Assembly (NCBI GenBank): GCA_963733095.1
Contig: CAVTBV010000012.1
Span: 384,001 to 448,000, forward strand
Reading direction: 5' to 3'
Length of the DNA stretch: 64,000 nucleotides
DNA from: Candidatus Bathyarchaeota archaeon
Lineage (GTDB): Archaea > Thermoproteota > Bathyarchaeia > Bathyarchaeales > Bathycorpusculaceae
Shown here: piece by piece, positions 1-64,000 of the stretch
Layout: each line of letters starts with the position of its first letter
How positions within the stretch are numbered: position 1 is the first letter of the stretch
Notes under the pieces: model-generated
What the model was told of the DNA's origin: nothing
Seen by the model: the letters and a program-made list of their open reading frames with translations, nothing else
Databases searched by the model: none
Translations under genes and position numbers: made by a program

Positions 1-1
1 C

Positions 2-685
2 GCCATCCAAAAAGCTGCAAAACAAAAACCATCCCTAATCGCACTGCCAGAATACTTCACGGTTGAAAATTGCATGGCAGACTTCACCAACGCCAAAAAA
101 ATAAGCCAAGAAACCTGCACAAAAACACTCCAGTTCCTACAAGAAATCTCAGAAGAAATCGGAGATATCTACCTCCTCGGCGGTTCAGTGCTCGAAGAAG
201 ATAACGGAAAATACTATAACACCAGCACCCTTTGGAGAAACGGTCAACTCTTAGCAAAGTACAAAAAGATAAACCCGATAAAGGCTGAAATCGAGGCAGG
301 CGTCTCTAAAGGAACTCAGCCGCTTGTAGTGGAAACGGATTTAGGTAAACTTGGAATGATCGTGTGCGCTGACACCTTTGACCCACCGCTTGTCAAAAAA
401 ATCGCTGATTTAGGTGCAGAAATTGTTACCCTGCCAGTTGCAGCTATGGGAACTCACCCAACCGTTAAAGGTCACCCATTAACCGAAGGTATTGCAAGGG
501 ATTACGGTTTGTTTATACTAAAAGTTGGGAACGTCTGCTCAAACATGAGGGGAGGAAGAAGCGCCATTATTGCGCCATGGGGGATACTGGGAGAGGTTTC
601 GGATGCACCAGAAGATTCGGTTCTAACCGCAGACTTAGACATGAAACGATTAAGAGAGTACAGGCGAAAACTCAGTAAAGCTTAG
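2..685 (+). CDS. Carbon-nitrogen hydrolase (nitrilase/amidase superfamily), 5' partial
   Basis: Frame is open from the window start (AIQKAAKQKPSLIALPEYF). Glu-Lys-Cys triad motifs are LPEYF, KYKKINP and MIVCAD; C-terminus has GRSAIIAPWG. Confidence 0.9.
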   Translation, partial: AIQKAAKQKPSLIALPEYFTVENCMADFTNAKKISQETCTKTLQFLQEISEEIGDIYLLGGSVLEEDNGKYYNTSTLWRNGQLLAKYKKINPIKAEIEAGVSKGTQPLVVETDLGKLGMIVCADTFDPPLVKKIADLGAEIVTLPVAAMGTHPTVKGHPLTEGIARDYGLFILKVGNVCSNMRGGRSAIIAPWGILGEVSDAPEDSVLTADLDMKRLREYRRKLSKA

Positions 686-1556
686 CCCAGCAATCAACGA
701 TTCGGCTCATTTCCTCAAACTCATACTTTGAGAGCCATTCTCTGAAGTCACTGTTCTGGATAGCAAACTTGGCGATTTGTCTTGCATTTTCAGAATCGTG
801 CACAAGCAGCAGCACGGCATCGAGTTTGTGACGTGAAATGTAAGCCACCGTTTTTAGCAGCGCGTCGAGTTTTTCGTCTGTAGGCATTTCAGCGCTGAGC
901 TCCACAACAACGGGCTTCTTTAGCGTAGCAACGAAGTCTCGAACTATCGTATCAACCCAATAATTAGTAAAATAATCCCTTGACGAGAGGGGCACATGGA
1001 AATAATCCACTAAATCAGCAATAGCGTTAAAATCTAAGCCAAACCGCTCCTTAGCTAATACGGGATCAGGATACATTTCAACCGCGAAAGTTCCTTTCGT
1101 GTGGGTTTTGGCTTCTTTCAGGAAAGCAGTTACGGTTTGAGCTCTCCATTCAGTCCAATCCAATCTACTCTTTTTCCGTTGCTCTGTACATCTGCGGCAG
1201 GTACAGTATTCTTGGTCGGCGAAGTGGTAGAGGTTGAGTGTTACGCCGATGATGTCTTGTTTTGATAGGCTGTCTAGGTAATCGAAGACTCTGGCGCGGT
1301 ATCCGGGGTGGGTTGGGCAGACAAAGTCAAAAGCTAAATTTGATTTCCTGTTGCGCCTCAACGCTGGACCAGAATTGGAAACGGAGACAATGCTTGGGTC
1401 TTCTCGGATTGCTTTGGCGTCGCAGAAGACGGTAACGTCGTTTTGCATTCCTTTTGCTGCTGGAAAAGCTTGGCCGTCAGCCCATTTTGAGTAGTAAACG
1501 TGGAGGTCATAGCCTTCGACGTGTTCGGGTTTGTATGTGACTAAGCCTATTTTCAT
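672..1556 (-). CDS. Cys-rich GHL10/DUF187-like TIM-barrel protein, paralog A
   Basis: Motifs FVCPTHPGYR, HFADQEYCTCRRC and WTEWRAQTVTAFL. Likely ATG at 1556 (MKIGLV). Aligns with 4024..4926. Confidence 0.6.
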   Translation of the reverse strand: MKIGLVTYKPEHVEGYDLHVYYSKWADGQAFPAAKGMQNDVTVFCDAKAIREDPSIVSVSNSGPALRRNRKSNLAFDFVCPTHPGYRARVFDYLDSLSKQDIIGVTLNLYHFADQEYCTCRRCTEQRKKSRLDWTEWRAQTVTAFLKEAKTHTKGTFAVEMYPDPVLAKERFGLDFNAIADLVDYFHVPLSSRDYFTNYWVDTIVRDFVATLKKPVVVELSAEMPTDEKLDALLKTVAYISRHKLDAVLLLVHDSENARQIAKFAIQNSDFREWLSKYEFEEMSRIVDCWAKLY

Positions 1557-1615
1557 GCCCAATACCTTTGCTCGCAACAAATATATTGTTGGCGCTTAAT
1601 TAATTGTTGATTCAA

Positions 1616-1834
1616 ATGGACAAACATAAATCCCCAATCACAATCGACACAGCTAAGTGCCCACCCTGCACGGGTCAGGTTTGTATTGGTGTTTGTCCAC
1701 AGGGCGCCTTAGAAGAGGGCAAAAACCGCAAACCCCAAGTCATCGCACTTGTTCAATGCACTAAATGTGGAATATGCGTGAACCTATGTCCAACTAAAGC
1801 CATCACTATAAATGATAGTAAACCCCAAAAATAA
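1616..1834 (+). CDS. 2x[4Fe-4S] ferredoxin
   Basis: Motifs CPPCTGQVCIGVCP and CTKCGICVNLCP. Confidence 0.9.
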   Translation: MDKHKSPITIDTAKCPPCTGQVCIGVCPQGALEEGKNRKPQVIALVQCTKCGICVNLCPTKAITINDSKPQK

Positions 1835-2875
1835 TTGTCGCGGGGAACAGGTTTGGAACAGGTTGACCTTGCAAATGGCGTGAAATTTATCTTAAAAGAA
1901 AATGTAATAGCCGTTTTTTGTGATAGTACTTTAAAGACAGTTAGCTCAGCAATCTATAATGGCGGGAGCAATCAGGTAAAAGCTGTCCTCAATGTAGGGG
2001 TGCCGGAAGGATACAGTGACCTCTCCTTGCACCTTGACCCGCTCGAACTTATCAATTCATCTGCGGCAAAGCTTGGATTAACCAAGGATTACCTCGCCAT
2101 GGTTACAGCCGCGAAAGTTAAAAATTACAGTTTGGTCTCCAATAAAAGTGACAACTTCTCAGTCTTTGTTGCTGCTACCGCGGGTTGCTCACATGGGGAA
2201 TCCTCTGGCGAGGAAATGGATGTCCAGGAAATCGTCGGCACAATAAACATCATTGTCCTAATCGACGGAAACCCAACAGAAAGCTGCATGGTAGCCGCAT
2301 TAATCACTGCAACTGAAGCCAAGTCGGCGGTGCTCAGGGATTTTGACGTTAGAAGTCGCTATACCGGCGACTCAGCCACGGGCTCGATAACGGACAGTGT
2401 CGCCGTTGCTTCAACGGGCAGGGGCAAAACAGTAACTTTGGCTGGTCCAGCATCCAAGTTGGGCAAACTCGTAGGATACTGCGCAAGATACGCTGTCACT
2501 GAAGCTTTGCTAAAGCAGGAACCGATTTGGGCTTGCCGAACAGTGTTGGACAGGCTCAAGGAGAGGCATTTGCCGCTTGAAAAGTTGGCTACTGAAGTCT
2601 CCAAAGTTGAAGGCTTAACTGTTAGCGCCGAGGGTTTAGCTGAAATCCTCAAGAAGAAGCCGTTGGGCGGCGTATGGCTTTTAGCGGCTGCAAAGATGGA
2701 CGATGACTACAAAAAAAACCTGCTCCCGAAAGATTTACCCGACTGGGAAACAGCAAGCAAAGTCTTCTGCGAAGAGGAATGCCATTACCTAATAAACAAA
2801 AAGGAAGTTGACCTTCCACCATTCACAAAGGCCGCATTAACCAAGATTGTTAAAGATTCTCATATGAAAGCGTAG
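1835..2875 (+). CDS. cbiZ: Adenosylcobinamide amidohydrolase CbiZ with C-terminal CobZ-like extension
   Basis: CbiZ motifs SSAIYNGG, AMVTAA, GTINIIV, TATEAKS and ATGSITDSVAV; about 100-aa extra helical C-terminus. Confidence 0.85.
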   Translation: MSRGTGLEQVDLANGVKFILKENVIAVFCDSTLKTVSSAIYNGGSNQVKAVLNVGVPEGYSDLSLHLDPLELINSSAAKLGLTKDYLAMVTAAKVKNYSLVSNKSDNFSVFVAATAGCSHGESSGEEMDVQEIVGTINIIVLIDGNPTESCMVAALITATEAKSAVLRDFDVRSRYTGDSATGSITDSVAVASTGRGKTVTLAGPASKLGKLVGYCARYAVTEALLKQEPIWACRTVLDRLKERHLPLEKLATEVSKVEGLTVSAEGLAEILKKKPLGGVWLLAAAKMDDDYKKNLLPKDLPDWETASKVFCEEECHYLINKKEVDLPPFTKAALTKIVKDSHMKA

Positions 2876-3084
2876 ATGAGTTTACCTACCAAGATGAAGA
2901 CATAGTCGCAGACATTTACAAAATAATGCATGGTTCGAACCAAAAATGGTCAGATATTGCATTAAGCAAAATCTTCACTTAACCCTTCTTTTCTTTTTTG
3001 CGGATTTACCAAATTATCTTCCTAAAGGTGGGTGGATGCAAAACCTCATAAAGTTAGGCTTTCCTAGAGATTGATTGGTTATTT

Positions 3085-3658
3085 ATGATGAAAGCAGTTG
3101 GGGTAATTACAGCGCTGCTGATTCTCATCAGCTTATTGTGTAGTATGCAATCCATTCAAATTACTAAAGCTGAGTTCAGCTTGTCTCCCAAGTTTACATT
3201 GGAGTCGCCTCAGAATAATACTGTCGTTCGTGTGGGACAGACAGCACAAACATAAGTCTGACGTTAGCAACTGTTTTTGTGTATGACTACTGCAGCATTG
3301 ATCAGCCAATTATTATAGACAAACCCTATGGAAAGATTCCATTAGACTTAACAATAATTTCAGAAAAGCCCTAGCATACAATAACTCTGACAAGACGTAT
3401 CAGTGCAATATACAATTACATAACCTAACAAATGGTCAACACCACGTAAACCTATACTATGCCTCTTATGATTCCATTATTCCAAATTGGAGACATATTT
3501 CGCCAATAAAAACAATTGTTTTCTCCATTGACATCTTAGTTACTTCTAACCCCAAACCAACGCCTTCAATGCCAGAGTTTCCAGCCGTATTAACCGTAAC
3601 ATTTCTGATTATGGTTGGGTTGATTGTTTTACTGTCATTCAGAAGGCTGAAAGATTAG
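3085..3658 (+). pseudogene. Frameshifted secreted surface protein with PEF-CTERM anchor
   Basis: Signal peptide MMKAVGVITALLILISLL, then ESPQNNT and NLTNGQHHVNLY, ending PTPSMPEFPAVLTVTFLIMVGLIVLLSFRRLKD*. Joining these needs two frame changes. Confidence 0.75.
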
Positions 3659-4023
3659 CATAAGCAGAATAGGTAAAAGCTTTGCTTTCTAGCATTCGTT
3701 AAAATTTTTGTCCATTTCGACAATGCATGTTGCAAGGTGTAAATTGAGATCCTTTTCTTGTGTTTAAAGAAAAAAACAATGATGCGACCCCAAGAGATAT
3801 CTGCATTAAAAAATCGTTGATCCCACACTAAAACAGACGCAGAGAAACGTTGCTATAGCAAAATGCAGCTTCTTTCTCAACCAGCCTTGTGGAGCCTAAA
3901 AACCGCCACATCCACACCAAGACCAAAAAACCAGAAATCGCACAAACAACAACATTACTGCAAAGACTTATAACCCGCTATTCCAATTCCATACAAAAAG
4001 AATCAAATAATGGTGTATTAAAC

Positions 4024-4926
4024 TTGAAATTCGGCACGTTCCTTTATCAACCAGAGCCTGTTGAAGGCGTCGATTACAACTTTTACCGTCAAAAATCCGA
4101 ATCCGGAATCGTTGGAAAAGTCAACCCCAAAATGTACACCAACATCGCGGTATTCGGCGACAATAACATGGCTGCAAAACGGCCAGACTGGGTCTCTGTT
4201 AGCTCATTTGGTCCAGCGCTACGTACAAACAAACGCTTCAACCTTCGCTGGGACGTTGTATGCATGACTAATCCAGAAGCCAGAGAATACAACCTCAAAA
4301 TCATCGCTGAAAGCGCCAAACAAACCCCAGGAATCAGCATCAGCAGCCAACATTTTGCAGACCAAGGTTTCTGTACATGCCCAAGATGCATCGAACATCA
4401 ACGTAAAAGCGGTTTAAGCTGGGTAGAATGGCGGGCAAAAACAGTCACTGACTTCCTCGCAGAGGTAAAAGAAATTGTTAGCGGAAAACCGCTCTTCGTC
4501 AACCTCCTTCCAGATCCCCTATTGGGTAAAGTCCGCTTTGGCTATGACTTCGAAGCTCTGGCACAATATACCGACTACTTTGTCATACCTATGTTCAGCA
4601 AGTCTTATCCAACTCCATGGTACTGGGAAACAATCGCACGTGGATTCAAAAGCCAACTAAAGAAACCAATGTATGTAAACTTCTATGTACGAGGTCCAAA
4701 CGAAACTTGGGACACCGTTGCAACAACAAAGCAGATTATGACCGTAGCCACCCGTGTTGCAAGACAAGGAGTCGATGGCATCATTTTCTTAGCAGAGAAA
4801 GCAGAATACATACAAAAGTTCCAGAAAGAAGCCGCCGCAGACAAAGAAACACGAGAGTTCCTAAAGGACCACGGCGGTGACGATGTCTTAGAACTATTCA
4901 GCCGTTGGGAAACACTCTACAAATAG
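4024..4926 (+). CDS. Cys-rich GHL10/DUF187-like TIM-barrel protein, paralog B
   Basis: Motifs VVCMTNPEAR, HFADQGFCTCPRC and WVEWRAKTVTDFL. TTG start at 4024 follows a GGTG SD-like motif and matches the paralog A N-terminus. Confidence 0.6.
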   Translation: MKFGTFLYQPEPVEGVDYNFYRQKSESGIVGKVNPKMYTNIAVFGDNNMAAKRPDWVSVSSFGPALRTNKRFNLRWDVVCMTNPEAREYNLKIIAESAKQTPGISISSQHFADQGFCTCPRCIEHQRKSGLSWVEWRAKTVTDFLAEVKEIVSGKPLFVNLLPDPLLGKVRFGYDFEALAQYTDYFVIPMFSKSYPTPWYWETIARGFKSQLKKPMYVNFYVRGPNETWDTVATTKQIMTVATRVARQGVDGIIFLAEKAEYIQKFQKEAAADKETREFLKDHGGDDVLELFSRWETLYK

Positions 4927-5051
4927 TTTTCCTTCTTCTAATTTTTTATTTTGTCTATACCTTTAAGTTAAAGTTGCTCGTTTTCTTTATTGATTTCGAA
5001 ACTATACAAATAATTTTTTAGAATGGATTGCCCTCAAGGCGTGAAGAATAA

Positions 5052-5294
5052 ATGAAGACAATTAAAGGTTGGAAGAAACTATGCCATGAATGCGGTTACT
5101 TTAACGATAGTTCAGGTCAAACTGTTCTTGTTTCACAGAAAGAATTCAGCAGAAACTACCATGTACGATTATTCGAGTCTGGGCAAGCGAAGAAAAATGA
5201 AGGCAAAACAATTTCACCTGAATATACCGCTAAGTCTAAAGCTGACGCGTTCGCTGAGGACTGGATGCAGAAACACCCAAACGGGTTGACTTAA
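5052..5294 (+). CDS. Hypothetical protein, 80 aa
   Basis: ATG ORF preceded by a GTGA motif with protein-like composition; no family recognised. Confidence 0.6.
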   Translation: MKTIKGWKKLCHECGYFNDSSGQTVLVSQKEFSRNYHVRLFESGQAKKNEGKTISPEYTAKSKADAFAEDWMQKHPNGLT

Positions 5295-5611
5295 TCATTC
5301 GTTTTCGCTGCGCCAAATGCTAAAGAAAAATTGATTCCAACAGTACGAGTTTAATTTGTACATGCAGTTTATACATTCGGTTCGCTCTAAACATTTTTGT
5401 CTTAGTCTACTCAAACCAGCAACCATCCCATAATGGAAATCAGCTGCATGTTTACTTGATTACATAGTTTTGCCCTTTGTCCATATTTGAAAAGGATTGG
5501 TTACTCAGGAGGATAATCCAAAGACAAAGGAAACTTGTCGCTAGATAAAATGCTACAACGCTAATAAAGGAAATAAAGAAAGATGAAAAATAAGTCTGAT
5601 TTTTGAGAAAA

Positions 5612-5770
5612 TTAGGCTGCTGCCTTGATCTGTGCGTCTATTTTTCTTTGGCGTTTCTGCAGCAGTTTTCGTTTGTTTGCCTTAGGGTTTGGTTTTACTC
5701 TGTAGACTTTGCCATGGGTATTCTGGTAGTACTTCTTTCCTTTGCCCTTTAGTTTGGTCTTTTTATTCAA
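5612..5770 (-). CDS. Small highly basic protein, 52 aa
   Basis: GGAGG SD precedes the TTG at 5770. Sequence MNKKTKLKGKGKKYYQNTHGKVYRVKPNPKANKRK...; T-rich tract downstream. Confidence 0.6.
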   Translation of the reverse strand: MNKKTKLKGKGKKYYQNTHGKVYRVKPNPKANKRKLLQKRQRKIDAQIKAAA

Positions 5771-5998
5771 GCGTCTAGTCCCTCCTTGGCTCTTCAACAA
5801 GGTTTGTCCTATTACATTACATCGTTGCTATTTAGGGTGCCTATAAACAAGAAGCCTACTGAATACATATAGACAGTTTAACCCATGGTTTTGCTTAGAA
5901 AGCTTTATTGGTTTATAAGCATGGAGACATCTTATAATTAAAGAACTTGTGAAAGACCCGTTTTTGCAAGAGTATTAACTGAGAAGGCTAGAAATGTT

Positions 5999-6133
5999 AT
6001 GTATACTTATGAAAAACTTGTTCAAGAAAAATTTAAATGCCGAATATGCTCATCGAGTTTTCAGACTCCCGACGAATTACGTAACCATAGAATGGTTGCC
6101 CACAAAGGACACATGCTTGCGTTCAAACAATAG
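5999..6133 (+). CDS. Small C2H2 zinc-finger protein, 44 aa (absent from ORF track)
   Basis: MYTYEKLVQEKFKCRICSSSFQTPDELRNHRMVAHKGHMLAFKQ matches F-x-C-x2-C-x3-F-x5-L-x2-H-x4-H. Confidence 0.75.
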   Translation: MYTYEKLVQEKFKCRICSSSFQTPDELRNHRMVAHKGHMLAFKQ

Positions 6134-6409
6134 GTGAAAATGAATTTTGCTCGGGAAACCGACAGATTTCAAATGCCTTCGATTCCTCTAAAAAGGCAAA
6201 TACCAACAACAATCATTTCCCAATAGTTCTGCATAACTGACCGTGCGCAGTTTTCAGGAAAACTACTGTTGCGGGGGTTAAAACCGGTTGATTTTTTTGA
6301 TATTTCTGGATTTTCTCCTTAAACCATGATTTTTGATGTTTGGAGTTTTATTTAGAAAACTATATAATCCATCTTAACGTACAACCACTCACTCAAGGGC
6401 GACTCATAG

Positions 6410-7792
6410 TTGAAGGTTACTCTCGTCAATCCACCCTACCCACCCAACGTCCACTCCCACCCACCATTCATTCCATTAGGACTAGCATACTTGGGTGCAG
6501 TTGCAGAGAAAATTGGCCACCAAGTCGTAATTATCGATTGTCAAGCAGAAAAATTGACTTATGAATCATTCCGCGACCGCATCGCACAGACGCCCTCAGA
6601 TATAATCGGAGTAACCGCAACAACTTTGCTTTACAAGTCCGCTATGAATCTTATCAATGTTGCTAAGCAGACTCAACCCCAAGCAGTCACAATACTCGGG
6701 GGGTCCCATGGAACTTTCTGGGATGAAAACGCCCTCAACGAATACCCAAGCCTAGACATGGTAGTGCGAAGAGAAGGTGAACAAACATTCGTTGAACTTC
6801 TCGATAAACTCAGTAACCAAAGCAGCCTAAGCAATGTTTTAGGCATCACCTATAGAAACGGAGAAAAAATCGTCCGCAACGCAGACAGACCTTTCCTCGA
6901 AGACTTAGACGCACTGCCTTTTCCAGCTCATCACCTGCTCCCCCTTGATAACCTAAAGCATAACGGCAAAATCCTGTTCCCCATTATCAGCAGTCGGGGA
7001 TGCGTCTTTTGGTGTGACTTCTGCAGCACCGTACGCATGTTTGGCAGAGGCTATCGCATGCGTAGCCCGACAAACGTTGTAGACGAAATGCAACTTGTCC
7101 ACGACAAATACGGCATTGATCAAATCACGTTTTATGATGACGCATTTACAGTTGACCGCAACAGAGTGTTAAAGATCTGCGAGGAACTTCACAATAGAAA
7201 GATAGATATGACATGGGATTGCGGCACCCGCGTGGACATGGTTGACCGAGAACTGCTCAAGACCATGCATAATGCAGGCTGCATCGCTGTCTGGCTCGGA
7301 GTAGAATCAGGCTCAGAAGCCATCCTTGGTGCGATGAACAAAAAGATTAAGTTGGAGCAGACACGCTTAGCCTACAAAACCGCTCACGATGTTGGATTAA
7401 TGACGATTGCTAATGTGGTTTTAGGTTTTCCAGGCGAAACCGAGCAAACTGCTAAAGCAACTATCCGCTTCGTCAAGGAACTTAACCCCGACGATGTCGG
7501 CTTCTACATTGCCACACCCTATCCAGGCACACCCATGTACGAAGAAGTCAAAGCCAACGGTTGGCTTCGAGTTACAGACTTTGACAAGTACGATACTGCT
7601 GGACCAACATTTGAGACCCCACAGTTAAGTATGGAAAAACTTGCTGAAATCCGCTACAAAGCCTACCAGCAATTCTATCTTCGACCCGGGTACGTGATCA
7701 AGATGATGCGTAGAGGCGGAGTCTACGGAAGAGCTGCAGTGAAAACCTCAGGCGCTTATCTGTTGCGGGCTCTGCACCTGAAGTACTGGTAA
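6410..7792 (+). CDS. B12-binding radical SAM protein (class B methyltransferase-like)
   Basis: N-terminal PLGLAYL and GGSHGT B12 domain; SRGCVFWCDFC, GVESGS and TPYPGT. Confidence 0.92.
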   Translation: MKVTLVNPPYPPNVHSHPPFIPLGLAYLGAVAEKIGHQVVIIDCQAEKLTYESFRDRIAQTPSDIIGVTATTLLYKSAMNLINVAKQTQPQAVTILGGSHGTFWDENALNEYPSLDMVVRREGEQTFVELLDKLSNQSSLSNVLGITYRNGEKIVRNADRPFLEDLDALPFPAHHLLPLDNLKHNGKILFPIISSRGCVFWCDFCSTVRMFGRGYRMRSPTNVVDEMQLVHDKYGIDQITFYDDAFTVDRNRVLKICEELHNRKIDMTWDCGTRVDMVDRELLKTMHNAGCIAVWLGVESGSEAILGAMNKKIKLEQTRLAYKTAHDVGLMTIANVVLGFPGETEQTAKATIRFVKELNPDDVGFYIATPYPGTPMYEEVKANGWLRVTDFDKYDTAGPTFETPQLSMEKLAEIRYKAYQQFYLRPGYVIKMMRRGGVYGRAAVKTSGAYLLRALHLKYW

Positions 7793-8170
7793 CTCTTTTC
7801 TTTTTCTTATAAACGCGCTTGCCGTGAAAACCAGCACTAGCACGCTAAGTGAAACAGTTATTGAAACGAAATTAATTCCGATGGGTGAGAGCCCCAAGAA
7901 TAAGCCGACCAGCCCGTCCAGTCCAAAGCTTAATGCCACTGATAAAGTGATTTTTTCAACTATGTCAAGCTTGTTTTTGCCCAAAAATAAGGTGTTAACT
8001 AAACAATAACCAGGCAGAAAAGCGATGAAAACAAAAGCAAAAACATAACGCGGAACCAAATAGAAGGTAAGTTCTGAATTATTTGGAACAAGATAAGTCA
8101 CTACTAATGTTAAAACTGTAAACGCGACAATTATTTCAAGCCATTTTAGAGGTTTCAGTTTTTTTAGCAC
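7748..8170 (-). CDS. DUF1616-like membrane protein
   Basis: Four hydrophobic segments; FLPGY...LDIVEKITLSVALS motif. Confidence 0.75.
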   Translation of the reverse strand: MLKKLKPLKWLEIIVAFTVLTLVVTYLVPNNSELTFYLVPRYVFAFVFIAFLPGYCLVNTLFLGKNKLDIVEKITLSVALSFGLDGLVGLFLGLSPIGINFVSITVSLSVLVLVFTASAFIRKRKELPVLQVQSPQQISA

Positions 8171-8213
8171 TCACTTCTAAATTTAAAAAAAATAAAAAAT
8201 AAGGGAAGAATGT

Positions 8214-9125
8214 TTACATGAACATCTTATAGATTGGATGTGACTCTTCAAGGGGTCTTGTTCCAAGGTCGCCTGCTGCTGATGCGATGTATGTGTCTGT
8301 GACTGCGACTGCTGGGAATACCCATTCAGCTTGTTCTGCTGGTCCAATCATAAGCCAGTTTGCGCCTGCCACTTGCATGATTGCGTTTGTTGCGGTTCTG
8401 CAGCCTGGACGGAATTCTTTAGCGACGTTTGCTTTGACCCAACCCATGGTTGTAACAACGTTGCCGCTGCCTAAGCCGACTGGATGACCATACTTCTCTT
8501 TCATGACAGGTATAGTTCTGACGGCTGTTCCCATGTCTGGTTCGAACGCTGGAATGGCTGTGTCGATTAGTGGTTTTGTGATACCGCCTTTATCTGCTAA
8601 TGCGAGGGCTTCAACGATAACGTTCATTTTACCTTCCATAGTTGTGTCTTTTGGATCGTCAGCAAGCACTATGGACATTTTGATGCCACTGTCTTTGAGG
8701 TTTGCTAGTTCAACATCGGTTACGCCTTTGTAAACGGAGTTGTAGAGGCATCTATCTGAAAGACCCATCTTTTTGGCTAATGTTGCTGCTGCCATACGGG
8801 TCTTTGGACTCATTGCGTCGAGCATGAGTGGTGCGTCAGTGTGTTGTGGTACGAAGTCAATGTATTTTTCGAATGCAGCTTCTGTTGTGCCGACAATGTC
8901 GAGAGCGAATTTGACACCGGTTATGTCGCTTTGGGTTTGGCATGTGTTGATGATTTGTTCTGCTACTTTAGCATCAAAAATTCCTTTGTTTGCATCGGTA
9001 ACCATTTTTTGACCTAGCCAAAAGATGGAACCGATCAGGAAGGTTGGATTTTCTCCTGGTTGACCACCGATTTTTGCCCCAGCGAGATCATATATTTTTT
9101 GTTCGGTATTGAACTTAAAGGACAA
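8214..9125 (-). CDS. mtrH: MtrH-family methylcorrinoid:H4MPT methyltransferase
   Basis: IGGQPGENPTFLIGSIF, D...G.FD, LYNS, PLIDTA and GANWLMIGP are typical of MtrH/MtxH/MtgA. Confidence 0.88.
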   Translation of the reverse strand: MSFKFNTEQKIYDLAGAKIGGQPGENPTFLIGSIFWLGQKMVTDANKGIFDAKVAEQIINTCQTQSDITGVKFALDIVGTTEAAFEKYIDFVPQHTDAPLMLDAMSPKTRMAAATLAKKMGLSDRCLYNSVYKGVTDVELANLKDSGIKMSIVLADDPKDTTMEGKMNVIVEALALADKGGITKPLIDTAIPAFEPDMGTAVRTIPVMKEKYGHPVGLGSGNVVTTMGWVKANVAKEFRPGCRTATNAIMQVAGANWLMIGPAEQAEWVFPAVAVTDTYIASAAGDLGTRPLEESHPIYKMFM

Positions 9126-9147
9126 GTTTTTTCCACTTCGAATGGAT

Positions 9148-9573
9148 TTATTTCTTCAGTGCTTTCTTTGCTAGCTCGGGAGCTTCTTCTTTGTTCTTGC
9201 CGAAGAGTGCGCCCATTGCATCAGCATCTTCTTTTTTGACTGCAGCGCCGCCCATGATTATTCCGACTTTGTCTTTGAGACCTGCAGCTTTGAGCAGTTC
9301 GTCGAGTTTTGCAAGGTTGTTTTTTGCTGGAACTGTGTTGACTGAAATTGCTATTAAGTTTGCATTGTTTTCTCTTGCTTTGTCAATGAAGACTTGTGGT
9401 GCAACGCTCTTTCCAACATCGATAGTTTTGAATCCTGCGCGTTTTAGAGACCGCCTAACTGCTTCTTTCGCAGTGTCATGCATGTCTGGTTCAATGTTTC
9501 CGATAACAACTATGCCGATTGGATTCGCTGGTTCTGGAGGCTCTTTTTCCATCATAGATTTAAGCCAAGACAT
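9148..9573 (-). CDS. Stand-alone cobalamin-binding (corrinoid) protein
   Basis: DMHDTAK (DxH motif), IDVGKSV, LIAIS and IIMGGAA form a B12 Rossmann domain with no cap domain. Confidence 0.88.
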   Translation of the reverse strand: MSWLKSMMEKEPPEPANPIGIVVIGNIEPDMHDTAKEAVRRSLKRAGFKTIDVGKSVAPQVFIDKARENNANLIAISVNTVPAKNNLAKLDELLKAAGLKDKVGIIMGGAAVKKEDADAMGALFGKNKEEAPELAKKALKK

Positions 9574-9705
9574 TTAAACACCTTTTTTTCCTTTTTTAAT
9601 ACTCTGGGCTTTTTATACTCGAAATTCATATTTAACCTTTTACCAACAATTTCAGGGTAAGCTTATCAGGCGGGAAAGTAAATACTCAAAGCTAATCGAA
9701 CATAT

Positions 9706-12036
9706 TTGTTGCTTCTGTTAATCGTTACTTTCTCGTTCATCTACCGAATGCTTCTCATGTTTTGGAGCAGTTTTCCTTCCGGCGCTGACATTGGCTTGCA
9801 TAATAGTGTAATTTACTCCATTACTGGTTCAGGAAACACGAATTTTATGTATAACGCATATCAGATAGGCGGTGGCATATCACTTACTTTTCCAGGATAC
9901 CACATCTTCGCTTCCTGCATCGTCCTCATGACTGGACTTCCAGAGTACGTAGCTCAAGCAGCCATAGTGGCTTTGTTCTCATCATTAATCGTTCTATGCG
10001 CATTCTTGGTAACCAAGAGCATATGGTCAACGTCAGCCGCCTTCATCATAGCATTCTTGGTGGCTATTTCACGCTTTGATATAGAAATGCTCCTCTGGGG
10101 CGGATACCCAAACGTCATAACTTTAATGTTGATTCCATTAACCTTCTATTTGTTCTTACAAAAAGACCGCTTTTCCCTGACTCCTTTTCTTGTTTCAACT
10201 TCTATTTTGGCAGGCACAATATTTTTAACGCATTCCTTGAGCGCAGGCATTTTCGTTGGTGTAACATTTCTAACTGTTCTTTTCATACTCATTTCACCCC
10301 AAAAATTCGGTACCCAAAGAAAAACGGGTCTCTACTTGTTACTGCCTATAGTTGGTGGAGTTATCCTTGTTCTGCCTTTTCTGATTCAGGCTATACCTAC
10401 CTATTTGAGCGATAACTCTTCAGCTCCAGGTGTTCCAGGGGTACAAGACATCAACTCTGCAATACTTTCAACTAGAATACTTCCTTTAGAGTTTGTTTTA
10501 CCTCTCTTCGCCATAATTATCGCCTACGTGTTATTCTCCAAAACATACAAAGGACGATTTCTCAGTCTTCCGGTTCTTCTTCTTTCCGTTTGGCTTTTTG
10601 TTCCCCTATTTTTAACCCAAGGCTACCTGTTCGGGTTCATCATCGATTACAACCGATTCCTATACTTCATCATTCTACCAGTTTTGATTTTTATTGCGGT
10701 GTTAATTGACCACGGCGCAGGATTCTTCGCAGGAATAGCTGACTTTTACCGTTCACTGCCAGTCAAAATGAATAAAACAAAGCAAATCACTGACAAAAAA
10801 ATCGTATGGCTCTCCGCTCACTTAACGCACAAGACGGTATATGCAGGATTTATCCTGTTTTTCTTGTTGTTTTCATTTCTTTTTATCCCAATCTTTATGA
10901 CCCCCTCCCAAAATGTCGGTGAAACAATCCAAAACTTCTACCAAGTCATGAATAATCCCGGTTGGGAGGCAATCCAGTGGGCAAAACAGAATACGCCAAC
11001 CAACTCTGTGTTTGTTTCTGACGCACTCTACGGCTGGTGGTTTTCAGGTTTCGCACAACGGCCGACGTTGAGCGCTGTTGACCCACAATACTTGACCAGC
11101 GCCCGAGAAGTAGACCCTGCAATAAACGCCACTAATCTTCTTGACACAGATTATTTGTTGGATAATGGGTTGGTTCAGGTTCGAGAGGATGGAGGATACC
11201 TTGCCAGACACAACCCAGAAATCTTAGCAACACTCAACTGGACATACTTCCCCTACTCGTTCTTCACATTTGACAGTGACGATGTCCAAATCTTCTATAC
11301 AGTAAGTGGAAACATGACGTCGGTAATGTTGGATCAGCTTACCGTAAAACAGATGCAGATGCAAAAGGTAACTGAAGAAAATAACACCACGCTCCAAGCC
11401 GCTGTCACCATAGTAAGAGGCAACGATTACTTCAACTATACCCAAATAACCACAGTTTACAAGGGAGTACAGTTTGTTAACCTGACGACAACAATAGATA
11501 CCACAAGTCCAGGCGTTTCTTTAAACTTGCTTCTTATGAACGTAGAAAGTAAAGGTTACCAAATTTCCTACCCCGACATCCGCACAGTCTGCATGATCGA
11601 TGAAGGCGTAAAAGCTTTTGGCCAACTAATCTTTGCGGTTAATCAACCGGCAGTCAATGTGCAAACGGTCTCGCCGCGCCTAATTGACTTACAGTATAAC
11701 TTGGGGGGCAAGTCTCAAGTGCAACTGCAAATTTCGGCAAGTGCATACTCAGTCACCGATGACCTGCAATACTACAAGGACCCAACAACTGTAAGCAACC
11801 ACTTTGCCCCAATGATCGCGGATAACTTGAACGCAAATCAAAAACCATCCGACACTCTGTTCAAACAAACCTTTGATTACCTAGCAGAAATACGAAACCA
11901 CTCGGTATCCTACATTGCCTGTCGTGTTCCTGAAATGTATCCGAAATTTCTATGGGACCCAGCATTTAGCCTTGTATTTATTAACGCAGAAGTTGCAATC
12001 TTTATGGTAAATGGGAACCTCAATCAAAACGGGTGA
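9706..12036 (+). CDS. Multi-TM GT-C-like membrane glycosyltransferase with extracellular C-terminal domain
   Basis: GADIGLH first-loop motif, FPGYH, many TM helices, AIQWAKQNTP and an AglB-like tail. Confidence 0.7.
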   Translation: MLLLLIVTFSFIYRMLLMFWSSFPSGADIGLHNSVIYSITGSGNTNFMYNAYQIGGGISLTFPGYHIFASCIVLMTGLPEYVAQAAIVALFSSLIVLCAFLVTKSIWSTSAAFIIAFLVAISRFDIEMLLWGGYPNVITLMLIPLTFYLFLQKDRFSLTPFLVSTSILAGTIFLTHSLSAGIFVGVTFLTVLFILISPQKFGTQRKTGLYLLLPIVGGVILVLPFLIQAIPTYLSDNSSAPGVPGVQDINSAILSTRILPLEFVLPLFAIIIAYVLFSKTYKGRFLSLPVLLLSVWLFVPLFLTQGYLFGFIIDYNRFLYFIILPVLIFIAVLIDHGAGFFAGIADFYRSLPVKMNKTKQITDKKIVWLSAHLTHKTVYAGFILFFLLFSFLFIPIFMTPSQNVGETIQNFYQVMNNPGWEAIQWAKQNTPTNSVFVSDALYGWWFSGFAQRPTLSAVDPQYLTSAREVDPAINATNLLDTDYLLDNGLVQVREDGGYLARHNPEILATLNWTYFPYSFFTFDSDDVQIFYTVSGNMTSVMLDQLTVKQMQMQKVTEENNTTLQAAVTIVRGNDYFNYTQITTVYKGVQFVNLTTTIDTTSPGVSLNLLLMNVESKGYQISYPDIRTVCMIDEGVKAFGQLIFAVNQPAVNVQTVSPRLIDLQYNLGGKSQVQLQISASAYSVTDDLQYYKDPTTVSNHFAPMIADNLNANQKPSDTLFKQTFDYLAEIRNHSVSYIACRVPEMYPKFLWDPAFSLVFINAEVAIFMVNGNLNQNG

Positions 12037-14345
12037 GCATGATCTTCTCGATAAGCGCTATGTCTAAAGAGAAAAAAATTGAAATAGCCTTCATCACTAT
12101 TTTCTCAGTTCTTATCTTCGCCATCTTCTACACCGTTGTATCCATGAACGGTGTAGTCTTAGGAAATGACCCAGCGGTACACTTAGAAAAAGCTCAAATT
12201 TTCTTAAACACCGGAAAAATTCCGTTGGCGAACTTGGGTTGGACACCACCACTCTACGAGATTGTGCTCGCAATGTTCATTTCTCTAACAGGGGCAACCG
12301 ACATTGGACAACTGATATTCCTAGTTAAATTCTTAGCTGCAATAGTAGATTGGCTACTGTTCTTCTCGGTGTACTTGATTGCCAGCAAATTTTTTAGCAA
12401 AAGAGTGGGAATGGTTGCTTCCGTTCTGCTGCTGATGTGTTTTCCCATTTATGAAGCCAACCAATTTGGCGGATACACCACTGTTCTAGCTTTGGCGTTT
12501 ATACTCTTGGTGTTTCTTTATACACCGTTAGCAATAGAGCGGTTTGGTTATCTGGTAGTTACTTTTTTTGTTGCTTTCGGGGTTGTTTTGTCCCATCAGC
12601 TTGCCGCGTTCCTTGCAGTCTTTATTATGCCGCCTGTGCTGATTTTCATGTTAATCAAGGGAAAAGGGGCGTACCTTAAAGTCGTCATGGCACTGATTTT
12701 AGGCGGAGGAATAGCATTTTTCCTCTATTATTTCCAAGCCATGATTGGGTACCTTGACCTCGTTATCGAGTACGTATTTTTCGCTGTAAAAACCTACGCC
12801 TACCAGATTCCAGCGGCAAGTTTTAACGCTTTTATTAATAATTTTGGCTTCATCCTCTTCTTTGCCTTAGCTGGCATGTTCGTTTCATACTTCGTCTTAA
12901 AAAAACAAAAGAAAATGATTTTCTACTTAACATTGATGCTTAGTTTCTTTGTTCCGTTTTTCTTTGCTGAATCGTACCTTTTTGGTTTTTACATGCCCTT
13001 CGGCTGGTTTATCTACTATTTGACGCCTGTAATGGCAATTCTGGCAGCAGTCTCTACTGTTTTCTTAGCCGAAAAGTCCCACACATTCTATATTAAAAAT
13101 AGACAAATGTTCAGAAAAAATTGGTTAAAGATAACTACCGTCGCCATAATAATATTGGTATCTATCATGCTTGTTTACCGCTCCGACATAGTTTACGGAA
13201 AAATCATGGAAGCCAGTGTTTACTATTCAACCACAGATGTAAAAGCCTACGATGCAGGTGTGTGGCTCAACGCAAACTACCCTGGAAACAGCACCGTCAT
13301 CGCAACGGAGACACCGGGCTTTTGGTTCCAAGAGTTTTCAGGTAAAAACGTTATAGCACAAACTGACCCAACCGTGCAGAGAAACGAAATTGCCGAATCA
13401 GTACTGAGTTTATCCTATGAAATTGAACATCCACAAACCCTCATCAGGGCTTACGAAGCAGGAGGCGACATCTCCGAAGAAACCTACATCTCCATAGACC
13501 AGGTTTGGAACAGGGTTTCTTACTTCTCGGAAAGCGGCGCCTTCCTCTCATACACCGTAAACGGAACCAACTACAAACAAATCCCGCTCGCAAATCTAAC
13601 CAAGCAAATAGTTTTCGACGAACAAAGTTCTCCAAAAAAAATAGAGCTCACTTACTCTAACAATTACTTAGCATTAACAAAAACAACAGTAGTCGAAAAC
13701 ACCAGTTATCCCCTAGACGTTTCTTGGACGGTGACATCGCTAAAGAGCGAAGTCTTCAACGCAACACTATACTTGAGCACTTTCTTTGATCTCAAATACG
13801 ACTTCGAAAAAGCCCAAATCCCCGGGCTTCTAGATTGGGTTAACCCATGGGATGCGCCTCAACCCATAAAAACCGTCGATGGAAAAGAATGGGCAGTCGC
13901 AAGCTTTGTAAGCGCAAACTTGAAGGACAATTACATAGGAGTCTACGACGACAAAGACAGCATAGCTTTCGCGTTCAAGTTTAATGATTTGCCCGTATGG
14001 GGAAACATCGGTGCTTTGGGAAACAGGCAGATTGATGCAGTCAGGTTCCAGTACCAATTCAACGACCTAAATGTCAACCAATCCGATTCGCGCTCATACC
14101 AGGTTCTTACTTTGTCAAAAAACACTTTCCCAGCACTTCAGCCAGACGCATTAATAGGGTTGTTTAAATTAAAAACAGCTGAATTCACCGTGTCAGCAAG
14201 AGACTACACGGATTACATCAAAGAAAACAACATAGGCTTCATCGTCTACGACCGAAACCACTTAGACACCAAAATGAGCCACAGCAAACTCTTACAACTG
14301 ATCTACTCAAACGACCGATACGTCATCTTCAAAATCCTAAAGTAA
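12033..14345 (+). CDS. Multi-TM GT-C-like membrane glycosyltransferase, paralog
   Basis: GNDPAVH, WTPPLY, SHQL, AGVWLNANYP and YSNDRYVIFKI. GTGA overlap with the upstream paralog. Confidence 0.7.
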   Translation: MSMIFSISAMSKEKKIEIAFITIFSVLIFAIFYTVVSMNGVVLGNDPAVHLEKAQIFLNTGKIPLANLGWTPPLYEIVLAMFISLTGATDIGQLIFLVKFLAAIVDWLLFFSVYLIASKFFSKRVGMVASVLLLMCFPIYEANQFGGYTTVLALAFILLVFLYTPLAIERFGYLVVTFFVAFGVVLSHQLAAFLAVFIMPPVLIFMLIKGKGAYLKVVMALILGGGIAFFLYYFQAMIGYLDLVIEYVFFAVKTYAYQIPAASFNAFINNFGFILFFALAGMFVSYFVLKKQKKMIFYLTLMLSFFVPFFFAESYLFGFYMPFGWFIYYLTPVMAILAAVSTVFLAEKSHTFYIKNRQMFRKNWLKITTVAIIILVSIMLVYRSDIVYGKIMEASVYYSTTDVKAYDAGVWLNANYPGNSTVIATETPGFWFQEFSGKNVIAQTDPTVQRNEIAESVLSLSYEIEHPQTLIRAYEAGGDISEETYISIDQVWNRVSYFSESGAFLSYTVNGTNYKQIPLANLTKQIVFDEQSSPKKIELTYSNNYLALTKTTVVENTSYPLDVSWTVTSLKSEVFNATLYLSTFFDLKYDFEKAQIPGLLDWVNPWDAPQPIKTVDGKEWAVASFVSANLKDNYIGVYDDKDSIAFAFKFNDLPVWGNIGALGNRQIDAVRFQYQFNDLNVNQSDSRSYQVLTLSKNTFPALQPDALIGLFKLKTAEFTVSARDYTDYIKENNIGFIVYDRNHLDTKMSHSKLLQLIYSNDRYVIFKILK

Positions 14346-14373
14346 TAGCCATAATGAAATTTCGAGTTGTCCT

Positions 14374-14399
14374 CCCTCTACTGGTTTCTGAAATGAGTT
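14374..14399 (+). repeat. Short dispersed intergenic repeat, copy 1
   Basis: ccctctactggtttctgaaatgagtt matches the reverse complement of 50019..50043 at 22 of 26 positions. Confidence 0.5.
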
Positions 14400-14548
14400 T
14401 CTCCCTATATAGGCAATAGCGCAATGATTGGATATTTAGTATCCAAATAAGCTTTAACACATCTGTAGAGCAGATGTTAGTTGAAAGCGTTTCTTCTCAA
14501 AACATTTAAAGGTATTAGCGCTAACAGGTTAATCGTGGAGCAGACAAT

Positions 14549-14785
14549 TTGAAGTTTACAAAACACAGTTTGGTAATCGTTTGCGTTTTTGCATTTTTGT
14601 TGAGTGCGAAGCCAGCTTTAGGCTGGAGCAACGGCGGCTACTCAGACAATCCAGCGCAGCAAGACTATGGAACGCACGACTGGATTGCACAGCACGCTTT
14701 GCAGATTTGGCTGTTTTTGGGCACGTTTGCTTCGTTATCAGGAACTGAGTTACCCAATAAATTCATCAAAACAACACTGACCTAA
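14549..14785 (+). pseudogene. Truncated Zn-dependent phospholipase C/P1 nuclease-like secreted protein
   Basis: Signal peptide followed by WSNGGYS...YGTHDWIAQHAL (Trp1 and His metal ligands); similarity then breaks off and the ORF stops at 78 aa. Confidence 0.65.
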
Positions 14786-14929
14786 GGGCTAATAATGATA
14801 TGTTACTGTTGGAAATCAACTACAGACAAAAAGATTCCATGAAATAGTTAATCTGCAACAATGCTGAAACATTTTTTTGGATGTTAGATATGCAAAAAGA
14901 AAAGAGCATGTCTAAAGAATACTCTTTAG

Positions 14930-15196
14930 GTGTGCATTGTGCTTTCCGCGTTTATTATAGTCCCTGTTCCAGCGTATTCTCAGTATTTGATTTGCCCAAA
15001 ATGCAGATCCCAAGTAGCTTTCATGTCTAACTACTGTGATTTCTGCGGTGAACCCCTAAAAACAAAAATTTTTCTGAAAATTTGTCCAAAATGTAAAACC
15101 AGAATGCCAGTTGTAACAAATTTTTGCGCAGAATGTGGACAAAAACAAGATACGCCACCCTTGGACGAAACGGCAAAACTTTGCCAGCAAACATAG
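14930..15196 (+). CDS. Double zinc-ribbon protein
   Basis: Four CxxC pairs: CPKC, CDFC, CPKC and CAEC. Confidence 0.75.
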   Translation: MCIVLSAFIIVPVPAYSQYLICPKCRSQVAFMSNYCDFCGEPLKTKIFLKICPKCKTRMPVVTNFCAECGQKQDTPPLDETAKLCQQT

Positions 15197-15265
15197 AAGA
15201 GTAAGCTGCATCCAAGAAAAGTCGCGATTTCTTTGAATTACAAGCAAGAAACTTAAATATTATAG

Positions 15266-16348
15266 ATGATAATCAAAACGCGGATGACTCTTACTCAAAC
15301 TATTCAGCAGATTCTAAACATTAACGCAGGTACAGCCGAAATCTTAGCCTCAATAATCTTATTGACGATTGTTGCCTGCGTCGGTTTGGGAATTTATCTT
15401 GTTTTCAACAGGTACTTTTGTAAGTGGACACAAAAAACTGCAACAACATTAGATGACGACGTTCTTGCTGCTGTTAAAATCATTATAATCGTAATGATCG
15501 TGGTAATTGGCATTGAATACGCACTTAACCCACTCTCTTTACTTCAGCCTTACAAAAGCACATTAAACGGAGTCTTTACTGTTCTTGAAATCTTCTTAGG
15601 CGCGTTTGCCGTTACGCGGGTCTCAAACATAGTGGCAGACTGGTACACAAGCAAAACTGCGCTCATAGCTGGAAAAAACAGCCGCCACCTACTGTTCATC
15701 TTAAAGAAAATCATACAAATAATAGTCTACATCAGCGCTTTCCTCATTATACTCTACGTATTTAAAGTTGACCTTACAGGTGCAGTGGTTGGCTTAGGAG
15801 TCGGAGGCATCGCCATAGCATTCGCCTTACAGAGCACTTTAAGCGATTTCTTTAGCGCTTTCTCAATCTACTTTGATAGGCCCTTCGAAATAGACGACTT
15901 CATCGTAGTGGGAGACTACAGCGGAACAGTAAAAAACATCGGCGTCAGATCCACAAGGATCAAGCTTCTCCAAGGCGAAGAACTCGTTATATCTAACAAG
16001 GAATTAACCGCGGGTACCGTGCGGAACTTTAGAAAACTGGAGAAGAGACGCGTAACATTCAATATTGGAGTAACCTACGACACATCCGTTGTAAAACTCA
16101 GAAAAATCCCCGGAATAATCACGTATATTATTAATAACATGGATTCAACAACGTTTGACCGAGTAAACTTTACTGAGTTCGGAGATTTCAGCTTAAAATT
16201 CCTCGTAATCTACTACGTAAACTCAGCGGATTGGGGAAAATATTTGGATTTGCAGGAGAAAATCAACTTTGCCATTAAAGAAGCGTTTGAACGTGAAGAC
16301 ATAGAGATGGCGTTCCCAACCAGCACAGTCTATGTAAAAAAAGATTAA
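15266..16348 (+). CDS. mscS: Small-conductance mechanosensitive channel
   Basis: GVGGIAIAFALQSTLSDFF, DRPFEID, GTVKNIGVRSTRI and IEMAFP. True start may be the ATG at 15284. Confidence 0.93.
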   Translation: MIIKTRMTLTQTIQQILNINAGTAEILASIILLTIVACVGLGIYLVFNRYFCKWTQKTATTLDDDVLAAVKIIIIVMIVVIGIEYALNPLSLLQPYKSTLNGVFTVLEIFLGAFAVTRVSNIVADWYTSKTALIAGKNSRHLLFILKKIIQIIVYISAFLIILYVFKVDLTGAVVGLGVGGIAIAFALQSTLSDFFSAFSIYFDRPFEIDDFIVVGDYSGTVKNIGVRSTRIKLLQGEELVISNKELTAGTVRNFRKLEKRRVTFNIGVTYDTSVVKLRKIPGIITYIINNMDSTTFDRVNFTEFGDFSLKFLVIYYVNSADWGKYLDLQEKINFAIKEAFEREDIEMAFPTSTVYVKKD

Positions 16349-16372
16349 TCCAAAAAAGGATTTAGTTTTTTT

Positions 16373-17536
16373 TTATTTGAAGGCGCTGGCGATTCTCTGA
16401 CAAGCCTCAGCGATGCGTTCTTTGGGCTGCGTGAAAGTTATTCTTGCGTATCCTTCGCCATATGTTCCAAAGCCGACTCCCGGTGTCACAGCCACACCAG
16501 CATCCAGCAGCTTACTTGTGAACTGCATTGAATCGCCTTTGCAGTTTACCCAAACATAGAATGTTGCTTTGGGCTTATCGCATTGATAACCAATTTTGCA
16601 GAGTGTGTCAACGAGTAGGTCACGGCGTTCTTGGAGGGTTTGGTTGTTTTTCTTTAGGAATTCAGGAGCTTCCGCACTCTTGTAGGCTTCTAAAGCTTTG
16701 ATAGCGACTTTCTGTGTGTAGACTGGGGGTCCCGAGTCGATCTGAGATTTAACTATAGCTAAGCCTGCCACGAGCTTCTTGTTTCCGACGGCGAAGCCGA
16801 TGCGGTCGCCCGTCATGTTGAAAGTCTTGGAAAGCGAATTAAACTCAACAGCTACATCCATAGCTCCATCAATCTCCAATATACTCGGAGCACGGTACCC
16901 GTCATAGGTAATTTCTGAGTACGCGTTGTCGTAGCAGAGCATAATGTTGTTGTCTTTTGCGAAGTCGACTGCTTCTTTTAGGAATTTCTTGTCGACCGTT
17001 GCGGCGGTGGGGTTGTTTGGGTAGTTGATAAACATCATCTTGGCTTTCTCTGTATCGATTGCTTCGAAGTTGGGTTGGAAATTGTTCTCTTCCAGAAGCG
17101 GAATAGGCAACGCTACGCCGTCACAAAGGATGGTACTTCCATTTGCATACACCGGGTAGGCAGGGTTAGGCACCAATACGCGGTCGCCTGGATTTATGAA
17201 TGCGCGGGCGATGTTTGCTATTCCTTCTTTTGAGCCTAATAGTGCAACCACTTGGTCCTGTTGTAAGTCAACGTTGAAGCGTTTTTTGTACCATCCGACC
17301 ACGCCTTCGCGGAAGTCAGGTTCGCCTTGGCTAAAGGAGTAGTTGTGGTTCTTTATGTTGGATGCTTCTTGTTTGAGGGATTCGATGACGAATGGAGGGG
17401 GAGGAAGGTCTGGATCTCCGATGCTAAGTGAAATAAGGTCGATGCCTTGTGCCTTCTTTTCCTTTATAATTTTTTCTATTTCAGCAAACAGGTAAGGAGG
17501 TAAGCGTTTTATTCGATTTGCATATTCAAACGTCAT
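16373..17536 (-). CDS. dapL: LL-diaminopimelate aminotransferase
   Basis: Class I/II PLP aminotransferase (LPPYLF, NYPNNPT, DNAY, SLSKTFNMTGDRIG) and last gene of the dap operon. Confidence 0.85.
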   Translation of the reverse strand: MTFEYANRIKRLPPYLFAEIEKIIKEKKAQGIDLISLSIGDPDLPPPPFVIESLKQEASNIKNHNYSFSQGEPDFREGVVGWYKKRFNVDLQQDQVVALLGSKEGIANIARAFINPGDRVLVPNPAYPVYANGSTILCDGVALPIPLLEENNFQPNFEAIDTEKAKMMFINYPNNPTAATVDKKFLKEAVDFAKDNNIMLCYDNAYSEITYDGYRAPSILEIDGAMDVAVEFNSLSKTFNMTGDRIGFAVGNKKLVAGLAIVKSQIDSGPPVYTQKVAIKALEAYKSAEAPEFLKKNNQTLQERRDLLVDTLCKIGYQCDKPKATFYVWVNCKGDSMQFTSKLLDAGVAVTPGVGFGTYGEGYARITFTQPKERIAEACQRIASAFK

Positions 17537-17539
17537 ATC

Positions 17540-18370
17540 TCATGGCTCCTTGAATAGAGTTCCTTGGTAAACTTTTTCGGCGGCACCACTTAGAAAAAGG
17601 GATTTGCCGACTTCAACTTGGAGATCTCCACCAAGCACGTGAACTGTAACTTTGTTGCCGACTTTTCCAAGCTTGTTTGCCGCAGCCACAGCCGCACAGG
17701 TACCAGTTCCGCACGCAAGGGTTTCTCCGCATCCGCGTTCCCAAACCCGAACCTTCAATTCACTCCGGTTTAGAACCTGGACAAAGCCAACGTTGGCTCG
17801 TTTTGGGAAAGCCTGATTGTTTTCAACTATTGGTCCGACGAAGTCTAGTGGAAATTCATCGATATTTTCCACGAAGATAATGCAGTGCGGGTTGCCCATG
17901 GAGAGGCAGGTTATTTTGTAGAGTTCGCCGTCAACTTTTAAATCCTCGTTAATGCATGTGCCTTTGCCTAGCATTGGAAGTGAAGCTCTTTCCCAGTTCG
18001 GCGCACCCATATCGACCTTGACTGTTAAAATTTCATTATCTTTGATTGTTAACCAAACATTCTTAATTCCCGAGAGCGTCTCGACGGCAAACTCGGTTTT
18101 CTCGACGATGCCGTTTTCGTAACAGTACTTGGAAAAGCAACGTATGCCGTTTCCGCACATCTCTGCTTCACTGCCATCAGCGTTGAAAATCCGCATCTTC
18201 GAATCAGCAATTTTTGATGAGGAAACGATCAACAGCCCATCAGCCCCAACTGAGAAGCGCCTTTCACAAAGCTTTTTAGCCAAAGCTGAAGCATCGCTAA
18301 TTTTCTGCTCTCTGTTATCAACCACGATGTAGTCGTTGCCTAAACCGTGCATCTTCCAAAAGCGCATCAA
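17540..18370 (-). CDS. dapF: Diaminopimelate epimerase
   Basis: KMHGLGND, EMCGNG, GNPH and ERGCGETLACGTG. Confidence 0.97.
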   Translation of the reverse strand: MMRFWKMHGLGNDYIVVDNREQKISDASALAKKLCERRFSVGADGLLIVSSSKIADSKMRIFNADGSEAEMCGNGIRCFSKYCYENGIVEKTEFAVETLSGIKNVWLTIKDNEILTVKVDMGAPNWERASLPMLGKGTCINEDLKVDGELYKITCLSMGNPHCIIFVENIDEFPLDFVGPIVENNQAFPKRANVGFVQVLNRSELKVRVWERGCGETLACGTGTCAAVAAANKLGKVGNKVTVHVLGGDLQVEVGKSLFLSGAAEKVYQGTLFKEP

Positions 18371-19662
18371 GGTCCACCTTGTATCCGTTGACTAGCCATC
18401 AAATCGTTCAGCTCCTCACGCCTGCGAACCAAAACATCCTTGCCCTGTCTAATCATAACTTCCGCCGCTCGAGGTCGCGAGTTGTACTGAGAACTCATGC
18501 TAAAACCGTAGGCGCCAGCGTTGAGAACTGCCAGCAAATTGCCTTCCTCAACAAGCGGTAACTTCCGGTCTTTGGCTAAGGCATCGCCTGACTCGCAGAT
18601 CGGACCTACTACATCGTAGGTTTCCTTGTCGGCTTTTGCCAGCTTGTTGGTAACTAAGATTGGATGATAGGATCCATACATTGTTGGCCGCACCAGCGTG
18701 TTGAAGCCTGCGTCTACGCCGACAAATTTCTTGGATGGAGTCTGCTTTACAGTGTTAACGCCTGTTAGCAGTATGCTTGCGTCACAAACCAGGTACCTGC
18801 CCGGTTCCACACATAGAAACGGCTTACCTAAACCATACTCCTTGACCTTTGTTTTGAAGGGGGAAACGATTTTGCTGGAAAATTCGGCAAGGTCGAGGTC
18901 TTTGTCTTCTGGCTTGTATGGAATTCCCAGTCCTCCTCCAATGTCGATGAATTCGAATTCGACGCCTACCTCCTCATGTACTCGCTTAGCTATGCTTAAA
19001 AGTTTTTCAACGGCTAAAGCGTACGGCTCAACGCCTAGGATACCTGACCCAATGTGCATGTGGATGCCGAAACGTTCGACTCTGGCACGCTTGGCAATAG
19101 CATAAGCTTGAATTACTTCTTCTTCCCAAAGTCCAAATTTTGATTCGGGACCTGCTGTTATGCAGTGGTTGTGGTGTCCTGCACCAACTTCGGGGTTGAC
19201 TCGCACAGATACGACTGGTGGCACAGTAATCTTGAGTAATCTGTCTAGTTCTGATTGTGAATCCACGTTGATGGTAATATTTGCGCCGGCGAGGAACTTT
19301 AATTCGTCGTCTCGCACGCTGGTTCCAGTGAACAGTATGCGGTCGGGCGTGAATCCGCTGCTTAAGCCCATGAATACTTCTCCTGGACTAACAGTGTCTA
19401 GGTAGGCGCCTTCTGACTGCAGAATCCTAAGAATGGTCAGGTTGCTGTTGGCTTTGCAGGCATAGTAGACGCGGAGATGCTTGTAGCTGCTGATTAGGGC
19501 GTTGTGGAGACGGTTGTAGTTGTCTCTTATTCGTTTCTCGCTCAGCACATAAAGTGGGGTATCGTATTTTTTTGCTAAATCCTCAACGGAGAAACCGTCG
19601 AAGAAGAGGTTGCCTTTTCGGTCTTCTAAGGGTTCACGAAGCGTTCTCTTAACCATCCACAC
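18367..19662 (-). CDS. lysA: Diaminopimelate decarboxylase
   Basis: YACKAN, HMHIGS, EPGRY, GPICESGD and YNSRPR. Confidence 0.97.
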   Translation of the reverse strand: MWMVKRTLREPLEDRKGNLFFDGFSVEDLAKKYDTPLYVLSEKRIRDNYNRLHNALISSYKHLRVYYACKANSNLTILRILQSEGAYLDTVSPGEVFMGLSSGFTPDRILFTGTSVRDDELKFLAGANITINVDSQSELDRLLKITVPPVVSVRVNPEVGAGHHNHCITAGPESKFGLWEEEVIQAYAIAKRARVERFGIHMHIGSGILGVEPYALAVEKLLSIAKRVHEEVGVEFEFIDIGGGLGIPYKPEDKDLDLAEFSSKIVSPFKTKVKEYGLGKPFLCVEPGRYLVCDASILLTGVNTVKQTPSKKFVGVDAGFNTLVRPTMYGSYHPILVTNKLAKADKETYDVVGPICESGDALAKDRKLPLVEEGNLLAVLNAGAYGFSMSSQYNSRPRAAEVMIRQGKDVLVRRREELNDLMASQRIQGGP

Positions 19663-19697
19663 ACACCAAACTCTACCAGTTATCGTTTGAGCGGCAT

Positions 19698-20756
19698 TTA
19701 AGCTAAACCGTTAGCCACATACAACTCTGCGCTAAGTATACCACCGCCTGCAGCGCCCCGAACTGTATTGTGCCCAAGGCACATGTACTTGAAAGTCATG
19801 ATTGGGTCTTTGCGGATTCTGCCGACGACAACACTTTGTCCGTTGCCCGTGTCTCTGTCGTAGCGCGGTTGAGGGCGATTCTTTTCGTGGCGAACAACGA
19901 TTGGTTGGGCTGGCGCAGATGGCAACTTGAGAAGTTGCGGTGCACCCTTGAAATCTTCAAAGGCTGCCTCAATTTGCTCAATCGAGGGTTCTTGGTCTAG
20001 CTTTACGAATATGGATTCTAAGTGGCCATCTTTAACGTGTACGCGGTTGCAGCTGGCGCTAATCTGGAAATCGGCGTTCTGGATAACTCCACGGTTGTAT
20101 GTTCCAAGAATTTTCAGGGCCTCGGTCTCCATCTTGTCTTCTTCGCCTGAGATGAAGGGAACAACGTTGTCGATGATGTCAAGGGAGGCTACTCCCGGAT
20201 AACCTGCTCCGCTGAGGGCTTGCATCGTAGTAACCATTACTTGTCTTAAGCCGAACTGCATGAGAGGCTTTAGCGTAATTGCCATTTGGATGGTGCTGCA
20301 GTTTGGGTCAGTGGAAACAAAGCCCTTCCAACCTCGAAGGTTCTGCTGGACCTTGACTAACTCAGCATGGTCAGGGTTAATTTCGGGAATAATAAGTGGA
20401 ACATCTTTGTCCATTCTGTGAGCACTTGCCTTACTAAACACTGGATACAGTGCTGCGAATTCTGCTTCAATTGGACCAGCCAAATCTCCAGGCATAGAAG
20501 AGAACACCAGGTCCACATCTCCAGCCTTTTCGACTGATGCCACGTCAGCGTTAACAACGGGCATTTCAGCGATTTCTTTAGGCAGATTCGACTCCATCAG
20601 CCAGTTGCAGGCATCCCTGTATTTTTTGCCTGCTGACCGCTCTGAAGCGGCAAGCACCTCAATCTTGAACCATGGGTGACCGTGCAGGAGTTGAATGTAC
20701 CGTTGTCCAACGGCTCCAGTTGCGCCTAAGATGGCGACCTTACGTTTATTCGACAT
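19698..20756 (-). CDS. asd: Aspartate-semialdehyde dehydrogenase
   Basis: GATGAVG, PNCST, QALSGAG and HNTVRGAAG. Confidence 0.97.
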   Translation of the reverse strand: MSNKRKVAILGATGAVGQRYIQLLHGHPWFKIEVLAASERSAGKKYRDACNWLMESNLPKEIAEMPVVNADVASVEKAGDVDLVFSSMPGDLAGPIEAEFAALYPVFSKASAHRMDKDVPLIIPEINPDHAELVKVQQNLRGWKGFVSTDPNCSTIQMAITLKPLMQFGLRQVMVTTMQALSGAGYPGVASLDIIDNVVPFISGEEDKMETEALKILGTYNRGVIQNADFQISASCNRVHVKDGHLESIFVKLDQEPSIEQIEAAFEDFKGAPQLLKLPSAPAQPIVVRHEKNRPQPRYDRDTGNGQSVVVGRIRKDPIMTFKYMCLGHNTVRGAAGGGILSAELYVANGLA

Positions 20757-20823
20757 TGGTTGTTTCTTCCTTTGCTCTTTTCACTCTGTTCTTTCTCGAT
20801 AAAAAAGTTAATGGTTTTGCTGG

Positions 20824-21618
20824 TTAAGTTAAGCCTAAAACATCAGCCATACTGTAGACTTTAGGCTGGTTTTGCTTGCTTAACCATTCAGCAGCATAAA
20901 CGGCGCCCTGTGCTAACACGTTCCTTGAGAAGGCTGTATGCTCGATTCGCAGCATCTCGTTTGGTCCTGCAACGATCAAGTTGTGGATTCCAGCTACACC
21001 CCCCGCACGTAAAGCGGTAACTTCGAGTTCGTCAGATTGGCGTGGGCTTATACCTTCTCGGCCATACACTATTTTCGTGTAGCCCCGAATATTTGCAACG
21101 ATTTCTCCCAGTTTCTTGGCGGTTCCGCTTGGGGCATCCTTCTTTCCTGTGTGGTGTATTTCATTTATGCTGAAATCATAACCTTGTGGAAACGCTTTGA
21201 GCTCTTCGGTTAGTTTGAAGAGGATGTTTACGCCTACGCTGTAGTTTGGCGAGAACACTGCTGGAACTTTTCCCGACATTGCAGAGACTATTTGTCGATT
21301 TTGTACTGGAGTAAAGCCTGTGGTTCCTAAGATAATGCGTTTTCCAAGGTTTGCAACGATTGGAATGTTGATGACTTCCGCCACAGGCATTGTGAAGCTC
21401 AAATAGACGTCGGCGTCTTTGGCGGCTTCGTTTAACCTGTCGGAAGCGAGGATTTTTGTGTCGGAATTAGCGATGTTTAGTTCACGCAGGCTTTTTCCGA
21501 TGGCTGGTGCGTTTGGTGCCTCTATGGCGCCAACGATCTGGTGTCCCTTTGCGGTGGCTTCAGCTATGATGGCGTTGCCCATTCTGCCTGCGGCACCGGC
21601 TACGCAGAGCTTAAGCAT
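20824..21618 (-). CDS. dapB: 4-hydroxy-tetrahydrodipicolinate reductase
   Basis: GAAGRMG, GTTG and EIHHTGKKDAPSGTA. Confidence 0.97.
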   Translation of the reverse strand: MLKLCVAGAAGRMGNAIIAEATAKGHQIVGAIEAPNAPAIGKSLRELNIANSDTKILASDRLNEAAKDADVYLSFTMPVAEVINIPIVANLGKRIILGTTGFTPVQNRQIVSAMSGKVPAVFSPNYSVGVNILFKLTEELKAFPQGYDFSINEIHHTGKKDAPSGTAKKLGEIVANIRGYTKIVYGREGISPRQSDELEVTALRAGGVAGIHNLIVAGPNEMLRIEHTAFSRNVLAQGAVYAAEWLSKQNQPKVYSMADVLGLT

Positions 21619-22648
21619 ACGTTAATCCCTCAAGGTACTTCTCGCTGTAAAGACGATCTTTCAGGTCAACGTTAAAGTGCTTTGCAATTGGTTCTAGAAC
21701 CTGCGGGTTTGCCTCGTAGACCTTGCGTGCATTAGCTAAGACAATTTCTAAGCCGTTGTGTGTCATCTTGCCTAACGGTTGCCTGCAGGGTCCAGCTGGC
21801 AGGCCCAACACATTCATGAGGGTCTTGCATGCGAGCGGGTTTCGGGCTTTACACAAGACTTGACCGTATGGCGTTTGCTCTTGGGTCTTTACGGTGACTA
21901 TGTCGAAGAGCGGTTGGAGGGCTTGAGCGATTACGCTTGCAGCTTCCTCGTTGCCATCTAGGCAATAATGCACCATGTCAGACATGGCGCGGGGTGCAAT
22001 GTTGGACATGACAGATATGACGCCGTTTGCCTTAATGTCGGGTGAAACCATCATTGTGTACGTCTTTTCATCGTCACCGCTTAAAATAGCAAAGTCATCT
22101 CCGCAAAGGCTGCGAGTTAACTCTGCATTCTTGAGGTCGCCTGTGGCTTCCTTTACACAGCTGACGTTTGGATACTGGTGGTGCAGAACGGCGAGGTCAG
22201 GGGGAAACAGTTGTGTGCCTGTTCTGCCTGGGATTATGTATGGAATGACTTGGATTTCTGGGAACTGCTTTGCTATGGGTTCGATGTATTCGCGGCGGAT
22301 CTCCAGCGAGCTGGGTCCATTGTAGTAGGGGTCAACAAGCAATACGGCTTCGACACCTGCGTCGTGGGCGTGTGCGGTGCCTTCGATGGCTTCCTGTGTT
22401 GAATTGCTGCCTGTGCCCGCGATTGTTATACACCGTTTGCCTGAGTCTTCATTCACCATCTCGATAACTTTGCTGTGCTCCTCCCAAGACAGGGTTGGGC
22501 TTTCGCCGGTTGTACCGACGGCTAGCAGGCCTTTGACGCCGTTTTTTATTTGGAAATCTACTAATTGCTGTAATCCTTCGTAATCGACTTGGCGATTACG
22601 GTTCATGGGAGTTATTAAGGCTGTGTAGCAACCACTGAATGTCACCAT
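21611..22648 (-). CDS. dapA: 4-hydroxy-tetrahydrodipicolinate synthase
   Basis: GTTGES, GTGSNST, PYYN, VKEATG and LSGDD. Confidence 0.96.
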   Translation of the reverse strand: MVTFSGCYTALITPMNRNRQVDYEGLQQLVDFQIKNGVKGLLAVGTTGESPTLSWEEHSKVIEMVNEDSGKRCITIAGTGSNSTQEAIEGTAHAHDAGVEAVLLVDPYYNGPSSLEIRREYIEPIAKQFPEIQVIPYIIPGRTGTQLFPPDLAVLHHQYPNVSCVKEATGDLKNAELTRSLCGDDFAILSGDDEKTYTMMVSPDIKANGVISVMSNIAPRAMSDMVHYCLDGNEEAASVIAQALQPLFDIVTVKTQEQTPYGQVLCKARNPLACKTLMNVLGLPAGPCRQPLGKMTHNGLEIVLANARKVYEANPQVLEPIAKHFNVDLKDRLYSEKYLEGLTYA

Positions 22649-22768
22649 TTTTTATTCCTCTTGAAGTGGGGAATATTGGTGGACAGATTATTTAAGCGTT
22701 ACGTTTTACAGATAATTTTTACTAAAAACGTAAATACAATGAATTAAATAACGTAAACCACTCTCCAA

Positions 22769-23089
22769 TTAACATTTTTCAGAGACAACCAACGGCTCAA
22801 CATGATAAGCTGTGAAAAGCCCATCACAAACCCCATAAATCCTCCTAAAGTACTCAACCGCATCCTCAAGCTCTAACGCCGAGGGAATAATTGACTTAAA
22901 ATTATCCAAACGCAAAATATCCAAAAGCGATCCACACTCAATCTTCACAATTTTCATTCGCAATATACGTGGACCAGATTGAAAAACAGCTATTTCGCCA
23001 GGCTTAGGGGACCCTTTTCGGACATCGATTATTTTTTGACCGTTCATTAGCCAATCGAATACTTCTTTCTTTGCAAGGAACCATGGCAA
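22769..23089 (-). CDS. ASCH/PUA-like domain protein
   Basis: FDWLMNGQKIIDVRK resembles the ASCH GxKxxExR motif; SIIP...AVEYFRRIY. Confidence 0.75.
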   Translation of the reverse strand: MPWFLAKKEVFDWLMNGQKIIDVRKGSPKPGEIAVFQSGPRILRMKIVKIECGSLLDILRLDNFKSIIPSALELEDAVEYFRRIYGVCDGLFTAYHVEPLVVSEKC

Positions 23090-23210
23090 ATTGAATACCT
23101 ATGCCTCATTGCCTTGGATACAAGATAAGTTTTCGGTTGAAAAGCGAATACAGAATTTAATATAAAATAGGAAAAAATGGGTTGGAAAACGTAGAAGATT
23201 GTTTGCTGGT

Positions 23211-23408
23211 TTACCCTTTGCCTTTTTCTTCTTTACCGAAGTACTTAGTCCACTTTAGTTTGCGTGCGTCGCGTTTGAATGCTAAACTGCTTTTCTTGCA
23301 TTTGCTGGAATCGAACCAAAGGATTGAACCGTCGTTTTTAACGTACATCATGCCTGTGCCAGCTGGGAAATCAGCACCACAGAACGAACATTTTCTAGGT
23401 TTTGGCAT
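23211..23408 (-). CDS. rpl24e: 50S ribosomal protein L24e
   Basis: CSFCG...GTGMMYVKNDG...SSKC...KLKWT. Confidence 0.97.
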   Translation of the reverse strand: MPKPRKCSFCGADFPAGTGMMYVKNDGSILWFDSSKCKKSSLAFKRDARKLKWTKYFGKEEKGKG

Positions 23409-23429
23409 GATAATTTCTCCAGGTTATTT

Positions 23430-23648
23430 TTACCGAGTTATTTTCTTTGCTTCTCTTTCTGTTTCTCGCAGCATCAGAATATCTTGTGCTCTTACTGGTC
23501 CTTTAACGTTGCGTGTAATGATTCGACCTTTATCTTTGCCTTCCATGATGCGGACGCGGACTTGTGTGATTTCGCCTGTTACGCCTGTGCGACCTATGAC
23601 TTGTATGACTTCCGACGGAACTAGTTCTTCAGCTGCTTCTTTACTCAT
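23430..23648 (-). CDS. rps28e: 30S ribosomal protein S28e
   Basis: [22 protein letters not shown] and LRETERE. Confidence 0.97.
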
Positions 23649-24028
23649 TACTGAGTTCCTCGTTTAACCTGATCAATTCTGGTAACGATTTCTTTGAGTA
23701 ATCCTGCTGCCTCTCCTTCTCTTATGATGCATGCTGCTGCACATGGCACGTCGATACCGATAGATTTGCCGAGTTGTTCTTTGCTTGGTACGAATACGTA
23801 TGGAATTTTTCTTTCGTCACAAAGTAGTGGCAGGTGCGCTATTACTTCTGGCGGGTCAACATCTTCAGCTATAACGACAAGTTTTGCTTGTGAGCGCTCA
23901 ACTGCTTTTGTTGCCTCGTTTGTTCCTTTCCTAACAGATCCTGATTTTGAAGCAATCGTTAGGGCTTCATAGGCTGCATCTACGATTTCTTTTGGGACTT
24001 CATATTTTACATAGAATGGTTTTGACAT
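23648..24028 (-). CDS. rpl7ae: 50S ribosomal protein L7Ae
   Basis: [12 protein letters not shown] and IAEDVDPPE. Confidence 0.97.
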
Positions 24029-24183
24029 ATTAGCCTCACCCTTTTAAGGCACAGTCTTATCCACACTTCATGTTTAATAATCTTTCGACTGCAAAAGTGA
24101 ATACTTGTTCTTTTGGCTTATAAATCACTTAGAAAACTTTATATAAACTGTTACGGGTCAATACATGGTTTTCGAGAGGGGAA

Positions 24184-24438
24184 TTGCGTTTGCAAAGATT
24201 GGGCAAGGTTTCAAATGTAACTCCATCGCGAAACATGGTGGTAAAGGCAGAAAATCCCCCGAAAATGGGTTTTGAAGTTGTCGATGAAAATTTAAACGTT
24301 GTCGGTAAAGTTTTTGACATTATCGGTCCCGTCTCAGCACCTTATGCCGTAGTTAAAACAAGCATCAGGGAACCTGAGAAACTCGTGAATAAACCAGTGT
24401 ACTTGCTTCTCTCGAAAACAAAACGGAGCAAGAGATAA
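24184..24438 (+). CDS. gar1: H/ACA RNP protein Gar1
   Basis: [15 protein letters not shown] motif; conserved position upstream of tfb. Confidence 0.9.
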
Positions 24439-24439
24439 T

Positions 24440-25414
24440 ATGAGTAGAGCTAGCAAGTTAACTGAACCCGTAAATCAAGATCAAGCAGCACCAAAAGCAG
24501 AGCCAACCAAAGTTCAAGTGTGCCCCGAATGCGGTAGCACACGGCTCATGCGTGACTATGAATGCGCCGAAATAGTGTGCATGGACTGCGGTTTCGTCGT
24601 AGCAGCAAAGATTGCTGACAGAGGACCAGAATGGAGAGCTTTTGATGATGAGCAAAGATCAAAGAGAACCCGTGTTGGAGCACCCTTAACATACACCATA
24701 CATGATAAAGGGTTATCAACAACTATCGATTGGCATGACAGAGACATCTACGGCAAAAGTCTCTCACCAGGCCAGAAAGCCCAAGTTTACCGCCTTCGGA
24801 AATGGCAGCGGCGCATCAGGGTTTCAGATGCAACAGAACGCAACTTGGCTTTTGCACTCTCAGAAATCACAAAGATTTCAAACAACCTAAACCTTCCAAA
24901 GAACATCCTTGAAACAGCCTCAGTAATTTACCGCAAAGCAGTAAAAGAACGTTTAATCCGAGGCAGATCAATCCAAGGAGTTACCTCAGCGGCTCTATAT
25001 TTGGCGTGTAGACAATGTGGTTTACCCCGAACCCTCGACGAAATCGCACTATCATCAGGAGTTAACAAAAAAGAAGTTGGACGAAGCTACCGTTTCCTAA
25101 TCAGAGAACTAAACTACTCCATCCCGCCACTGAGACCAAGCCAATACATCACAAAGTTCTCCAACCAACTTACCATGCAGGGAAAAGTTGAGGAGATAGC
25201 ACACAAAATCTTAGCCGCAGCAAAAGAACTTAAACTCACCTCAGGCAGAGGACCAACAGGTATAGCAGCCGCAGCAAGCTACGTTGCATCCGTCTTAACT
25301 GGCGAGCGCAAGACACAAAGGGAAATCGCCGAGATTGCACAGGTAACGGAAGTTACAATACGCAACAGGTACAAAGAACTCGCCGAGCGCTTAATGTTCC
25401 AAATAAGCATCTAA
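24440..25414 (+). CDS. tfb: Transcription initiation factor IIB
   Basis: CPECG zinc ribbon, GPEWRAF, two cyclin repeats and [13 protein letters not shown]. Confidence 0.97.
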
Positions 25415-25451
25415 ACACCCACATTTTCTTTTTCATTTCTAAGGTCTATCC

Positions 25452-25703
25452 ATGACTGATTGCGATGCAAAGAAGTCAAGCAGACCCAAAATGGAAAAGA
25501 CAATTGCTAAACTAAAAGAAATCCACATAGAGCTTAGACAAAACCGCGACAGATTACACCAGAAAATAGAAGTGCTCGACTCAAAGTCAGAGTTGTAAAG
25601 CACCATTGAAGATTTAAAGATAGATGCGGAGATGAGAGCCAGCGTTCTTGAAGTTGAGGTGAAAAGATTCCGGGAAGACCTTGAGTCAATCAGGGAGTTT
25701 TAG
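25452..25703 (+). pseudogene. Small coiled-coil protein interrupted by an in-frame TAA
   Basis: MTDCDAKK...LDSKSEL*STIEDLKIDAEMRASVLEVEVKRFREDLESIREF*; the heptad pattern continues across the TAA at 25596-25598. Confidence 0.55.
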
Positions 25704-25789
25704 GTTTAAATTTGGACAAATGTAATTCAGGCAATTATTAATCTTGGATAAGCAATTTTTTTAAGTGTGCAAGTTGCTTATGCTAACCT

Positions 25790-26404
25790 ATGCCCTATAA
25801 ATTCACTTTCGACCTCTCAAAGGTCCCGCGGTTCTTCTTTACTGAAATTGCTTTGATTAGTTACCAGAAGGGCATGCATAAAAGCTTCCTAACCACACTC
25901 AACGATTTGATCCTAAAGTTTAGGATTCAAGAAGCAACTGGACTCAACCTTTCAGACGCGGTTGCTTTGCTCCAGGATCTGATTGATTTACAAGCCATAA
26001 ACAGCATGGAAAGAGGCAGGTTCTTACAGACCAAGAAGAGAGCGATTTTCCTACCGCACTGCTCTCGAAAATACATGGATAATCGCTGTAAAGCAACATT
26101 CAACCCAGATATTCCAAGCTACACCTGTGCGAATTGCTCGGATGATTGTATGGTGAACAAGGCGGACCAGTATGCCAGAAAGAAGGGCTACGATGTTTAC
26201 TTGTTGCCGGGCGGCTCCTGCATACCGAAGATACTTAAAAACAGCCATTACGAAGGCATCGTTGGCGTGGCATGTGGGGAAGAAATGAAAATTATGGGTC
26301 CACTTCTCAGCGGCATGAACGTTACCGGGCAAGGCATACCACTGATAAAGAATGGTTGTGCAAGCACCGTTTTCAACATGGAAACCCTAAAAAAAGTGCT
26401 CTAA
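25790..26404 (+). CDS. DUF116 family protein
   Basis: FLPHCSR, C...CANC..DC, PGGS, GIVGVAC and GIPLIKNGC. Confidence 0.85.
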   Translation: MPYKFTFDLSKVPRFFFTEIALISYQKGMHKSFLTTLNDLILKFRIQEATGLNLSDAVALLQDLIDLQAINSMERGRFLQTKKRAIFLPHCSRKYMDNRCKATFNPDIPSYTCANCSDDCMVNKADQYARKKGYDVYLLPGGSCIPKILKNSHYEGIVGVACGEEMKIMGPLLSGMNVTGQGIPLIKNGCASTVFNMETLKKVL

Positions 26405-26824
26405 CCGCTTTACCTTGCTAATTGCTAGTTTAAGCGTGTAGCAAAGCTTACCATACTAAACCTTACCAAGAGAGTACTTTTCTAATATTCATGCCAGAGA
26501 AAAAAGCAACTGCAAAAAAGATTGCTAAAAATCGTTTAAAACTGGCGAGTAATGCCCTCAATTCGGCTGCATGCCAGTTCTGCAAGGAAAAAGGTGAAAG
26601 AACCGCGCATACCATTGTCGAAAAAAGACGTTTCCACCCTGCAGAACGTACAACTCCGTTAAATGGGTATTAGTAATGGCTGCATAGCCGATGCTTACTG
26701 ATTTCATGCTTTAGTTGTGATATTAAGAGCTAAAAGTTCATTCAGCACATTTGATTCTTGGATAAAGGATAACACTAAGGAAAGGCTTGATTTTAAAAAA
26801 GCAAAGTAAAGAAAAGTAAACTGG

Positions 26825-26986
26825 TTACTTTACTATTTCTCGTTTCTTCCAGCGCAGGTTCTTGCCCTTGCACTTTCGGCATTTCAGCGCGGTTGAAGCA
26901 TTACGTGAGCCACAGTCTCGACAGATTTTCATGTACAGGCGATGTTCTTGCGCAATTGCCTTTTTAACTGGATCTAATATTGGCAT
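26825..26986 (-). CDS. rpl40e: 50S ribosomal protein L40e (absent from ORF track)
   Basis: MPILDPVKKAIAQEHRLYMKICRDCGSRNASTALKCRKCKGKNLRWKKREIVK. Confidence 0.95.
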   Translation of the reverse strand: MPILDPVKKAIAQEHRLYMKICRDCGSRNASTALKCRKCKGKNLRWKKREIVK

Positions 26987-27086
26987 TTTATTGTTTACCT
27001 TCCATTTTGGCTAACTCTTTGATGGTTAAGTATCAAATATACCTTTTGTCTAAACTTACACATATTGCACAGAATACAAAAGTGGC

Positions 27087-27554
27087 CTACTTGATTACTT
27101 CAATAGTAACGTATGATCGAGTGTCTTCGATTCCGTCGATGCTGTAGAGTTTCTTTAATATTTCATCGAGGTTCTCACGCTCAACGATAATCAACGCGTC
27201 AACTTCGCCTGCGATGCGAAAAGCCCTCGAAACCGCGAGTTCTCGGATTTGCTCATATACTTGGATGCGTTTGATGGGTGAAACTTTGAGAAGTATGAAG
27301 GCGGGTGTTGTGGACACGCCCAGGGCTGTTAAGCCTTTTTCCGTGACGTCGATGAAGCCTCTTCCTGTCCGAATGTAGCCACGGTTTTTTAGTTTGCGTA
27401 GGTGTACGTTTAAGGCTTGTCTACTGACGCCTAATTGGCTGGATAGTTCGTCTTGTTTTGCTCTCAGGGTGTAGGTGTTTGTGGATTTGCCTTTTTCATA
27501 TAGGGTTTTTAAAAGTTGGATTGAACGTTTAGTTAATGGCTCCAAATTGGTCAC
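27087..27554 (-). CDS. Lrp/AsnC family transcriptional regulator
   Basis: N-terminal wHTH (QDELSSQLGVSRQALNVHL) and C-terminal RAM domain (IAGEVD, IDGIEDTRSY). Confidence 0.88.
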   Translation of the reverse strand: MTNLEPLTKRSIQLLKTLYEKGKSTNTYTLRAKQDELSSQLGVSRQALNVHLRKLKNRGYIRTGRGFIDVTEKGLTALGVSTTPAFILLKVSPIKRIQVYEQIRELAVSRAFRIAGEVDALIIVERENLDEILKKLYSIDGIEDTRSYVTIEVIK

Positions 27555-27777
27555 TTTAGTGGTGTTTTGTTAAGTTAAACCTTTACAATAGTTGCAATAC
27601 TTCCTTAAGAATCTGACTCTCAAAACTCTATTTCGAAGCTCATTAACCATCATAAAATTTTCTTTTAACCCAATTTCGTTTGTGCTTTTAGAAGGACCTA
27701 AAGGGTAAGGCCATATTGAGGGCTTCACTATCCATTAACATGCTAAAAAAGGTGTTAATAACTAAGGGCCTTTTAGC

Positions 27778-29109
27778 TTAGGGCGTTAATCTGACTCTAT
27801 CTCGTGGATAGAGAGTTACTTCACGGATGTTCTTGTTGCCAGTTAAAATCATTGTCAACCGCTCAAGTCCCAAACCCCATCCCGCATGTGGTGGCATACC
27901 GTAGTCATAGGCTTGCAAATGACTCTTGAACGATTCGGGGTTGAGCCCCTTCTCCTGAAGCCTCCGAATCAACTGGTCTTTTTGGGCTATTCGAGTTCCA
28001 CCCGACACTAATTCGATGTAGCGCCACATCAAATCAAACCCTTCGCAAAGTTCAGGCTTGTCTTCCCGCGGTTTAATGTAAAAGGCTTTTGCATGTGTTG
28101 GCCAATCTGTAATGAAGTAGAAGTATGGATAGAGTTTGCCTAGGACCCTAAAAGCCTCCGTCGGGATGTCTTCCCCCCATGGAATCATTACATCCTGCTT
28201 CTTCAAGTCCTCAAGGACTTGGTCGTAGGTTAAGCGCTTGAACGGGATGTCTGGAACCTCAAACTTGTACCCAAGCACCGACAACTTGCTGACACAGTTC
28301 TCTTTAACAACCATAAACGCATGGCGTATGACTTGTTCGAGGAGCGCCATAACATCAGTGGCGTTGGCAAAAGCTGCTTCGACGTCGACTGAAGTGAATT
28401 CGCTCAGGTGTCTTCGGGTGTGGGATTCTTCAGCACGGAAGAACGGCCCAACCTCGAACACTTTTTCAAAGCTCAATGTTAATTCTTCTTTGTAGAGTTG
28501 TGGGCTCTGTGCAAGGTAGGCTTTTTGCCCAAAATAGTCGACGCTGAAGAGTTCTGCCCCGCCTTCAGTTGCAGAAGCGATGATGCGTGGAGTATGAACT
28601 TCCAAAAAGCCCTTTTCAAACAGGAAGCTGCGCACTGCTTGAAGTGCTGTATGCTGGACCTTAAAGGTGGCTAGGCTTCGCTCTTGTGTGAGATCGAGTG
28701 GTCTTGCGTCTAAACGGGATTCGATGAGGGCCGGAGTCTTGCCGGTAATGTCTATTGGCAGTTGCTCTGTAGCTACGTTAAAAATTTTTATCGCATTGGG
28801 GATGACTTCTATGCCTCGGGGTGTCATTTTGGTTTTTTTGACGTTTCCCTTTACGCCGAGGCTGAACCTTTTCTGAAGAAGGTCAGACTTTGCTAAAACT
28901 TCAGGTTGGATTCGTTTTTTGGGGATGGTTAACTGGAGGGTTCCTTCGCGGTCCTGCATTATAATGAAGCGGATTCCGCCAAGATCACGAATGTCTTGAA
29001 CCCAACCAAAAAGAGTAACTTCCTGACCGTCAAGTTCAGATGTCACTTGGCATGTATAGTGAGTTCTAATCCAGTCGTCGATTGAGTCCAAATTCATGCT
29101 TTTTCGCAA
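27778..29109 (-). CDS. aspS: Aspartate--tRNA ligase, probably non-discriminating
   Basis: GWV..IRDLGG, AQSPQLYK, FRAE and GMPPHAGWGLGLERL; Pro in the L1 loop (TPRG). Confidence 0.95.
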   Translation of the reverse strand: MRKSMNLDSIDDWIRTHYTCQVTSELDGQEVTLFGWVQDIRDLGGIRFIIMQDREGTLQLTIPKKRIQPEVLAKSDLLQKRFSLGVKGNVKKTKMTPRGIEVIPNAIKIFNVATEQLPIDITGKTPALIESRLDARPLDLTQERSLATFKVQHTALQAVRSFLFEKGFLEVHTPRIIASATEGGAELFSVDYFGQKAYLAQSPQLYKEELTLSFEKVFEVGPFFRAEESHTRRHLSEFTSVDVEAAFANATDVMALLEQVIRHAFMVVKENCVSKLSVLGYKFEVPDIPFKRLTYDQVLEDLKKQDVMIPWGEDIPTEAFRVLGKLYPYFYFITDWPTHAKAFYIKPREDKPELCEGFDLMWRYIELVSGGTRIAQKDQLIRRLQEKGLNPESFKSHLQAYDYGMPPHAGWGLGLERLTMILTGNKNIREVTLYPRDRVRLTP

Positions 29110-29111
29110 CC

Positions 29112-29642
29112 TTAATCTGCAATTTCAACGCGTAAAGACATTTTACGTACTTTACTGGCAATTTCCTTCAAAGCTTTAAGGTCAAAGGGTAGCTGCGCGC
29201 CACGTTTCCTCTTAAGAATTACCCGTGTTTCGGTGGTTCCATCCGGAAGCCAGATAGTGTTGATGGTTAAGATGCTGAAGGGTACGAAGAGGTCTTCGAG
29301 GAATTTGCGGTCGTCAACTCCATATTCGAGTACGCGGACGTTTTTGCCTGTTTCGTCTCCGAGGGTTTTGACGATTTTGCCGCCGTAACCTAAAAGTTTA
29401 GGGACATCTCCATGTCCGACGAGGATGGCCAAGGTTTTTTCAACCTCAACTGCCTTGTAGAAGCAGACGTTTTGCAGGGAAGGATATTTTTCTTCCATAG
29501 AGAGCAGTAGGCGAGCTACTTTCAGGTCTATGTCGCTGATTTCGCCAGCTTTGACTTTGGCCGAACATTTTTGGCATAGTATGCCGCTTTTTAGGCAGAA
29601 ACTGCATAGTTCTGTTTTCATTTGGTGTCGTTTTTCCTGCAA
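29112..29642 (-). CDS. NusA-like KH-domain protein with Cys-rich N-terminus
   Basis: CSFCLKSGILCQKC and a GYGG KH loop. Confidence 0.8.
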   Translation of the reverse strand: MQEKRHQMKTELCSFCLKSGILCQKCSAKVKAGEISDIDLKVARLLLSMEEKYPSLQNVCFYKAVEVEKTLAILVGHGDVPKLLGYGGKIVKTLGDETGKNVRVLEYGVDDRKFLEDLFVPFSILTINTIWLPDGTTETRVILKRKRGAQLPFDLKALKEIASKVRKMSLRVEIAD

Positions 29643-29670
29643 AGAAGGAGTTTAGCTAAAGTTCCATGAT

Positions 29671-29958
29671 TTATCTCATCAGCGTTATTTCTATGGTGCT
29701 GACGTTGGTTGCGGTGTTGCCGTCTTCTTGGTCTTGCGGTAGGAATTGGTCAGTTCCGATGCTGATGCTTTTTATTTTGGCATCTGGCAGAAATCGGTGT
29801 CTAACTACTTCGGCGACGTCGATTGCCCGGCTGATTGATCGTCCGCGTGCTTTGATACTGACTTCTTTTGCTCCGCCGTGAAAAAATGTAATGCAGGCGA
29901 GGACATAGTTCATTATTGGCTTTTTGCCTATTAAGACTGCGCTGATGTCTTCTGTCAC
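29671..29958 (-). CDS. albA: DNA/RNA-binding protein Alba
   Basis: [27 protein letters not shown] and VSTIEI. Confidence 0.96.
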
Positions 29959-30298
29959 GGTTCCGCTACACTCCTAGTTTACTTTTAAGTGGCTTGACTT
30001 ATGCTTTTTTTCAAAATAAATACATTGTGGTGTTTAGTTTGTGTTATCGCTGAGGTGAAATTCGGCAGGTTTCCGAAATTAACGATGATTTTTTACATAT
30101 TAATAACTGATAAAAAAAATCAATACGACCGCCCCCTTAACCGTTCCAAACATCATTTTAACGATTGGAATGCCAATTACTGACCTGCCTCTCTATCGGT
30201 TCAGCATAGAGAATCTAATAGGATCCAAATATTCTAAACTACTTTGGGGAATCCAGCTAAACAAGGTAAAAAAATAAATTACAATGCTTTGCGAATTC

Positions 30299-31750
30299 TT
30301 AGACGTTATTTCTGGATTGTTTGAAGAGTTCTGCAATATATCCGTTGACGGTTTTTTCGTGGTTTTTCGCGATTCTTTTTACAGCGTCATTTATTCCTGT
30401 GGAGTATTGCACAGCTTTTTTTGGTTTCTCCGACATTAAACTGGACATTCCGACATTCAAAGCCATCTGTCTTAGCACAAGCTTCCGCCGTGTGTCGGTT
30501 TTATTCTCGATCTTCAAATCAACAGGCAAACTCATCGCAAACGCTGCCAAATCAAAGGAGCCAAAAGGCACTCGCAACTCGACATCGTGGAAACTGGTGA
30601 TTTTTAAGTCACGCTCAAGGTTTCTCTCATGAATCCTGACAACATCATCAAACATTGTTTTCCTTACTTTTTCGTTTCCATCCTTGCAGAATTCGTTAAC
30701 GTAGCGTTGGTAGCCGCCGAACAATTCATCCGCGCCCTGCCCAGCCAACATCACCTTAAAACCTGCCTCAGCCGCCTTCTCTGAAACCCAATAAAACGGC
30801 ACTCCAATACTTGCCTTAACTGGGTCAGGTTCCTCGATTAGCTCAACAACTTTAGGCAAAGTTTTTTCCACGTCAGAATCCTTAAACAAATCCACCTGCA
30901 AGGGCAAATTCAACGCCTCTGCAGCTTCGATGGCATCTTCGGTTTCCTCTTGATTCTCTAAACTCACATGAAACAGGTTAACTTTTATTCCGCATTTGTT
31001 TGCCAAAAAAGCCACTAAACTACTGTCCAACCCTCCTGAAAACGCGACCGCAACTTCCTTTAAGCCGAGCACTCGCCGCTTAATTGACCCTGTGAGTAGA
31101 ACTTGGAGCTGTTTGGCGGCTTCATCCATTGTTATGGGTTTGGGTTCTGTGGGAGATAGGGTTTTGATTAGTTTGAATTTGAAGCCTTCTTTGTTAACGA
31201 AAGCAAGGTTGCCGGGAGAAAAAGAGAGCGGGTTTTCTATTCCGAGTTTCCAGAGGGCTTTTCGGTTTGTGGCAAAAGCGGCCACGTCTCTGTTTTCGCC
31301 AAAGTAGAGAGGTTGAACTCCGATTGGGTCTCTTCCTGCGGCAACCCAGCCTTCTTTTAGCATAAGGAACATGTAGACTCCATCTGCTTGCTCCATCAAG
31401 GTTTGCAAAGTAGCTTCACAGTGAAGCGGTTCCTTGGCAATCTGTTCCGTAACAGCGTTTTTTGGGACTGACGAATACACTCTGCCTTCGAATAAAAGCG
31501 AGGTATCATCCAACTGCAAATGTTCATAGTCATTTGACGATTTGGGTTTTGAGGTAACGTAGCCTGCGACGGTTGATGATTTTAAGCCCTGTTTTCTTAT
31601 GATTTCAACGTTTTTCTCAAACAGGCTTTTCTTTGGTGTAATTAACCCAAAACGCGGTGGCGCGAAAACATCCAACGAGTTTAACAAGTTAAGTACCCTT
31701 TCAACTGCGCTATCGCCGTTTTTATCTAAAACTGCAAGTGTAACTTTCAT
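30299..31750 (-). CDS. Asparagine synthetase B-like protein with degenerate glutaminase domain
   Basis: RDPIGVQPLY, FSGGLDSS, GQGADELFGGY and KKAVQYSTG; no N-terminal Cys. Confidence 0.85.
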   Translation of the reverse strand: MKVTLAVLDKNGDSAVERVLNLLNSLDVFAPPRFGLITPKKSLFEKNVEIIRKQGLKSSTVAGYVTSKPKSSNDYEHLQLDDTSLLFEGRVYSSVPKNAVTEQIAKEPLHCEATLQTLMEQADGVYMFLMLKEGWVAAGRDPIGVQPLYFGENRDVAAFATNRKALWKLGIENPLSFSPGNLAFVNKEGFKFKLIKTLSPTEPKPITMDEAAKQLQVLLTGSIKRRVLGLKEVAVAFSGGLDSSLVAFLANKCGIKVNLFHVSLENQEETEDAIEAAEALNLPLQVDLFKDSDVEKTLPKVVELIEEPDPVKASIGVPFYWVSEKAAEAGFKVMLAGQGADELFGGYQRYVNEFCKDGNEKVRKTMFDDVVRIHERNLERDLKITSFHDVELRVPFGSFDLAAFAMSLPVDLKIENKTDTRRKLVLRQMALNVGMSSLMSEKPKKAVQYSTGINDAVKRIAKNHEKTVNGYIAELFKQSRNNV

Positions 31751-31844
31751 GCCTCATCAACCCAACGCTACTTGCATTGTGTTAGTGCATTGGTAAAACA
31801 TTAATCTTTAATCTGCATAACCTTAGCTTTGAGGTTACAAATAC

Positions 31845-33182
31845 TTGCCTATCCTGCCAATCGATACTGGTCGTTATGGAACGCCAGACATTCTCAAGAT
31901 TTTTGAAGAAGAAACCCGCGTCCAGAAGCTGCTCGATGTTGAAGCTGCTTTAGCTTTAGCGCATGCTGAAGTAGGAAACATATCAAGGAAGGATGCTGAA
32001 AAAATCGCTTCCATGGCTTCTACAAAATATGTTAAGGTTGAGCGTGTGAAGGCTATTGAGAAGGAGATTAAGCACGACATTGCCTCGCTGGTCCGTGCAT
32101 TATCAGAGGTTTGTGGGTCAAGTGGCGCCTACGTCCACCTTGGGGCAACAAGCTACGACATAGTGGATACAGCCAACGCATTACAACTCAAAGACGCTTT
32201 AAATGTAATTGAGAAAAAACTTTGCGATTTCAAAGTTGTCTTGCAAAAGCAAGCGCTCCAGCATAAAAACACAGCCATGATTGGCAGAACCCACGGGCAA
32301 CATGCCTTACCCATTACTTTGGGCTTCAAGTTTGCAGTCTGGGGATACGAAATCAACAGGCACATAGAGCGCTTAGAAGAGTGCAAGAAACGGGTTTTAG
32401 TTGGAAAAGTGAGCGGTGCCGTGGGCACACAGGCTGGTTTAGGCGAGCATGCGGAGCAGATTCAGGAGCTTGTTATGAAAAGGCTGGGTTTACAGGCGGC
32501 TGAAATTTCCACACAAATCGTTCAGAGAGACCGCTACGCTGAACTTGTTTGCATTTATGCATCAATTGCTTCTTCGCTGGAGAATTTCGCAACCGAAATC
32601 CGTGAATTACAACGCCCCGAAATTAGCGAGCTCTTCGAATCTTTTGAAGCTAAAAAACAGGTCGGCAGCTCCACAATGCCACACAAGCAAAACCCCGAGA
32701 CTTGCGAGCGAGTATGCGGTTTGGCTCGAATTGTCCGAAGCCTCAGCACTCCCGCATTGGAGGATATGGTTACGTGGCATGAACGCGACTTAACCCAGTC
32801 CTCAGCTGAACGGTTCATTCTTCCAGAGTCAAACATACTGCTCGATTACATCCTTACCCTAATGTGCAACATTATTGCTAGCCTGCGTGTTGACAGCGAA
32901 CGGATGCTGCAGAACCTCTCGTTGACTCAGGGACGTGCAATGTCGGAGCCAGTAATGATGGCGCTGACCAAGAAGGGCGTTAACAGGCAGGAAGCCCATG
33001 AAATGCTCAGAAAACTAACCATCCAAAGCGCACTGGAGAAGAAGGAGTTCAAGCAAATACTCATGGAAGACAAGTTCATCGGCGGCAAACTGAGTGAAAA
33101 AGAAATCGACCTAGCAATAAACCCAAAAAACTATTTGGGCACTGCGGTTAAACAGGCAGAGAGGTTCGCGAAGAGCGTTTAG
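31845..33182 (+). CDS. purB: Adenylosuccinate lyase
   Basis: HLGATSYD, GRTHGQHA and GSSTMPHKQNP. Confidence 0.97.
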   Translation: MPILPIDTGRYGTPDILKIFEEETRVQKLLDVEAALALAHAEVGNISRKDAEKIASMASTKYVKVERVKAIEKEIKHDIASLVRALSEVCGSSGAYVHLGATSYDIVDTANALQLKDALNVIEKKLCDFKVVLQKQALQHKNTAMIGRTHGQHALPITLGFKFAVWGYEINRHIERLEECKKRVLVGKVSGAVGTQAGLGEHAEQIQELVMKRLGLQAAEISTQIVQRDRYAELVCIYASIASSLENFATEIRELQRPEISELFESFEAKKQVGSSTMPHKQNPETCERVCGLARIVRSLSTPALEDMVTWHERDLTQSSAERFILPESNILLDYILTLMCNIIASLRVDSERMLQNLSLTQGRAMSEPVMMALTKKGVNRQEAHEMLRKLTIQSALEKKEFKQILMEDKFIGGKLSEKEIDLAINPKNYLGTAVKQAERFAKSV

Positions 33183-35476
33183 AAATCAAACAAGCCTTTC
33201 TGCGCCGCCTCATCTGACGCCGCCGCGGCCTTATCCAAGTTTTCCCACTCATCCTTCTTGACATAGCCGCCGACTTGCTCCTTGATTTTCTTGGCAAGCC
33301 TTGGCCCAACAGAAGGCAGGTTGGTTAGTTCTTCGGTGGAGGCGTGTTTGAGGTCTGGGATTGTTTGGTATCCCGCGTTGAATATTATGCGTCCGCGGAC
33401 TCTACCGACGCCTTCCAGCGCCACAATGGGTAATAGTTCGCGTTTTATACCTTTAGAAACCCGCTCGACCAGTTCATGGCTTAGAGTGGAAACCTCTTTG
33501 TTTTTGGCAACACAGGGCGTTAATTCGTCTGTGGCGTGCAAAAGCCACTTGGCAGTCTCGATTGTTCGGTAGAGGTCGCCTGGCTGAACATTGAAGCGTT
33601 CAATGATTTTTTCTTCCGGCAACTCTTCAATCCAATTGTTCATAACCATAGCGGTTTTGATTTCGCCTAAAAACTCGGCGTAGCCGATGTGGTCGCTCCA
33701 CTGGTCAGGCGGTTCCATGAATAATTCTTGTTTGTGGTCTTCAGTTTGGACAGCTAACTTGTCCATTTCCCGCTGGTAGGGCCTCATTATTGGACCCATA
33801 TCGGGTGTATGGGAGACCAAATGGAGCAGACTGAACTCTGTTAAAAGGGGCGGTTTACTCTGCAGCGCATCCCTGATGATTACTCCTGAGAGAGGGTCAA
33901 TGTAGAGTTCGCTTATACGCTTACCAAATTTAGTGGCAAGGATATGGTCACCTACAACAAGAATCATTTCTTCCTCATGCAGGAAACGCAGGATTTTGTC
34001 GATTATGGTTTTGATGGCTTTCACATCGAATTGGTAGGCGTAGAAAGTTTTACCAAAAAACTCGTAGATGCCCCGCTCAGTGTCAGCAAAGCCTGAGGCA
34101 ATCGTTGAGAGCACATGGGTGCGGATGATTCTCTCCACAGCTAGGCGAGACCAGATTTTCTCTGTTTTTGCTAACACATAGTTTTCCATGAGGAAGTCGG
34201 CTTCGTCAGCGGTTTTTGCGATAAGTACTGATTCGCCGAATTTGTCGTATTTTGGTCTTCCAGCTCTGCCAGCCATTTGCTTGTAGTCCAAGACGCTTAT
34301 GGGGTAGTTGCCTAGCCCAGCTTCAAAACGCCTGTAGTCTTGGATGATGACTGTTCTTGCAGGAAGGTTAACGCCCCAAGCCAACGTTGGAGTCGCGGTT
34401 AAAACCTTGATTTTTCGCTCTTTAAACGCGTCTTCGATTATTTTACGATGAGCCCCTGACAACCCAGCGTGGTGATAGGCTGTGGCGCAGCGAACCAACT
34501 CAGCAAGCTCATCGCTCATTCCAGTGCGTTCACCAACATCGAGGATTTTCTTTGCTTCTGCTTCGAGAACGTTCCTTGTTTTTTCTTCCAATGATTGTTT
34601 AACCAGTTTTGAGCCCGATTTAGGATAGAGTGCCTTGTCCATGTGGGTTGCAACAGTTTTAGCCGCTGAAACGGCGTTACGTCTTGTGGAAGCAAAAATC
34701 AGGGCTTGCCCCCCGCTCTTGAGCGTGTCCAAAACCATGTTTATAACGGTTAGGCGGGTTTCCTGCTCCACTTTCCTTGAAGAGCCATCCTTGTACTGCA
34801 CTTCGGCTTGGAGTATGACGCCCTCTTTTAGATTAATGGGGCGCCATTCCGTGACGATGTATTTTGCGTTGAGCCACCCTGCGATTTCATCAACGTTATT
34901 GATGGTAGCGCTTAGGGCTAAAATTTGGATGTGGAGGTTAACCTGCAAGAGTCTTGCGAGCACAATTTCGAGGGTTGGTCCACGTTCAGCCTCGTTTAAG
35001 AGGTGAACTTCGTCGGCAACTACCAGAGAGATGGTGTCCATCCATTTGGCGCGGTGCCGCAAAAGAGAATCCGCCTTCTCATTAGTTGTAACGATGACGT
35101 CGTAGCGTTCAAGCCAATTGTCCGCGCTGTCAAAGTCTCCTGTACTTATGCCCACAGAAACCTTGCTACCATCCGCTTTCCTGATAGAAGTGTATTTTTT
35201 GAAATCCTCAAATTTCTCACTCGCCAACGCACGAAGCGGAGAGAGGTAGATAACTTTTCCATGGTTATCAAGAATATGTTTTAGGGCGCAAAGCTCTGCG
35301 ATCAAGGTTTTGCCTGAAGCCGTGGGACTAGCCAGAACTATGTTTTGTCCGTCCAGCACTCCCGCCCGTATGGTATCTTCTTGAGGTGGAAACAACTCCG
35401 CAATCCCCAAGCCAAGCAGGACTTCTTTGACGGGTTCTGGAACGGGCAACTCTGCAATCTTCACGGTATTCGCCAT
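33179..35476 (-). CDS. hel308: Ski2-like DNA helicase Hel308
   Basis: PTASGKT, DEVH, SAT, QMAGRAGRP and a C-terminal HhH. Confidence 0.93.
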   Translation of the reverse strand: MANTVKIAELPVPEPVKEVLLGLGIAELFPPQEDTIRAGVLDGQNIVLASPTASGKTLIAELCALKHILDNHGKVIYLSPLRALASEKFEDFKKYTSIRKADGSKVSVGISTGDFDSADNWLERYDVIVTTNEKADSLLRHRAKWMDTISLVVADEVHLLNEAERGPTLEIVLARLLQVNLHIQILALSATINNVDEIAGWLNAKYIVTEWRPINLKEGVILQAEVQYKDGSSRKVEQETRLTVINMVLDTLKSGGQALIFASTRRNAVSAAKTVATHMDKALYPKSGSKLVKQSLEEKTRNVLEAEAKKILDVGERTGMSDELAELVRCATAYHHAGLSGAHRKIIEDAFKERKIKVLTATPTLAWGVNLPARTVIIQDYRRFEAGLGNYPISVLDYKQMAGRAGRPKYDKFGESVLIAKTADEADFLMENYVLAKTEKIWSRLAVERIIRTHVLSTIASGFADTERGIYEFFGKTFYAYQFDVKAIKTIIDKILRFLHEEEMILVVGDHILATKFGKRISELYIDPLSGVIIRDALQSKPPLLTEFSLLHLVSHTPDMGPIMRPYQREMDKLAVQTEDHKQELFMEPPDQWSDHIGYAEFLGEIKTAMVMNNWIEELPEEKIIERFNVQPGDLYRTIETAKWLLHATDELTPCVAKNKEVSTLSHELVERVSKGIKRELLPIVALEGVGRVRGRIIFNAGYQTIPDLKHASTEELTNLPSVGPRLAKKIKEQVGGYVKKDEWENLDKAAAASDEAAQKGLFDF

Positions 35477-35592
35477 AAATTCGGGTTATTTGAATACTAT
35501 GGGTTTGGGCGAGTTATTAGAGTTTTATTGTGTAGCGATGATTTTTTCGCCTGTTGAGTCGTGCTCTACGCAAAAAAGTTGACCGACTTTTT

Positions 35593-35620
35593 AAAAAAAA
35601 GAAGAGTAAGATAGCTCTTC
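35593..35620 (-). terminator. Hairpin plus U-tract terminator
   Basis: GAAGAG/CTCTTC stem followed by T8 on the minus strand, just after the stop of the DUF1508 gene. Confidence 0.6.
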
Positions 35621-35626
35621 TTTGTC

Positions 35627-35800
35627 TTAGGCAGTTTGGTCTTTGATTGCTGCGAAAACTGCGCTGCTCATTATGCAGTCTATGCCGTTCATGCAACCCT
35701 GCTTGGTCTCGTATACTTCGCTAACTGCAACTACTTCACCGTTTGCCGCTTTGAAACGCCAGTAAAATTTCCCATTTATAGTATTTCTTATTTCAAACAT
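35627..35800 (-). CDS. YegP/DUF1508 (UPF0339) family protein, 57 aa (absent from ORF track)
   Basis: MFEIRNTINGKFYWRFKAANGEVVAVSEVYETKQGCMNGI matches the family pattern F.WR.KA.NG..IA.SE.Y. Confidence 0.88.
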   Translation of the reverse strand: MFEIRNTINGKFYWRFKAANGEVVAVSEVYETKQGCMNGIDCIMSSAVFAAIKDQTA

Positions 35801-36057
35801 TGCAGCTATGTCGTGTCACCATGCGTTTATTTTCTGAAGTGCTATTAATATTTAATTTAATTCAGGGTGTTCTGTTTTATCCATTGATAATGTTTTAAAC
35901 ACAAATCTTTACATTCCAATACCATTGACTGATATTTCTCCGCTTTAACTTTGAATTACGAAAACTGCGTTTACCAAGGAGTTACTTCGTGGCTAGGTTT
36001 TTTTACTTGAACTGGATACTAGCAAGGTAGAACTAGTTATATGTCCCAAAAAATTAG

Positions 36058-37293
36058 GTGGATACTGTTATGGTTGAAAACGTGAAAGAGCTCCTCAAAC
36101 TGCATGAGGGTATTACGCATGAAGTTTACTTAGACAATGAAAACAGCTGCGTTGTTCCCCAAGAAGTAGTAGAGGCAATGCTGCCATACTTCAACAAGAC
36201 TGCATACGGCAACCCCACGCTTACACACAAGCCCGGCTGGGAAGCATTCGAAGTCATAATGAATTGTTTTCAAAAAATCAGCAAGTACATAGGCGCAAAA
36301 ATGCTCGAAGAAATCACATTTACACCCAGCGAAACCGAAGCCAACAACTTAGCAATCATGGGCTCATGCTTTGCACACAAAAGTAAGGGCAAAAAAATTG
36401 TAATTTCAGAAATCGAACCAATCAATGTGCTTCAGGTTGCCGAAATGATGGGGAAATTCGGTTTCTCAACTACCAAAATCCCCGTAGACCACGAAGGCTT
36501 CATCAACCTTGAAAGACTAAAAGAAGCCATCGACAACGAAACCTTACTTGTCAGTATATCAACTGTAAACAACGAGCTTGGAACAATCCAACCGATTAAA
36601 GAAGCTGTTGACATCGTTAAAGCCAAAAACCCCCAAACCCTATTCCACACCGACGCTTCCGACGCGTACGGCAGAATACCCTTAAACGTGCAAGACCTAA
36701 AAGTTGACTTAGCCACAGTGAGCAGCTACAAGATTCAAGGTCCAAGAGGAATGGGCGCTATGTACCTGAGAGATGGCGTAAACATGGAACGCATCCTCGA
36801 AGGACAAATCGGAACCCAAAAACTCTGGCCCGGAGTCGAAAACACCCCGTTAATTGTTGGCTTCACCAAAGCCTCCGAACTTGCTTTTGAGAACTTCGAA
36901 GCGAACACCGCCAAGATGCGTATGCTCCGCGACAAACTCGCAGATGGCATATTTGCTGAACTAAATGACCTTCGGTTTAACGGTCCAAAAGGCGACAAAC
37001 GCTCACCCGACAACGCAAACATCAGCATTCTTAGGGCGGAAGGAGAAGCATTAACAATTGAACTCAGCCTCAAAGGCGTCTATGTTTCCAGCGGAAGCGC
37101 ATGCAGCAGAAGACTCTTGCAGCCCAGCCACGTTCTTATCGCCATCGGACGTATATTCGAGGAAGCCCACGGCAGCATACTCATGAAAGTTACCCGCAAC
37201 CAAACAGAAGAAGATATAGCTTACGTTCTTAGTGTTTTACCTACAGCTGTCAACCGTATTAGAGGGATAGTTGGCTCAACAGGAGTGCACTAG
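36058..37293 (+). CDS. IscS/NifS-like protein with degenerate PLP site
   Basis: Group I fold (YLDN, NNELG, HTDA, YKIQGP, SSGSAC) with several substituted PLP and substrate residues. Confidence 0.85.
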   Translation: MDTVMVENVKELLKLHEGITHEVYLDNENSCVVPQEVVEAMLPYFNKTAYGNPTLTHKPGWEAFEVIMNCFQKISKYIGAKMLEEITFTPSETEANNLAIMGSCFAHKSKGKKIVISEIEPINVLQVAEMMGKFGFSTTKIPVDHEGFINLERLKEAIDNETLLVSISTVNNELGTIQPIKEAVDIVKAKNPQTLFHTDASDAYGRIPLNVQDLKVDLATVSSYKIQGPRGMGAMYLRDGVNMERILEGQIGTQKLWPGVENTPLIVGFTKASELAFENFEANTAKMRMLRDKLADGIFAELNDLRFNGPKGDKRSPDNANISILRAEGEALTIELSLKGVYVSSGSACSRRLLQPSHVLIAIGRIFEEAHGSILMKVTRNQTEEDIAYVLSVLPTAVNRIRGIVGSTGVH

Positions 37294-37295
37294 AT

Positions 37296-37811
37296 ATGTC
37301 ACGCATACCCTTACCATACAACCCAAAAGTCATGGACTTATTCCAACACCCCAAGAACCTTGGAAAAATGGAAGATGCAACCGTCGTCGCAGTCGCAGGT
37401 AACCCTGCATGTGGAGACATGATAACCTTCTATTTAAAAATCGATGAAATAAAACAAGTAATCATAAAATCAAGTTTTGAAAGCTACGGATGCGCCGCAA
37501 ACATAGCCACATCAAGCATAGTCACTGAAATGATAAAAGGCTTAACACTTGAAAACGCATGGAACGACATAACCTGGAAAAGAGTCACTGAAGAAATCGG
37601 CGGATTACCAAGCGTCAAATTCCACTGCGGGGTTCTCGCTGTCGGTGCGTTGAAAAGAGCGATAAGACAGTATTTTACCCAAAAAAATGTCGAGCCGCCA
37701 AGCTGGTTGCCAAAAGAACACACCTTTGAAGAAAAGCAGGCGTTAGAAGAAGAAGAACTGGCAAAAACGCTCTCTAAGAGGCTAAAACCTGAGGCAGAAA
37801 AAAAATCATAG
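37296..37811 (+). CDS. iscU: Fe-S scaffold IscU/NifU
   Basis: GNPACGD, GCA and KFHC; acidic C-terminal extension. Confidence 0.93.
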   Translation: MSRIPLPYNPKVMDLFQHPKNLGKMEDATVVAVAGNPACGDMITFYLKIDEIKQVIIKSSFESYGCAANIATSSIVTEMIKGLTLENAWNDITWKRVTEEIGGLPSVKFHCGVLAVGALKRAIRQYFTQKNVEPPSWLPKEHTFEEKQALEEEELAKTLSKRLKPEAEKKS

Positions 37812-37813
37812 AT

Positions 37814-39040
37814 ATGCAGGTAATCAGGCAAGACTTCCCTATTTTAAACCGCAAAGTGAACGGCAACCCCCTAATCTACTTTGACAACGCCGCAACTACC
37901 CAGAAACCCCGCCAAGTCATAGACGCAGTAACAGATTTCTACGAAAACCACAACGGCAACGTCCACCGCGCCGTCCACTCCCTATCACTGGAAGCAACCG
38001 ACCTCTACGAGAAGGCACGGGAAAGAATCGCTAAATTCATCGACGCAAAACAACCCAGTGAAGTTATTTTTGTCAGGGGCACAACCGAAGCCATCAACTT
38101 GGTTGCATATTCCTGGGGACTAAACATCCTAAGCAAAGGTGACGAGGTTTTGGTTTCTTTGATGGAGCACCACAGCAACATTGTTCCATGGGAAATAACT
38201 GCCAAACTGAAAGGCTTCACTATCAAGTACGCCAAAATCAACCCTGATGGCACATTAGATTATGATGATTTTGAAAGTAAACTTTGCAGCAAAACAAAGA
38301 TTGCCTGTCTAAGCCACGTTTCAAACGTCACAGGCGTAATCAATGATGTTAAACGCATAGGCAAAGTAGCCCATGACAACGGTGCTTTAATGCTGGTTGA
38401 CGGCGCCCAGTCGGTTCCACACATGAAGGTTGATGTTCAAGACTTAAACATGGATTTTCTCGCTTTTTCAGGGCACAAAATGCTCGGTCCAACAGGCATC
38501 GGAGTTTTTTACGGCAAGAAGGAAGTTCTGGAAAAGATGCCGCCTTTTCAAGGAGGCGGCGAAATGATTAAAGAAGTTGAGTTTAGCAAAGATCAGGGTG
38601 GCTGCTCTGTTTCGTGGAATGAGTTGCCCTGGAAGTTTGAGGCAGGTACGCCTAACATTGCTGGAGCGGTTGGTTTGGGCACCGCAGTTGAGTACCTTGA
38701 GAAGGTAGGCATGGACAATGTTTTATCTCATGAAAAAGACCTAACAGAGTACGTCGTTGAGAGGATGAAGGAATGTGGCAAAACCACAGTATATGGTCCA
38801 AGCAACCTTTCCAAGAAATTAGGAATCATACCTTTCAGCGTTAAAGGCTTATCTTCCCATGATGTGGCGTTATTCTTTGACAATTATGGCGTTATGATGC
38901 GTAGCGGTTACCACTGTGCACAGCCGCTGCATCAAGTTTTCAAGCTGGAATCTTCCGCGCGGGTAAGCTTCTACATCTACAATACAAAAGATGAAGTTGA
39001 CCGTTTCGTAGAAATCCTAAAGGAGTTTGAGCAGTTCTAA
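37814..39040 (+). CDS. sufS: Cysteine desulfurase, SufS (group II) type
   Basis: DNAATTQKP, EHHSN, DGAQS, SGHKMLGP, EAGT, RSGYHCA and ARVS are all intact. Confidence 0.93.
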   Translation: MQVIRQDFPILNRKVNGNPLIYFDNAATTQKPRQVIDAVTDFYENHNGNVHRAVHSLSLEATDLYEKARERIAKFIDAKQPSEVIFVRGTTEAINLVAYSWGLNILSKGDEVLVSLMEHHSNIVPWEITAKLKGFTIKYAKINPDGTLDYDDFESKLCSKTKIACLSHVSNVTGVINDVKRIGKVAHDNGALMLVDGAQSVPHMKVDVQDLNMDFLAFSGHKMLGPTGIGVFYGKKEVLEKMPPFQGGGEMIKEVEFSKDQGGCSVSWNELPWKFEAGTPNIAGAVGLGTAVEYLEKVGMDNVLSHEKDLTEYVVERMKECGKTTVYGPSNLSKKLGIIPFSVKGLSSHDVALFFDNYGVMMRSGYHCAQPLHQVFKLESSARVSFYIYNTKDEVDRFVEILKEFEQF

Positions 39041-39309
39041 TGGCAACTATCGACGATTATGTGGCTCGAGTCGAAGGAACCTGCGGTGCAGAAAAAGACG
39101 TAATAGTAGTCTTCAAGTACGAGAAGAGGGACGAAGCCATCGCTAACATCCTGAAAAAAGCCACCCTAAAAAACAAGATTGTGGGGATAATTTTTGAGTT
39201 AACATACCAAGACTTCTCTTTTCGGGTCTACTCGAGTGGAAAAGCGATATTTCGAAGCATAAAGAACCGAGAAGAACTAAACAAACTCTTAGCTGACCTG
39301 TTGCTTTAG
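39040..39309 (+). CDS. Small protein with a single Cys, coupled to sufS
   Basis: TAATG stop/start overlap; EGTCG near the N-terminus and VYSSGKAIF near the C-terminus. Confidence 0.8.
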   Translation: MATIDDYVARVEGTCGAEKDVIVVFKYEKRDEAIANILKKATLKNKIVGIIFELTYQDFSFRVYSSGKAIFRSIKNREELNKLLADLLL

Positions 39310-39382
39310 ATGCCAGCTATCGTGCAAACCTATTTTAGCTCACGCAAAGAGTTACTCATGAATAGGTAGGTATGAGCTTAGC

Positions 39383-40537
39383 GTGCGTAAAGTCGGAGTC
39401 TTAAGAGGCCCAAACCTAAACCCATATGAAGGACAATACTTCGAGAAACTAACCAAATATGGGTTTCAACCAATAGGCATAACCACACATGACAAAGAGA
39501 AGCACCTACCAGAAATCACTTTTCCGATAAGAGCGGGACACAACCTACAAACCTTAACTAAAGGCAAACTGAAGCCAATTTTTTCTTTGTTCGGCAGAGC
39601 TACGAAATACAACTTTGAATCCTGGAATCTTCGCGTCATCGGGTTGAATAAACTCGTTAAAGACCTTGACATAATACATTCCGCCGACATTTGGTACCCC
39701 TTCACTTACCAAGCTGTAAAAACAGGCAAACCCACCATAGCAACAGAATGGGAAAACATACCCTTCAACGTTAAGGGCAAACCCTATCTAAAAATCCAAG
39801 AATACAACCGCCAACACGTAACCCACATCATCGCCATCACAAAGAAAGCCAAAGAAGCACTCTTAACCGAGGAAGTTAACCCTGAACGGATTTCAGTGAT
39901 TCCTGCTGGAATAAACTGTGACAGGTTTAAACCAACAGCAAAGACAACGACCAACAGGTTTGGCGTATCTGACAATTCAACAAAAATTCTTTTTGTTGGA
40001 CGGCTCACTCCTGAAAAAGGAATATTTGACCTGCTGAACGCCTTTTCCTTAATGATAAAGAAACATCAAAACATCGAACTCTTAGTTGCAGGCTCAGGCA
40101 CCCAAAAGATGCAGAGGCAAATCACGAAACTTGCTGAAAGCTTAAAAATCCAAAACAAAGTAAAGTTTTTCGGCAGCATAGGCTACTCAGAAATGGCAGA
40201 AATTCACAATTTAGCCGACATTTTCTGTTTACCAAGCGTGGAAACCGACTTCTGGGCTGAACAATTCGGCTATGCCCTTGTGGAAGCTATGGCCTGTGAA
40301 AAACCAGTAGTCTCAACCATCACGGGGTCAATTCCTGAAATTGTTAAGGACGGCGTTACCGGCATTTTGGTTGAACAAAAAAACCCTGTGGCACTTCAGT
40401 TGGCACTTGAAGAGCTGTTGCTTGACAAGAAAGAAAGAGAACAGTTGGGCAGGAATGGGCGCGCATGGGTTCTTGAGGCTTTTGAGGCAAACAAAATTGC
40501 CAAGCAGCTTGCAAGCCTTTATGAACGATTGATTTAA
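39383..40537 (+). CDS. GT4 glycosyltransferase
   Basis: FVGRLTPEKG and EQFGYALVEAMA. Confidence 0.92.
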   Translation: MRKVGVLRGPNLNPYEGQYFEKLTKYGFQPIGITTHDKEKHLPEITFPIRAGHNLQTLTKGKLKPIFSLFGRATKYNFESWNLRVIGLNKLVKDLDIIHSADIWYPFTYQAVKTGKPTIATEWENIPFNVKGKPYLKIQEYNRQHVTHIIAITKKAKEALLTEEVNPERISVIPAGINCDRFKPTAKTTTNRFGVSDNSTKILFVGRLTPEKGIFDLLNAFSLMIKKHQNIELLVAGSGTQKMQRQITKLAESLKIQNKVKFFGSIGYSEMAEIHNLADIFCLPSVETDFWAEQFGYALVEAMACEKPVVSTITGSIPEIVKDGVTGILVEQKNPVALQLALEELLLDKKEREQLGRNGRAWVLEAFEANKIAKQLASLYERLI

Positions 40538-41508
40538 ATTGAAAGCCGTAATTTTCTCCCATAAAGGAACCGCTGCTGGCGCTTTGTCATTATGCCTTTG
40601 ATGTCAAGGATGTTGGGAGCCCAAGCCCGTATGAAAAAGGAAAGCCTCTTTGAAGCATCCATCCTAAGTGTGATGGTCAACCCTCCTTGTACGTGTCGCC
40701 CAACGAAACATGCTATTAATGCTGGAATTTCAAATCTTAGAATGCGTTTCAAGATATCTTTGAGTTGGTAGTTGAGAAGGTAGAATCGGATGGCGCTTTT
40801 TCTGAAGATAAACGCTTTTTTAGAGCCCAATTTCGCTGTATCGATTCCGCAGTGGTGGATAAGGGTTGGTTCAGGGGTGTACACTATTTTGTATCCATAC
40901 AATCTTGCTCTTACACACCAGTCGCTGTCTTCACAATAAATGGGCGAAAAACCTTCGTCTAAGAGCCCAATTTCACGTATAACCTTTGATTTAATCAGCA
41001 AAACAGCGCCCGTGACGTAATCAACAAACTCGACCTTATCATACTGCCCCATATCTTTATCGCGTTCACCTCGGTGATAGGCACCACGCAGCTTAATGAC
41101 TCCACCGACATGCTGTATCCGCCCGTCTCCGTAAAGCAGTTTGCAGCCCACAACACCCACCTTGCGGTCAGACTCCAAAACAGCAGTAAGAGTCTCGAGC
41201 CATTTGCTGTCGGTAATTTCGATGTCGTTGTTTAGGAGCAAAACCTGTTTTGCACCGTTTGCAAGGGCAATTTGAATGCCTTGATTGTTTGCGATGGAGA
41301 AACCCATGTTAGCTTTGTTTCTTAATAATTGAACTTGGGGAAAGTTTTCTTGCAGCATCTCGATTGACCCGTCGGTGCTAGCGTTGTCTACGAGAACTAC
41401 TCGGCAGTTCTGGCTTTTGGTGTTGGCAAAGAGCGTTGTGAGGCACTTACGCAAAATTTCCTTGCCATTCCAATTAATGACGACGACATAGGTAAGTGGA
41501 TATGCCAA
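40534..41508 (-). CDS. GT2 glycosyltransferase
   Basis: VDNASTDGS, LLNND and EDSDWC. Confidence 0.92.
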   Translation of the reverse strand: MAYPLTYVVVINWNGKEILRKCLTTLFANTKSQNCRVVLVDNASTDGSIEMLQENFPQVQLLRNKANMGFSIANNQGIQIALANGAKQVLLLNNDIEITDSKWLETLTAVLESDRKVGVVGCKLLYGDGRIQHVGGVIKLRGAYHRGERDKDMGQYDKVEFVDYVTGAVLLIKSKVIREIGLLDEGFSPIYCEDSDWCVRARLYGYKIVYTPEPTLIHHCGIDTAKLGSKKAFIFRKSAIRFYLLNYQLKDILKRILRFEIPALIACFVGRHVQGGLTITLRMDASKRLSFFIRAWAPNILDIKGIMTKRQQRFLYGRKLRLSI

Positions 41509-41643
41509 CAGGACTCCTCAACATTGAGTATGGCTTTGTTGATTTAACCTCTTTGCTATAACTCAATAAAATGATTCTCAAGTGAGAAGTCTGGTGCAGC
41601 TATAGCAATCTTAAAAATCTTAAAATAAAAAGTATAAGGCGTT

Positions 41644-42666
41644 TTAGATTAGTTTTTCTTTCCACACTTGAGGTGCCTTCTTGGTTATCTCCAACGGCAG
41701 TCTATAGGTTGGCTCCTGTGGACCGACCTCTTTTGCCCACTTAGCCATTATCTTGATACCTTCACGCAACAAAGTTGAGGTTTTGTAGTTGAGTAACTTT
41801 TCAGATTTTTCAGCAGTGCAGAAGGCGTATTTTACCTCTCCAGGTCTTTCATCCTGATAAATGGGTTTTATTTTGCTATCCATGGCGTTTAGGACAACTT
41901 GGCATGCTTCGTTTACTGATGTAACCTCTTTGCTTCCTACATTAATAATCTGTCCGTTAGCTTTGTTATTCAACCCTGCATTTGCAATTGCGGGAGCTAC
42001 GTCACCGATGTAGGAAAAAGCTCTTTCTTGCTTGCCGTCTCCAAAAATGTAGGGTTCTTTTCCTTTCATTATTCTATTTATCCAAATCCCCAAAACATTC
42101 CTGAAAGGATCAGAGATATTTTGTCTGGGTCCATAAACATTATGGGGTCTTAAAATTGCATAGTCAAAATTATAAGTATGTGCGAAAATCTTAAGCATGC
42201 TTTCACAATAAGCCTTGCCGCATCCATAGGGGTCCTCCGGCAGAGGGATCATATCTTCATTGAAGGGTGGTTGTTGACTTCCGTAGACGGCCATTGAAGA
42301 GGTAAAAACGAATTTTTGGACATTGTTGTTTACTGCAGCAACCAACAAGTTATTCATGGGTGTTATGTTGATGTCGTTAATTTCGATCGGTGAAAATATT
42401 GATTGCCCCTCAGCTGCGTAAGCAGCTAAATGGAAAACTGTATCGAATTTTTCGTCGCCAAAAATTCTGTTGACTTTTTGGTGATCTCTAAGGTCAGCCT
42501 TGATAAATTTGCTTTTCGTATTAACGTTAGATTTGAAGCCACCGCTTAGATCATCAACAGATACAACGTTATGACCTCTATCAACCAGTTCGTCAACAAG
42601 CCATGAACCTATGAAACCTGCTCCACCAGTCACAAGCATCTTTTTGTGTTCGACCACGTTAATCAA
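41644..42666 (-). CDS. NAD-dependent nucleotide-sugar epimerase/dehydratase
   Basis: GGAGFIG, SSMAVYG, YGCGK and HNVYGP. Confidence 0.93.
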   Translation of the reverse strand: MINVVEHKKMLVTGGAGFIGSWLVDELVDRGHNVVSVDDLSGGFKSNVNTKSKFIKADLRDHQKVNRIFGDEKFDTVFHLAAYAAEGQSIFSPIEINDINITPMNNLLVAAVNNNVQKFVFTSSMAVYGSQQPPFNEDMIPLPEDPYGCGKAYCESMLKIFAHTYNFDYAILRPHNVYGPRQNISDPFRNVLGIWINRIMKGKEPYIFGDGKQERAFSYIGDVAPAIANAGLNNKANGQIINVGSKEVTSVNEACQVVLNAMDSKIKPIYQDERPGEVKYAFCTAEKSEKLLNYKTSTLLREGIKIMAKWAKEVGPQEPTYRLPLEITKKAPQVWKEKLI

Positions 42667-42826
42667 CCTTGAATTCGTTTATCTTGAAGGGTCTAATATT
42701 ATTAACTATATTGTCCGATGTACGGCGCTATTTTTGGTTTAAGCTTCGACACGATCAAATAAAATATTGACAGAATGCCGTACCAGTTTTCGAACTTCAT
42801 TTCTGGGAATGATTAAATGGTATTTT

Positions 42827-43708
42827 CTACCTCCTACGTAACCTTAGCTGTACCTTGTTTCTGCTTATCCAATTAAAAACAGGAATAAGCGGACCCTTGA
42901 GGAACTGTGGCAAGGCATCTTTGAAGTCCCGATGTAAACCTAAACGTATAGCAAGTTTACCCTTGGAGGTTATGGGTACATAGTAGCGGGCTATGGAGTA
43001 TTTTGTAAAACCGTTGCTTTCCTTGAACTTATCAAGTGAGGGGTGATTGCCTATTCGTCCATACATTAGCCACTTATTACCGTTGGCTGCACAAACTTCC
43101 ACCGCCTTGGCTAGAAGTGCATTGTTTAGAGATTTATCCCAGTGTTTCTGCAACGACAGAATCTGTGAGATTATGGCTATGTTGTCTCCGTAGATAATTT
43201 GGATGAATCCAACAAGTTCTTCCCCCAGATAGGCGCCGATAAAAGTGGATTTTTTAGCTAATTGCATGTTGTCGGTGACCGATTTGATTGATTCACCAAA
43301 ATGAGAGAAGGCTCTACCCTGGCGAATAGGGGTTTCATTGTAGATTTTCCATATACCCTCAACTAGCTGCGGGTTAAGTTCGACGGCCTTCACTTTTACG
43401 CCGCTCTTCTCGGCCCGGCGAACCATGTTACGTGTTTTTTTCCCCACCGCGTTAAACCAAGCGTCAAAAGTAGTTATTTCCATCAAACCCACATTGTCAT
43501 CGGTTCTTATCCAGCTTTTTGGCGGGTTAGCGAGGGGGCAACACCAAGTTCTTTCAAGGAAAGTGTAGATATCGACTCCTTCTTCACCTAAATTTTTAAC
43601 GAACCCCTCAGTAGCAATCACATCTTTCTCATATTCCTGATTGTTTTTTGCTATTCGGAAAAAAAGCTTTTTCCTTATTCGAAGTGCATCAAGCGTCTTA
43701 GTCCACAT
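42827..43708 (-). CDS. GNAT/FemAB-like protein
   Basis: KKTRNMVRRAEKSGV, NNALL and SLDKFKESNGF. Confidence 0.75.
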   Translation of the reverse strand: MWTKTLDALRIRKKLFFRIAKNNQEYEKDVIATEGFVKNLGEEGVDIYTFLERTWCCPLANPPKSWIRTDDNVGLMEITTFDAWFNAVGKKTRNMVRRAEKSGVKVKAVELNPQLVEGIWKIYNETPIRQGRAFSHFGESIKSVTDNMQLAKKSTFIGAYLGEELVGFIQIIYGDNIAIISQILSLQKHWDKSLNNALLAKAVEVCAANGNKWLMYGRIGNHPSLDKFKESNGFTKYSIARYYVPITSKGKLAIRLGLHRDFKDALPQFLKGPLIPVFNWISRNKVQLRLRRR

Positions 43709-44327
43709 CCAAAATTAATTTTAATGCCTCATAGAAAGGTCCCCGGCGGTTCTTTTCACCCTTCTTAAAAAGCCATTCAGGATGAATCGATATGACGGTA
43801 CCTTGATGAATCCAGATTTCTGCTTCTTTTTTCACCGAGTCCAATCCCGCTTCATAGACCCGCCTATCTAAACCTGTTGTCGTAAACTCATGGAAGGATT
43901 TAACTGGAAAATCGATAGGAACACTCGCCTGTTTTTGGCCTATTTTACGTCTCCATAGCAGCTGCGCAAGTAGGTTTGAAGTGCCATGGAAAGTGTAGTA
44001 TTGTATTGCCCGTCCTGTTTCTTTCTCGAGCGTTTTCCATTCCTTGAGTGCATTGTTAGCGATATGCAAACCAACTTCATGGCGCTCGGGACCAAGTAGT
44101 TCAAGAAGTTTTTTGTCTGGGATTGTGTATGGAGTGAAGAACCAGTATGCCATGATTTTTCTAGGTGACGCATTAATCATTTGAGCGATAATACGAGCGT
44201 TTCTAAGGTAACTTTTACCTTTGTTTGTTTTGATGCCTAACACTACATAGAGAAAACTTTTAGCTCTTGACGAGGGATAAGGATAATCCACGTCAATTCT
44301 AAGTTTAATTGTTGGTTGCTCGCTCAC
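43698..44327 (-). CDS. Polysaccharide deacetylase-like protein
   Basis: LRIDVD, HEVGLH, FHG and SIHP. Confidence 0.7.
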   Translation of the reverse strand: MSEQPTIKLRIDVDYPYPSSRAKSFLYVVLGIKTNKGKSYLRNARIIAQMINASPRKIMAYWFFTPYTIPDKKLLELLGPERHEVGLHIANNALKEWKTLEKETGRAIQYYTFHGTSNLLAQLLWRRKIGQKQASVPIDFPVKSFHEFTTTGLDRRVYEAGLDSVKKEAEIWIHQGTVISIHPEWLFKKGEKNRRGPFYEALKLILDVD

Positions 44328-44436
44328 TATAGAGGTCTCCGCTTCACAATTGGCGCTGTTTTGCGTTTGGCATTCTTATTTCTTGCTTCTTTTATGAAAA
44401 CTTATCTGTTTAACCATAGGGCGCAAAATCGGGACC

Positions 44437-45369
44437 TCAAAGTTTTCGAATCCTTTCGTACAGTTCGTCTCGAACGTAGTATTGCTTGGTTTTTGGGTTA
44501 GCGATGAATTCTTGAATAATTGAAGGATGCTGTTTTCTATCCACAAAGCCGTATGGTTCAGGGTAGCGGTATCTAAGCTTGTATTGTATGTCCATCAAAA
44601 ATTCGGAGGCTAACTTCCAAAACTCGGGGTCGTCTTCACGAGACTCTAATGTATCGAATAATTCTTGGAATTTTGACATCGTGAAGTATTCCGCGTGCCG
44701 CTTGGCTTTTTTTAGGAAACTCTCTGGGAAGAGCGCCCAGTACCGATAGACAGGTTTAGGCAGGTAGATTGCTCTGGAAAGGTGGTCGTGACAGTTATTA
44801 GCATAAACTAGTTCTATGCCTTTGTCTAAATAGTTGGATAGTCGTTTAGGGTTCAAGAGTGCTTTAAGTTTTTTCTTTCTCAGATATTTCTTGTCTAGAC
44901 CCAGTCTCCAAGCATCCTCTATTGCTATTACTTCGGTAAGATTTTTTGAGAAGCGGAACCGGAATTCATCGTTAAGTTTGCGGTTATTCAGCAACTGCAC
45001 GAAGGGAAAACTGAACGTATTAACGGTTGGATAAATGATTGGTAGTGCCTTGATATAGGCGACGGCTATTTCAGGAATTATTTCGTTGGCTTGAACCGAA
45101 AATACATACTCGTATTGGCACCTGTTGCGTACCTCGTTGGTGACGTCGGCTAGTACAGTCATGTTTTTTTTCTCAGGCCATCGATAACGATAAATCTTAA
45201 CTTTGGGGTTCACCGTAACGATTTTTTCTAGAATTTCGTAAGTTCCATCTGTCGAGTAACCATCTGAAACTAAAAATTCATCGCATGCAGGTAAGGCAGA
45301 AGCGATTGCTTCAACGAAGGGATAACCTTGCTCTAGAACGTTCTTAACTATCATGAACCCTGAAATCAT
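44437..45369 (-). CDS. GT2-like glycosyltransferase
   Basis: ISGFMIVKN...YPFVEAI, DGYSTDGT and QANE. Confidence 0.8.
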   Translation of the reverse strand: MISGFMIVKNVLEQGYPFVEAIASALPACDEFLVSDGYSTDGTYEILEKIVTVNPKVKIYRYRWPEKKNMTVLADVTNEVRNRCQYEYVFSVQANEIIPEIAVAYIKALPIIYPTVNTFSFPFVQLLNNRKLNDEFRFRFSKNLTEVIAIEDAWRLGLDKKYLRKKKLKALLNPKRLSNYLDKGIELVYANNCHDHLSRAIYLPKPVYRYWALFPESFLKKAKRHAEYFTMSKFQELFDTLESREDDPEFWKLASEFLMDIQYKLRYRYPEPYGFVDRKQHPSIIQEFIANPKTKQYYVRDELYERIRKL

Positions 45370-45444
45370 ACAAACAAATTGGCTAAAGTTGTTTAATAAT
45401 ACTTGCGGCGATTTAATGCTCTAAAACTAATTAATTCTAATAAT

Positions 45445-46290
45445 CTAATGTATCTTCTTTAACTTCCTCTTACATGAGGCGTACAGTGTCTCAAAAGTAG
45501 TTGGGCGTCGGTATCTCTCTGGCTGCCATTGAATGGTGCTTGCATTAACTAGTTTGAACTGATTTTCATCAAAAAGAATATACCACCCCCACTTTATGCG
45601 TGGTGAATTTTTGAGCAATTCTAGGTTTGAAGCAGAAATGTCATCTTTTTGGTCGCGGTCTCGACGAGGTTTGAGTGGTATACAAACTGAACAAAGTTGG
45701 CAAAAAGTCGAAATTTGTTTTTGGAAAGCAGAGATGGGTTTATTCCACCATCTAGATTCTCTATAGGTAAGCCGAGATTGTATCCCAGAACCATATCGAA
45801 GGCACCCATAACTTCGCAGCGATAACATCCCTTTGGCGTAATGCTTGGACTCCATTGATCAGCGAGCCAGCATGAGCTTATCAACCTATCGCGGGTTGCC
45901 TCATCCTTTACAAGGTCTTTACTTGTACATAGGATTGGCTGGTGAACAACTGTTTCTGAATGAGGATTATAATAGACAACGCCGTAATTTTCCCTTATGA
46001 GCTCTTCTTTTCCAAAGAAATTCGATTTCCATATTCCTCTTTGTTCTTTCTTTTGAATTTTTGATACAAAGTACTCTGTGAATTCTTTGATTTGAGGATG
46101 CAGAGATGTATTTCCGCCTATTAACCCTATAACTTATGGTCAGTCCTCAAGTGAATCCACTGCTTTCTTAAAAAAATCAAGTTCCATATCCCATGTCGGA
46201 ACATACGAAATAAGATGCGTGCAGTTCAAACATCTATTTTCACAACGATTAGATGTCTATTTGGATACACCAGGTATCTCTAGCATCTTT
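45445..46290 (-). pseudogene. Decayed radical SAM gene
   Basis: Fragments WCIQIDI / NRCENRCLNCTH / FFKKAVDSL / IGLIGGN..LHP / HQPIL / CWL...WSPSITPKG.Y.CEV / CQLC are spread over several frames with stops. Confidence 0.75.
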
Positions 46291-46528
46291 CAAGAGATGA
46301 TCTTCGATTTGTTTTACCTTTTGTTAATTGGGAGGGTTTAGTGGTGAAACAATTGTTGTTCGACCGTATATATTTAACCTTTAATGTCGATTTTTTCAGG
46401 AAGATTAAAGACGTAACAATTCAAGTTAAAGTTCTAAAAAATACAAAACTTGCTAATTCATCGTAAGCTCAAATCATGAATAATTCGTTATCAGGAATCG
46501 ATCGCCGATGGCTAGGCATTTATGTAAC

Positions 46529-47659
46529 TCAGGTAATAGTTTGAAGTTCAGACCAAACCTGTTCTCGGAAGGTTTGAGGCGTTAGCATCGAAATCTTCCG
46601 CCATAGTTGTTCACGTTTGGGCCCCCAGTCGGTGTCTTCATCGACGGGTTGCAGGTACCTCTTGATTTTTTCTTTCAAGTCATCATAGTTGTTCCATCGG
46701 AACTCTTCAGGGATAAACTCTTTCATGCCACCACTGTTATGGACAATAGTGACGCATCCGCTTGCTAAGCCTTCAACGGGAGCTATGCCAAAGTGTTCTC
46801 CTTCCATCAGGTGAACGTAGATTCGGGAATCATGCAGAACATTAAGCAGTTCGGGCCCGGGCAAGTTGGTTTTAAGTTTATAGTTCGGTGGAAGATCCGC
46901 TGAGAAATTATTGAACCATGCTTGTTCTGCATCGATTAATCCACCTACGCTTACAAACTCGTAGGCTGGCAAATCCATTGCCAACTTTTTCATTATTTCA
47001 TGTCTTTTAACTGGAATAAAACGAGCCACATAGATTACCCGTTTACTGCGTTTTTCCAATGGCTTATCAGACCAAAATTTGTCAAGGTTAACTGGAGGAT
47101 AGACTACGATGGGATTTTTTACGCCATGTGTTTTCCAGTAGTGTTCTATGGCTTCTTTGGTGTAGTTGCTATTGCAGAACACCAAATCCAACTTATCTAT
47201 ACCCTGCTCTACCCAATGCTTAAACAGCCACAGATACAGTTTCCTTTTAAGCCCTGACTTAGCATAGTCGAAGTGTATTTCTGGAAAGTGAACATAAGCG
47301 ATGTTTTTTTTGGCTTTATCGAGAAAGACAGGTTCAAACGGAGAGGAAGATTGCGTCGAAAACAAGTAATCATAGTTTAACTGGGCGCGGTATTTTTTTA
47401 GCAGCTTGACGAAGTTGCGGTGTCTTTTGTAAATTGTAAAAGGAGGCTTAACTTCAATGCGTTTACCCATCGAGTGAACGACAACTTCCTTTGGAAATTC
47501 TTCTCCAACAATGTCTCGGTACCTACCAGCGTCAAAATCAAACGTTAGCAATTCGACTTTTTGCCCATGACCAACTAGAGTTTTAATTACGCCATGGCAG
47601 ACACGTTCGCCGCCGCCGTAAATGTCGAGGTATGGGTGAACTACAAGGAAGGTTGCCAA
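46529..47659 (-). CDS. GT4 glycosyltransferase (ALG11-like)
   Basis: HPYLDIYGGGERV, YVHFP, NSNYT and EHFGIAPVEG. Confidence 0.9.
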   Translation of the reverse strand: MATFLVVHPYLDIYGGGERVCHGVIKTLVGHGQKVELLTFDFDAGRYRDIVGEEFPKEVVVHSMGKRIEVKPPFTIYKRHRNFVKLLKKYRAQLNYDYLFSTQSSSPFEPVFLDKAKKNIAYVHFPEIHFDYAKSGLKRKLYLWLFKHWVEQGIDKLDLVFCNSNYTKEAIEHYWKTHGVKNPIVVYPPVNLDKFWSDKPLEKRSKRVIYVARFIPVKRHEIMKKLAMDLPAYEFVSVGGLIDAEQAWFNNFSADLPPNYKLKTNLPGPELLNVLHDSRIYVHLMEGEHFGIAPVEGLASGCVTIVHNSGGMKEFIPEEFRWNNYDDLKEKIKRYLQPVDEDTDWGPKREQLWRKISMLTPQTFREQVWSELQTIT

Positions 47660-47768
47660 CTCAATTATGCCTCAGGTCAGTGTGAGTTACATTTCCCTCT
47701 TGGAGTTTAAGAAGTTTGCCTGAGCACCTAAAGAAGCAAAATATATACGCCTGCATAGAAAGTGAGTA

Positions 47769-49187
47769 GTGGATGACAGTTTTGGTGACAAAAAGAAAAT
47801 GGCACCCCAAGAAAAGAAGTTAAAAGTCGTTTTTGCTGACCCCCCGTTTGGTCGGGAATCGAAAGGGGAAGCCGTAACAGAGTCGCCGAACCTTGGAATC
47901 CTCTACATCATCGGCTACGCCAAGCCACGACTGCCCAACGTAGAATTCACTTATCTTGAACCATTCCTTTCCATGGAGGAACATCTCGAAAAAGTCAAGG
48001 AAATCAAGCCTGACGTTTACGCCATATCCTTCACTACCCCGAGAAGAGAGCTGTCCTTTGAAACGATATCAAAAGTCAAAGCGTTAGGGCTCGACATGCT
48101 TATGGTTGCAGGCGGCGCCCACCCAACCATTGACCCGCAAGATGTCCTCAAAAACACCCCAATCGAAGTATGCATCCTAGGAGAGGGCGAAGAAACCACT
48201 ACTGAATTACTCAGAAAAAACCAAGCCAAAGAACCCATAACAGACATCGTAGGAACAGTCAACAAGCAGAAAAACAACGGCGTAAGACCACTTCTAAAGA
48301 ACATCGATTTCTTCCCTGAATGGGACCTAATAGACTTCGAAAACTATGACATAGCAGTGAGCAAAAAGAAACGCATGGCATATCTTCTTCCAATACGCGG
48401 TTGCCCCAACAACTGCACATACTGCTCAAACCCAGTGTGGAAACTTGAAAAGCCCTGGGTAAGACAGCGCTCACCCAAAAACATCGCTGAAGAAATCAAC
48501 TATCTCTACGGCAGAGGCATCCGAGAAATCTACCTGCGCTCCGACACTTTCAACGTTGATATTAAATGGTGCTTGGAAGTCTGCAACGAAATCCAAAAAC
48601 TCAACCTCAAGGGAATGTCTTTCCAGTGTAACCTGCGGGCGGACAAGTTAAACGATGAATTAGCCCAGAAGCTAAGTGACATCCATGTTTGGCTGGTTCA
48701 CATTGGCCTTGAATCCGCCAACGACCGCGTGCTTAAAGGAATCGGCAAAAATGCGACACAAGCCGACAACTTACGAACTCTTGAGCTGCTGAGGAAGTAC
48801 CACATTAAGGTCTACGGTTTCTTGATGCTCTATAACGCTTGGGAAATAAACGACAAACTCGAATATGAAACACCCGAAGAGGTCAAAAACACATTAGAAT
48901 TTGCCAGAAAATGCCTAAGCGAGAACCTAATTGAGTACATTTCATGGTCCATAACCAACCCCATCATCGGCTCTAAACTTTACGAAATCGCCAAAAAGTT
49001 TGGCATAGCCAGTTATAACGTTAAAATCGGCAACTGCATGCGCCTCCCAGACATAAGCGAACAGCAAATGGTTGAACACGTCAAGCAGGGCATGATTCTG
49101 CAACTGCTAAACGGAATCCAGAAGGGCATGATTACAAAGAAGAATAAGCGGGCGTCGCAGAAAGCGGCTAAAATCTTAAAAATGTAA
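47769..49187 (+). CDS. B12-binding radical SAM protein
   Basis: PNLGILYI, GGAHPT, RGCPNNCTYC and GLESAN. Confidence 0.92.
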   Translation: MDDSFGDKKKMAPQEKKLKVVFADPPFGRESKGEAVTESPNLGILYIIGYAKPRLPNVEFTYLEPFLSMEEHLEKVKEIKPDVYAISFTTPRRELSFETISKVKALGLDMLMVAGGAHPTIDPQDVLKNTPIEVCILGEGEETTTELLRKNQAKEPITDIVGTVNKQKNNGVRPLLKNIDFFPEWDLIDFENYDIAVSKKKRMAYLLPIRGCPNNCTYCSNPVWKLEKPWVRQRSPKNIAEEINYLYGRGIREIYLRSDTFNVDIKWCLEVCNEIQKLNLKGMSFQCNLRADKLNDELAQKLSDIHVWLVHIGLESANDRVLKGIGKNATQADNLRTLELLRKYHIKVYGFLMLYNAWEINDKLEYETPEEVKNTLEFARKCLSENLIEYISWSITNPIIGSKLYEIAKKFGIASYNVKIGNCMRLPDISEQQMVEHVKQGMILQLLNGIQKGMITKKNKRASQKAAKILKM

Positions 49188-49238
49188 TTTTTTTATCCAA
49201 ATTGCGTTTTGGAAGATGCGATAAACTATTTAACTTAA

Positions 49239-49985
49239 GTGAGAACATTATGCCCTATGCCTTCCTGCTCCGACAATGACATGAAAGTCGATTTTGTGGT
49301 GCCCTCAAGAGATGAGTCGAACCCAACGCTTATGCAGCAACTCAAGCATATGCCGTGCGCAGGGCAAATCATAAATACACATGAAAAACCGCTCAGTACC
49401 GCTCGCAAAAATGGGGTTCTGCAGGCTAACACCGAGTGGGTGGCGATGGTGGATGACGACATGCTTTTGCCTGATAACTGGCTTCAACTGGTAACCCGAG
49501 CCATTACTCCCAAGGTCGGCGCTATTGGCACGGTTGCAGTTCACAAGAACAAGCATGTTTCAGCATACGAACGTGTTGTGGGAACAGTTTATAACCTGAG
49601 CGAATTAGATACCAATCCACATATCAACAACATCATAATACGCCGTAAACTTATGGAAGACTACAATCCGCCCAAGTTATTTTTTGGGGAGGACCAGTAC
49701 TTTAAACGCTATGTGCAGAAAACAGGTTACACTTGGAAAGTTCTGCCGTTTCTGGGCGCGACTCATTTGGGTACATCAAAAAACTATGTCACAATCGGCA
49801 TATCCTATAGGCGATATGGGCACTTTAAGTTATATCAACTAACCAGACGGGTTGTAGCAAGGTTCATTTTTACGCCATACGCAGCGCTCATAAACTTGAG
49901 CTTCAAAACCCTCCAATACCTAACAAAGATAAACGTGGAATTTATCGCTGGCTGGGCAAAAGAGTTAGTTATAGAAAGGAAGTAG
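49239..49985 (+). CDS. GT2 glycosyltransferase
   Basis: VVPSRDE, ARKNG, VDDD and GED. Start may be the ATG at 49281. Confidence 0.85.
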   Translation: MRTLCPMPSCSDNDMKVDFVVPSRDESNPTLMQQLKHMPCAGQIINTHEKPLSTARKNGVLQANTEWVAMVDDDMLLPDNWLQLVTRAITPKVGAIGTVAVHKNKHVSAYERVVGTVYNLSELDTNPHINNIIIRRKLMEDYNPPKLFFGEDQYFKRYVQKTGYTWKVLPFLGATHLGTSKNYVTIGISYRRYGHFKLYQLTRRVVARFIFTPYAALINLSFKTLQYLTKINVEFIAGWAKELVIERK

Positions 49986-49991
49986 ACAATT

Positions 49992-50056
49992 CTACCAACC
50001 GTTTTATATTCTAAAAGTAATTCATTGCAGAAACTATAGAGGGGGTAGGTTGGTAG
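49992..50056. repeat. 9-bp inverted repeat bracketing copy 2 of the dispersed repeat
   Basis: ctaccaacc (49992-50000) and ggttggtag (50048-50056) enclose 50019..50043, which resembles 14374..14399. Confidence 0.45.
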
Positions 50057-50092
50057 GTTGGCATTGAATGAAAACAGCAAGCATCATGGTTT

Positions 50093-53000
50093 TTAAGTGC
50101 TTTTTTCAGCGAATTCAAGTGTGAATTTGGTTCCTTTATTCTCTTCGCTTTCGAACAATATGTTGCCTTTTAATGATTCCACGAGCCGTTTAACGACTGC
50201 TAAGCCTAAACCTTGACCTTTGGATTTTGTTGTGAAGAGGGGTGTGAACATTTTGGTTTTAACATGTTCTGGAATACCTACCCCCGTGTCTTCCACGGTC
50301 ACGATGGTTGTATCATTTTTCTTGTAAGCTTTGATAGTTAGTTTGCCTTCGTTTGGCATTGCTTGAACTGCGTTAGTCATCAAATTCGCTAGTATTCGTC
50401 GTAGGTATGCAATATCGGTCATGATTGGTTTTGCGTTATCTTTAACATCAGTTATGACTTGGATGCGTCTTGGAACGTTAATTGTTAAAAGTGTGCCCTC
50501 GATAAGCTCTGTTAGGTTTACAATTTGCAGGTTAGGTTTTAGAGGGCGAGTATAATCTTGCAAGTCACTAACTATCTTGTTGATATAGTTGAGGTTTTCA
50601 GTTACTGATTCTACACTTTCAAAGATGGCTTGTTTGCTATCGCCATCTTTCATAGTTTTTACTTCTTCAGTTATAAGGTACATGTCACTGGTTATCGCTT
50701 GGAGAGGATTACGGATATCGTGACCAACCATTCCTGCTGTTTGCCCGATAGCTGCCATACGCTCAGCATCCTTAAGCTGCTGTGCTCGCTGGTTGGCAAG
50801 TTCTTCCATCTGATTCGCATATTCCTCCAACAAGATAGCGTTTTCTTCAAGTTTAATCTGCGCTTTAATGCGCGCTTCTTCAGCAATCTTTAACTCGTCA
50901 ATATCCACGGTATAAATCCGTATTTGCTGGGTTTCAGGCACATGATAAAATTGTACATGGTACCAGTGATCAGCAACCTTCACTTCTTTGCCGAGGTTGT
51001 GTTTTGTTTTATCTTCAAAGTATTCGACGGTTTCTTGCCAGTTAGATAAGAAGGGATGATCGATTCCTAAAACTTCAAGGTCGGGGAAGAAAAGTTTTGT
51101 TGCAGGGTTAGCATATGTTATGTTTCCGTTAAAATCGACTTCAAAAACGGGGTTAGGGTTAAGGGTTGGAAATGAAGCCAGGCGCGAGATTTCCTTTTCT
51201 GCCCTCTTCCGCTCAGTTAGATCTACGTTTGATTCAAGGATGCTCTGTATTTCCTCATGTTCGGTTTCTTCGGCAAGCCACCAACTTTGAACAGTTACAT
51301 CTTGTCCGTCTTTGGTTTTATGCACTAACTCCCCTGACCAATGTTTGGTAGCGTTTAGTTCTGAAAGGATATTTTGGATATGATGCGGAAACTTTGTGTC
51401 AAAGAGTTGATGAGTCGTTTTGCCGATAGCTTCATCTTTTGTCCACCCATAAAGTTTTTCTGCGCCCTTACTCCAAAAAGTGATGGTACCATCGAGTTTT
51501 CTAACGATTATTGCATCGGGAGTGAGGTCGATTAGTGCAGCTTGACGCTGGATTGCAGCCTCGGTTTTTTTGCGTTCGGTAATGTCTCGATCCACAGAAA
51601 CATAACCTATGGGTTTGTTCATTTCGTTTCGCAGAAGGATCACGTGTGCTTCAACGTTGCGGAATCTGCCGTCTTTGGTTTGTCTGACAGATTCTGTTTC
51701 TACATGAGTGTCAGTGGACAGCTTATAAACCAATTTTTCCCGTGTAGTATTAGCGTAAACTCCCTTGAGTAAGTCGGCACCAGATTTTCCTAATGCTTCT
51801 TCTGCTTTGAAGCCATAAAGATGTTCGGCTGCCCTGTTCCAGAAAGTAACTTTCTGATTAAGGTCATAACCGATTATTGCATCGTTGGCGTTTTCAATCA
51901 TGAAAGCTTGTTGAGCTATTTTTTCTTGGACCTTTTTACGTTCGGTAATATCCCGAAACACGAGAACCACACCGGTGATTTTGCCGTCTTTATTCCTAAT
52001 GGGCGCTCCACTGTCATCGATTGGGACCTCGGTACAGTCCTTGCGTATCAAAACGGTATGGTTAGCTAAACCAACGATAATTCCTTTCTCAAGAACCTTT
52101 ACAACTGGGTTTTCGACTTCTTGACGAGTATTTTCGTTAATAATATTGAAGATTCTTTTTAGGGGTTGTTGTTTTGCCTCGCTGAGGTTCCAGCCGGTTA
52201 ATTTTTCTGCAACAATGTTCAAGAAAGTAACCTTGCCTTCCATATCGGTGGCGATTACTGCATCTCCGATGCTAGAGAGGGTAGTTGACCAACGCTGTTC
52301 AGATTGTCTAAGTGCCTCTTCAACAGTCTTACGACGAGTTATATCCACTAAAGTTGTTAGGATATGGTCTTCTCCTTGAAGACTAATTTTTTCAACAGAA
52401 ATAATCGTTGGAACCAACTTTCCAGTTTTAGTTCTAAAGGTCATTTCTAAATTGCGTATGCCATTTTCTTTTCTAAAAATCTCTAAAAATTCTCTCCAAC
52501 CATTCTTGCTGGAATAGATGTTAAGCTCGCTTGAAGTGTGACCAATCACTTCATCGCGTTTGTATTCGAACATTTTCAAGAAGGTCTCGTTCGCATCAAT
52601 GTAACGCCCATCCACTAGGCGCGTAATAATTACTGCAGCTGGGCTTTTATTGAAAGCTTTGAAGAAACGTTCCTCGCTTTGGCGTAGGGCGTCCTCGGCT
52701 TTCTTGCGTTCTGTTACATCCTCAAAAAGCGCCACGAAGTAGCCTTTTTCGGGGCAGTAAGCAGAAATTTTGTACCATTTCTGAAGGGGCTCAGCATAAT
52801 TTTCGAAAATAATAGATTCACATGTAAGGGCAACTTTTCCGTAAGTTCCTATCCAATCTGCCGGGTCGTTTTCTATGCCTTTGAGGACTTCAGTTACTTT
52901 TTTGCCGATGATTTGTTCTTTTTTTAGTCCAGTCATTTTTTCGAAGGCATCGTTAACTTCTAAAAAAACGTAGTCAACTGCCTTTCCATCTTTGTCCAAA

Positions 53001-53113
53001 ACGATTTTGTGGTAAGCAAAAGCATCCATCATTCGATCAAAGAACATGTTGAACTGTTTGCGGTCGGTGCCAATTGCTTTTCCCCAAGCTCTTTCAAAAA
53101 TGTCGTTAGACAA
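50093..53113 (-). CDS. Cytoplasmic multi-PAS sensor histidine kinase
   Basis: Five PAS/PAC repeats ending in DITERK-like motifs, GHDIRNPL H-box, and N, D/G1, F and G2 boxes; no TM segment. Confidence 0.93.
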   Translation of the reverse strand: MSNDIFERAWGKAIGTDRKQFNMFFDRMMDAFAYHKIVLDKDGKAVDYVFLEVNDAFEKMTGLKKEQIIGKKVTEVLKGIENDPADWIGTYGKVALTCESIIFENYAEPLQKWYKISAYCPEKGYFVALFEDVTERKKAEDALRQSEERFFKAFNKSPAAVIITRLVDGRYIDANETFLKMFEYKRDEVIGHTSSELNIYSSKNGWREFLEIFRKENGIRNLEMTFRTKTGKLVPTIISVEKISLQGEDHILTTLVDITRRKTVEEALRQSEQRWSTTLSSIGDAVIATDMEGKVTFLNIVAEKLTGWNLSEAKQQPLKRIFNIINENTRQEVENPVVKVLEKGIIVGLANHTVLIRKDCTEVPIDDSGAPIRNKDGKITGVVLVFRDITERKKVQEKIAQQAFMIENANDAIIGYDLNQKVTFWNRAAEHLYGFKAEEALGKSGADLLKGVYANTTREKLVYKLSTDTHVETESVRQTKDGRFRNVEAHVILLRNEMNKPIGYVSVDRDITERKKTEAAIQRQAALIDLTPDAIIVRKLDGTITFWSKGAEKLYGWTKDEAIGKTTHQLFDTKFPHHIQNILSELNATKHWSGELVHKTKDGQDVTVQSWWLAEETEHEEIQSILESNVDLTERKRAEKEISRLASFPTLNPNPVFEVDFNGNITYANPATKLFFPDLEVLGIDHPFLSNWQETVEYFEDKTKHNLGKEVKVADHWYHVQFYHVPETQQIRIYTVDIDELKIAEEARIKAQIKLEENAILLEEYANQMEELANQRAQQLKDAERMAAIGQTAGMVGHDIRNPLQAITSDMYLITEEVKTMKDGDSKQAIFESVESVTENLNYINKIVSDLQDYTRPLKPNLQIVNLTELIEGTLLTINVPRRIQVITDVKDNAKPIMTDIAYLRRILANLMTNAVQAMPNEGKLTIKAYKKNDTTIVTVEDTGVGIPEHVKTKMFTPLFTTKSKGQGLGLAVVKRLVESLKGNILFESEENKGTKFTLEFAEKST

Positions 53114-53332
53114 GTCTCATCCCTTGATTGTATTAGAAAGTCTCATTGTTGCGATATAAAAATACTTCAGTTCATTTGATTCTTGTTTTTTTGGCTATAA
53201 CTCAGCAACCGTGCCGAAGCTATAATGGCAACCTATACCTATGTTTTTAAGGTCAGTTTTTGTATTTTCTGGCGATTCTGGATAATTCTTAAATCGTTAA
53301 ACTGTATTCACAAACAAGGTAAGGTGTAAAAA

Positions 53333-54268
53333 TTGGCACAACAACCAAGTTATAAAACAGTTTTCGTTTTCCTAGACACAGACAAATATTGCAGTCCATT
53401 CGACATGCTCGTAGCCATAGACGCATTCCCAGACTCCATGATATTCAAATACGAAAACGTCACAGGCGAAGACGCACCAAAAATCGTATTCGACCTACTG
53501 TTCCCACGAGGACCGGAAGGAGCAAAACACACCAAAGTCTTCATCAACGGCAGCAACTTTGAAATGGTAGAAAAAGTCGTCGAAGCAACACAGAAAGCCA
53601 TGAAGTCAGCTCCATGGGGAAACAGCATCATCGTTGACCCACGAGGCGGATACTCAACGGCCGCAGCCGCAGTGGCAAAAACCTTCGGAGCAGCAATGGA
53701 GAAGGGCTTTGGATCCTTAGAGGGCAAAAAAGTTGCAGTTTTAGCAGGCACAGGACCAGTCGGGCAGACCGCGGCAAGAATCTATGCTGCAGAAAAAGCC
53801 AACGTAACGATCACAAGTCGCTCACTTGCAAAAGGTCAAGTCGTCGCAGACAAGATTAACCAAGAATGCGGCGCAAAAAGAGTCACAGTTGTGGAAGTCA
53901 CAAAACCTGAACAAACAGTCAAAGCAATCGAGGGCGCAGAAATTGTTCTCTCAGCAGGCGCAGGCGGAATCCAACTGCTATCAGCAGCAGATCTAAACGC
54001 GAGCCCCACATGCAAAATCGTAGCAGACATAAATGCTATTAAACCACTGGGTGTTGAAGGTTTAGCTCCAAACGACGACGGAAAAGAACTCAAAGCGGGC
54101 GTTTACGGCATAGGTGCATTAGCCATCGGCAAACTAAAAATCAAGACCGAAACAGAAATGATTAAACGCGCAACCGCCGAGCCATCAGGACTCTTTGACT
54201 ACGCAATCGCATACACTATCGCTAAAGACCAAATTCTAAAGAAACTAGCAAAAGCAGCTGCCAAATAA
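53333..54268 (+). CDS. NAD(P)-dependent methylene-H4MPT dehydrogenase (MtdA/B-like)
   Basis: SPFD..VAID, FPRGP, DPRGGYSTAAA, GTGPVG, DINA.P.GVEG and GALAIG. Confidence 0.85.
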   Translation: MAQQPSYKTVFVFLDTDKYCSPFDMLVAIDAFPDSMIFKYENVTGEDAPKIVFDLLFPRGPEGAKHTKVFINGSNFEMVEKVVEATQKAMKSAPWGNSIIVDPRGGYSTAAAAVAKTFGAAMEKGFGSLEGKKVAVLAGTGPVGQTAARIYAAEKANVTITSRSLAKGQVVADKINQECGAKRVTVVEVTKPEQTVKAIEGAEIVLSAGAGGIQLLSAADLNASPTCKIVADINAIKPLGVEGLAPNDDGKELKAGVYGIGALAIGKLKIKTETEMIKRATAEPSGLFDYAIAYTIAKDQILKKLAKAAAK

Positions 54269-54306
54269 GCAGCTAAATTTTATCTTTTCTTTTGAACAAT
54301 AAAGAG

Positions 54307-54410
54307 TGCGGTTGCCGGGATTTGAACCCGAGTGTTCAGCTTGGGAAGCTTACACGGTGAACCAGCTACTGGAAACACCTTGATGTCCTACCGAACTAGA
54401 CTACAACCGC
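54307..54410 (-). tRNA. tRNA-Gly(CCC) with 31-nt intron at position 29/30
   Basis: Acceptor GCGGTTG/CAACCGC, T-arm TCGGG-TTCAAAT-CCCGG. Removing 54350..54380 gives the anticodon arm TCAGC-TTCCCAA-GCTGA. Confidence 0.93.
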
Positions 54411-54503
54411 AAATGTCACCTGCGAAGTCGCGGTAGCTATTGCATAGGGATGGTTCATTTGATATAGAAACTTTGCTATCAACTTACATGATGGATTGCT
54501 ATG

Positions 54504-55451
54504 TTACTTTATGATCCTGTCAACGTCTATACTAAACCCGTTGTTGGTGAGTTCTCGGATGAGGGAAAGTTTCCAGCTGTCTCGGTCATCAAAGGGAGTA
54601 GTTTTTAGGCCTTCAAAATAGGGAACTTCAAAACCATTGCACTCCCTAAAGAAAATAAGAACCTTGTCCTTGCCAAGCTTTCCTGACAGAAAACCAAGTT
54701 GAAAAACTACTTTCTGCTTGGGGCTCAGCTTGCGTTTTGTGGGTGCCTCATCTTTACCATAAACATAATCGTCTGGCGAGAGCAAAACCAAAGCAAAGCC
54801 TACGTCCGCATAGTCTTTAAAGTGTTCAACGATTTTTCTTCCCTGACTGGGCTCTTCACACAATACGACAGGCACAAGCCCTATCCTTGTCAAAGCCCAA
54901 GTGATAGCCTTCTTCATCTCGTCGTCTTCACCTGAAACAACAAAAATTCTGCGGCTCATGCCGCTCATGTCAGATACAACGGATTGGGTGGGTTCTGTAT
55001 TTTTTTGGGATGTGTACAAAAATTTTTCTGTACAGAGGTATGTGCCTTTTATTTTAGATTTAAGAAGGTTTTCGAGGAGGTATTTTTTGTCTTTTGCCGC
55101 GACGAGTTTTTCTTGGTTTGGTAGGGTTAGTTTGTCGGCTGTTTGGTAGGACCAGAAGAGGACGGCTTGGGTGACTTTGATGGGGTTTAGAAGTCTTCCC
55201 ATGAACCAGAATGGTTGGCCTGCAGTAAAGGGTGTGGCAAAGGTGCGTACAAGTTCTTCTTGGGTCACGTTGAAACGGATACCGGATTTTTCGGATTCAG
55301 CGTATTCTATGTATATGTGGTATTTGGGCGCTTGCACATTAATCAGAGTTAAAAACTCAGAATAGCACAAAAACTTTGCCTTGCCAAACAATATTAGATT
55401 AGGATTTTCAGGTTTGCAAACAAAATCGTTATGAGACAGCAGCCTACACAT
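54504..55451 (-). CDS. TIR-like nucleotide-binding domain protein (CAP12/Pycsar-type TIR)
   Basis: RRIFVVSG.D, GL.PVVL.E, FALVLLSPDD and QKVVFQLGF..GKLG. True start is probably the GTG near 55337. Confidence 0.8.
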   Translation of the reverse strand: MCRLLSHNDFVCKPENPNLILFGKAKFLCYSEFLTLINVQAPKYHIYIEYAESEKSGIRFNVTQEELVRTFATPFTAGQPFWFMGRLLNPIKVTQAVLFWSYQTADKLTLPNQEKLVAAKDKKYLLENLLKSKIKGTYLCTEKFLYTSQKNTEPTQSVVSDMSGMSRRIFVVSGEDDEMKKAITWALTRIGLVPVVLCEEPSQGRKIVEHFKDYADVGFALVLLSPDDYVYGKDEAPTKRKLSPKQKVVFQLGFLSGKLGKDKVLIFFRECNGFEVPYFEGLKTTPFDDRDSWKLSLIRELTNNGFSIDVDRIIK

Positions 55452-55473
55452 TTAGCGTGCAGGAGAAAATGCC

Positions 55474-56556
55474 ATGCTCAAAAACTACACTTATGATGAT
55501 GCAGGGGTAAACCGCAAACAACGTGTTGAATCCAAAAAGCAGCTAAAAAAACTCCAAGAAACTTACAAGCACAGCCAATTTAGCGGCGTAATGCATCTGC
55601 CTTATGGAAACATATTTCCCATATCCGAAAACACGTTTTTGGACATGGTCATCGAGGGCGTGGGCACTAAAGTCCTCGTTGCAGAATTAGCACAAAAATA
55701 TGACACTATAGGCATCGACGCTGTTGCCATGGCAGTCAACGATGTTATCCGTTCAGGCGCCAAACCCCTTGCGATAGCGGATAATATTCATGCGCAAGAA
55801 AGTAGACCTGAACTTGTGAACGCTTGGCTTAAAGGAATCATTCAAGGCGCAAACGAATCTGAGTGCCCGGTCACTGGTGGCGAAACAGGTGATGTGGCAG
55901 AAATAATAAGTGGCATAGCTGAAAACGCTGGGTTCGACATGGTTGTGTCCTCGGTGGGCATGGTTAAGAGGCAAGAAATCATAACGGGTGAGGACATCAA
56001 AGCGGACGACCCTATCATCGGTTTGGCCAGCAGTGGCGTTCACAGCAATGGCCTAACGTTGGTTAGGAAGGTTCTATTCAAGCAATGGGGGGGAAAATAC
56101 GAATCGACGGACATTCCGGAGGGTTTGGATAGGGAAGTGGCTCTTGAAGTGCTTGAGCCCACAAAAATCTATGTTAAACCGCTCTTGAAACTCGCTCGAG
56201 AAGTAGAAGTTAAGGCGGCAGTTCACGTAACAGGCGACGCTTATATGAAATTTAACAACCTAGCCAACTATTCGCCGGGCATAGGCTTTGAATTTAACAA
56301 TTTTAAGCCTAAACCAATCTTTGGCTTAATACAGAAGACTGCAGCTGAACTGGGATTTACCATAACTGATGAGGAGATGTTTAAAACCTTCAACATGGGC
56401 TGGGGCTTTGGCATCATAGTGGACAAAACAGACATCGACAAAGCTATGAAAACCCTTGATAAGGACAGCCTGAACCCAGAGATAATAGGGAAAGTTACGG
56501 GTAAAGAAAGAGTTGTGGAAATAGAACACAAGAATAAACGTATGATTTTAACGTAA
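55474..56556 (+). CDS. purM: AIR synthetase
   Basis: EGVGTK, AMAVND, GGET, SSGVHSNG, HVTG and TFNMG. Confidence 0.96.
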   Translation: MLKNYTYDDAGVNRKQRVESKKQLKKLQETYKHSQFSGVMHLPYGNIFPISENTFLDMVIEGVGTKVLVAELAQKYDTIGIDAVAMAVNDVIRSGAKPLAIADNIHAQESRPELVNAWLKGIIQGANESECPVTGGETGDVAEIISGIAENAGFDMVVSSVGMVKRQEIITGEDIKADDPIIGLASSGVHSNGLTLVRKVLFKQWGGKYESTDIPEGLDREVALEVLEPTKIYVKPLLKLAREVEVKAAVHVTGDAYMKFNNLANYSPGIGFEFNNFKPKPIFGLIQKTAAELGFTITDEEMFKTFNMGWGFGIIVDKTDIDKAMKTLDKDSLNPEIIGKVTGKERVVEIEHKNKRMILT

Positions 56557-56575
56557 AGTATTGCGTTTTTCTTGA

Positions 56576-56592
56576 CGAAAGCGTTTAAATCC
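56576..56592 (+). promoter_or_regulatory. BRE-TATA promoter of purSLQ (likely leaderless)
   Basis: cgaaagcgTTTAAAT lies about 25 nt upstream of the purS ATG, with no SD motif. Confidence 0.55.
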
Positions 56593-56614
56593 AAAGTGAT
56601 TAATTTAAAGACTT

Positions 56615-56866
56615 ATGAAATACGCTGCAAAAATTGAGGTCAGCCTCAAACCCGGACACAGCAACCCGGAAGGCGAAACTACTGCACGTTTACTTATGGA
56701 ACTCGGCTATAAGGTCCAAGCGGTGGACGTCAGCAAAGTCTACACCGTACACCTCGACGCCTCAACGCTAAGTGAAGCTAAAACTAAGGCGGAAGAAATG
56801 AGCAAACGCCTATTGGCAAATCCAACCAAAGACAACTACACTATAAACGTCGTTGAAGAAAAATGA
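56615..56866 (+). CDS. purS: FGAM synthase subunit PurS
   Basis: LKPG..NPEG and LLANP. Confidence 0.95.
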   Translation: MKYAAKIEVSLKPGHSNPEGETTARLLMELGYKVQAVDVSKVYTVHLDASTLSEAKTKAEEMSKRLLANPTKDNYTINVVEEK

Positions 56867-59250
56867 ACCCAGACCTCTACACTCAACGCAAAAACAGCTT
56901 AGTTTATGAAGTCCCTACGGCAAAAGCCACAGAAAAACAACTCGCCGAAGTCAACAATGAACTAGCTTTAGGCTTTAGCAGTCAAGAACTCAAAGAAATT
57001 CAGGCTTATTTTAAAACAGAAAAGCGCAACCCAACCGACGTCGAACTCCAAACCATCGCTCAAACATGGAGTGAACACTGCTGCCACAAGACCTTCAAGG
57101 GCAAAATCCAACTCGACGACAAAGAAATCGACAGCCTCTTCAAAACCTACATCGCCAAAGCCACCAAACAAATCAAGTCGCCATGGTGTGTCAGCGTGTT
57201 TGAGGACAACGCGGGCATCATCAAGTTTGATAAGGGGTACGGCATAGCAGCAAAGGTGGAAACTCATAATCACCCCTCAGCGGTGGAGCCTTTTGGTGGA
57301 GCGGCAACGGGTGTCGGCGGTGTAATCCGCGACATTTTGGGCGTTTGGGCTGACCCAATCGCGTGCACTGACGTTTTGGGGTTTGGTCCATTAGATTATG
57401 ATTACAAGAAGCTTCCTCCAGGCGTTAAGCATCCAAAATACGTTTACATGGGTGTAACCGCGGGCATCAGCGCCTACGGCAACAACATGGGCATCCCAAC
57501 AGTAAACGGCGCCATATACTTCGATGACTCCTACACAGGCAACGTCATCGTCTACTGTGGCTGCATAGGACTCCTACCTCTAAACAGGTACGCAAAACAC
57601 GCCAAAATCGGAGACATCGTCGTTTTGGCAGGAGGCAAAACAGGACGTGATGGTATCCACGGGGTAACCTTCGCATCCGCAGAGCTCACCGAGAAATCGG
57701 AGGAAATCTCGCGACCAGCCGTCCAAATCGCCGACCCAATCGAAGAAGAAAAAGTCAAACGCGCCATAGTAGAAATTCGGGACCTTCAACTTGCCTCTGC
57801 TGTCACCGACATCGGCGGAGGAGGCTTATCATCAGCTGTCGGCGAAACAGCCGAACGGTTCAACTGTGGAGTCACCGCGGACTTGGCAAAGGTGCCCTTG
57901 AAGTATCAGGGCTTGACGCCATGGGAAATCTACCTCTCCGAATCCCAAGAACGCATGTTAATCACCGTGCCCCCAGAGAATTTGGAGCGAGTTTTGGCTG
58001 TTTTTGAAAAAGAAGACGTTATTGCAACAGCCATCGGAACCTTAACCACCGAGAGAAAGCTCAAACTTACTTACCATGAAGAGGTTGTCAGCGACATAGA
58101 CATGACTTTCCTCTTCAACCCCTGCACCAGCAGCAAAGCTGCAACCATCGAAAAACCAAACCTCACCGAACCAGAATTTCCCGAACCGACAAACCTCACC
58201 GAAAACCTGCTGCAACTTCTCGCAACCCCAAACATCGCCAGCAAAGAAGCCATCATACGCACATATGACCACGAAGTGAAAGGCAACACCACCCTCAAAC
58301 CCCTGCAGGGCGAGTATGCTGGACCAAACGACGCAGCCGTGCTAAAACCGCTGGATGACTCGCTGAAGTGCTTGACGATTTCTTGTGGCATGAACCCCAA
58401 CTATGGGAAGATTGACGCGTATTGGATGGCGGCTTCAGCAATCGATGAAGCAATCCGCAATAACATCGCTGTTGGGGGAAGGAGAATTTCACTTTTAGAT
58501 AATTTCACTTGGGGCAACCCAGAGAAGACCGAGCGGCTAGGCTTATTAGTTCGCGCCTGTCAAGCATGCTACGACTTCGCGGTGGCATTTAAGGCGCCGT
58601 TCATTTCAGGAAAGGACAGCCTCTACAACGAGTCGCCGTTGGGACCCGTAACTCCGACATTGCTGATTACCGCGGTTGGGGTAATTCCTAACATCCAATC
58701 CACCACTTCCATGGACCTCAAATCTGCAGGCAACTATCTCTACCTCATCGGAGAAACATTCAACGAACTTGGGGGCTCCGAATATTACAAACTCAAAGGC
58801 TACCTTGGTGCGAGCGTGCCCAAAGTGAGGGGTGCAAAAGCCAAACGCACCTTCAAAGTCGTAACCAAAGCCATCGACGAAGGCTTAGTCAAGTCATGTC
58901 ATGACCTCTCGGAAGGCGGCTTGGCAGTAGCTGCGGCTGAGATGGCGTTTGCAGGAGGCTACGGCTTAGAACTTGATCTTCGCAAAGTGCCAGGCAAAGA
59001 ACTAACCCGAAACGATTTTGCGTTGTTCTCCGAATCCAACAGCCGTTTCCTAATCGAAGTGTCGGAACAGGACAGGGGACTCTTTGAGGAATTGATGTGG
59101 GGGAAGAGTTGTGTCCAGATTGGCAATGTGACCAAAGAACAGAAGCTTGCTGTTAAGGGCTTAAATGGAAAAACCGTGATTGACGCATCACTTGAGACGC
59201 TTAGGCGCAGTTGGAAGAAAACTCTCAGCCCTGAGGAGGAATCACAATGA
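56863..59250 (+). CDS. purL: FGAM synthase subunit PurL
   Basis: WSEHCCHK, ETHNHPS, SESQERM, ISGKDS and HDLSEGG. Confidence 0.97.
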   Translation: MNPDLYTQRKNSLVYEVPTAKATEKQLAEVNNELALGFSSQELKEIQAYFKTEKRNPTDVELQTIAQTWSEHCCHKTFKGKIQLDDKEIDSLFKTYIAKATKQIKSPWCVSVFEDNAGIIKFDKGYGIAAKVETHNHPSAVEPFGGAATGVGGVIRDILGVWADPIACTDVLGFGPLDYDYKKLPPGVKHPKYVYMGVTAGISAYGNNMGIPTVNGAIYFDDSYTGNVIVYCGCIGLLPLNRYAKHAKIGDIVVLAGGKTGRDGIHGVTFASAELTEKSEEISRPAVQIADPIEEEKVKRAIVEIRDLQLASAVTDIGGGGLSSAVGETAERFNCGVTADLAKVPLKYQGLTPWEIYLSESQERMLITVPPENLERVLAVFEKEDVIATAIGTLTTERKLKLTYHEEVVSDIDMTFLFNPCTSSKAATIEKPNLTEPEFPEPTNLTENLLQLLATPNIASKEAIIRTYDHEVKGNTTLKPLQGEYAGPNDAAVLKPLDDSLKCLTISCGMNPNYGKIDAYWMAASAIDEAIRNNIAVGGRRISLLDNFTWGNPEKTERLGLLVRACQACYDFAVAFKAPFISGKDSLYNESPLGPVTPTLLITAVGVIPNIQSTTSMDLKSAGNYLYLIGETFNELGGSEYYKLKGYLGASVPKVRGAKAKRTFKVVTKAIDEGLVKSCHDLSEGGLAVAAAEMAFAGGYGLELDLRKVPGKELTRNDFALFSESNSRFLIEVSEQDRGLFEELMWGKSCVQIGNVTKEQKLAVKGLNGKTVIDASLETLRRSWKKTLSPEEESQ

Positions 59251-60065
59251 ACACTGAAGAAATCAAAGTTTGCGTAATGCGTGTCGGCGGAACCAACTGC
59301 GATGCTGAAACCCAACGTGCGTTCCAAGAGTTGGGCGTTCAGGCGGAAGTAGTTCATGTTAACGAGTTAATCAAACGCCGCAACCTGCTGGATTATTCGG
59401 CGCTGGTTTTTCCAGGCGGCTTCTCCTTTGGAGACTACGTGCGTTCAGGCGTTATATTTGCACGGCACCTATCCACTAACTTAGCTAAAGAAATGGAAAC
59501 CTTCATCGATGAAGGCAGACCAATTCTGGGAATTTGCAACGGCTTCCAGATCCTTGTCGAGTACGGTTTGCTTCCAGGCTTCAAAGGCATGAGCACCTAC
59601 CCCGAAGCAACATTAACCACCAATGAACCTACAGGCTTCAAATGCCAATGGACCTACCTTAAACAAGAAAACAAAGGCAAATGCCTATTCACAACCAAAA
59701 TCCCAGCTGGAAAAGTCATCAATTTACCCATCGCCCATGGCGAAGGCAGACTTCTGTTCCCCAAAGAACAAGAACAGGCGTATCTAATGAAGCTGATTGA
59801 TGAGGACATGTTGGTTTTCCGTTATTGCACAAAAGAAGGCCAAGTAGCCGACGGCAAGTACCCAACCAACCCCAATGGCTCATTTTATGATATTGCTGGC
59901 ATCTGCAACAAAGAAGGAAACATATTCGGTTTGATGCCCCACCCCGAGAGGGCAATGTTCTGGTGGCAACAACCCGACTGGACACACCAACAGCAAATGC
60001 TCCAATACGGCGATGGAAAACTAATCTTCCAAAGCATTATTGATAAACTAACCAAGAAATGCTAA
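59247..60065 (+). CDS. purQ: FGAM synthase glutaminase PurQ
   Basis: GTNCD, GGFSFGD, GICNGFQ and MPHPER. Confidence 0.97.
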   Translation: MNTEEIKVCVMRVGGTNCDAETQRAFQELGVQAEVVHVNELIKRRNLLDYSALVFPGGFSFGDYVRSGVIFARHLSTNLAKEMETFIDEGRPILGICNGFQILVEYGLLPGFKGMSTYPEATLTTNEPTGFKCQWTYLKQENKGKCLFTTKIPAGKVINLPIAHGEGRLLFPKEQEQAYLMKLIDEDMLVFRYCTKEGQVADGKYPTNPNGSFYDIAGICNKEGNIFGLMPHPERAMFWWQQPDWTHQQQMLQYGDGKLIFQSIIDKLTKKC

Positions 60066-60962
60066 GTCCTTGGCATACGGTAATCCCGCGCGGGCTCCCA
60101 TAGTTATGACGCTTCTGGAAGCTACAAAATTGCCCAACTGCCCGCACTCATATAGGCTTTTTTCGTGGATTAAACCGTAGAGGAAGCCAGCGCAGAAAGC
60201 ATCTCCCGCTCCGGTTGTATCGACTACTTTTACTTTGAAGGATTCCACAGTTAGTCTTTCTTGGCCGTCTGTAACATAGCAGCCTTTGCCGCCAAGTTTC
60301 ACCGCTACAATTTTGACCCCCATAGCAATCATATAGTCGGCACCTTTGCGGTAGTCTTCTTCGCCAGTTAATTGTTCAAGTTCGACGGCGTTTGGCATAA
60401 AAACATATGAATTTCGAATTATCGGTTCAATTATCGCAAAGCCTTTCTGTGCATACAATGAGCCTGGATCAAAACTGATTTTCACGCCGTCAGGCAAGGC
60501 GCTTAAGAGCTTTTTTTGTGCACGAAAAGATTTCTCACCCACAAAAGAAGACAGGTGCAGAAATTTAGTTTGAGAAACGTATTCCCATTTTATTTCTCTG
60601 GGCTCGACTTGGTCGTTGACGCCTGAGTTTATGTAGAGGGCTCTTGCACCTTTTCGGTCTACAAAACCCATCACCGAACCGCTCCTGCCTTTGGTTGCCT
60701 CAACTATGCCGTTGGTATCGACGCCTTCGGTTTTGAAGCAGTCGAGTTGCATTTTTCCTTCTCTGTCGTTGGCGACTTTTCCTATAAAGCCCACTTTACA
60801 GCCGAGCCTAGCCAACCCAACAATCGCGTTGGCGGCGGAGCCTCCGCAGGCTTCCTTGTAATCTTCGATGAAGCTTTCTTCTTCTGCAGTTGCAAGCTTG
60901 TCTACTTTAAAGAGCATATCAACGTTGAGTGCTCCAAACCCTATAACATCAAATTTTGTCAT
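60048..60962 (-). CDS. PfkB family carbohydrate/nucleoside kinase
   Basis: GGSAAN and DTTGAGDAF. Confidence 0.92.
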
Positions 60963-61867
60963 ACAAACAACTCTTTTAATGGGATTTTGTGTTCACCTAG
61001 TTTGCCGCCATAGTTGCCAGCAGAAACCTTCACAATGCCATCTATGTCTAAAATGGCTTTGATTCCTGTTTTGGTGGCTTCTTTAACAGCGTCTAAAGAA
61101 ATACCGTCGAAAACGATTTCGGCGATGTATCCGACGCCTTCTGGAACCTTAGATTCATTGCCTAATCGGGATTTAAGCGAGGGACAATAAAGGTAGTTTG
61201 TTGTGGGACCTATTTTAGGAAAATGTGTTTCTGGCTTGGACCCAGCTGAACAAATGTCAAAGGTTGTTACCACGCCATGCACCTTGTGAATTGCCCGTAA
61301 TGCTTTGGCGCCCGCCTCGTTAAGTGCTTGCTTTGATGTACACATTATCCAAAAGTTGCCGCCCATAACACCCTTAGCGTAACCCAGATAGCGTTCAATG
61401 ACGAAGTCTGGAACCATCAACGGCACAACAATGACGTCTCTACCAAACCTTTTTTCAACCCATTCATACCCATCGCCGCAGTGCCCCACGCTCTCCATCA
61501 TGTCTAGTTTGCCCTCAGCTCTCGGTAAAGCATCGAAAACGGCGGTGAAGGGTTTAACGAGTATGTCTTGGCGAATACGGTAAGAGAGTTCTGTTTCGAA
61601 TTTTTTTAGTGATTCGGCAAAGCTTTTTTTTGGGTTGATTTCTCCCCAGAACTGCAAGATGGCGCCCACCCGTTTGTCTGGGGTTTCGTTTGGGGTTAAG
61701 TATTTTTCAACTCCGCCCTCAGTTCTGCCAATGACAACGGATGGCGTTGCGGTGGAGTCTTCGGCTGCCTTACGGAGGGTCTGCTCATCGTCGGCAGTAA
61801 CGATTACTCGACAATAAATCCCCGTAAACGCTTCAGCGTAGGTATCTTCAATTTGTGCTTTACCCAT
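60959..61867 (-). CDS. ftr: Formylmethanofuran--H4MPT N-formyltransferase family protein
   Basis: [32 protein letters not shown] and [10 protein letters not shown]. Confidence 0.92.
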
Positions 61868-62950
61868 TTAACCAAGTCTCCCGACAGCTACTCCGCGAAC
61901 CTTCTTCCTAAACGCACTGCTCTCTTTTATGAGTAATTCCATATTTTTGGCTGTAACTATTTGAACTTTGAGCAAGGAATCAGAGTTTGTTGGAGAGAAT
62001 TGTTTTAGCAGAGTCTCGGCAACATTGTTTTTCTTGAGGGATTCATAGTTCCATGAGCCAAGGGCTTTTAGGGTTTGTTCTTTTCCTAACTTGCAGAACA
62101 AGTCAGCTATTGCGGCGGTGACAAGGTTACTTTCAGATAGAACAGCCACTTCAGCTTCCCTCACTGCATAATTGTTACCGTTAAAAGATACAGTTAAGCC
62201 TCCGTTGTCTCGAACCAGTTTGAAGGCTTCCACATCAGTTATGCTGTCGCCCATATACATCACATCACCCATTTCTAAACCTAAGCGTTCCACTACATCT
62301 TGAATGGCTTCAGCTTTCTGTTCCCCACCAACGGTTACAACATCCGTGAGGAACTTGCCCACGAACATCTTGGGAATTAAGCTCCAGAAAATCTCATCCA
62401 GTCGCTGAATTATGGCTTGGTCGCGGCTTGAAAAATCCTCAATGGTTTTTGCATTTGAGGGAATTTCTATTAAGGGCATTTGTGCGATTTCTTGCGCTAT
62501 CTCTCTCAGGTGCTCTTTCTCTTGGGGGGTTATGGGGCATTTGTCGAGTCTTACTTTGGTACAGTAGGTGTTTTTGTATGGGAAATCGACTGCTCTGCAG
62601 AAGGCTTTTATGTAGTGTTCGTAGCTGGTGCTGACGATGAAAGAGTCAGCTATGGCTTGCACATGGTGGAGTGTGGCTTGGCTGTTGGCGATTAGAACGA
62701 TGTTTTTGGCTGAGAAGTCTTCAATTTGGCTGTCAGTCATGCTATAGGCTTTGAAGAAGGGCAAAATCAACTTGAGCGTGCTGCCCGCGGAGTAACCAGG
62801 TTTCTTAAACGTATCTGCCAGTACATCATCGTAGAGGCTTATGTTTGTGAAGAATTTGTCTCCGTTTGGAATAAAGTTCTCTGCCAATTCGAAGGCGTTA
62901 TCGTTTTTGGATATGGGCCCTTCGCAGTCGGAGACGAAGACACGTTTCAA
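61868..62950 (-). CDS. COG4030/EhaR-like HAD-superfamily protein
   Basis: SDCEGPISKNDNA, STSY and GDSITD...SFNGN.YA. TTG start overlaps the purD stop. Confidence 0.8.
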   Translation of the reverse strand: MKRVFVSDCEGPISKNDNAFELAENFIPNGDKFFTNISLYDDVLADTFKKPGYSAGSTLKLILPFFKAYSMTDSQIEDFSAKNIVLIANSQATLHHVQAIADSFIVSTSYEHYIKAFCRAVDFPYKNTYCTKVRLDKCPITPQEKEHLREIAQEIAQMPLIEIPSNAKTIEDFSSRDQAIIQRLDEIFWSLIPKMFVGKFLTDVVTVGGEQKAEAIQDVVERLGLEMGDVMYMGDSITDVEAFKLVRDNGGLTVSFNGNNYAVREAEVAVLSESNLVTAAIADLFCKLGKEQTLKALGSWNYESLKKNNVAETLLKQFSPTNSDSLLKVQIVTAKNMELLIKESSAFRKKVRGVAVGRLG

Positions 62951-63999
62951 GACTTGCGCCTCAACTGATCCATATGGTTGATGCTTTTTTGGATGTGTTG
63001 TTTTGAGGCAACGTCGGTGCGGTTCCAAAGTGCACCGCCTGTTATGGCTTTGGCGGCTTCTTGGCTGATTTGGCGGGCTTCTTCGATGCTGTCGCCGATT
63101 CCGAGGATGCCGATGGCACGGGATTTGAGGGCATAGTTTTTGCCGTCGCGTAGTTCAATTGAGCCGGGGTAGAGGCGGATTTTGTCACCGTATTTTTTGG
63201 CTAACGCCTGTGCTTTTGTGAGGTCAACGGGTGTGTTGATTGTGGATTTGTCAACTTTGTTTGGGAACGTGTCGGCGTAACTGCCGTAGTCTGCGGGAAC
63301 TTTGTATGTTAAAACTGTCGCCGACTTCTCCATCATGACACCAGTTAGGTTGCCGTTCACCATGTTTAAGCAGACATCTACAAAGTCGTCTTTAACGATT
63401 GGAAGAAGGTTCATTATTTCTGGATCACCGGGGCGGCTGTTGATTTCGAGGATTTTAATGCCTTTGCCAGTATGCATAAACGCAAGGTATAATGGGACGC
63501 CTCGGAGAGCTGAGTCATCGCTGATTTTTGCTCTCCAACCCGCGAAAACCTTGTTGGCTAACGCAAGCTCCTGTTCCCGCTCTGCAGCGGTCAAAAACGG
63601 CAACCAATCAACAACATCCTTGTAAGAACCCATGCCCCCCGTGTTTGGACCATGGTCGTCGTCAAAAGCGCGTTTGTAATCGCGCGTGTCTGGAAGAGGA
63701 ATGAAATGTTTGCCGTCGCAGAAGCCCATGCAGCTGGATTCTTCACCGTCGATTTTTTCTTCTATAAGAACCGAGCCATACTTGAAGTTGGACAAGAAAT
63801 GTTCAAACAGCTGTTCACGGTTTGCAAAGTGGTCGCCCCAGACACCAACACCTTTTCCTAAGGCAGGCTTATCTGGTTTAACGACGGCTTGGTTGTTAAG
63901 TTCATCGAGCCATTGGTAAACAGCCTTCTGAACATCCTTGCCCTTGTAATCAGCGGGATGGAAAATCTTGAAGCGTGGGTTTGCTTCTGGAGCAATCTC
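62947..63999 (-). CDS. purD: Phosphoribosylamine--glycine ligase, 5' partial
   Basis: Frame is open to the window end; VVKPD..GKGV, IEEKIDGEE, DYKR, GPNTGGMG and EINSRPGDPE. Confidence 0.95.
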   Translation of the reverse strand, partial: EIAPEANPRFKIFHPADYKGKDVQKAVYQWLDELNNQAVVKPDKPALGKGVGVWGDHFANREQLFEHFLSNFKYGSVLIEEKIDGEESSCMGFCDGKHFIPLPDTRDYKRAFDDDHGPNTGGMGSYKDVVDWLPFLTAAEREQELALANKVFAGWRAKISDDSALRGVPLYLAFMHTGKGIKILEINSRPGDPEIMNLLPIVKDDFVDVCLNMVNGNLTGVMMEKSATVLTYKVPADYGSYADTFPNKVDKSTINTPVDLTKAQALAKKYGDKIRLYPGSIELRDGKNYALKSRAIGILGIGDSIEEARQISQEAAKAITGGALWNRTDVASKQHIQKSINHMDQLRRKS

Positions 64000-64000
64000 G

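Follow-up and report, generated by a model that had tools for sequence, protein, structure and literature searches.

The analysed stretch of DNA (the window, 64,000 nucleotides) belongs to contig 12 (C12) of a Bathyarchaeia archaeon and contains two sets of purine biosynthesis genes that face each other (Table 1). On the minus strand, purF, purD, a HAD gene, an ftr gene and a pfkB gene form one tightly packed operon, which converges on purM and purSLQ. The window end cuts purD and leaves its 5' part outside; the full-length gene extends over about C12:446998-448344 (or 448359) and scores 233.7 bits. The preliminary description had reported that these genes overlap or abut, and the junctions can be read directly in the sequence. 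purD and the HAD gene overlap in TTGA (the HAD gene starts with a TTG that overlaps the TGA of purD; its longest ORF would begin at 63028), the TAA of the HAD gene is immediately followed by the ATG of ftr (zero gap), and ftr and pfkB overlap in ATGA. The convergent genes purQ and pfkB overlap by 18 bases. PurL is the enzyme that uses up FGAR, the product of the step proposed below for the Ftr paralog.

Table 1. Genes at the locus (window positions, unless prefixed by C12 for contig positions)
Gene	Position	Strand	Assignment and scores
purF	C12:448409-449740		next to purD on its upstream side, beyond the window end
purD	62947 to beyond 63999	minus	GAR synthetase; GARS_A 113.5 bits, TIGR00877 179.7 bits (visible part)
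HAD gene	61868-62950	minus	HAD-like ("COG4030") protein, EhaR-type HAD-superfamily phosphohydrolase, 360 aa; weak HAD Pfam matches
ftr (ftr2)	60959-61867	minus	Ftr2; FTR 151.1 bits, FTR_C 178.6 bits
pfkB	60048-60962	minus	EhaT-type ribokinase-family kinase; PfkB 181.2 bits
purQ	59247-60065	plus	NF002252 317.2 bits, above cut-off
purL	56863-59250	plus	FGAR amidotransferase; TIGR01736 685.1 bits
purS	56615-56866	plus	TIGR00302 67.7 bits
purM	55474-56556	plus	TIGR00878 269.6 bits
MtdA/B-type gene	53333-54268		Mpt_N domain 52.8 bits

An MtdA/B-type gene had also been placed just beyond purM. This gene is real, but a TIR-domain gene stands between it and purM, and a search of 80 related loci gave no such gene within 10 kb of ftr2 (E<1e-10, coverage at least 50%). 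The Mtd-like neighbor is thus not a conserved member of the ftr2 cluster.

The visible cluster had been described as devoid of purN and purT, and this absence extends to the whole host genome (95% complete), where neither PurN (PF00551) nor PurT, nor PurH or formate-THF ligase, was found. The genome codes for FwdA (800.6 bits), Mch (391 bits) and two PurP proteins. It also has a second, canonical Ftr (Ftr1) on contig 9, which passes the equivalog model TIGR03119 and scores 306-312 bits against the archaeal Ftr PDB entries 1FTR, 1M5H and 1M5S. Ftr1, and not the product of the window gene (Ftr2), is the Wood-Ljungdahl formyltransferase of this organism. Ftr2 is 36% identical to Ftr1, reaches 158-182 bits against the same PDB entries and fails TIGR03119 (233.5 versus a cut-off of 292.6), while it lies above the cut-off of the NF002554 subfamily (332.8 versus 297).

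In a phylogenetic tree that does not span Methanobacteriales, Archaeoglobus and M. kandleri, the 26 Ftr1 rows make up a single clade (SH-aLRT 99), and all 34 Ftr2 rows fall to one side of a branch with a support of 91, so that the window copy is outside the canonical clade. Proteins with the source names Njordarchaeota, Atabeyarchaeum, Methanoliparum, Methanolliviera, Micrarchaeales and Aenigmarchaeota are on the Ftr2 side, and members labeled as Asgard, Methanoliparia and DPANN are found within the Ftr2 clade. Ftr2 shares with Ftr (1FTR, 1M5H, 1M5S) the two-lobed FTR plus FTR_C fold family and the conserved active-site Glu (E250, retained in 36 of 36 Ftr2 sequences), and its H4MPT-bound formyl chemistry is probably the same as well. 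It departs from Ftr1 at the otherwise conserved positions R48, R99, C130 and G220-P221, and it is set among purine genes, not those of the C1 pathway. The window gene belongs to an old, separate paralog clade (Ftr2, "EhaS" type).

All four HAD motifs are kept in 30 relatives of the HAD protein. Its AF2 model (pLDDT 94.3) has A. fulgidus AF1437 (1Y8A), a clear member of this family (EhaR), as the best PDB match, followed by phosphoserine phosphatases, and its relatives carry the JGI label "energy-converting hydrogenase A subunit R". The kinase has ribokinase as its best NCBIfam match (174.6 bits, under the model cut-off); its nearest PDB chains are a fructokinase and ribokinases. An EhaR-type HAD protein is encoded in 123 of 124 genomes with Ftr2 (59 of 59 and 64 of 65). 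EhaT-type pfkB orthologs occur in all five checked Ftr2 genomes of the second phylum sampled (see below) and in none of five controls; in three of the five Ftr2 genomes, they adjoin the HAD gene.

The HAD protein, Ftr paralog and pfkB kinase are the same family trio as EhaR, EhaS and EhaT of Methanothermobacter but, unlike in the Eha setting, they are encoded in a purF-purD operon devoid of hydrogenase genes. According to PMC3087415, EhaS was originally taken for an Ftr and EhaT for a ribokinase, and both are without an assigned function. PMC9012536 describes a divergent, uncharacterized Ftr2 in Archaeoglobales, M. kandleri, M. marburgensis and ANME-1, the latter being without PurN and PurT. 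The relevant section of PMC3261824 lists seven archaea without any GAR formyltransferase gene, namely two Archaeoglobi, M. kandleri and four Methanobacteriales (printed there as Methanomicrobiales). The same section refers to an earlier opinion, which would count against the function proposed below, that the N10 form of formyl-H4MPT does not work as a formyl donor. Based on these papers, on annotations and on the match to AF1437, the window Ftr2 is probably orthologous to EhaS and to the Ftr2 of methanogens and Archaeoglobus.

The four genes purD-HAD-ftr-pfkB stand in a row at 65 of 80 loci from genomes and at 40 of 80 from metagenomes, where contig ends truncate many loci; this arrangement is more than chance. 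Synteny of purD and ftr is held across Bathyarchaeia down to 49% identity and recurs in other lineages. In Bathyarchaeia, the slot directly 3' of purD is occupied by PurN, by PurT or by HAD-Ftr2-pfkB. Some have a divergent PurN-like gene in the ftr slot, together with FolD: in two genomes (G034 and G028), the operon reads purF-purD-(PurN-like)-HAD-pfkB-FolD. In other lineages, ftr2 has been built into pur operons independently. A Njordarchaeota-like contig (L104) has the order purS-purQ-purL-purF-purD-ftr2, of which two more such contigs, L106 and L107, show shorter parts. Further arrangements are an overlap of purL by ftr2 (L136), HAD-ftr2 beside purD and purF (L109), ftr2-moaC-purC (L181) and purM-x-ftr2 (L192). 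No pur neighbors of ftr2 were found at L103 (a Methanolliviera-like contig) or L111, and in the second phylum, ftr2 lies away from pur genes in 10 of 12 inspected loci.

The distribution of Ftr2 was analyzed in two phyla, each represented by 151 genomes (302 in total), of which 276 contain purD. Among these 276, Ftr2 is the sole candidate in 115, a PurN-family protein occurs alone in 124 (PF00551 also takes in formyltransferases other than PurN) and PurT alone in 23; six have Ftr2 and PurN, none has Ftr2 and PurT, and all three are missing from another six. As the sampled genomes are related and non-independent, independent switches are far fewer than these genome counts. In Bathyarchaeia (126 of 151 with purD), Ftr2 alone is found in 55, PF00551 alone in 56, PurT alone in 11, Ftr2 plus a PurN-like gene in one, and none of the three in three genomes; of the 25 genomes without purD, 20 lack all three. 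The corresponding numbers for the second phylum (150 of 151 with purD) are 60, 68, 12, 5 and 3, with PF00551 plus PurT in two and Ftr2 plus PurT in none. Within one Bathyarchaeia family (f11), PurT occurs in seven genomes, Ftr2 in two, PurN in one and none of them in one. In G014, purD and Ftr2 were lost together while Ftr1 was kept, and Ftr1-keeping families without purD, such as f14, are also without Ftr2. Ftr2 occurrence thus almost exactly matches the absence of both PurN and PurT. It does not merely track the absence of PurN, because the 23 PurT-only genomes, all without PurN, are also devoid of an Ftr2-type match. The exclusion between Ftr2 and PurN is not absolute, since six genomes (G130, G508, G530, G541, G573 and G589) have both.

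De novo purine biosynthesis converts GAR to FGAR in its third step, which provides C8 of the purine ring. From sequence comparisons, we consider it probable that Ftr2, together with the HAD protein and the pfkB kinase, provides this step in archaea without PurN and PurT. We infer the acceptor, the donor, the direction of transfer and the actions of the HAD protein and the kinase. Most likely, the Ftr reaction would be reversed, and a purine intermediate would replace methanofuran as the amine that accepts the formyl group. N5-formyl-H4MPT (or formyl-methanofuran) would donate this group to the primary amine in the glycinamide moiety, which would stand in for the aminomethyl group of methanofuran, and E250 would be used in the transfer. 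A one-enzyme formyl transfer does not explain the obligate phosphatase-like and kinase-like companions.

Ftr2 would share with PurN (10-formyl-tetrahydrofolate:GAR formyltransferase) the reaction, and it does share the slot after purD and the mutual replacement, both in place and phyletically; it differs in having an unrelated fold (no PF00551) and in its proposed cofactor (H4MPT or methanofuran, not folate). PurT catalyzes the same step in archaea without PurN, and none of the 302 genomes has it alongside Ftr2; it is an ATP-grasp enzyme using free formate and ATP, whereas Ftr2 has no ATP-binding domain.

A different acceptor is rather unlikely, although several observations would fit. Ftr2 might formylate glycine, with a divergent PurD ligating N-formylglycine to phosphoribosylamine, or it might act on a dephosphorylated intermediate; C8 would still come from the H4MPT pool, in an altered order of reactions. 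PurD is divergent in most Bathyarchaeia Ftr2 operons (220-280 bits, below the cut-off of 288), a HAD protein and a pfkB kinase suggest that phosphate is taken off and then restored, and the PurN-like substitutes are devoid of the N-terminal G-S-N loop. However, some Ftr2 genomes have a canonical, high-scoring PurD (397 bits in G031, more than 500 bits in many genomes of the second phylum), ftr2 in the Njordarchaeota-like operons has no adjoining HAD or pfkB gene, and such intermediates are hypothetical.

It is improbable that Ftr2, the HAD protein and the kinase only feed C1 units (e.g., formate or another activated formyl group) from the H4MPT pool, with GAR being formylated by another enzyme. 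The host does perform its other purine formylation by the formate-dependent PurP, and companions of unassigned role are present. Moreover, FhcD of the bacterial formyltransferase/hydrolase complex (6S6Y), a homolog of Ftr for which PMC6926001 describes the role of the catalytic Glu, acts with FwdABC-like partners in a complex with formate as end product. FhcD and the window Ftr2 match with 98.6 bits only, and the companions of Ftr2 are HAD and pfkB proteins. However, domain matches revealed no FhcA-like hydrolase in the operon, PurT genomes need formate, too, yet none of the 23 PurT-only genomes has Ftr2, and the in-place substitute is a PurN-like transferase with FolD, not a formate-producing enzyme.

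It is equally improbable that Ftr2 is a second formylmethanofuran:H4MPT formyltransferase, placed among pur genes for regulation or by historical accident, with an unrelated, unrecognized protein formylating GAR: both Ftr domains, the catalytic Glu, the NF002554 score and the usual lack of linkage in the second phylum would fit, but the divergence from Ftr1, the failed equivalog model and the Ftr1-keeping genomes devoid of both purD and Ftr2 argue against it, and this reading would account neither for the mutual exclusion of Ftr2 and PurN or PurT nor for the in-place swap.

Comparative genomics thus supports the original proposal that the window Ftr is a GAR transformylase or feeds formyl units to purine biosynthesis, also through the near-perfect exclusion with PurN and PurT in two phyla and the in-place swap with a PurN-like gene and FolD. 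None of the three findings named in the preliminary description as contrary to it (purN or purT in the genome, a canonical-type ftr as the only copy, unconserved synteny) was made. Ftr2 is a strong candidate for the archaeal purine formyltransferase, which has counted as a missing enzyme of archaeal purine biosynthesis since at least 2011.

The divergent Ftr homologue of the window (Ftr2) is considered a candidate for the long-missing H4MPT-pool-dependent route of GAR formylation, which is step 3 of purine biosynthesis (GAR to FGAR). For a purely comparative argument the case is strong, because it combines an operon context found in several lineages, a complementary distribution in two phyla and an in-place exchange against PurN plus FolD.

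The preliminary description stated that purD, the HAD gene, ftr and pfkB overlap or abut and that they converge on purM-purSLQ. ORFs, domains and the sequence at the junctions confirm this. purD and the HAD gene share a TTGA overlap, the HAD gene and ftr follow each other with zero gap, and ftr and pfkB share an ATGA overlap. The genes purM, purS, purL and purQ are on the plus strand and converge on these minus-strand genes, with an 18-base overlap between purQ and the end of pfkB. In the whole genome, purF is found directly upstream of purD. Together with the tight junctions, this defines the unit as purF-purD-HAD-ftr-pfkB. Pfam and NCBIfam scans detected no hydrogenase domain in the window's cluster, where the neighbours are pur genes. 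An Mtd-type dehydrogenase gene was considered as a further component of the system and rejected, since none of 80 related loci has it near the operon. The gene for a TIR-domain protein sits between purM and the Mtd-like gene, and a homologue is found beside purM in 13 of the 80 related loci. Possibly this is a defence gene at a conserved site.

Features of the purine operon and of related loci
Feature	Location	Strand	Evidence or remark
purD	62947 to past window end	minus	ORF list, Pfam/NCBIfam scans
HAD-like protein, 360 aa	61868-62950	minus	ORF list, Pfam/NCBIfam scans
ftr homologue (Ftr2)	60959-61867	minus	PF01913 (FTR) 151.1 bits, PF02741 (FTR_C) 178.6 bits, full length
pfkB-family kinase	60048-60962	minus	ORF list, Pfam/NCBIfam scans
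CAP12/Pycsar-effector-type TIR-domain protein, 315 aa	54504-55451	minus	69.7 bits
Two adjacent PurP paralogues (window's own genome)	G000:C6:33377-35016		PF06973, 227.8 and 249.8 bits
Divergent PurN-like proteins, 281-330 aa (related loci)	L090:6359-7204, L091:5341-6333, L092:15799-16635		inserted segment

Nine short contigs from one sediment metatranscriptome run are 90-99% alike to parts of pfkB, ftr2, the HAD gene and purD (window 59800-63999), and one of the nine, 208 bases long, spans the HAD/ftr2 junction. Two further runs of the same study gave no match to this region. The contigs hint at transcription, with the proviso that contigs from an RNA library are no proof of it.

Ftr2 is distinct from the canonical formylmethanofuran:H4MPT formyltransferase. 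The genome was checked for a second, canonical ftr, and one is encoded on contig 9 (Ftr1). Ftr1 passes the equivalog model for canonical Ftr (TIGR03119) with a score of 379, while Ftr2 fails it (233.5, below the cut-off of 292.6) and passes the looser subfamily model NF002554 (332.8, threshold 297). Against the three archaeal Ftr entries in PDB (1FTR, 1M5H, 1M5S), Ftr1 scores 306-312 bits versus 158-182 bits for Ftr2, and the two proteins share only 36% identity. Phylogeny likewise sets the window's Ftr apart: in two trees, the canonical Ftr1 sequences form one clade (SH-aLRT 99), and the window's protein is outside, in a second group. In the 65-row tree, 34 Ftr2-type rows are on one side of a branch with support 91. 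The Ftr2 group (name adopted from PMC9012536) includes proteins named Njordarchaeota, Atabeyarchaeum, Methanoliparum, Methanolliviera, Micrarchaeales and Aenigmarchaeota, plus sequences from a second phylum that was sampled (see below).

All 36 Ftr2 sequences have the active-site glutamate (E250), whose counterpart in the alignment with 1M5H and 1M5S is the Glu of their E-I-V motif; the role assigned to it is that of Glu252 in FhcD, as described in excerpts of PMC6926001. The two types differ at several positions conserved inside each type, namely position 48 (R in 32/36 Ftr2, mostly P or D in Ftr1), position 99 (R in 35/36 versus mostly G or S), position 130 (C in 36/36 versus F in 30/35) and positions 220-221 (G-P versus a varied residue followed by A in 29/35). 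Pfam and NCBIfam scans of Ftr2 found neither the PurN fold (PF00551) nor the ATP-grasp domain of PurT. If Ftr2 is a GAR formyltransferase, it belongs to a third class that is unrelated to both.

The preliminary description had noted the lack of purN and purT in the cluster, which can be extended to the whole genome. By the names given to its near relatives, this genome belongs to Bathyarchaeia. In the assembly (2.84 Mb, 16 contigs, 95% complete), the PurN-family domain PF00551 is absent, and so is PurT, for which the sole weak match is carbamoyl-phosphate synthase. PurH and formate-tetrahydrofolate ligase were not found either. FwdA (800.6 bits) and Mch (391 bits) are present, as is PurP, which is duplicated in a way also known from other archaea (PMC3261824). 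With FwdA, Mch, Ftr1 and PurP encoded and PurN and PurT absent, the formyl branch of methanofuran and H4MPT is complete in this cell, including a canonical Ftr1, and the second formylation of purine synthesis has a formate-dependent enzyme. For the first formylation, no enzyme is recognizable.

The distribution of Ftr2 was compared with those of PurN and PurT in two samples. The first consists of 151 genomes from Bathyarchaeia (at least 80% complete), queried with the window's Ftr, PF00551, PurT, PurD and the HAD protein. The matches to the window's Ftr fall into two separate identity ranges, one of at least 49% (Ftr2 type, 59 genomes) and one at or below 42% (all other matches). purD is found in 126 genomes, and 20 of the 25 genomes devoid of it carry none of Ftr2, PurN and PurT. 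The second sample also has 151 genomes, 150 of them with purD. This second phylum is very probably the one that holds Methanoliparia, because a protein named Candidatus Methanoliparum agrees with one of its Ftr2 sequences at every alignment column that was kept, and because the PurN-family match in many of its larger genomes lies within a reading frame of 530-660 residues, the size expected of PurN-PurH fusions as described for haloarchaea (PMC3261824).

Step-3 formyltransferase genes in purD-positive genomes. Second-phylum counts exclude a PF00551 match below the cut-off (G621) and PurT-model matches taken as probable PurK (G507 and G565, 221-236 bits); they include a PurT fragment (G583)
Genes found	Bathyarchaeia (n = 126)	Second phylum (n = 150)
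Ftr2 only	55	60
PF00551 only	56	68
PurT only	11 (ten of them from a PurT-like match alone)	12
PF00551 + PurT		2
Ftr2 + PurN-like gene or PF00551	1 (G130)	5
Ftr2 + PurT		0
None of the three	3	3

Among the 276 purD-positive genomes of both samples, 121 have neither PurN nor PurT, with Ftr2 present in 115 of these; the other 155 possess PurN or PurT, and Ftr2 is present in 6 of them. These counts ignore kinship: related genomes are counted separately, so far fewer independent switches lie behind them. The most telling part of the census is the PurT-only genomes. Ftr2 occurs in 0 of these 23, and their Ftr match is of the canonical type (at or below 42%) or there is none. Because they lack PurN as well as Ftr2, Ftr2 is not simply a marker of PurN absence. 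PurT is also carried by Methanococcales. In Bathyarchaeia, the PurT of G016 is genuine according to NCBIfam (NF006766, 471.9, above 339), while the apparent PurT of G001 is PurK (466.5 bits). One family (f11) alternates between PurT (7 genomes), Ftr2 (2), PurN (1) and none (1). A 98% complete genome from an otherwise Ftr2-bearing family (G014) is devoid of purD and Ftr2 and has kept Ftr1. The five second-phylum genomes with Ftr2 and PurN fit ANME-2a/b, which carry both according to excerpts of PMC9012536. A few matches contain in-frame stop codons: a TGA in the Ftr2 match G533:C3:196835-197704, and a TAA in each of the purD matches G516:C59:9386-10759 and G501:C1:705311-706321.

In Bathyarchaeia, purD is directly followed by the formyltransferase gene that the genome possesses. 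This may be PurN (e.g. in G088, G076, G037, G047 and G097), PurT (G016, G068, G103 and G006) or the HAD-Ftr2-pfkB block. Genomically and phyletically, Ftr2 behaves as expected of a step-3 enzyme: it takes the slot after purD and is complementary to PurN and PurT across the 276 genomes. Five Bathyarchaeia (G002, G010, G034, G028 and G124) have the HAD protein and are devoid of Ftr2, and all five have a divergent PurN-like gene beside purD. Three of the proteins were scored with TIGR00639 and reached 51-77 bits, below the cut-off of 150. The N-x-H and Asp motifs are kept in these PurN-like substitutes, and the N-terminal S-G-x-G-S-N loop is changed to S-G-R-D-x-A. The proteins from loci L090-L092 are always accompanied by the EhaR-type HAD protein, and FolD is encoded in the same operon in two genomes. 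In G034 and G028, the operon reads purF-purD-(PurN-like)-HAD-pfkB-FolD. Thus, the Ftr-fold enzyme has been swapped for a PurN-fold enzyme together with FolD, the maker of its folate formyl donor, and the remaining operon is unchanged. The sole Bathyarchaeia genome with Ftr2 and a PurN-family gene (G130) also has such a PurN-like/FolD pair. Two types of PurD were observed in the class and phylum samples, a canonical one (above 300 bits) and a divergent one that stays under the cut-off of TIGR00877 (220-280 bits). The divergent type accompanies the majority of Ftr2 operons in Bathyarchaeia as well as the divergent PurN-like genes, although the association is not strict.

The synteny of purD and ftr, which had been suggested as a check, is conserved in Bathyarchaeia and recurs in other lineages. 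A search of species genomes based on a five-sequence alignment returned 80 related loci, all Bathyarchaeia-like and 72-94% identical. The genes purD-HAD-ftr2-pfkB occur in a row in 65 of these; 11 are compatible with this order, but have contig ends or sub-threshold genes, and in 4 only stubs of its two neighbours flank ftr2. In the class sample, the order purD-HAD-ftr2 is kept down to 49-52% identity (e.g. G072, G031 and G013). One locus (L009) has purD-HAD-ftr2 followed by inverted pfkB-HAD-purD; either this stretch was duplicated in inverted form, or the assembly is at fault here. The four stub loci belong to genomes of another phylum. In these (G499-G502; L054, L063, L066 and L076) and in six more second-phylum genomes, ftr2 is of the Bathyarchaeia type (66-76% identical). 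At the four loci, its only flanks are a 3' stub of the HAD gene and, at two of them, a 5' stub of pfkB. G499-G502 have their own distant HAD gene elsewhere (29-33% identical) and lack PurN and PurT. This looks like a horizontal replacement of ftr2 alone.

A metagenome scan seeded with non-Bathyarchaeia members also returned 80 loci. The full four-gene run is present in 40, HAD directly precedes ftr2 in 65, and at least one pur gene is found in 61. Outside the Bathyarchaeia-like lineages, there are independent pur-linked cases. L104, with 99.7% identity to a Njordarchaeota-named protein, has purS-purQ-purL-purF-purD-ftr2, devoid of HAD and pfkB genes, and parts of this run are seen in L106 (89%; purD-ftr2) and L107 (93%; purL-purF-purD-ftr2). 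L105 has purD-HAD-ftr2-pfkB, in L109 HAD-ftr2 adjoins purD and purF, ftr2 overlaps purL in L136, and L181 has ftr2-moaC-purC. By contrast, ftr2 has no pur neighbours in L111 and in L103, which has 96% identity to a Methanolliviera protein, and it stands alone in two genomes from another Thermoproteota class (G402 and G491). In a third genome of that class (G382, locus L098), there is an overlap between an Ftr2-like gene (55% identity) and a HAD-like gene that is only very distantly related. On this contig (G382:C6), the Ftr2-like gene is tail to tail with canonical Ftr1, and cdhC and cdhD come after Ftr1.

The HAD protein is a near-constant companion of Ftr2. It is found in 59 of 59 Bathyarchaeia and 64 of 65 second-phylum genomes with Ftr2 (123 of 124), in the second phylum often far from ftr2. 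It occurs without Ftr2 in 14 genomes: the five Bathyarchaeia, seven PurN-bearing second-phylum genomes and two of the three second-phylum genomes that carry none of Ftr2, PurN and PurT (G588 and G644). All four HAD motifs (D8-x-E10, S107-T108-S109, K212 and G-D235-S-I-T-D239) are kept and are conserved in 30 sequences, motif I being DxE, not DxD. The predicted structure (pLDDT 94.3) has its best PDB match in the uncharacterised AF1437 from A. fulgidus (1Y8A; TM 0.80/0.92, profile E 2.7e-56), followed by phosphoserine phosphatases, and the fold resembles HADs of that type. Its relatives are named "energy-converting hydrogenase A subunit R" by JGI, and an EhaR-named cluster is among its look-alikes in the Atlas. 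Complex prediction for Ftr2 and the HAD protein (score 0.00, mark 0.32) speaks neither for nor against an interaction. The second companion, the pfkB kinase, is nearest to ribokinases and fructokinase. Orthologues (37-51% identity) occur in 5 of 5 second-phylum Ftr2 genomes checked; in 3 of these genomes, the HAD gene is the immediate neighbour. In a small set of five PurN- or PurT-type control genomes, the best pfkB match is 30-35% in three, and two have none.

The EhaR/EhaS/EhaT trio from Methanothermobacter matches the families described here, with EhaS a formyltransferase and EhaT a ribokinase by first annotation; according to excerpts of PMC3087415, ehaS and ehaT are transcribed together with ehaA-R, and neither has been given a function. 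In the window, an EhaR-type HAD gene and an EhaT-type pfkB gene are both adjacent to ftr2, the company expected of an EhaS-type paralogue. Orthology of the window's Ftr2 to EhaS from Methanothermobacter and to the Ftr2 of Archaeoglobus and M. kandleri is possible, with indirect pointers in the EhaR names of the HAD relatives, in the AF1437 match and in PMC9012536. The EhaS system is, however, co-transcribed with eha hydrogenase genes, while the window's Ftr2 is encoded among pur genes.

According to excerpts of PMC6926001, Ftr shifts the formyl group between the aminomethyl group of methanofuran and N5 of H4MPT, via a tetrahedral intermediate that is stabilised by the conserved Glu. In the simplest chemistry, Ftr2 would run this reaction with another primary amine, that of GAR being comparable. 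The Ftr equilibrium is near balanced, with about -4 kJ/mol towards formyl-H4MPT. Formyl transfer to GAR would therefore be slightly uphill, and we infer that the pull may come from the ATP-driven PurL step.

A three-enzyme detour via a dephosphorylated intermediate, which we consider unlikely, would give both companions a role. The EhaR-type HAD would take the 5'-phosphate off GAR, the resulting glycinamide riboside would be formylated by Ftr2 from the H4MPT pool (or, in some genomes, by the PurN-like enzyme), and the EhaT-type kinase of the ribokinase family would re-phosphorylate the product to FGAR. The kinase step would cost one ATP and would turn the near-equilibrium formyl transfer irreversible. 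Such a detour would explain why the gene order purD-HAD-ftr2-pfkB equals the reaction order, why the catalytic motifs are intact in both companions, why HAD and pfkB are tightly paired even with Ftr2 elsewhere in the genome, and why both are retained where a PurN-like enzyme replaces Ftr2. It also fits that these PurN-like substitutes have lost the N-terminal G-S-N loop, which binds the GAR phosphate in E. coli PurN. In the Njordarchaeota-like operons, however, neither HAD nor pfkB is beside ftr2.

The reading of this Ftr as a formyl-H4MPT:GAR transformylase, or as a supplier of formyl units, survives every test set for it, as far as sequence comparison reaches. It touches on a known pathway gap. 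In a curation from 2011 (PMC3261824), a GAR formyltransferase was not found in two Archaeoglobi, four Methanobacteriales (printed Methanomicrobiales) and M. kandleri, and it was stressed that M. thermautotrophicus is a purine prototroph. In excerpts of a survey from 2022 (PMC9012536), a divergent Ftr2 clade comprises ANME-1, ANME-2a/b, Archaeoglobales, M. kandleri and M. marburgensis, and "an as yet unidentified enzyme" is invoked for ANME-1, which lacks PurN and PurT. These excerpts draw no connection between the clade and the missing enzyme, and Ftr2/EhaS, EhaR and EhaT are of unknown function in what they and the excerpts of PMC3087415 report. A full-text literature search found no published link between Ftr and GAR formylation; a match for "GAR transformylase" in a pseudomurein paper is irrelevant.

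Locus and census name one concrete candidate for step 3 in Methanobacteriales, Methanopyrus, Archaeoglobus and ANME-1. Ftr2 would be a third, non-homologous GAR formyltransferase class, drawing on the methanopterin/methanofuran C1 pool. If true, this would fill a gap in the purine pathway that genome-scale models have for methanogens, methanotrophic archaea, Bathyarchaeia and Asgard archaea, and would provide a function for three widespread "Eha" accessory genes. Purine C8 would be tied directly to the methyl branch of the Wood-Ljungdahl pathway. Such a tie would fit the co-transcription with the Eha hydrogenase, the role of which is reportedly anaplerotic. It could also reconcile the conflicting C8 labelling data reported in PMC3261824.
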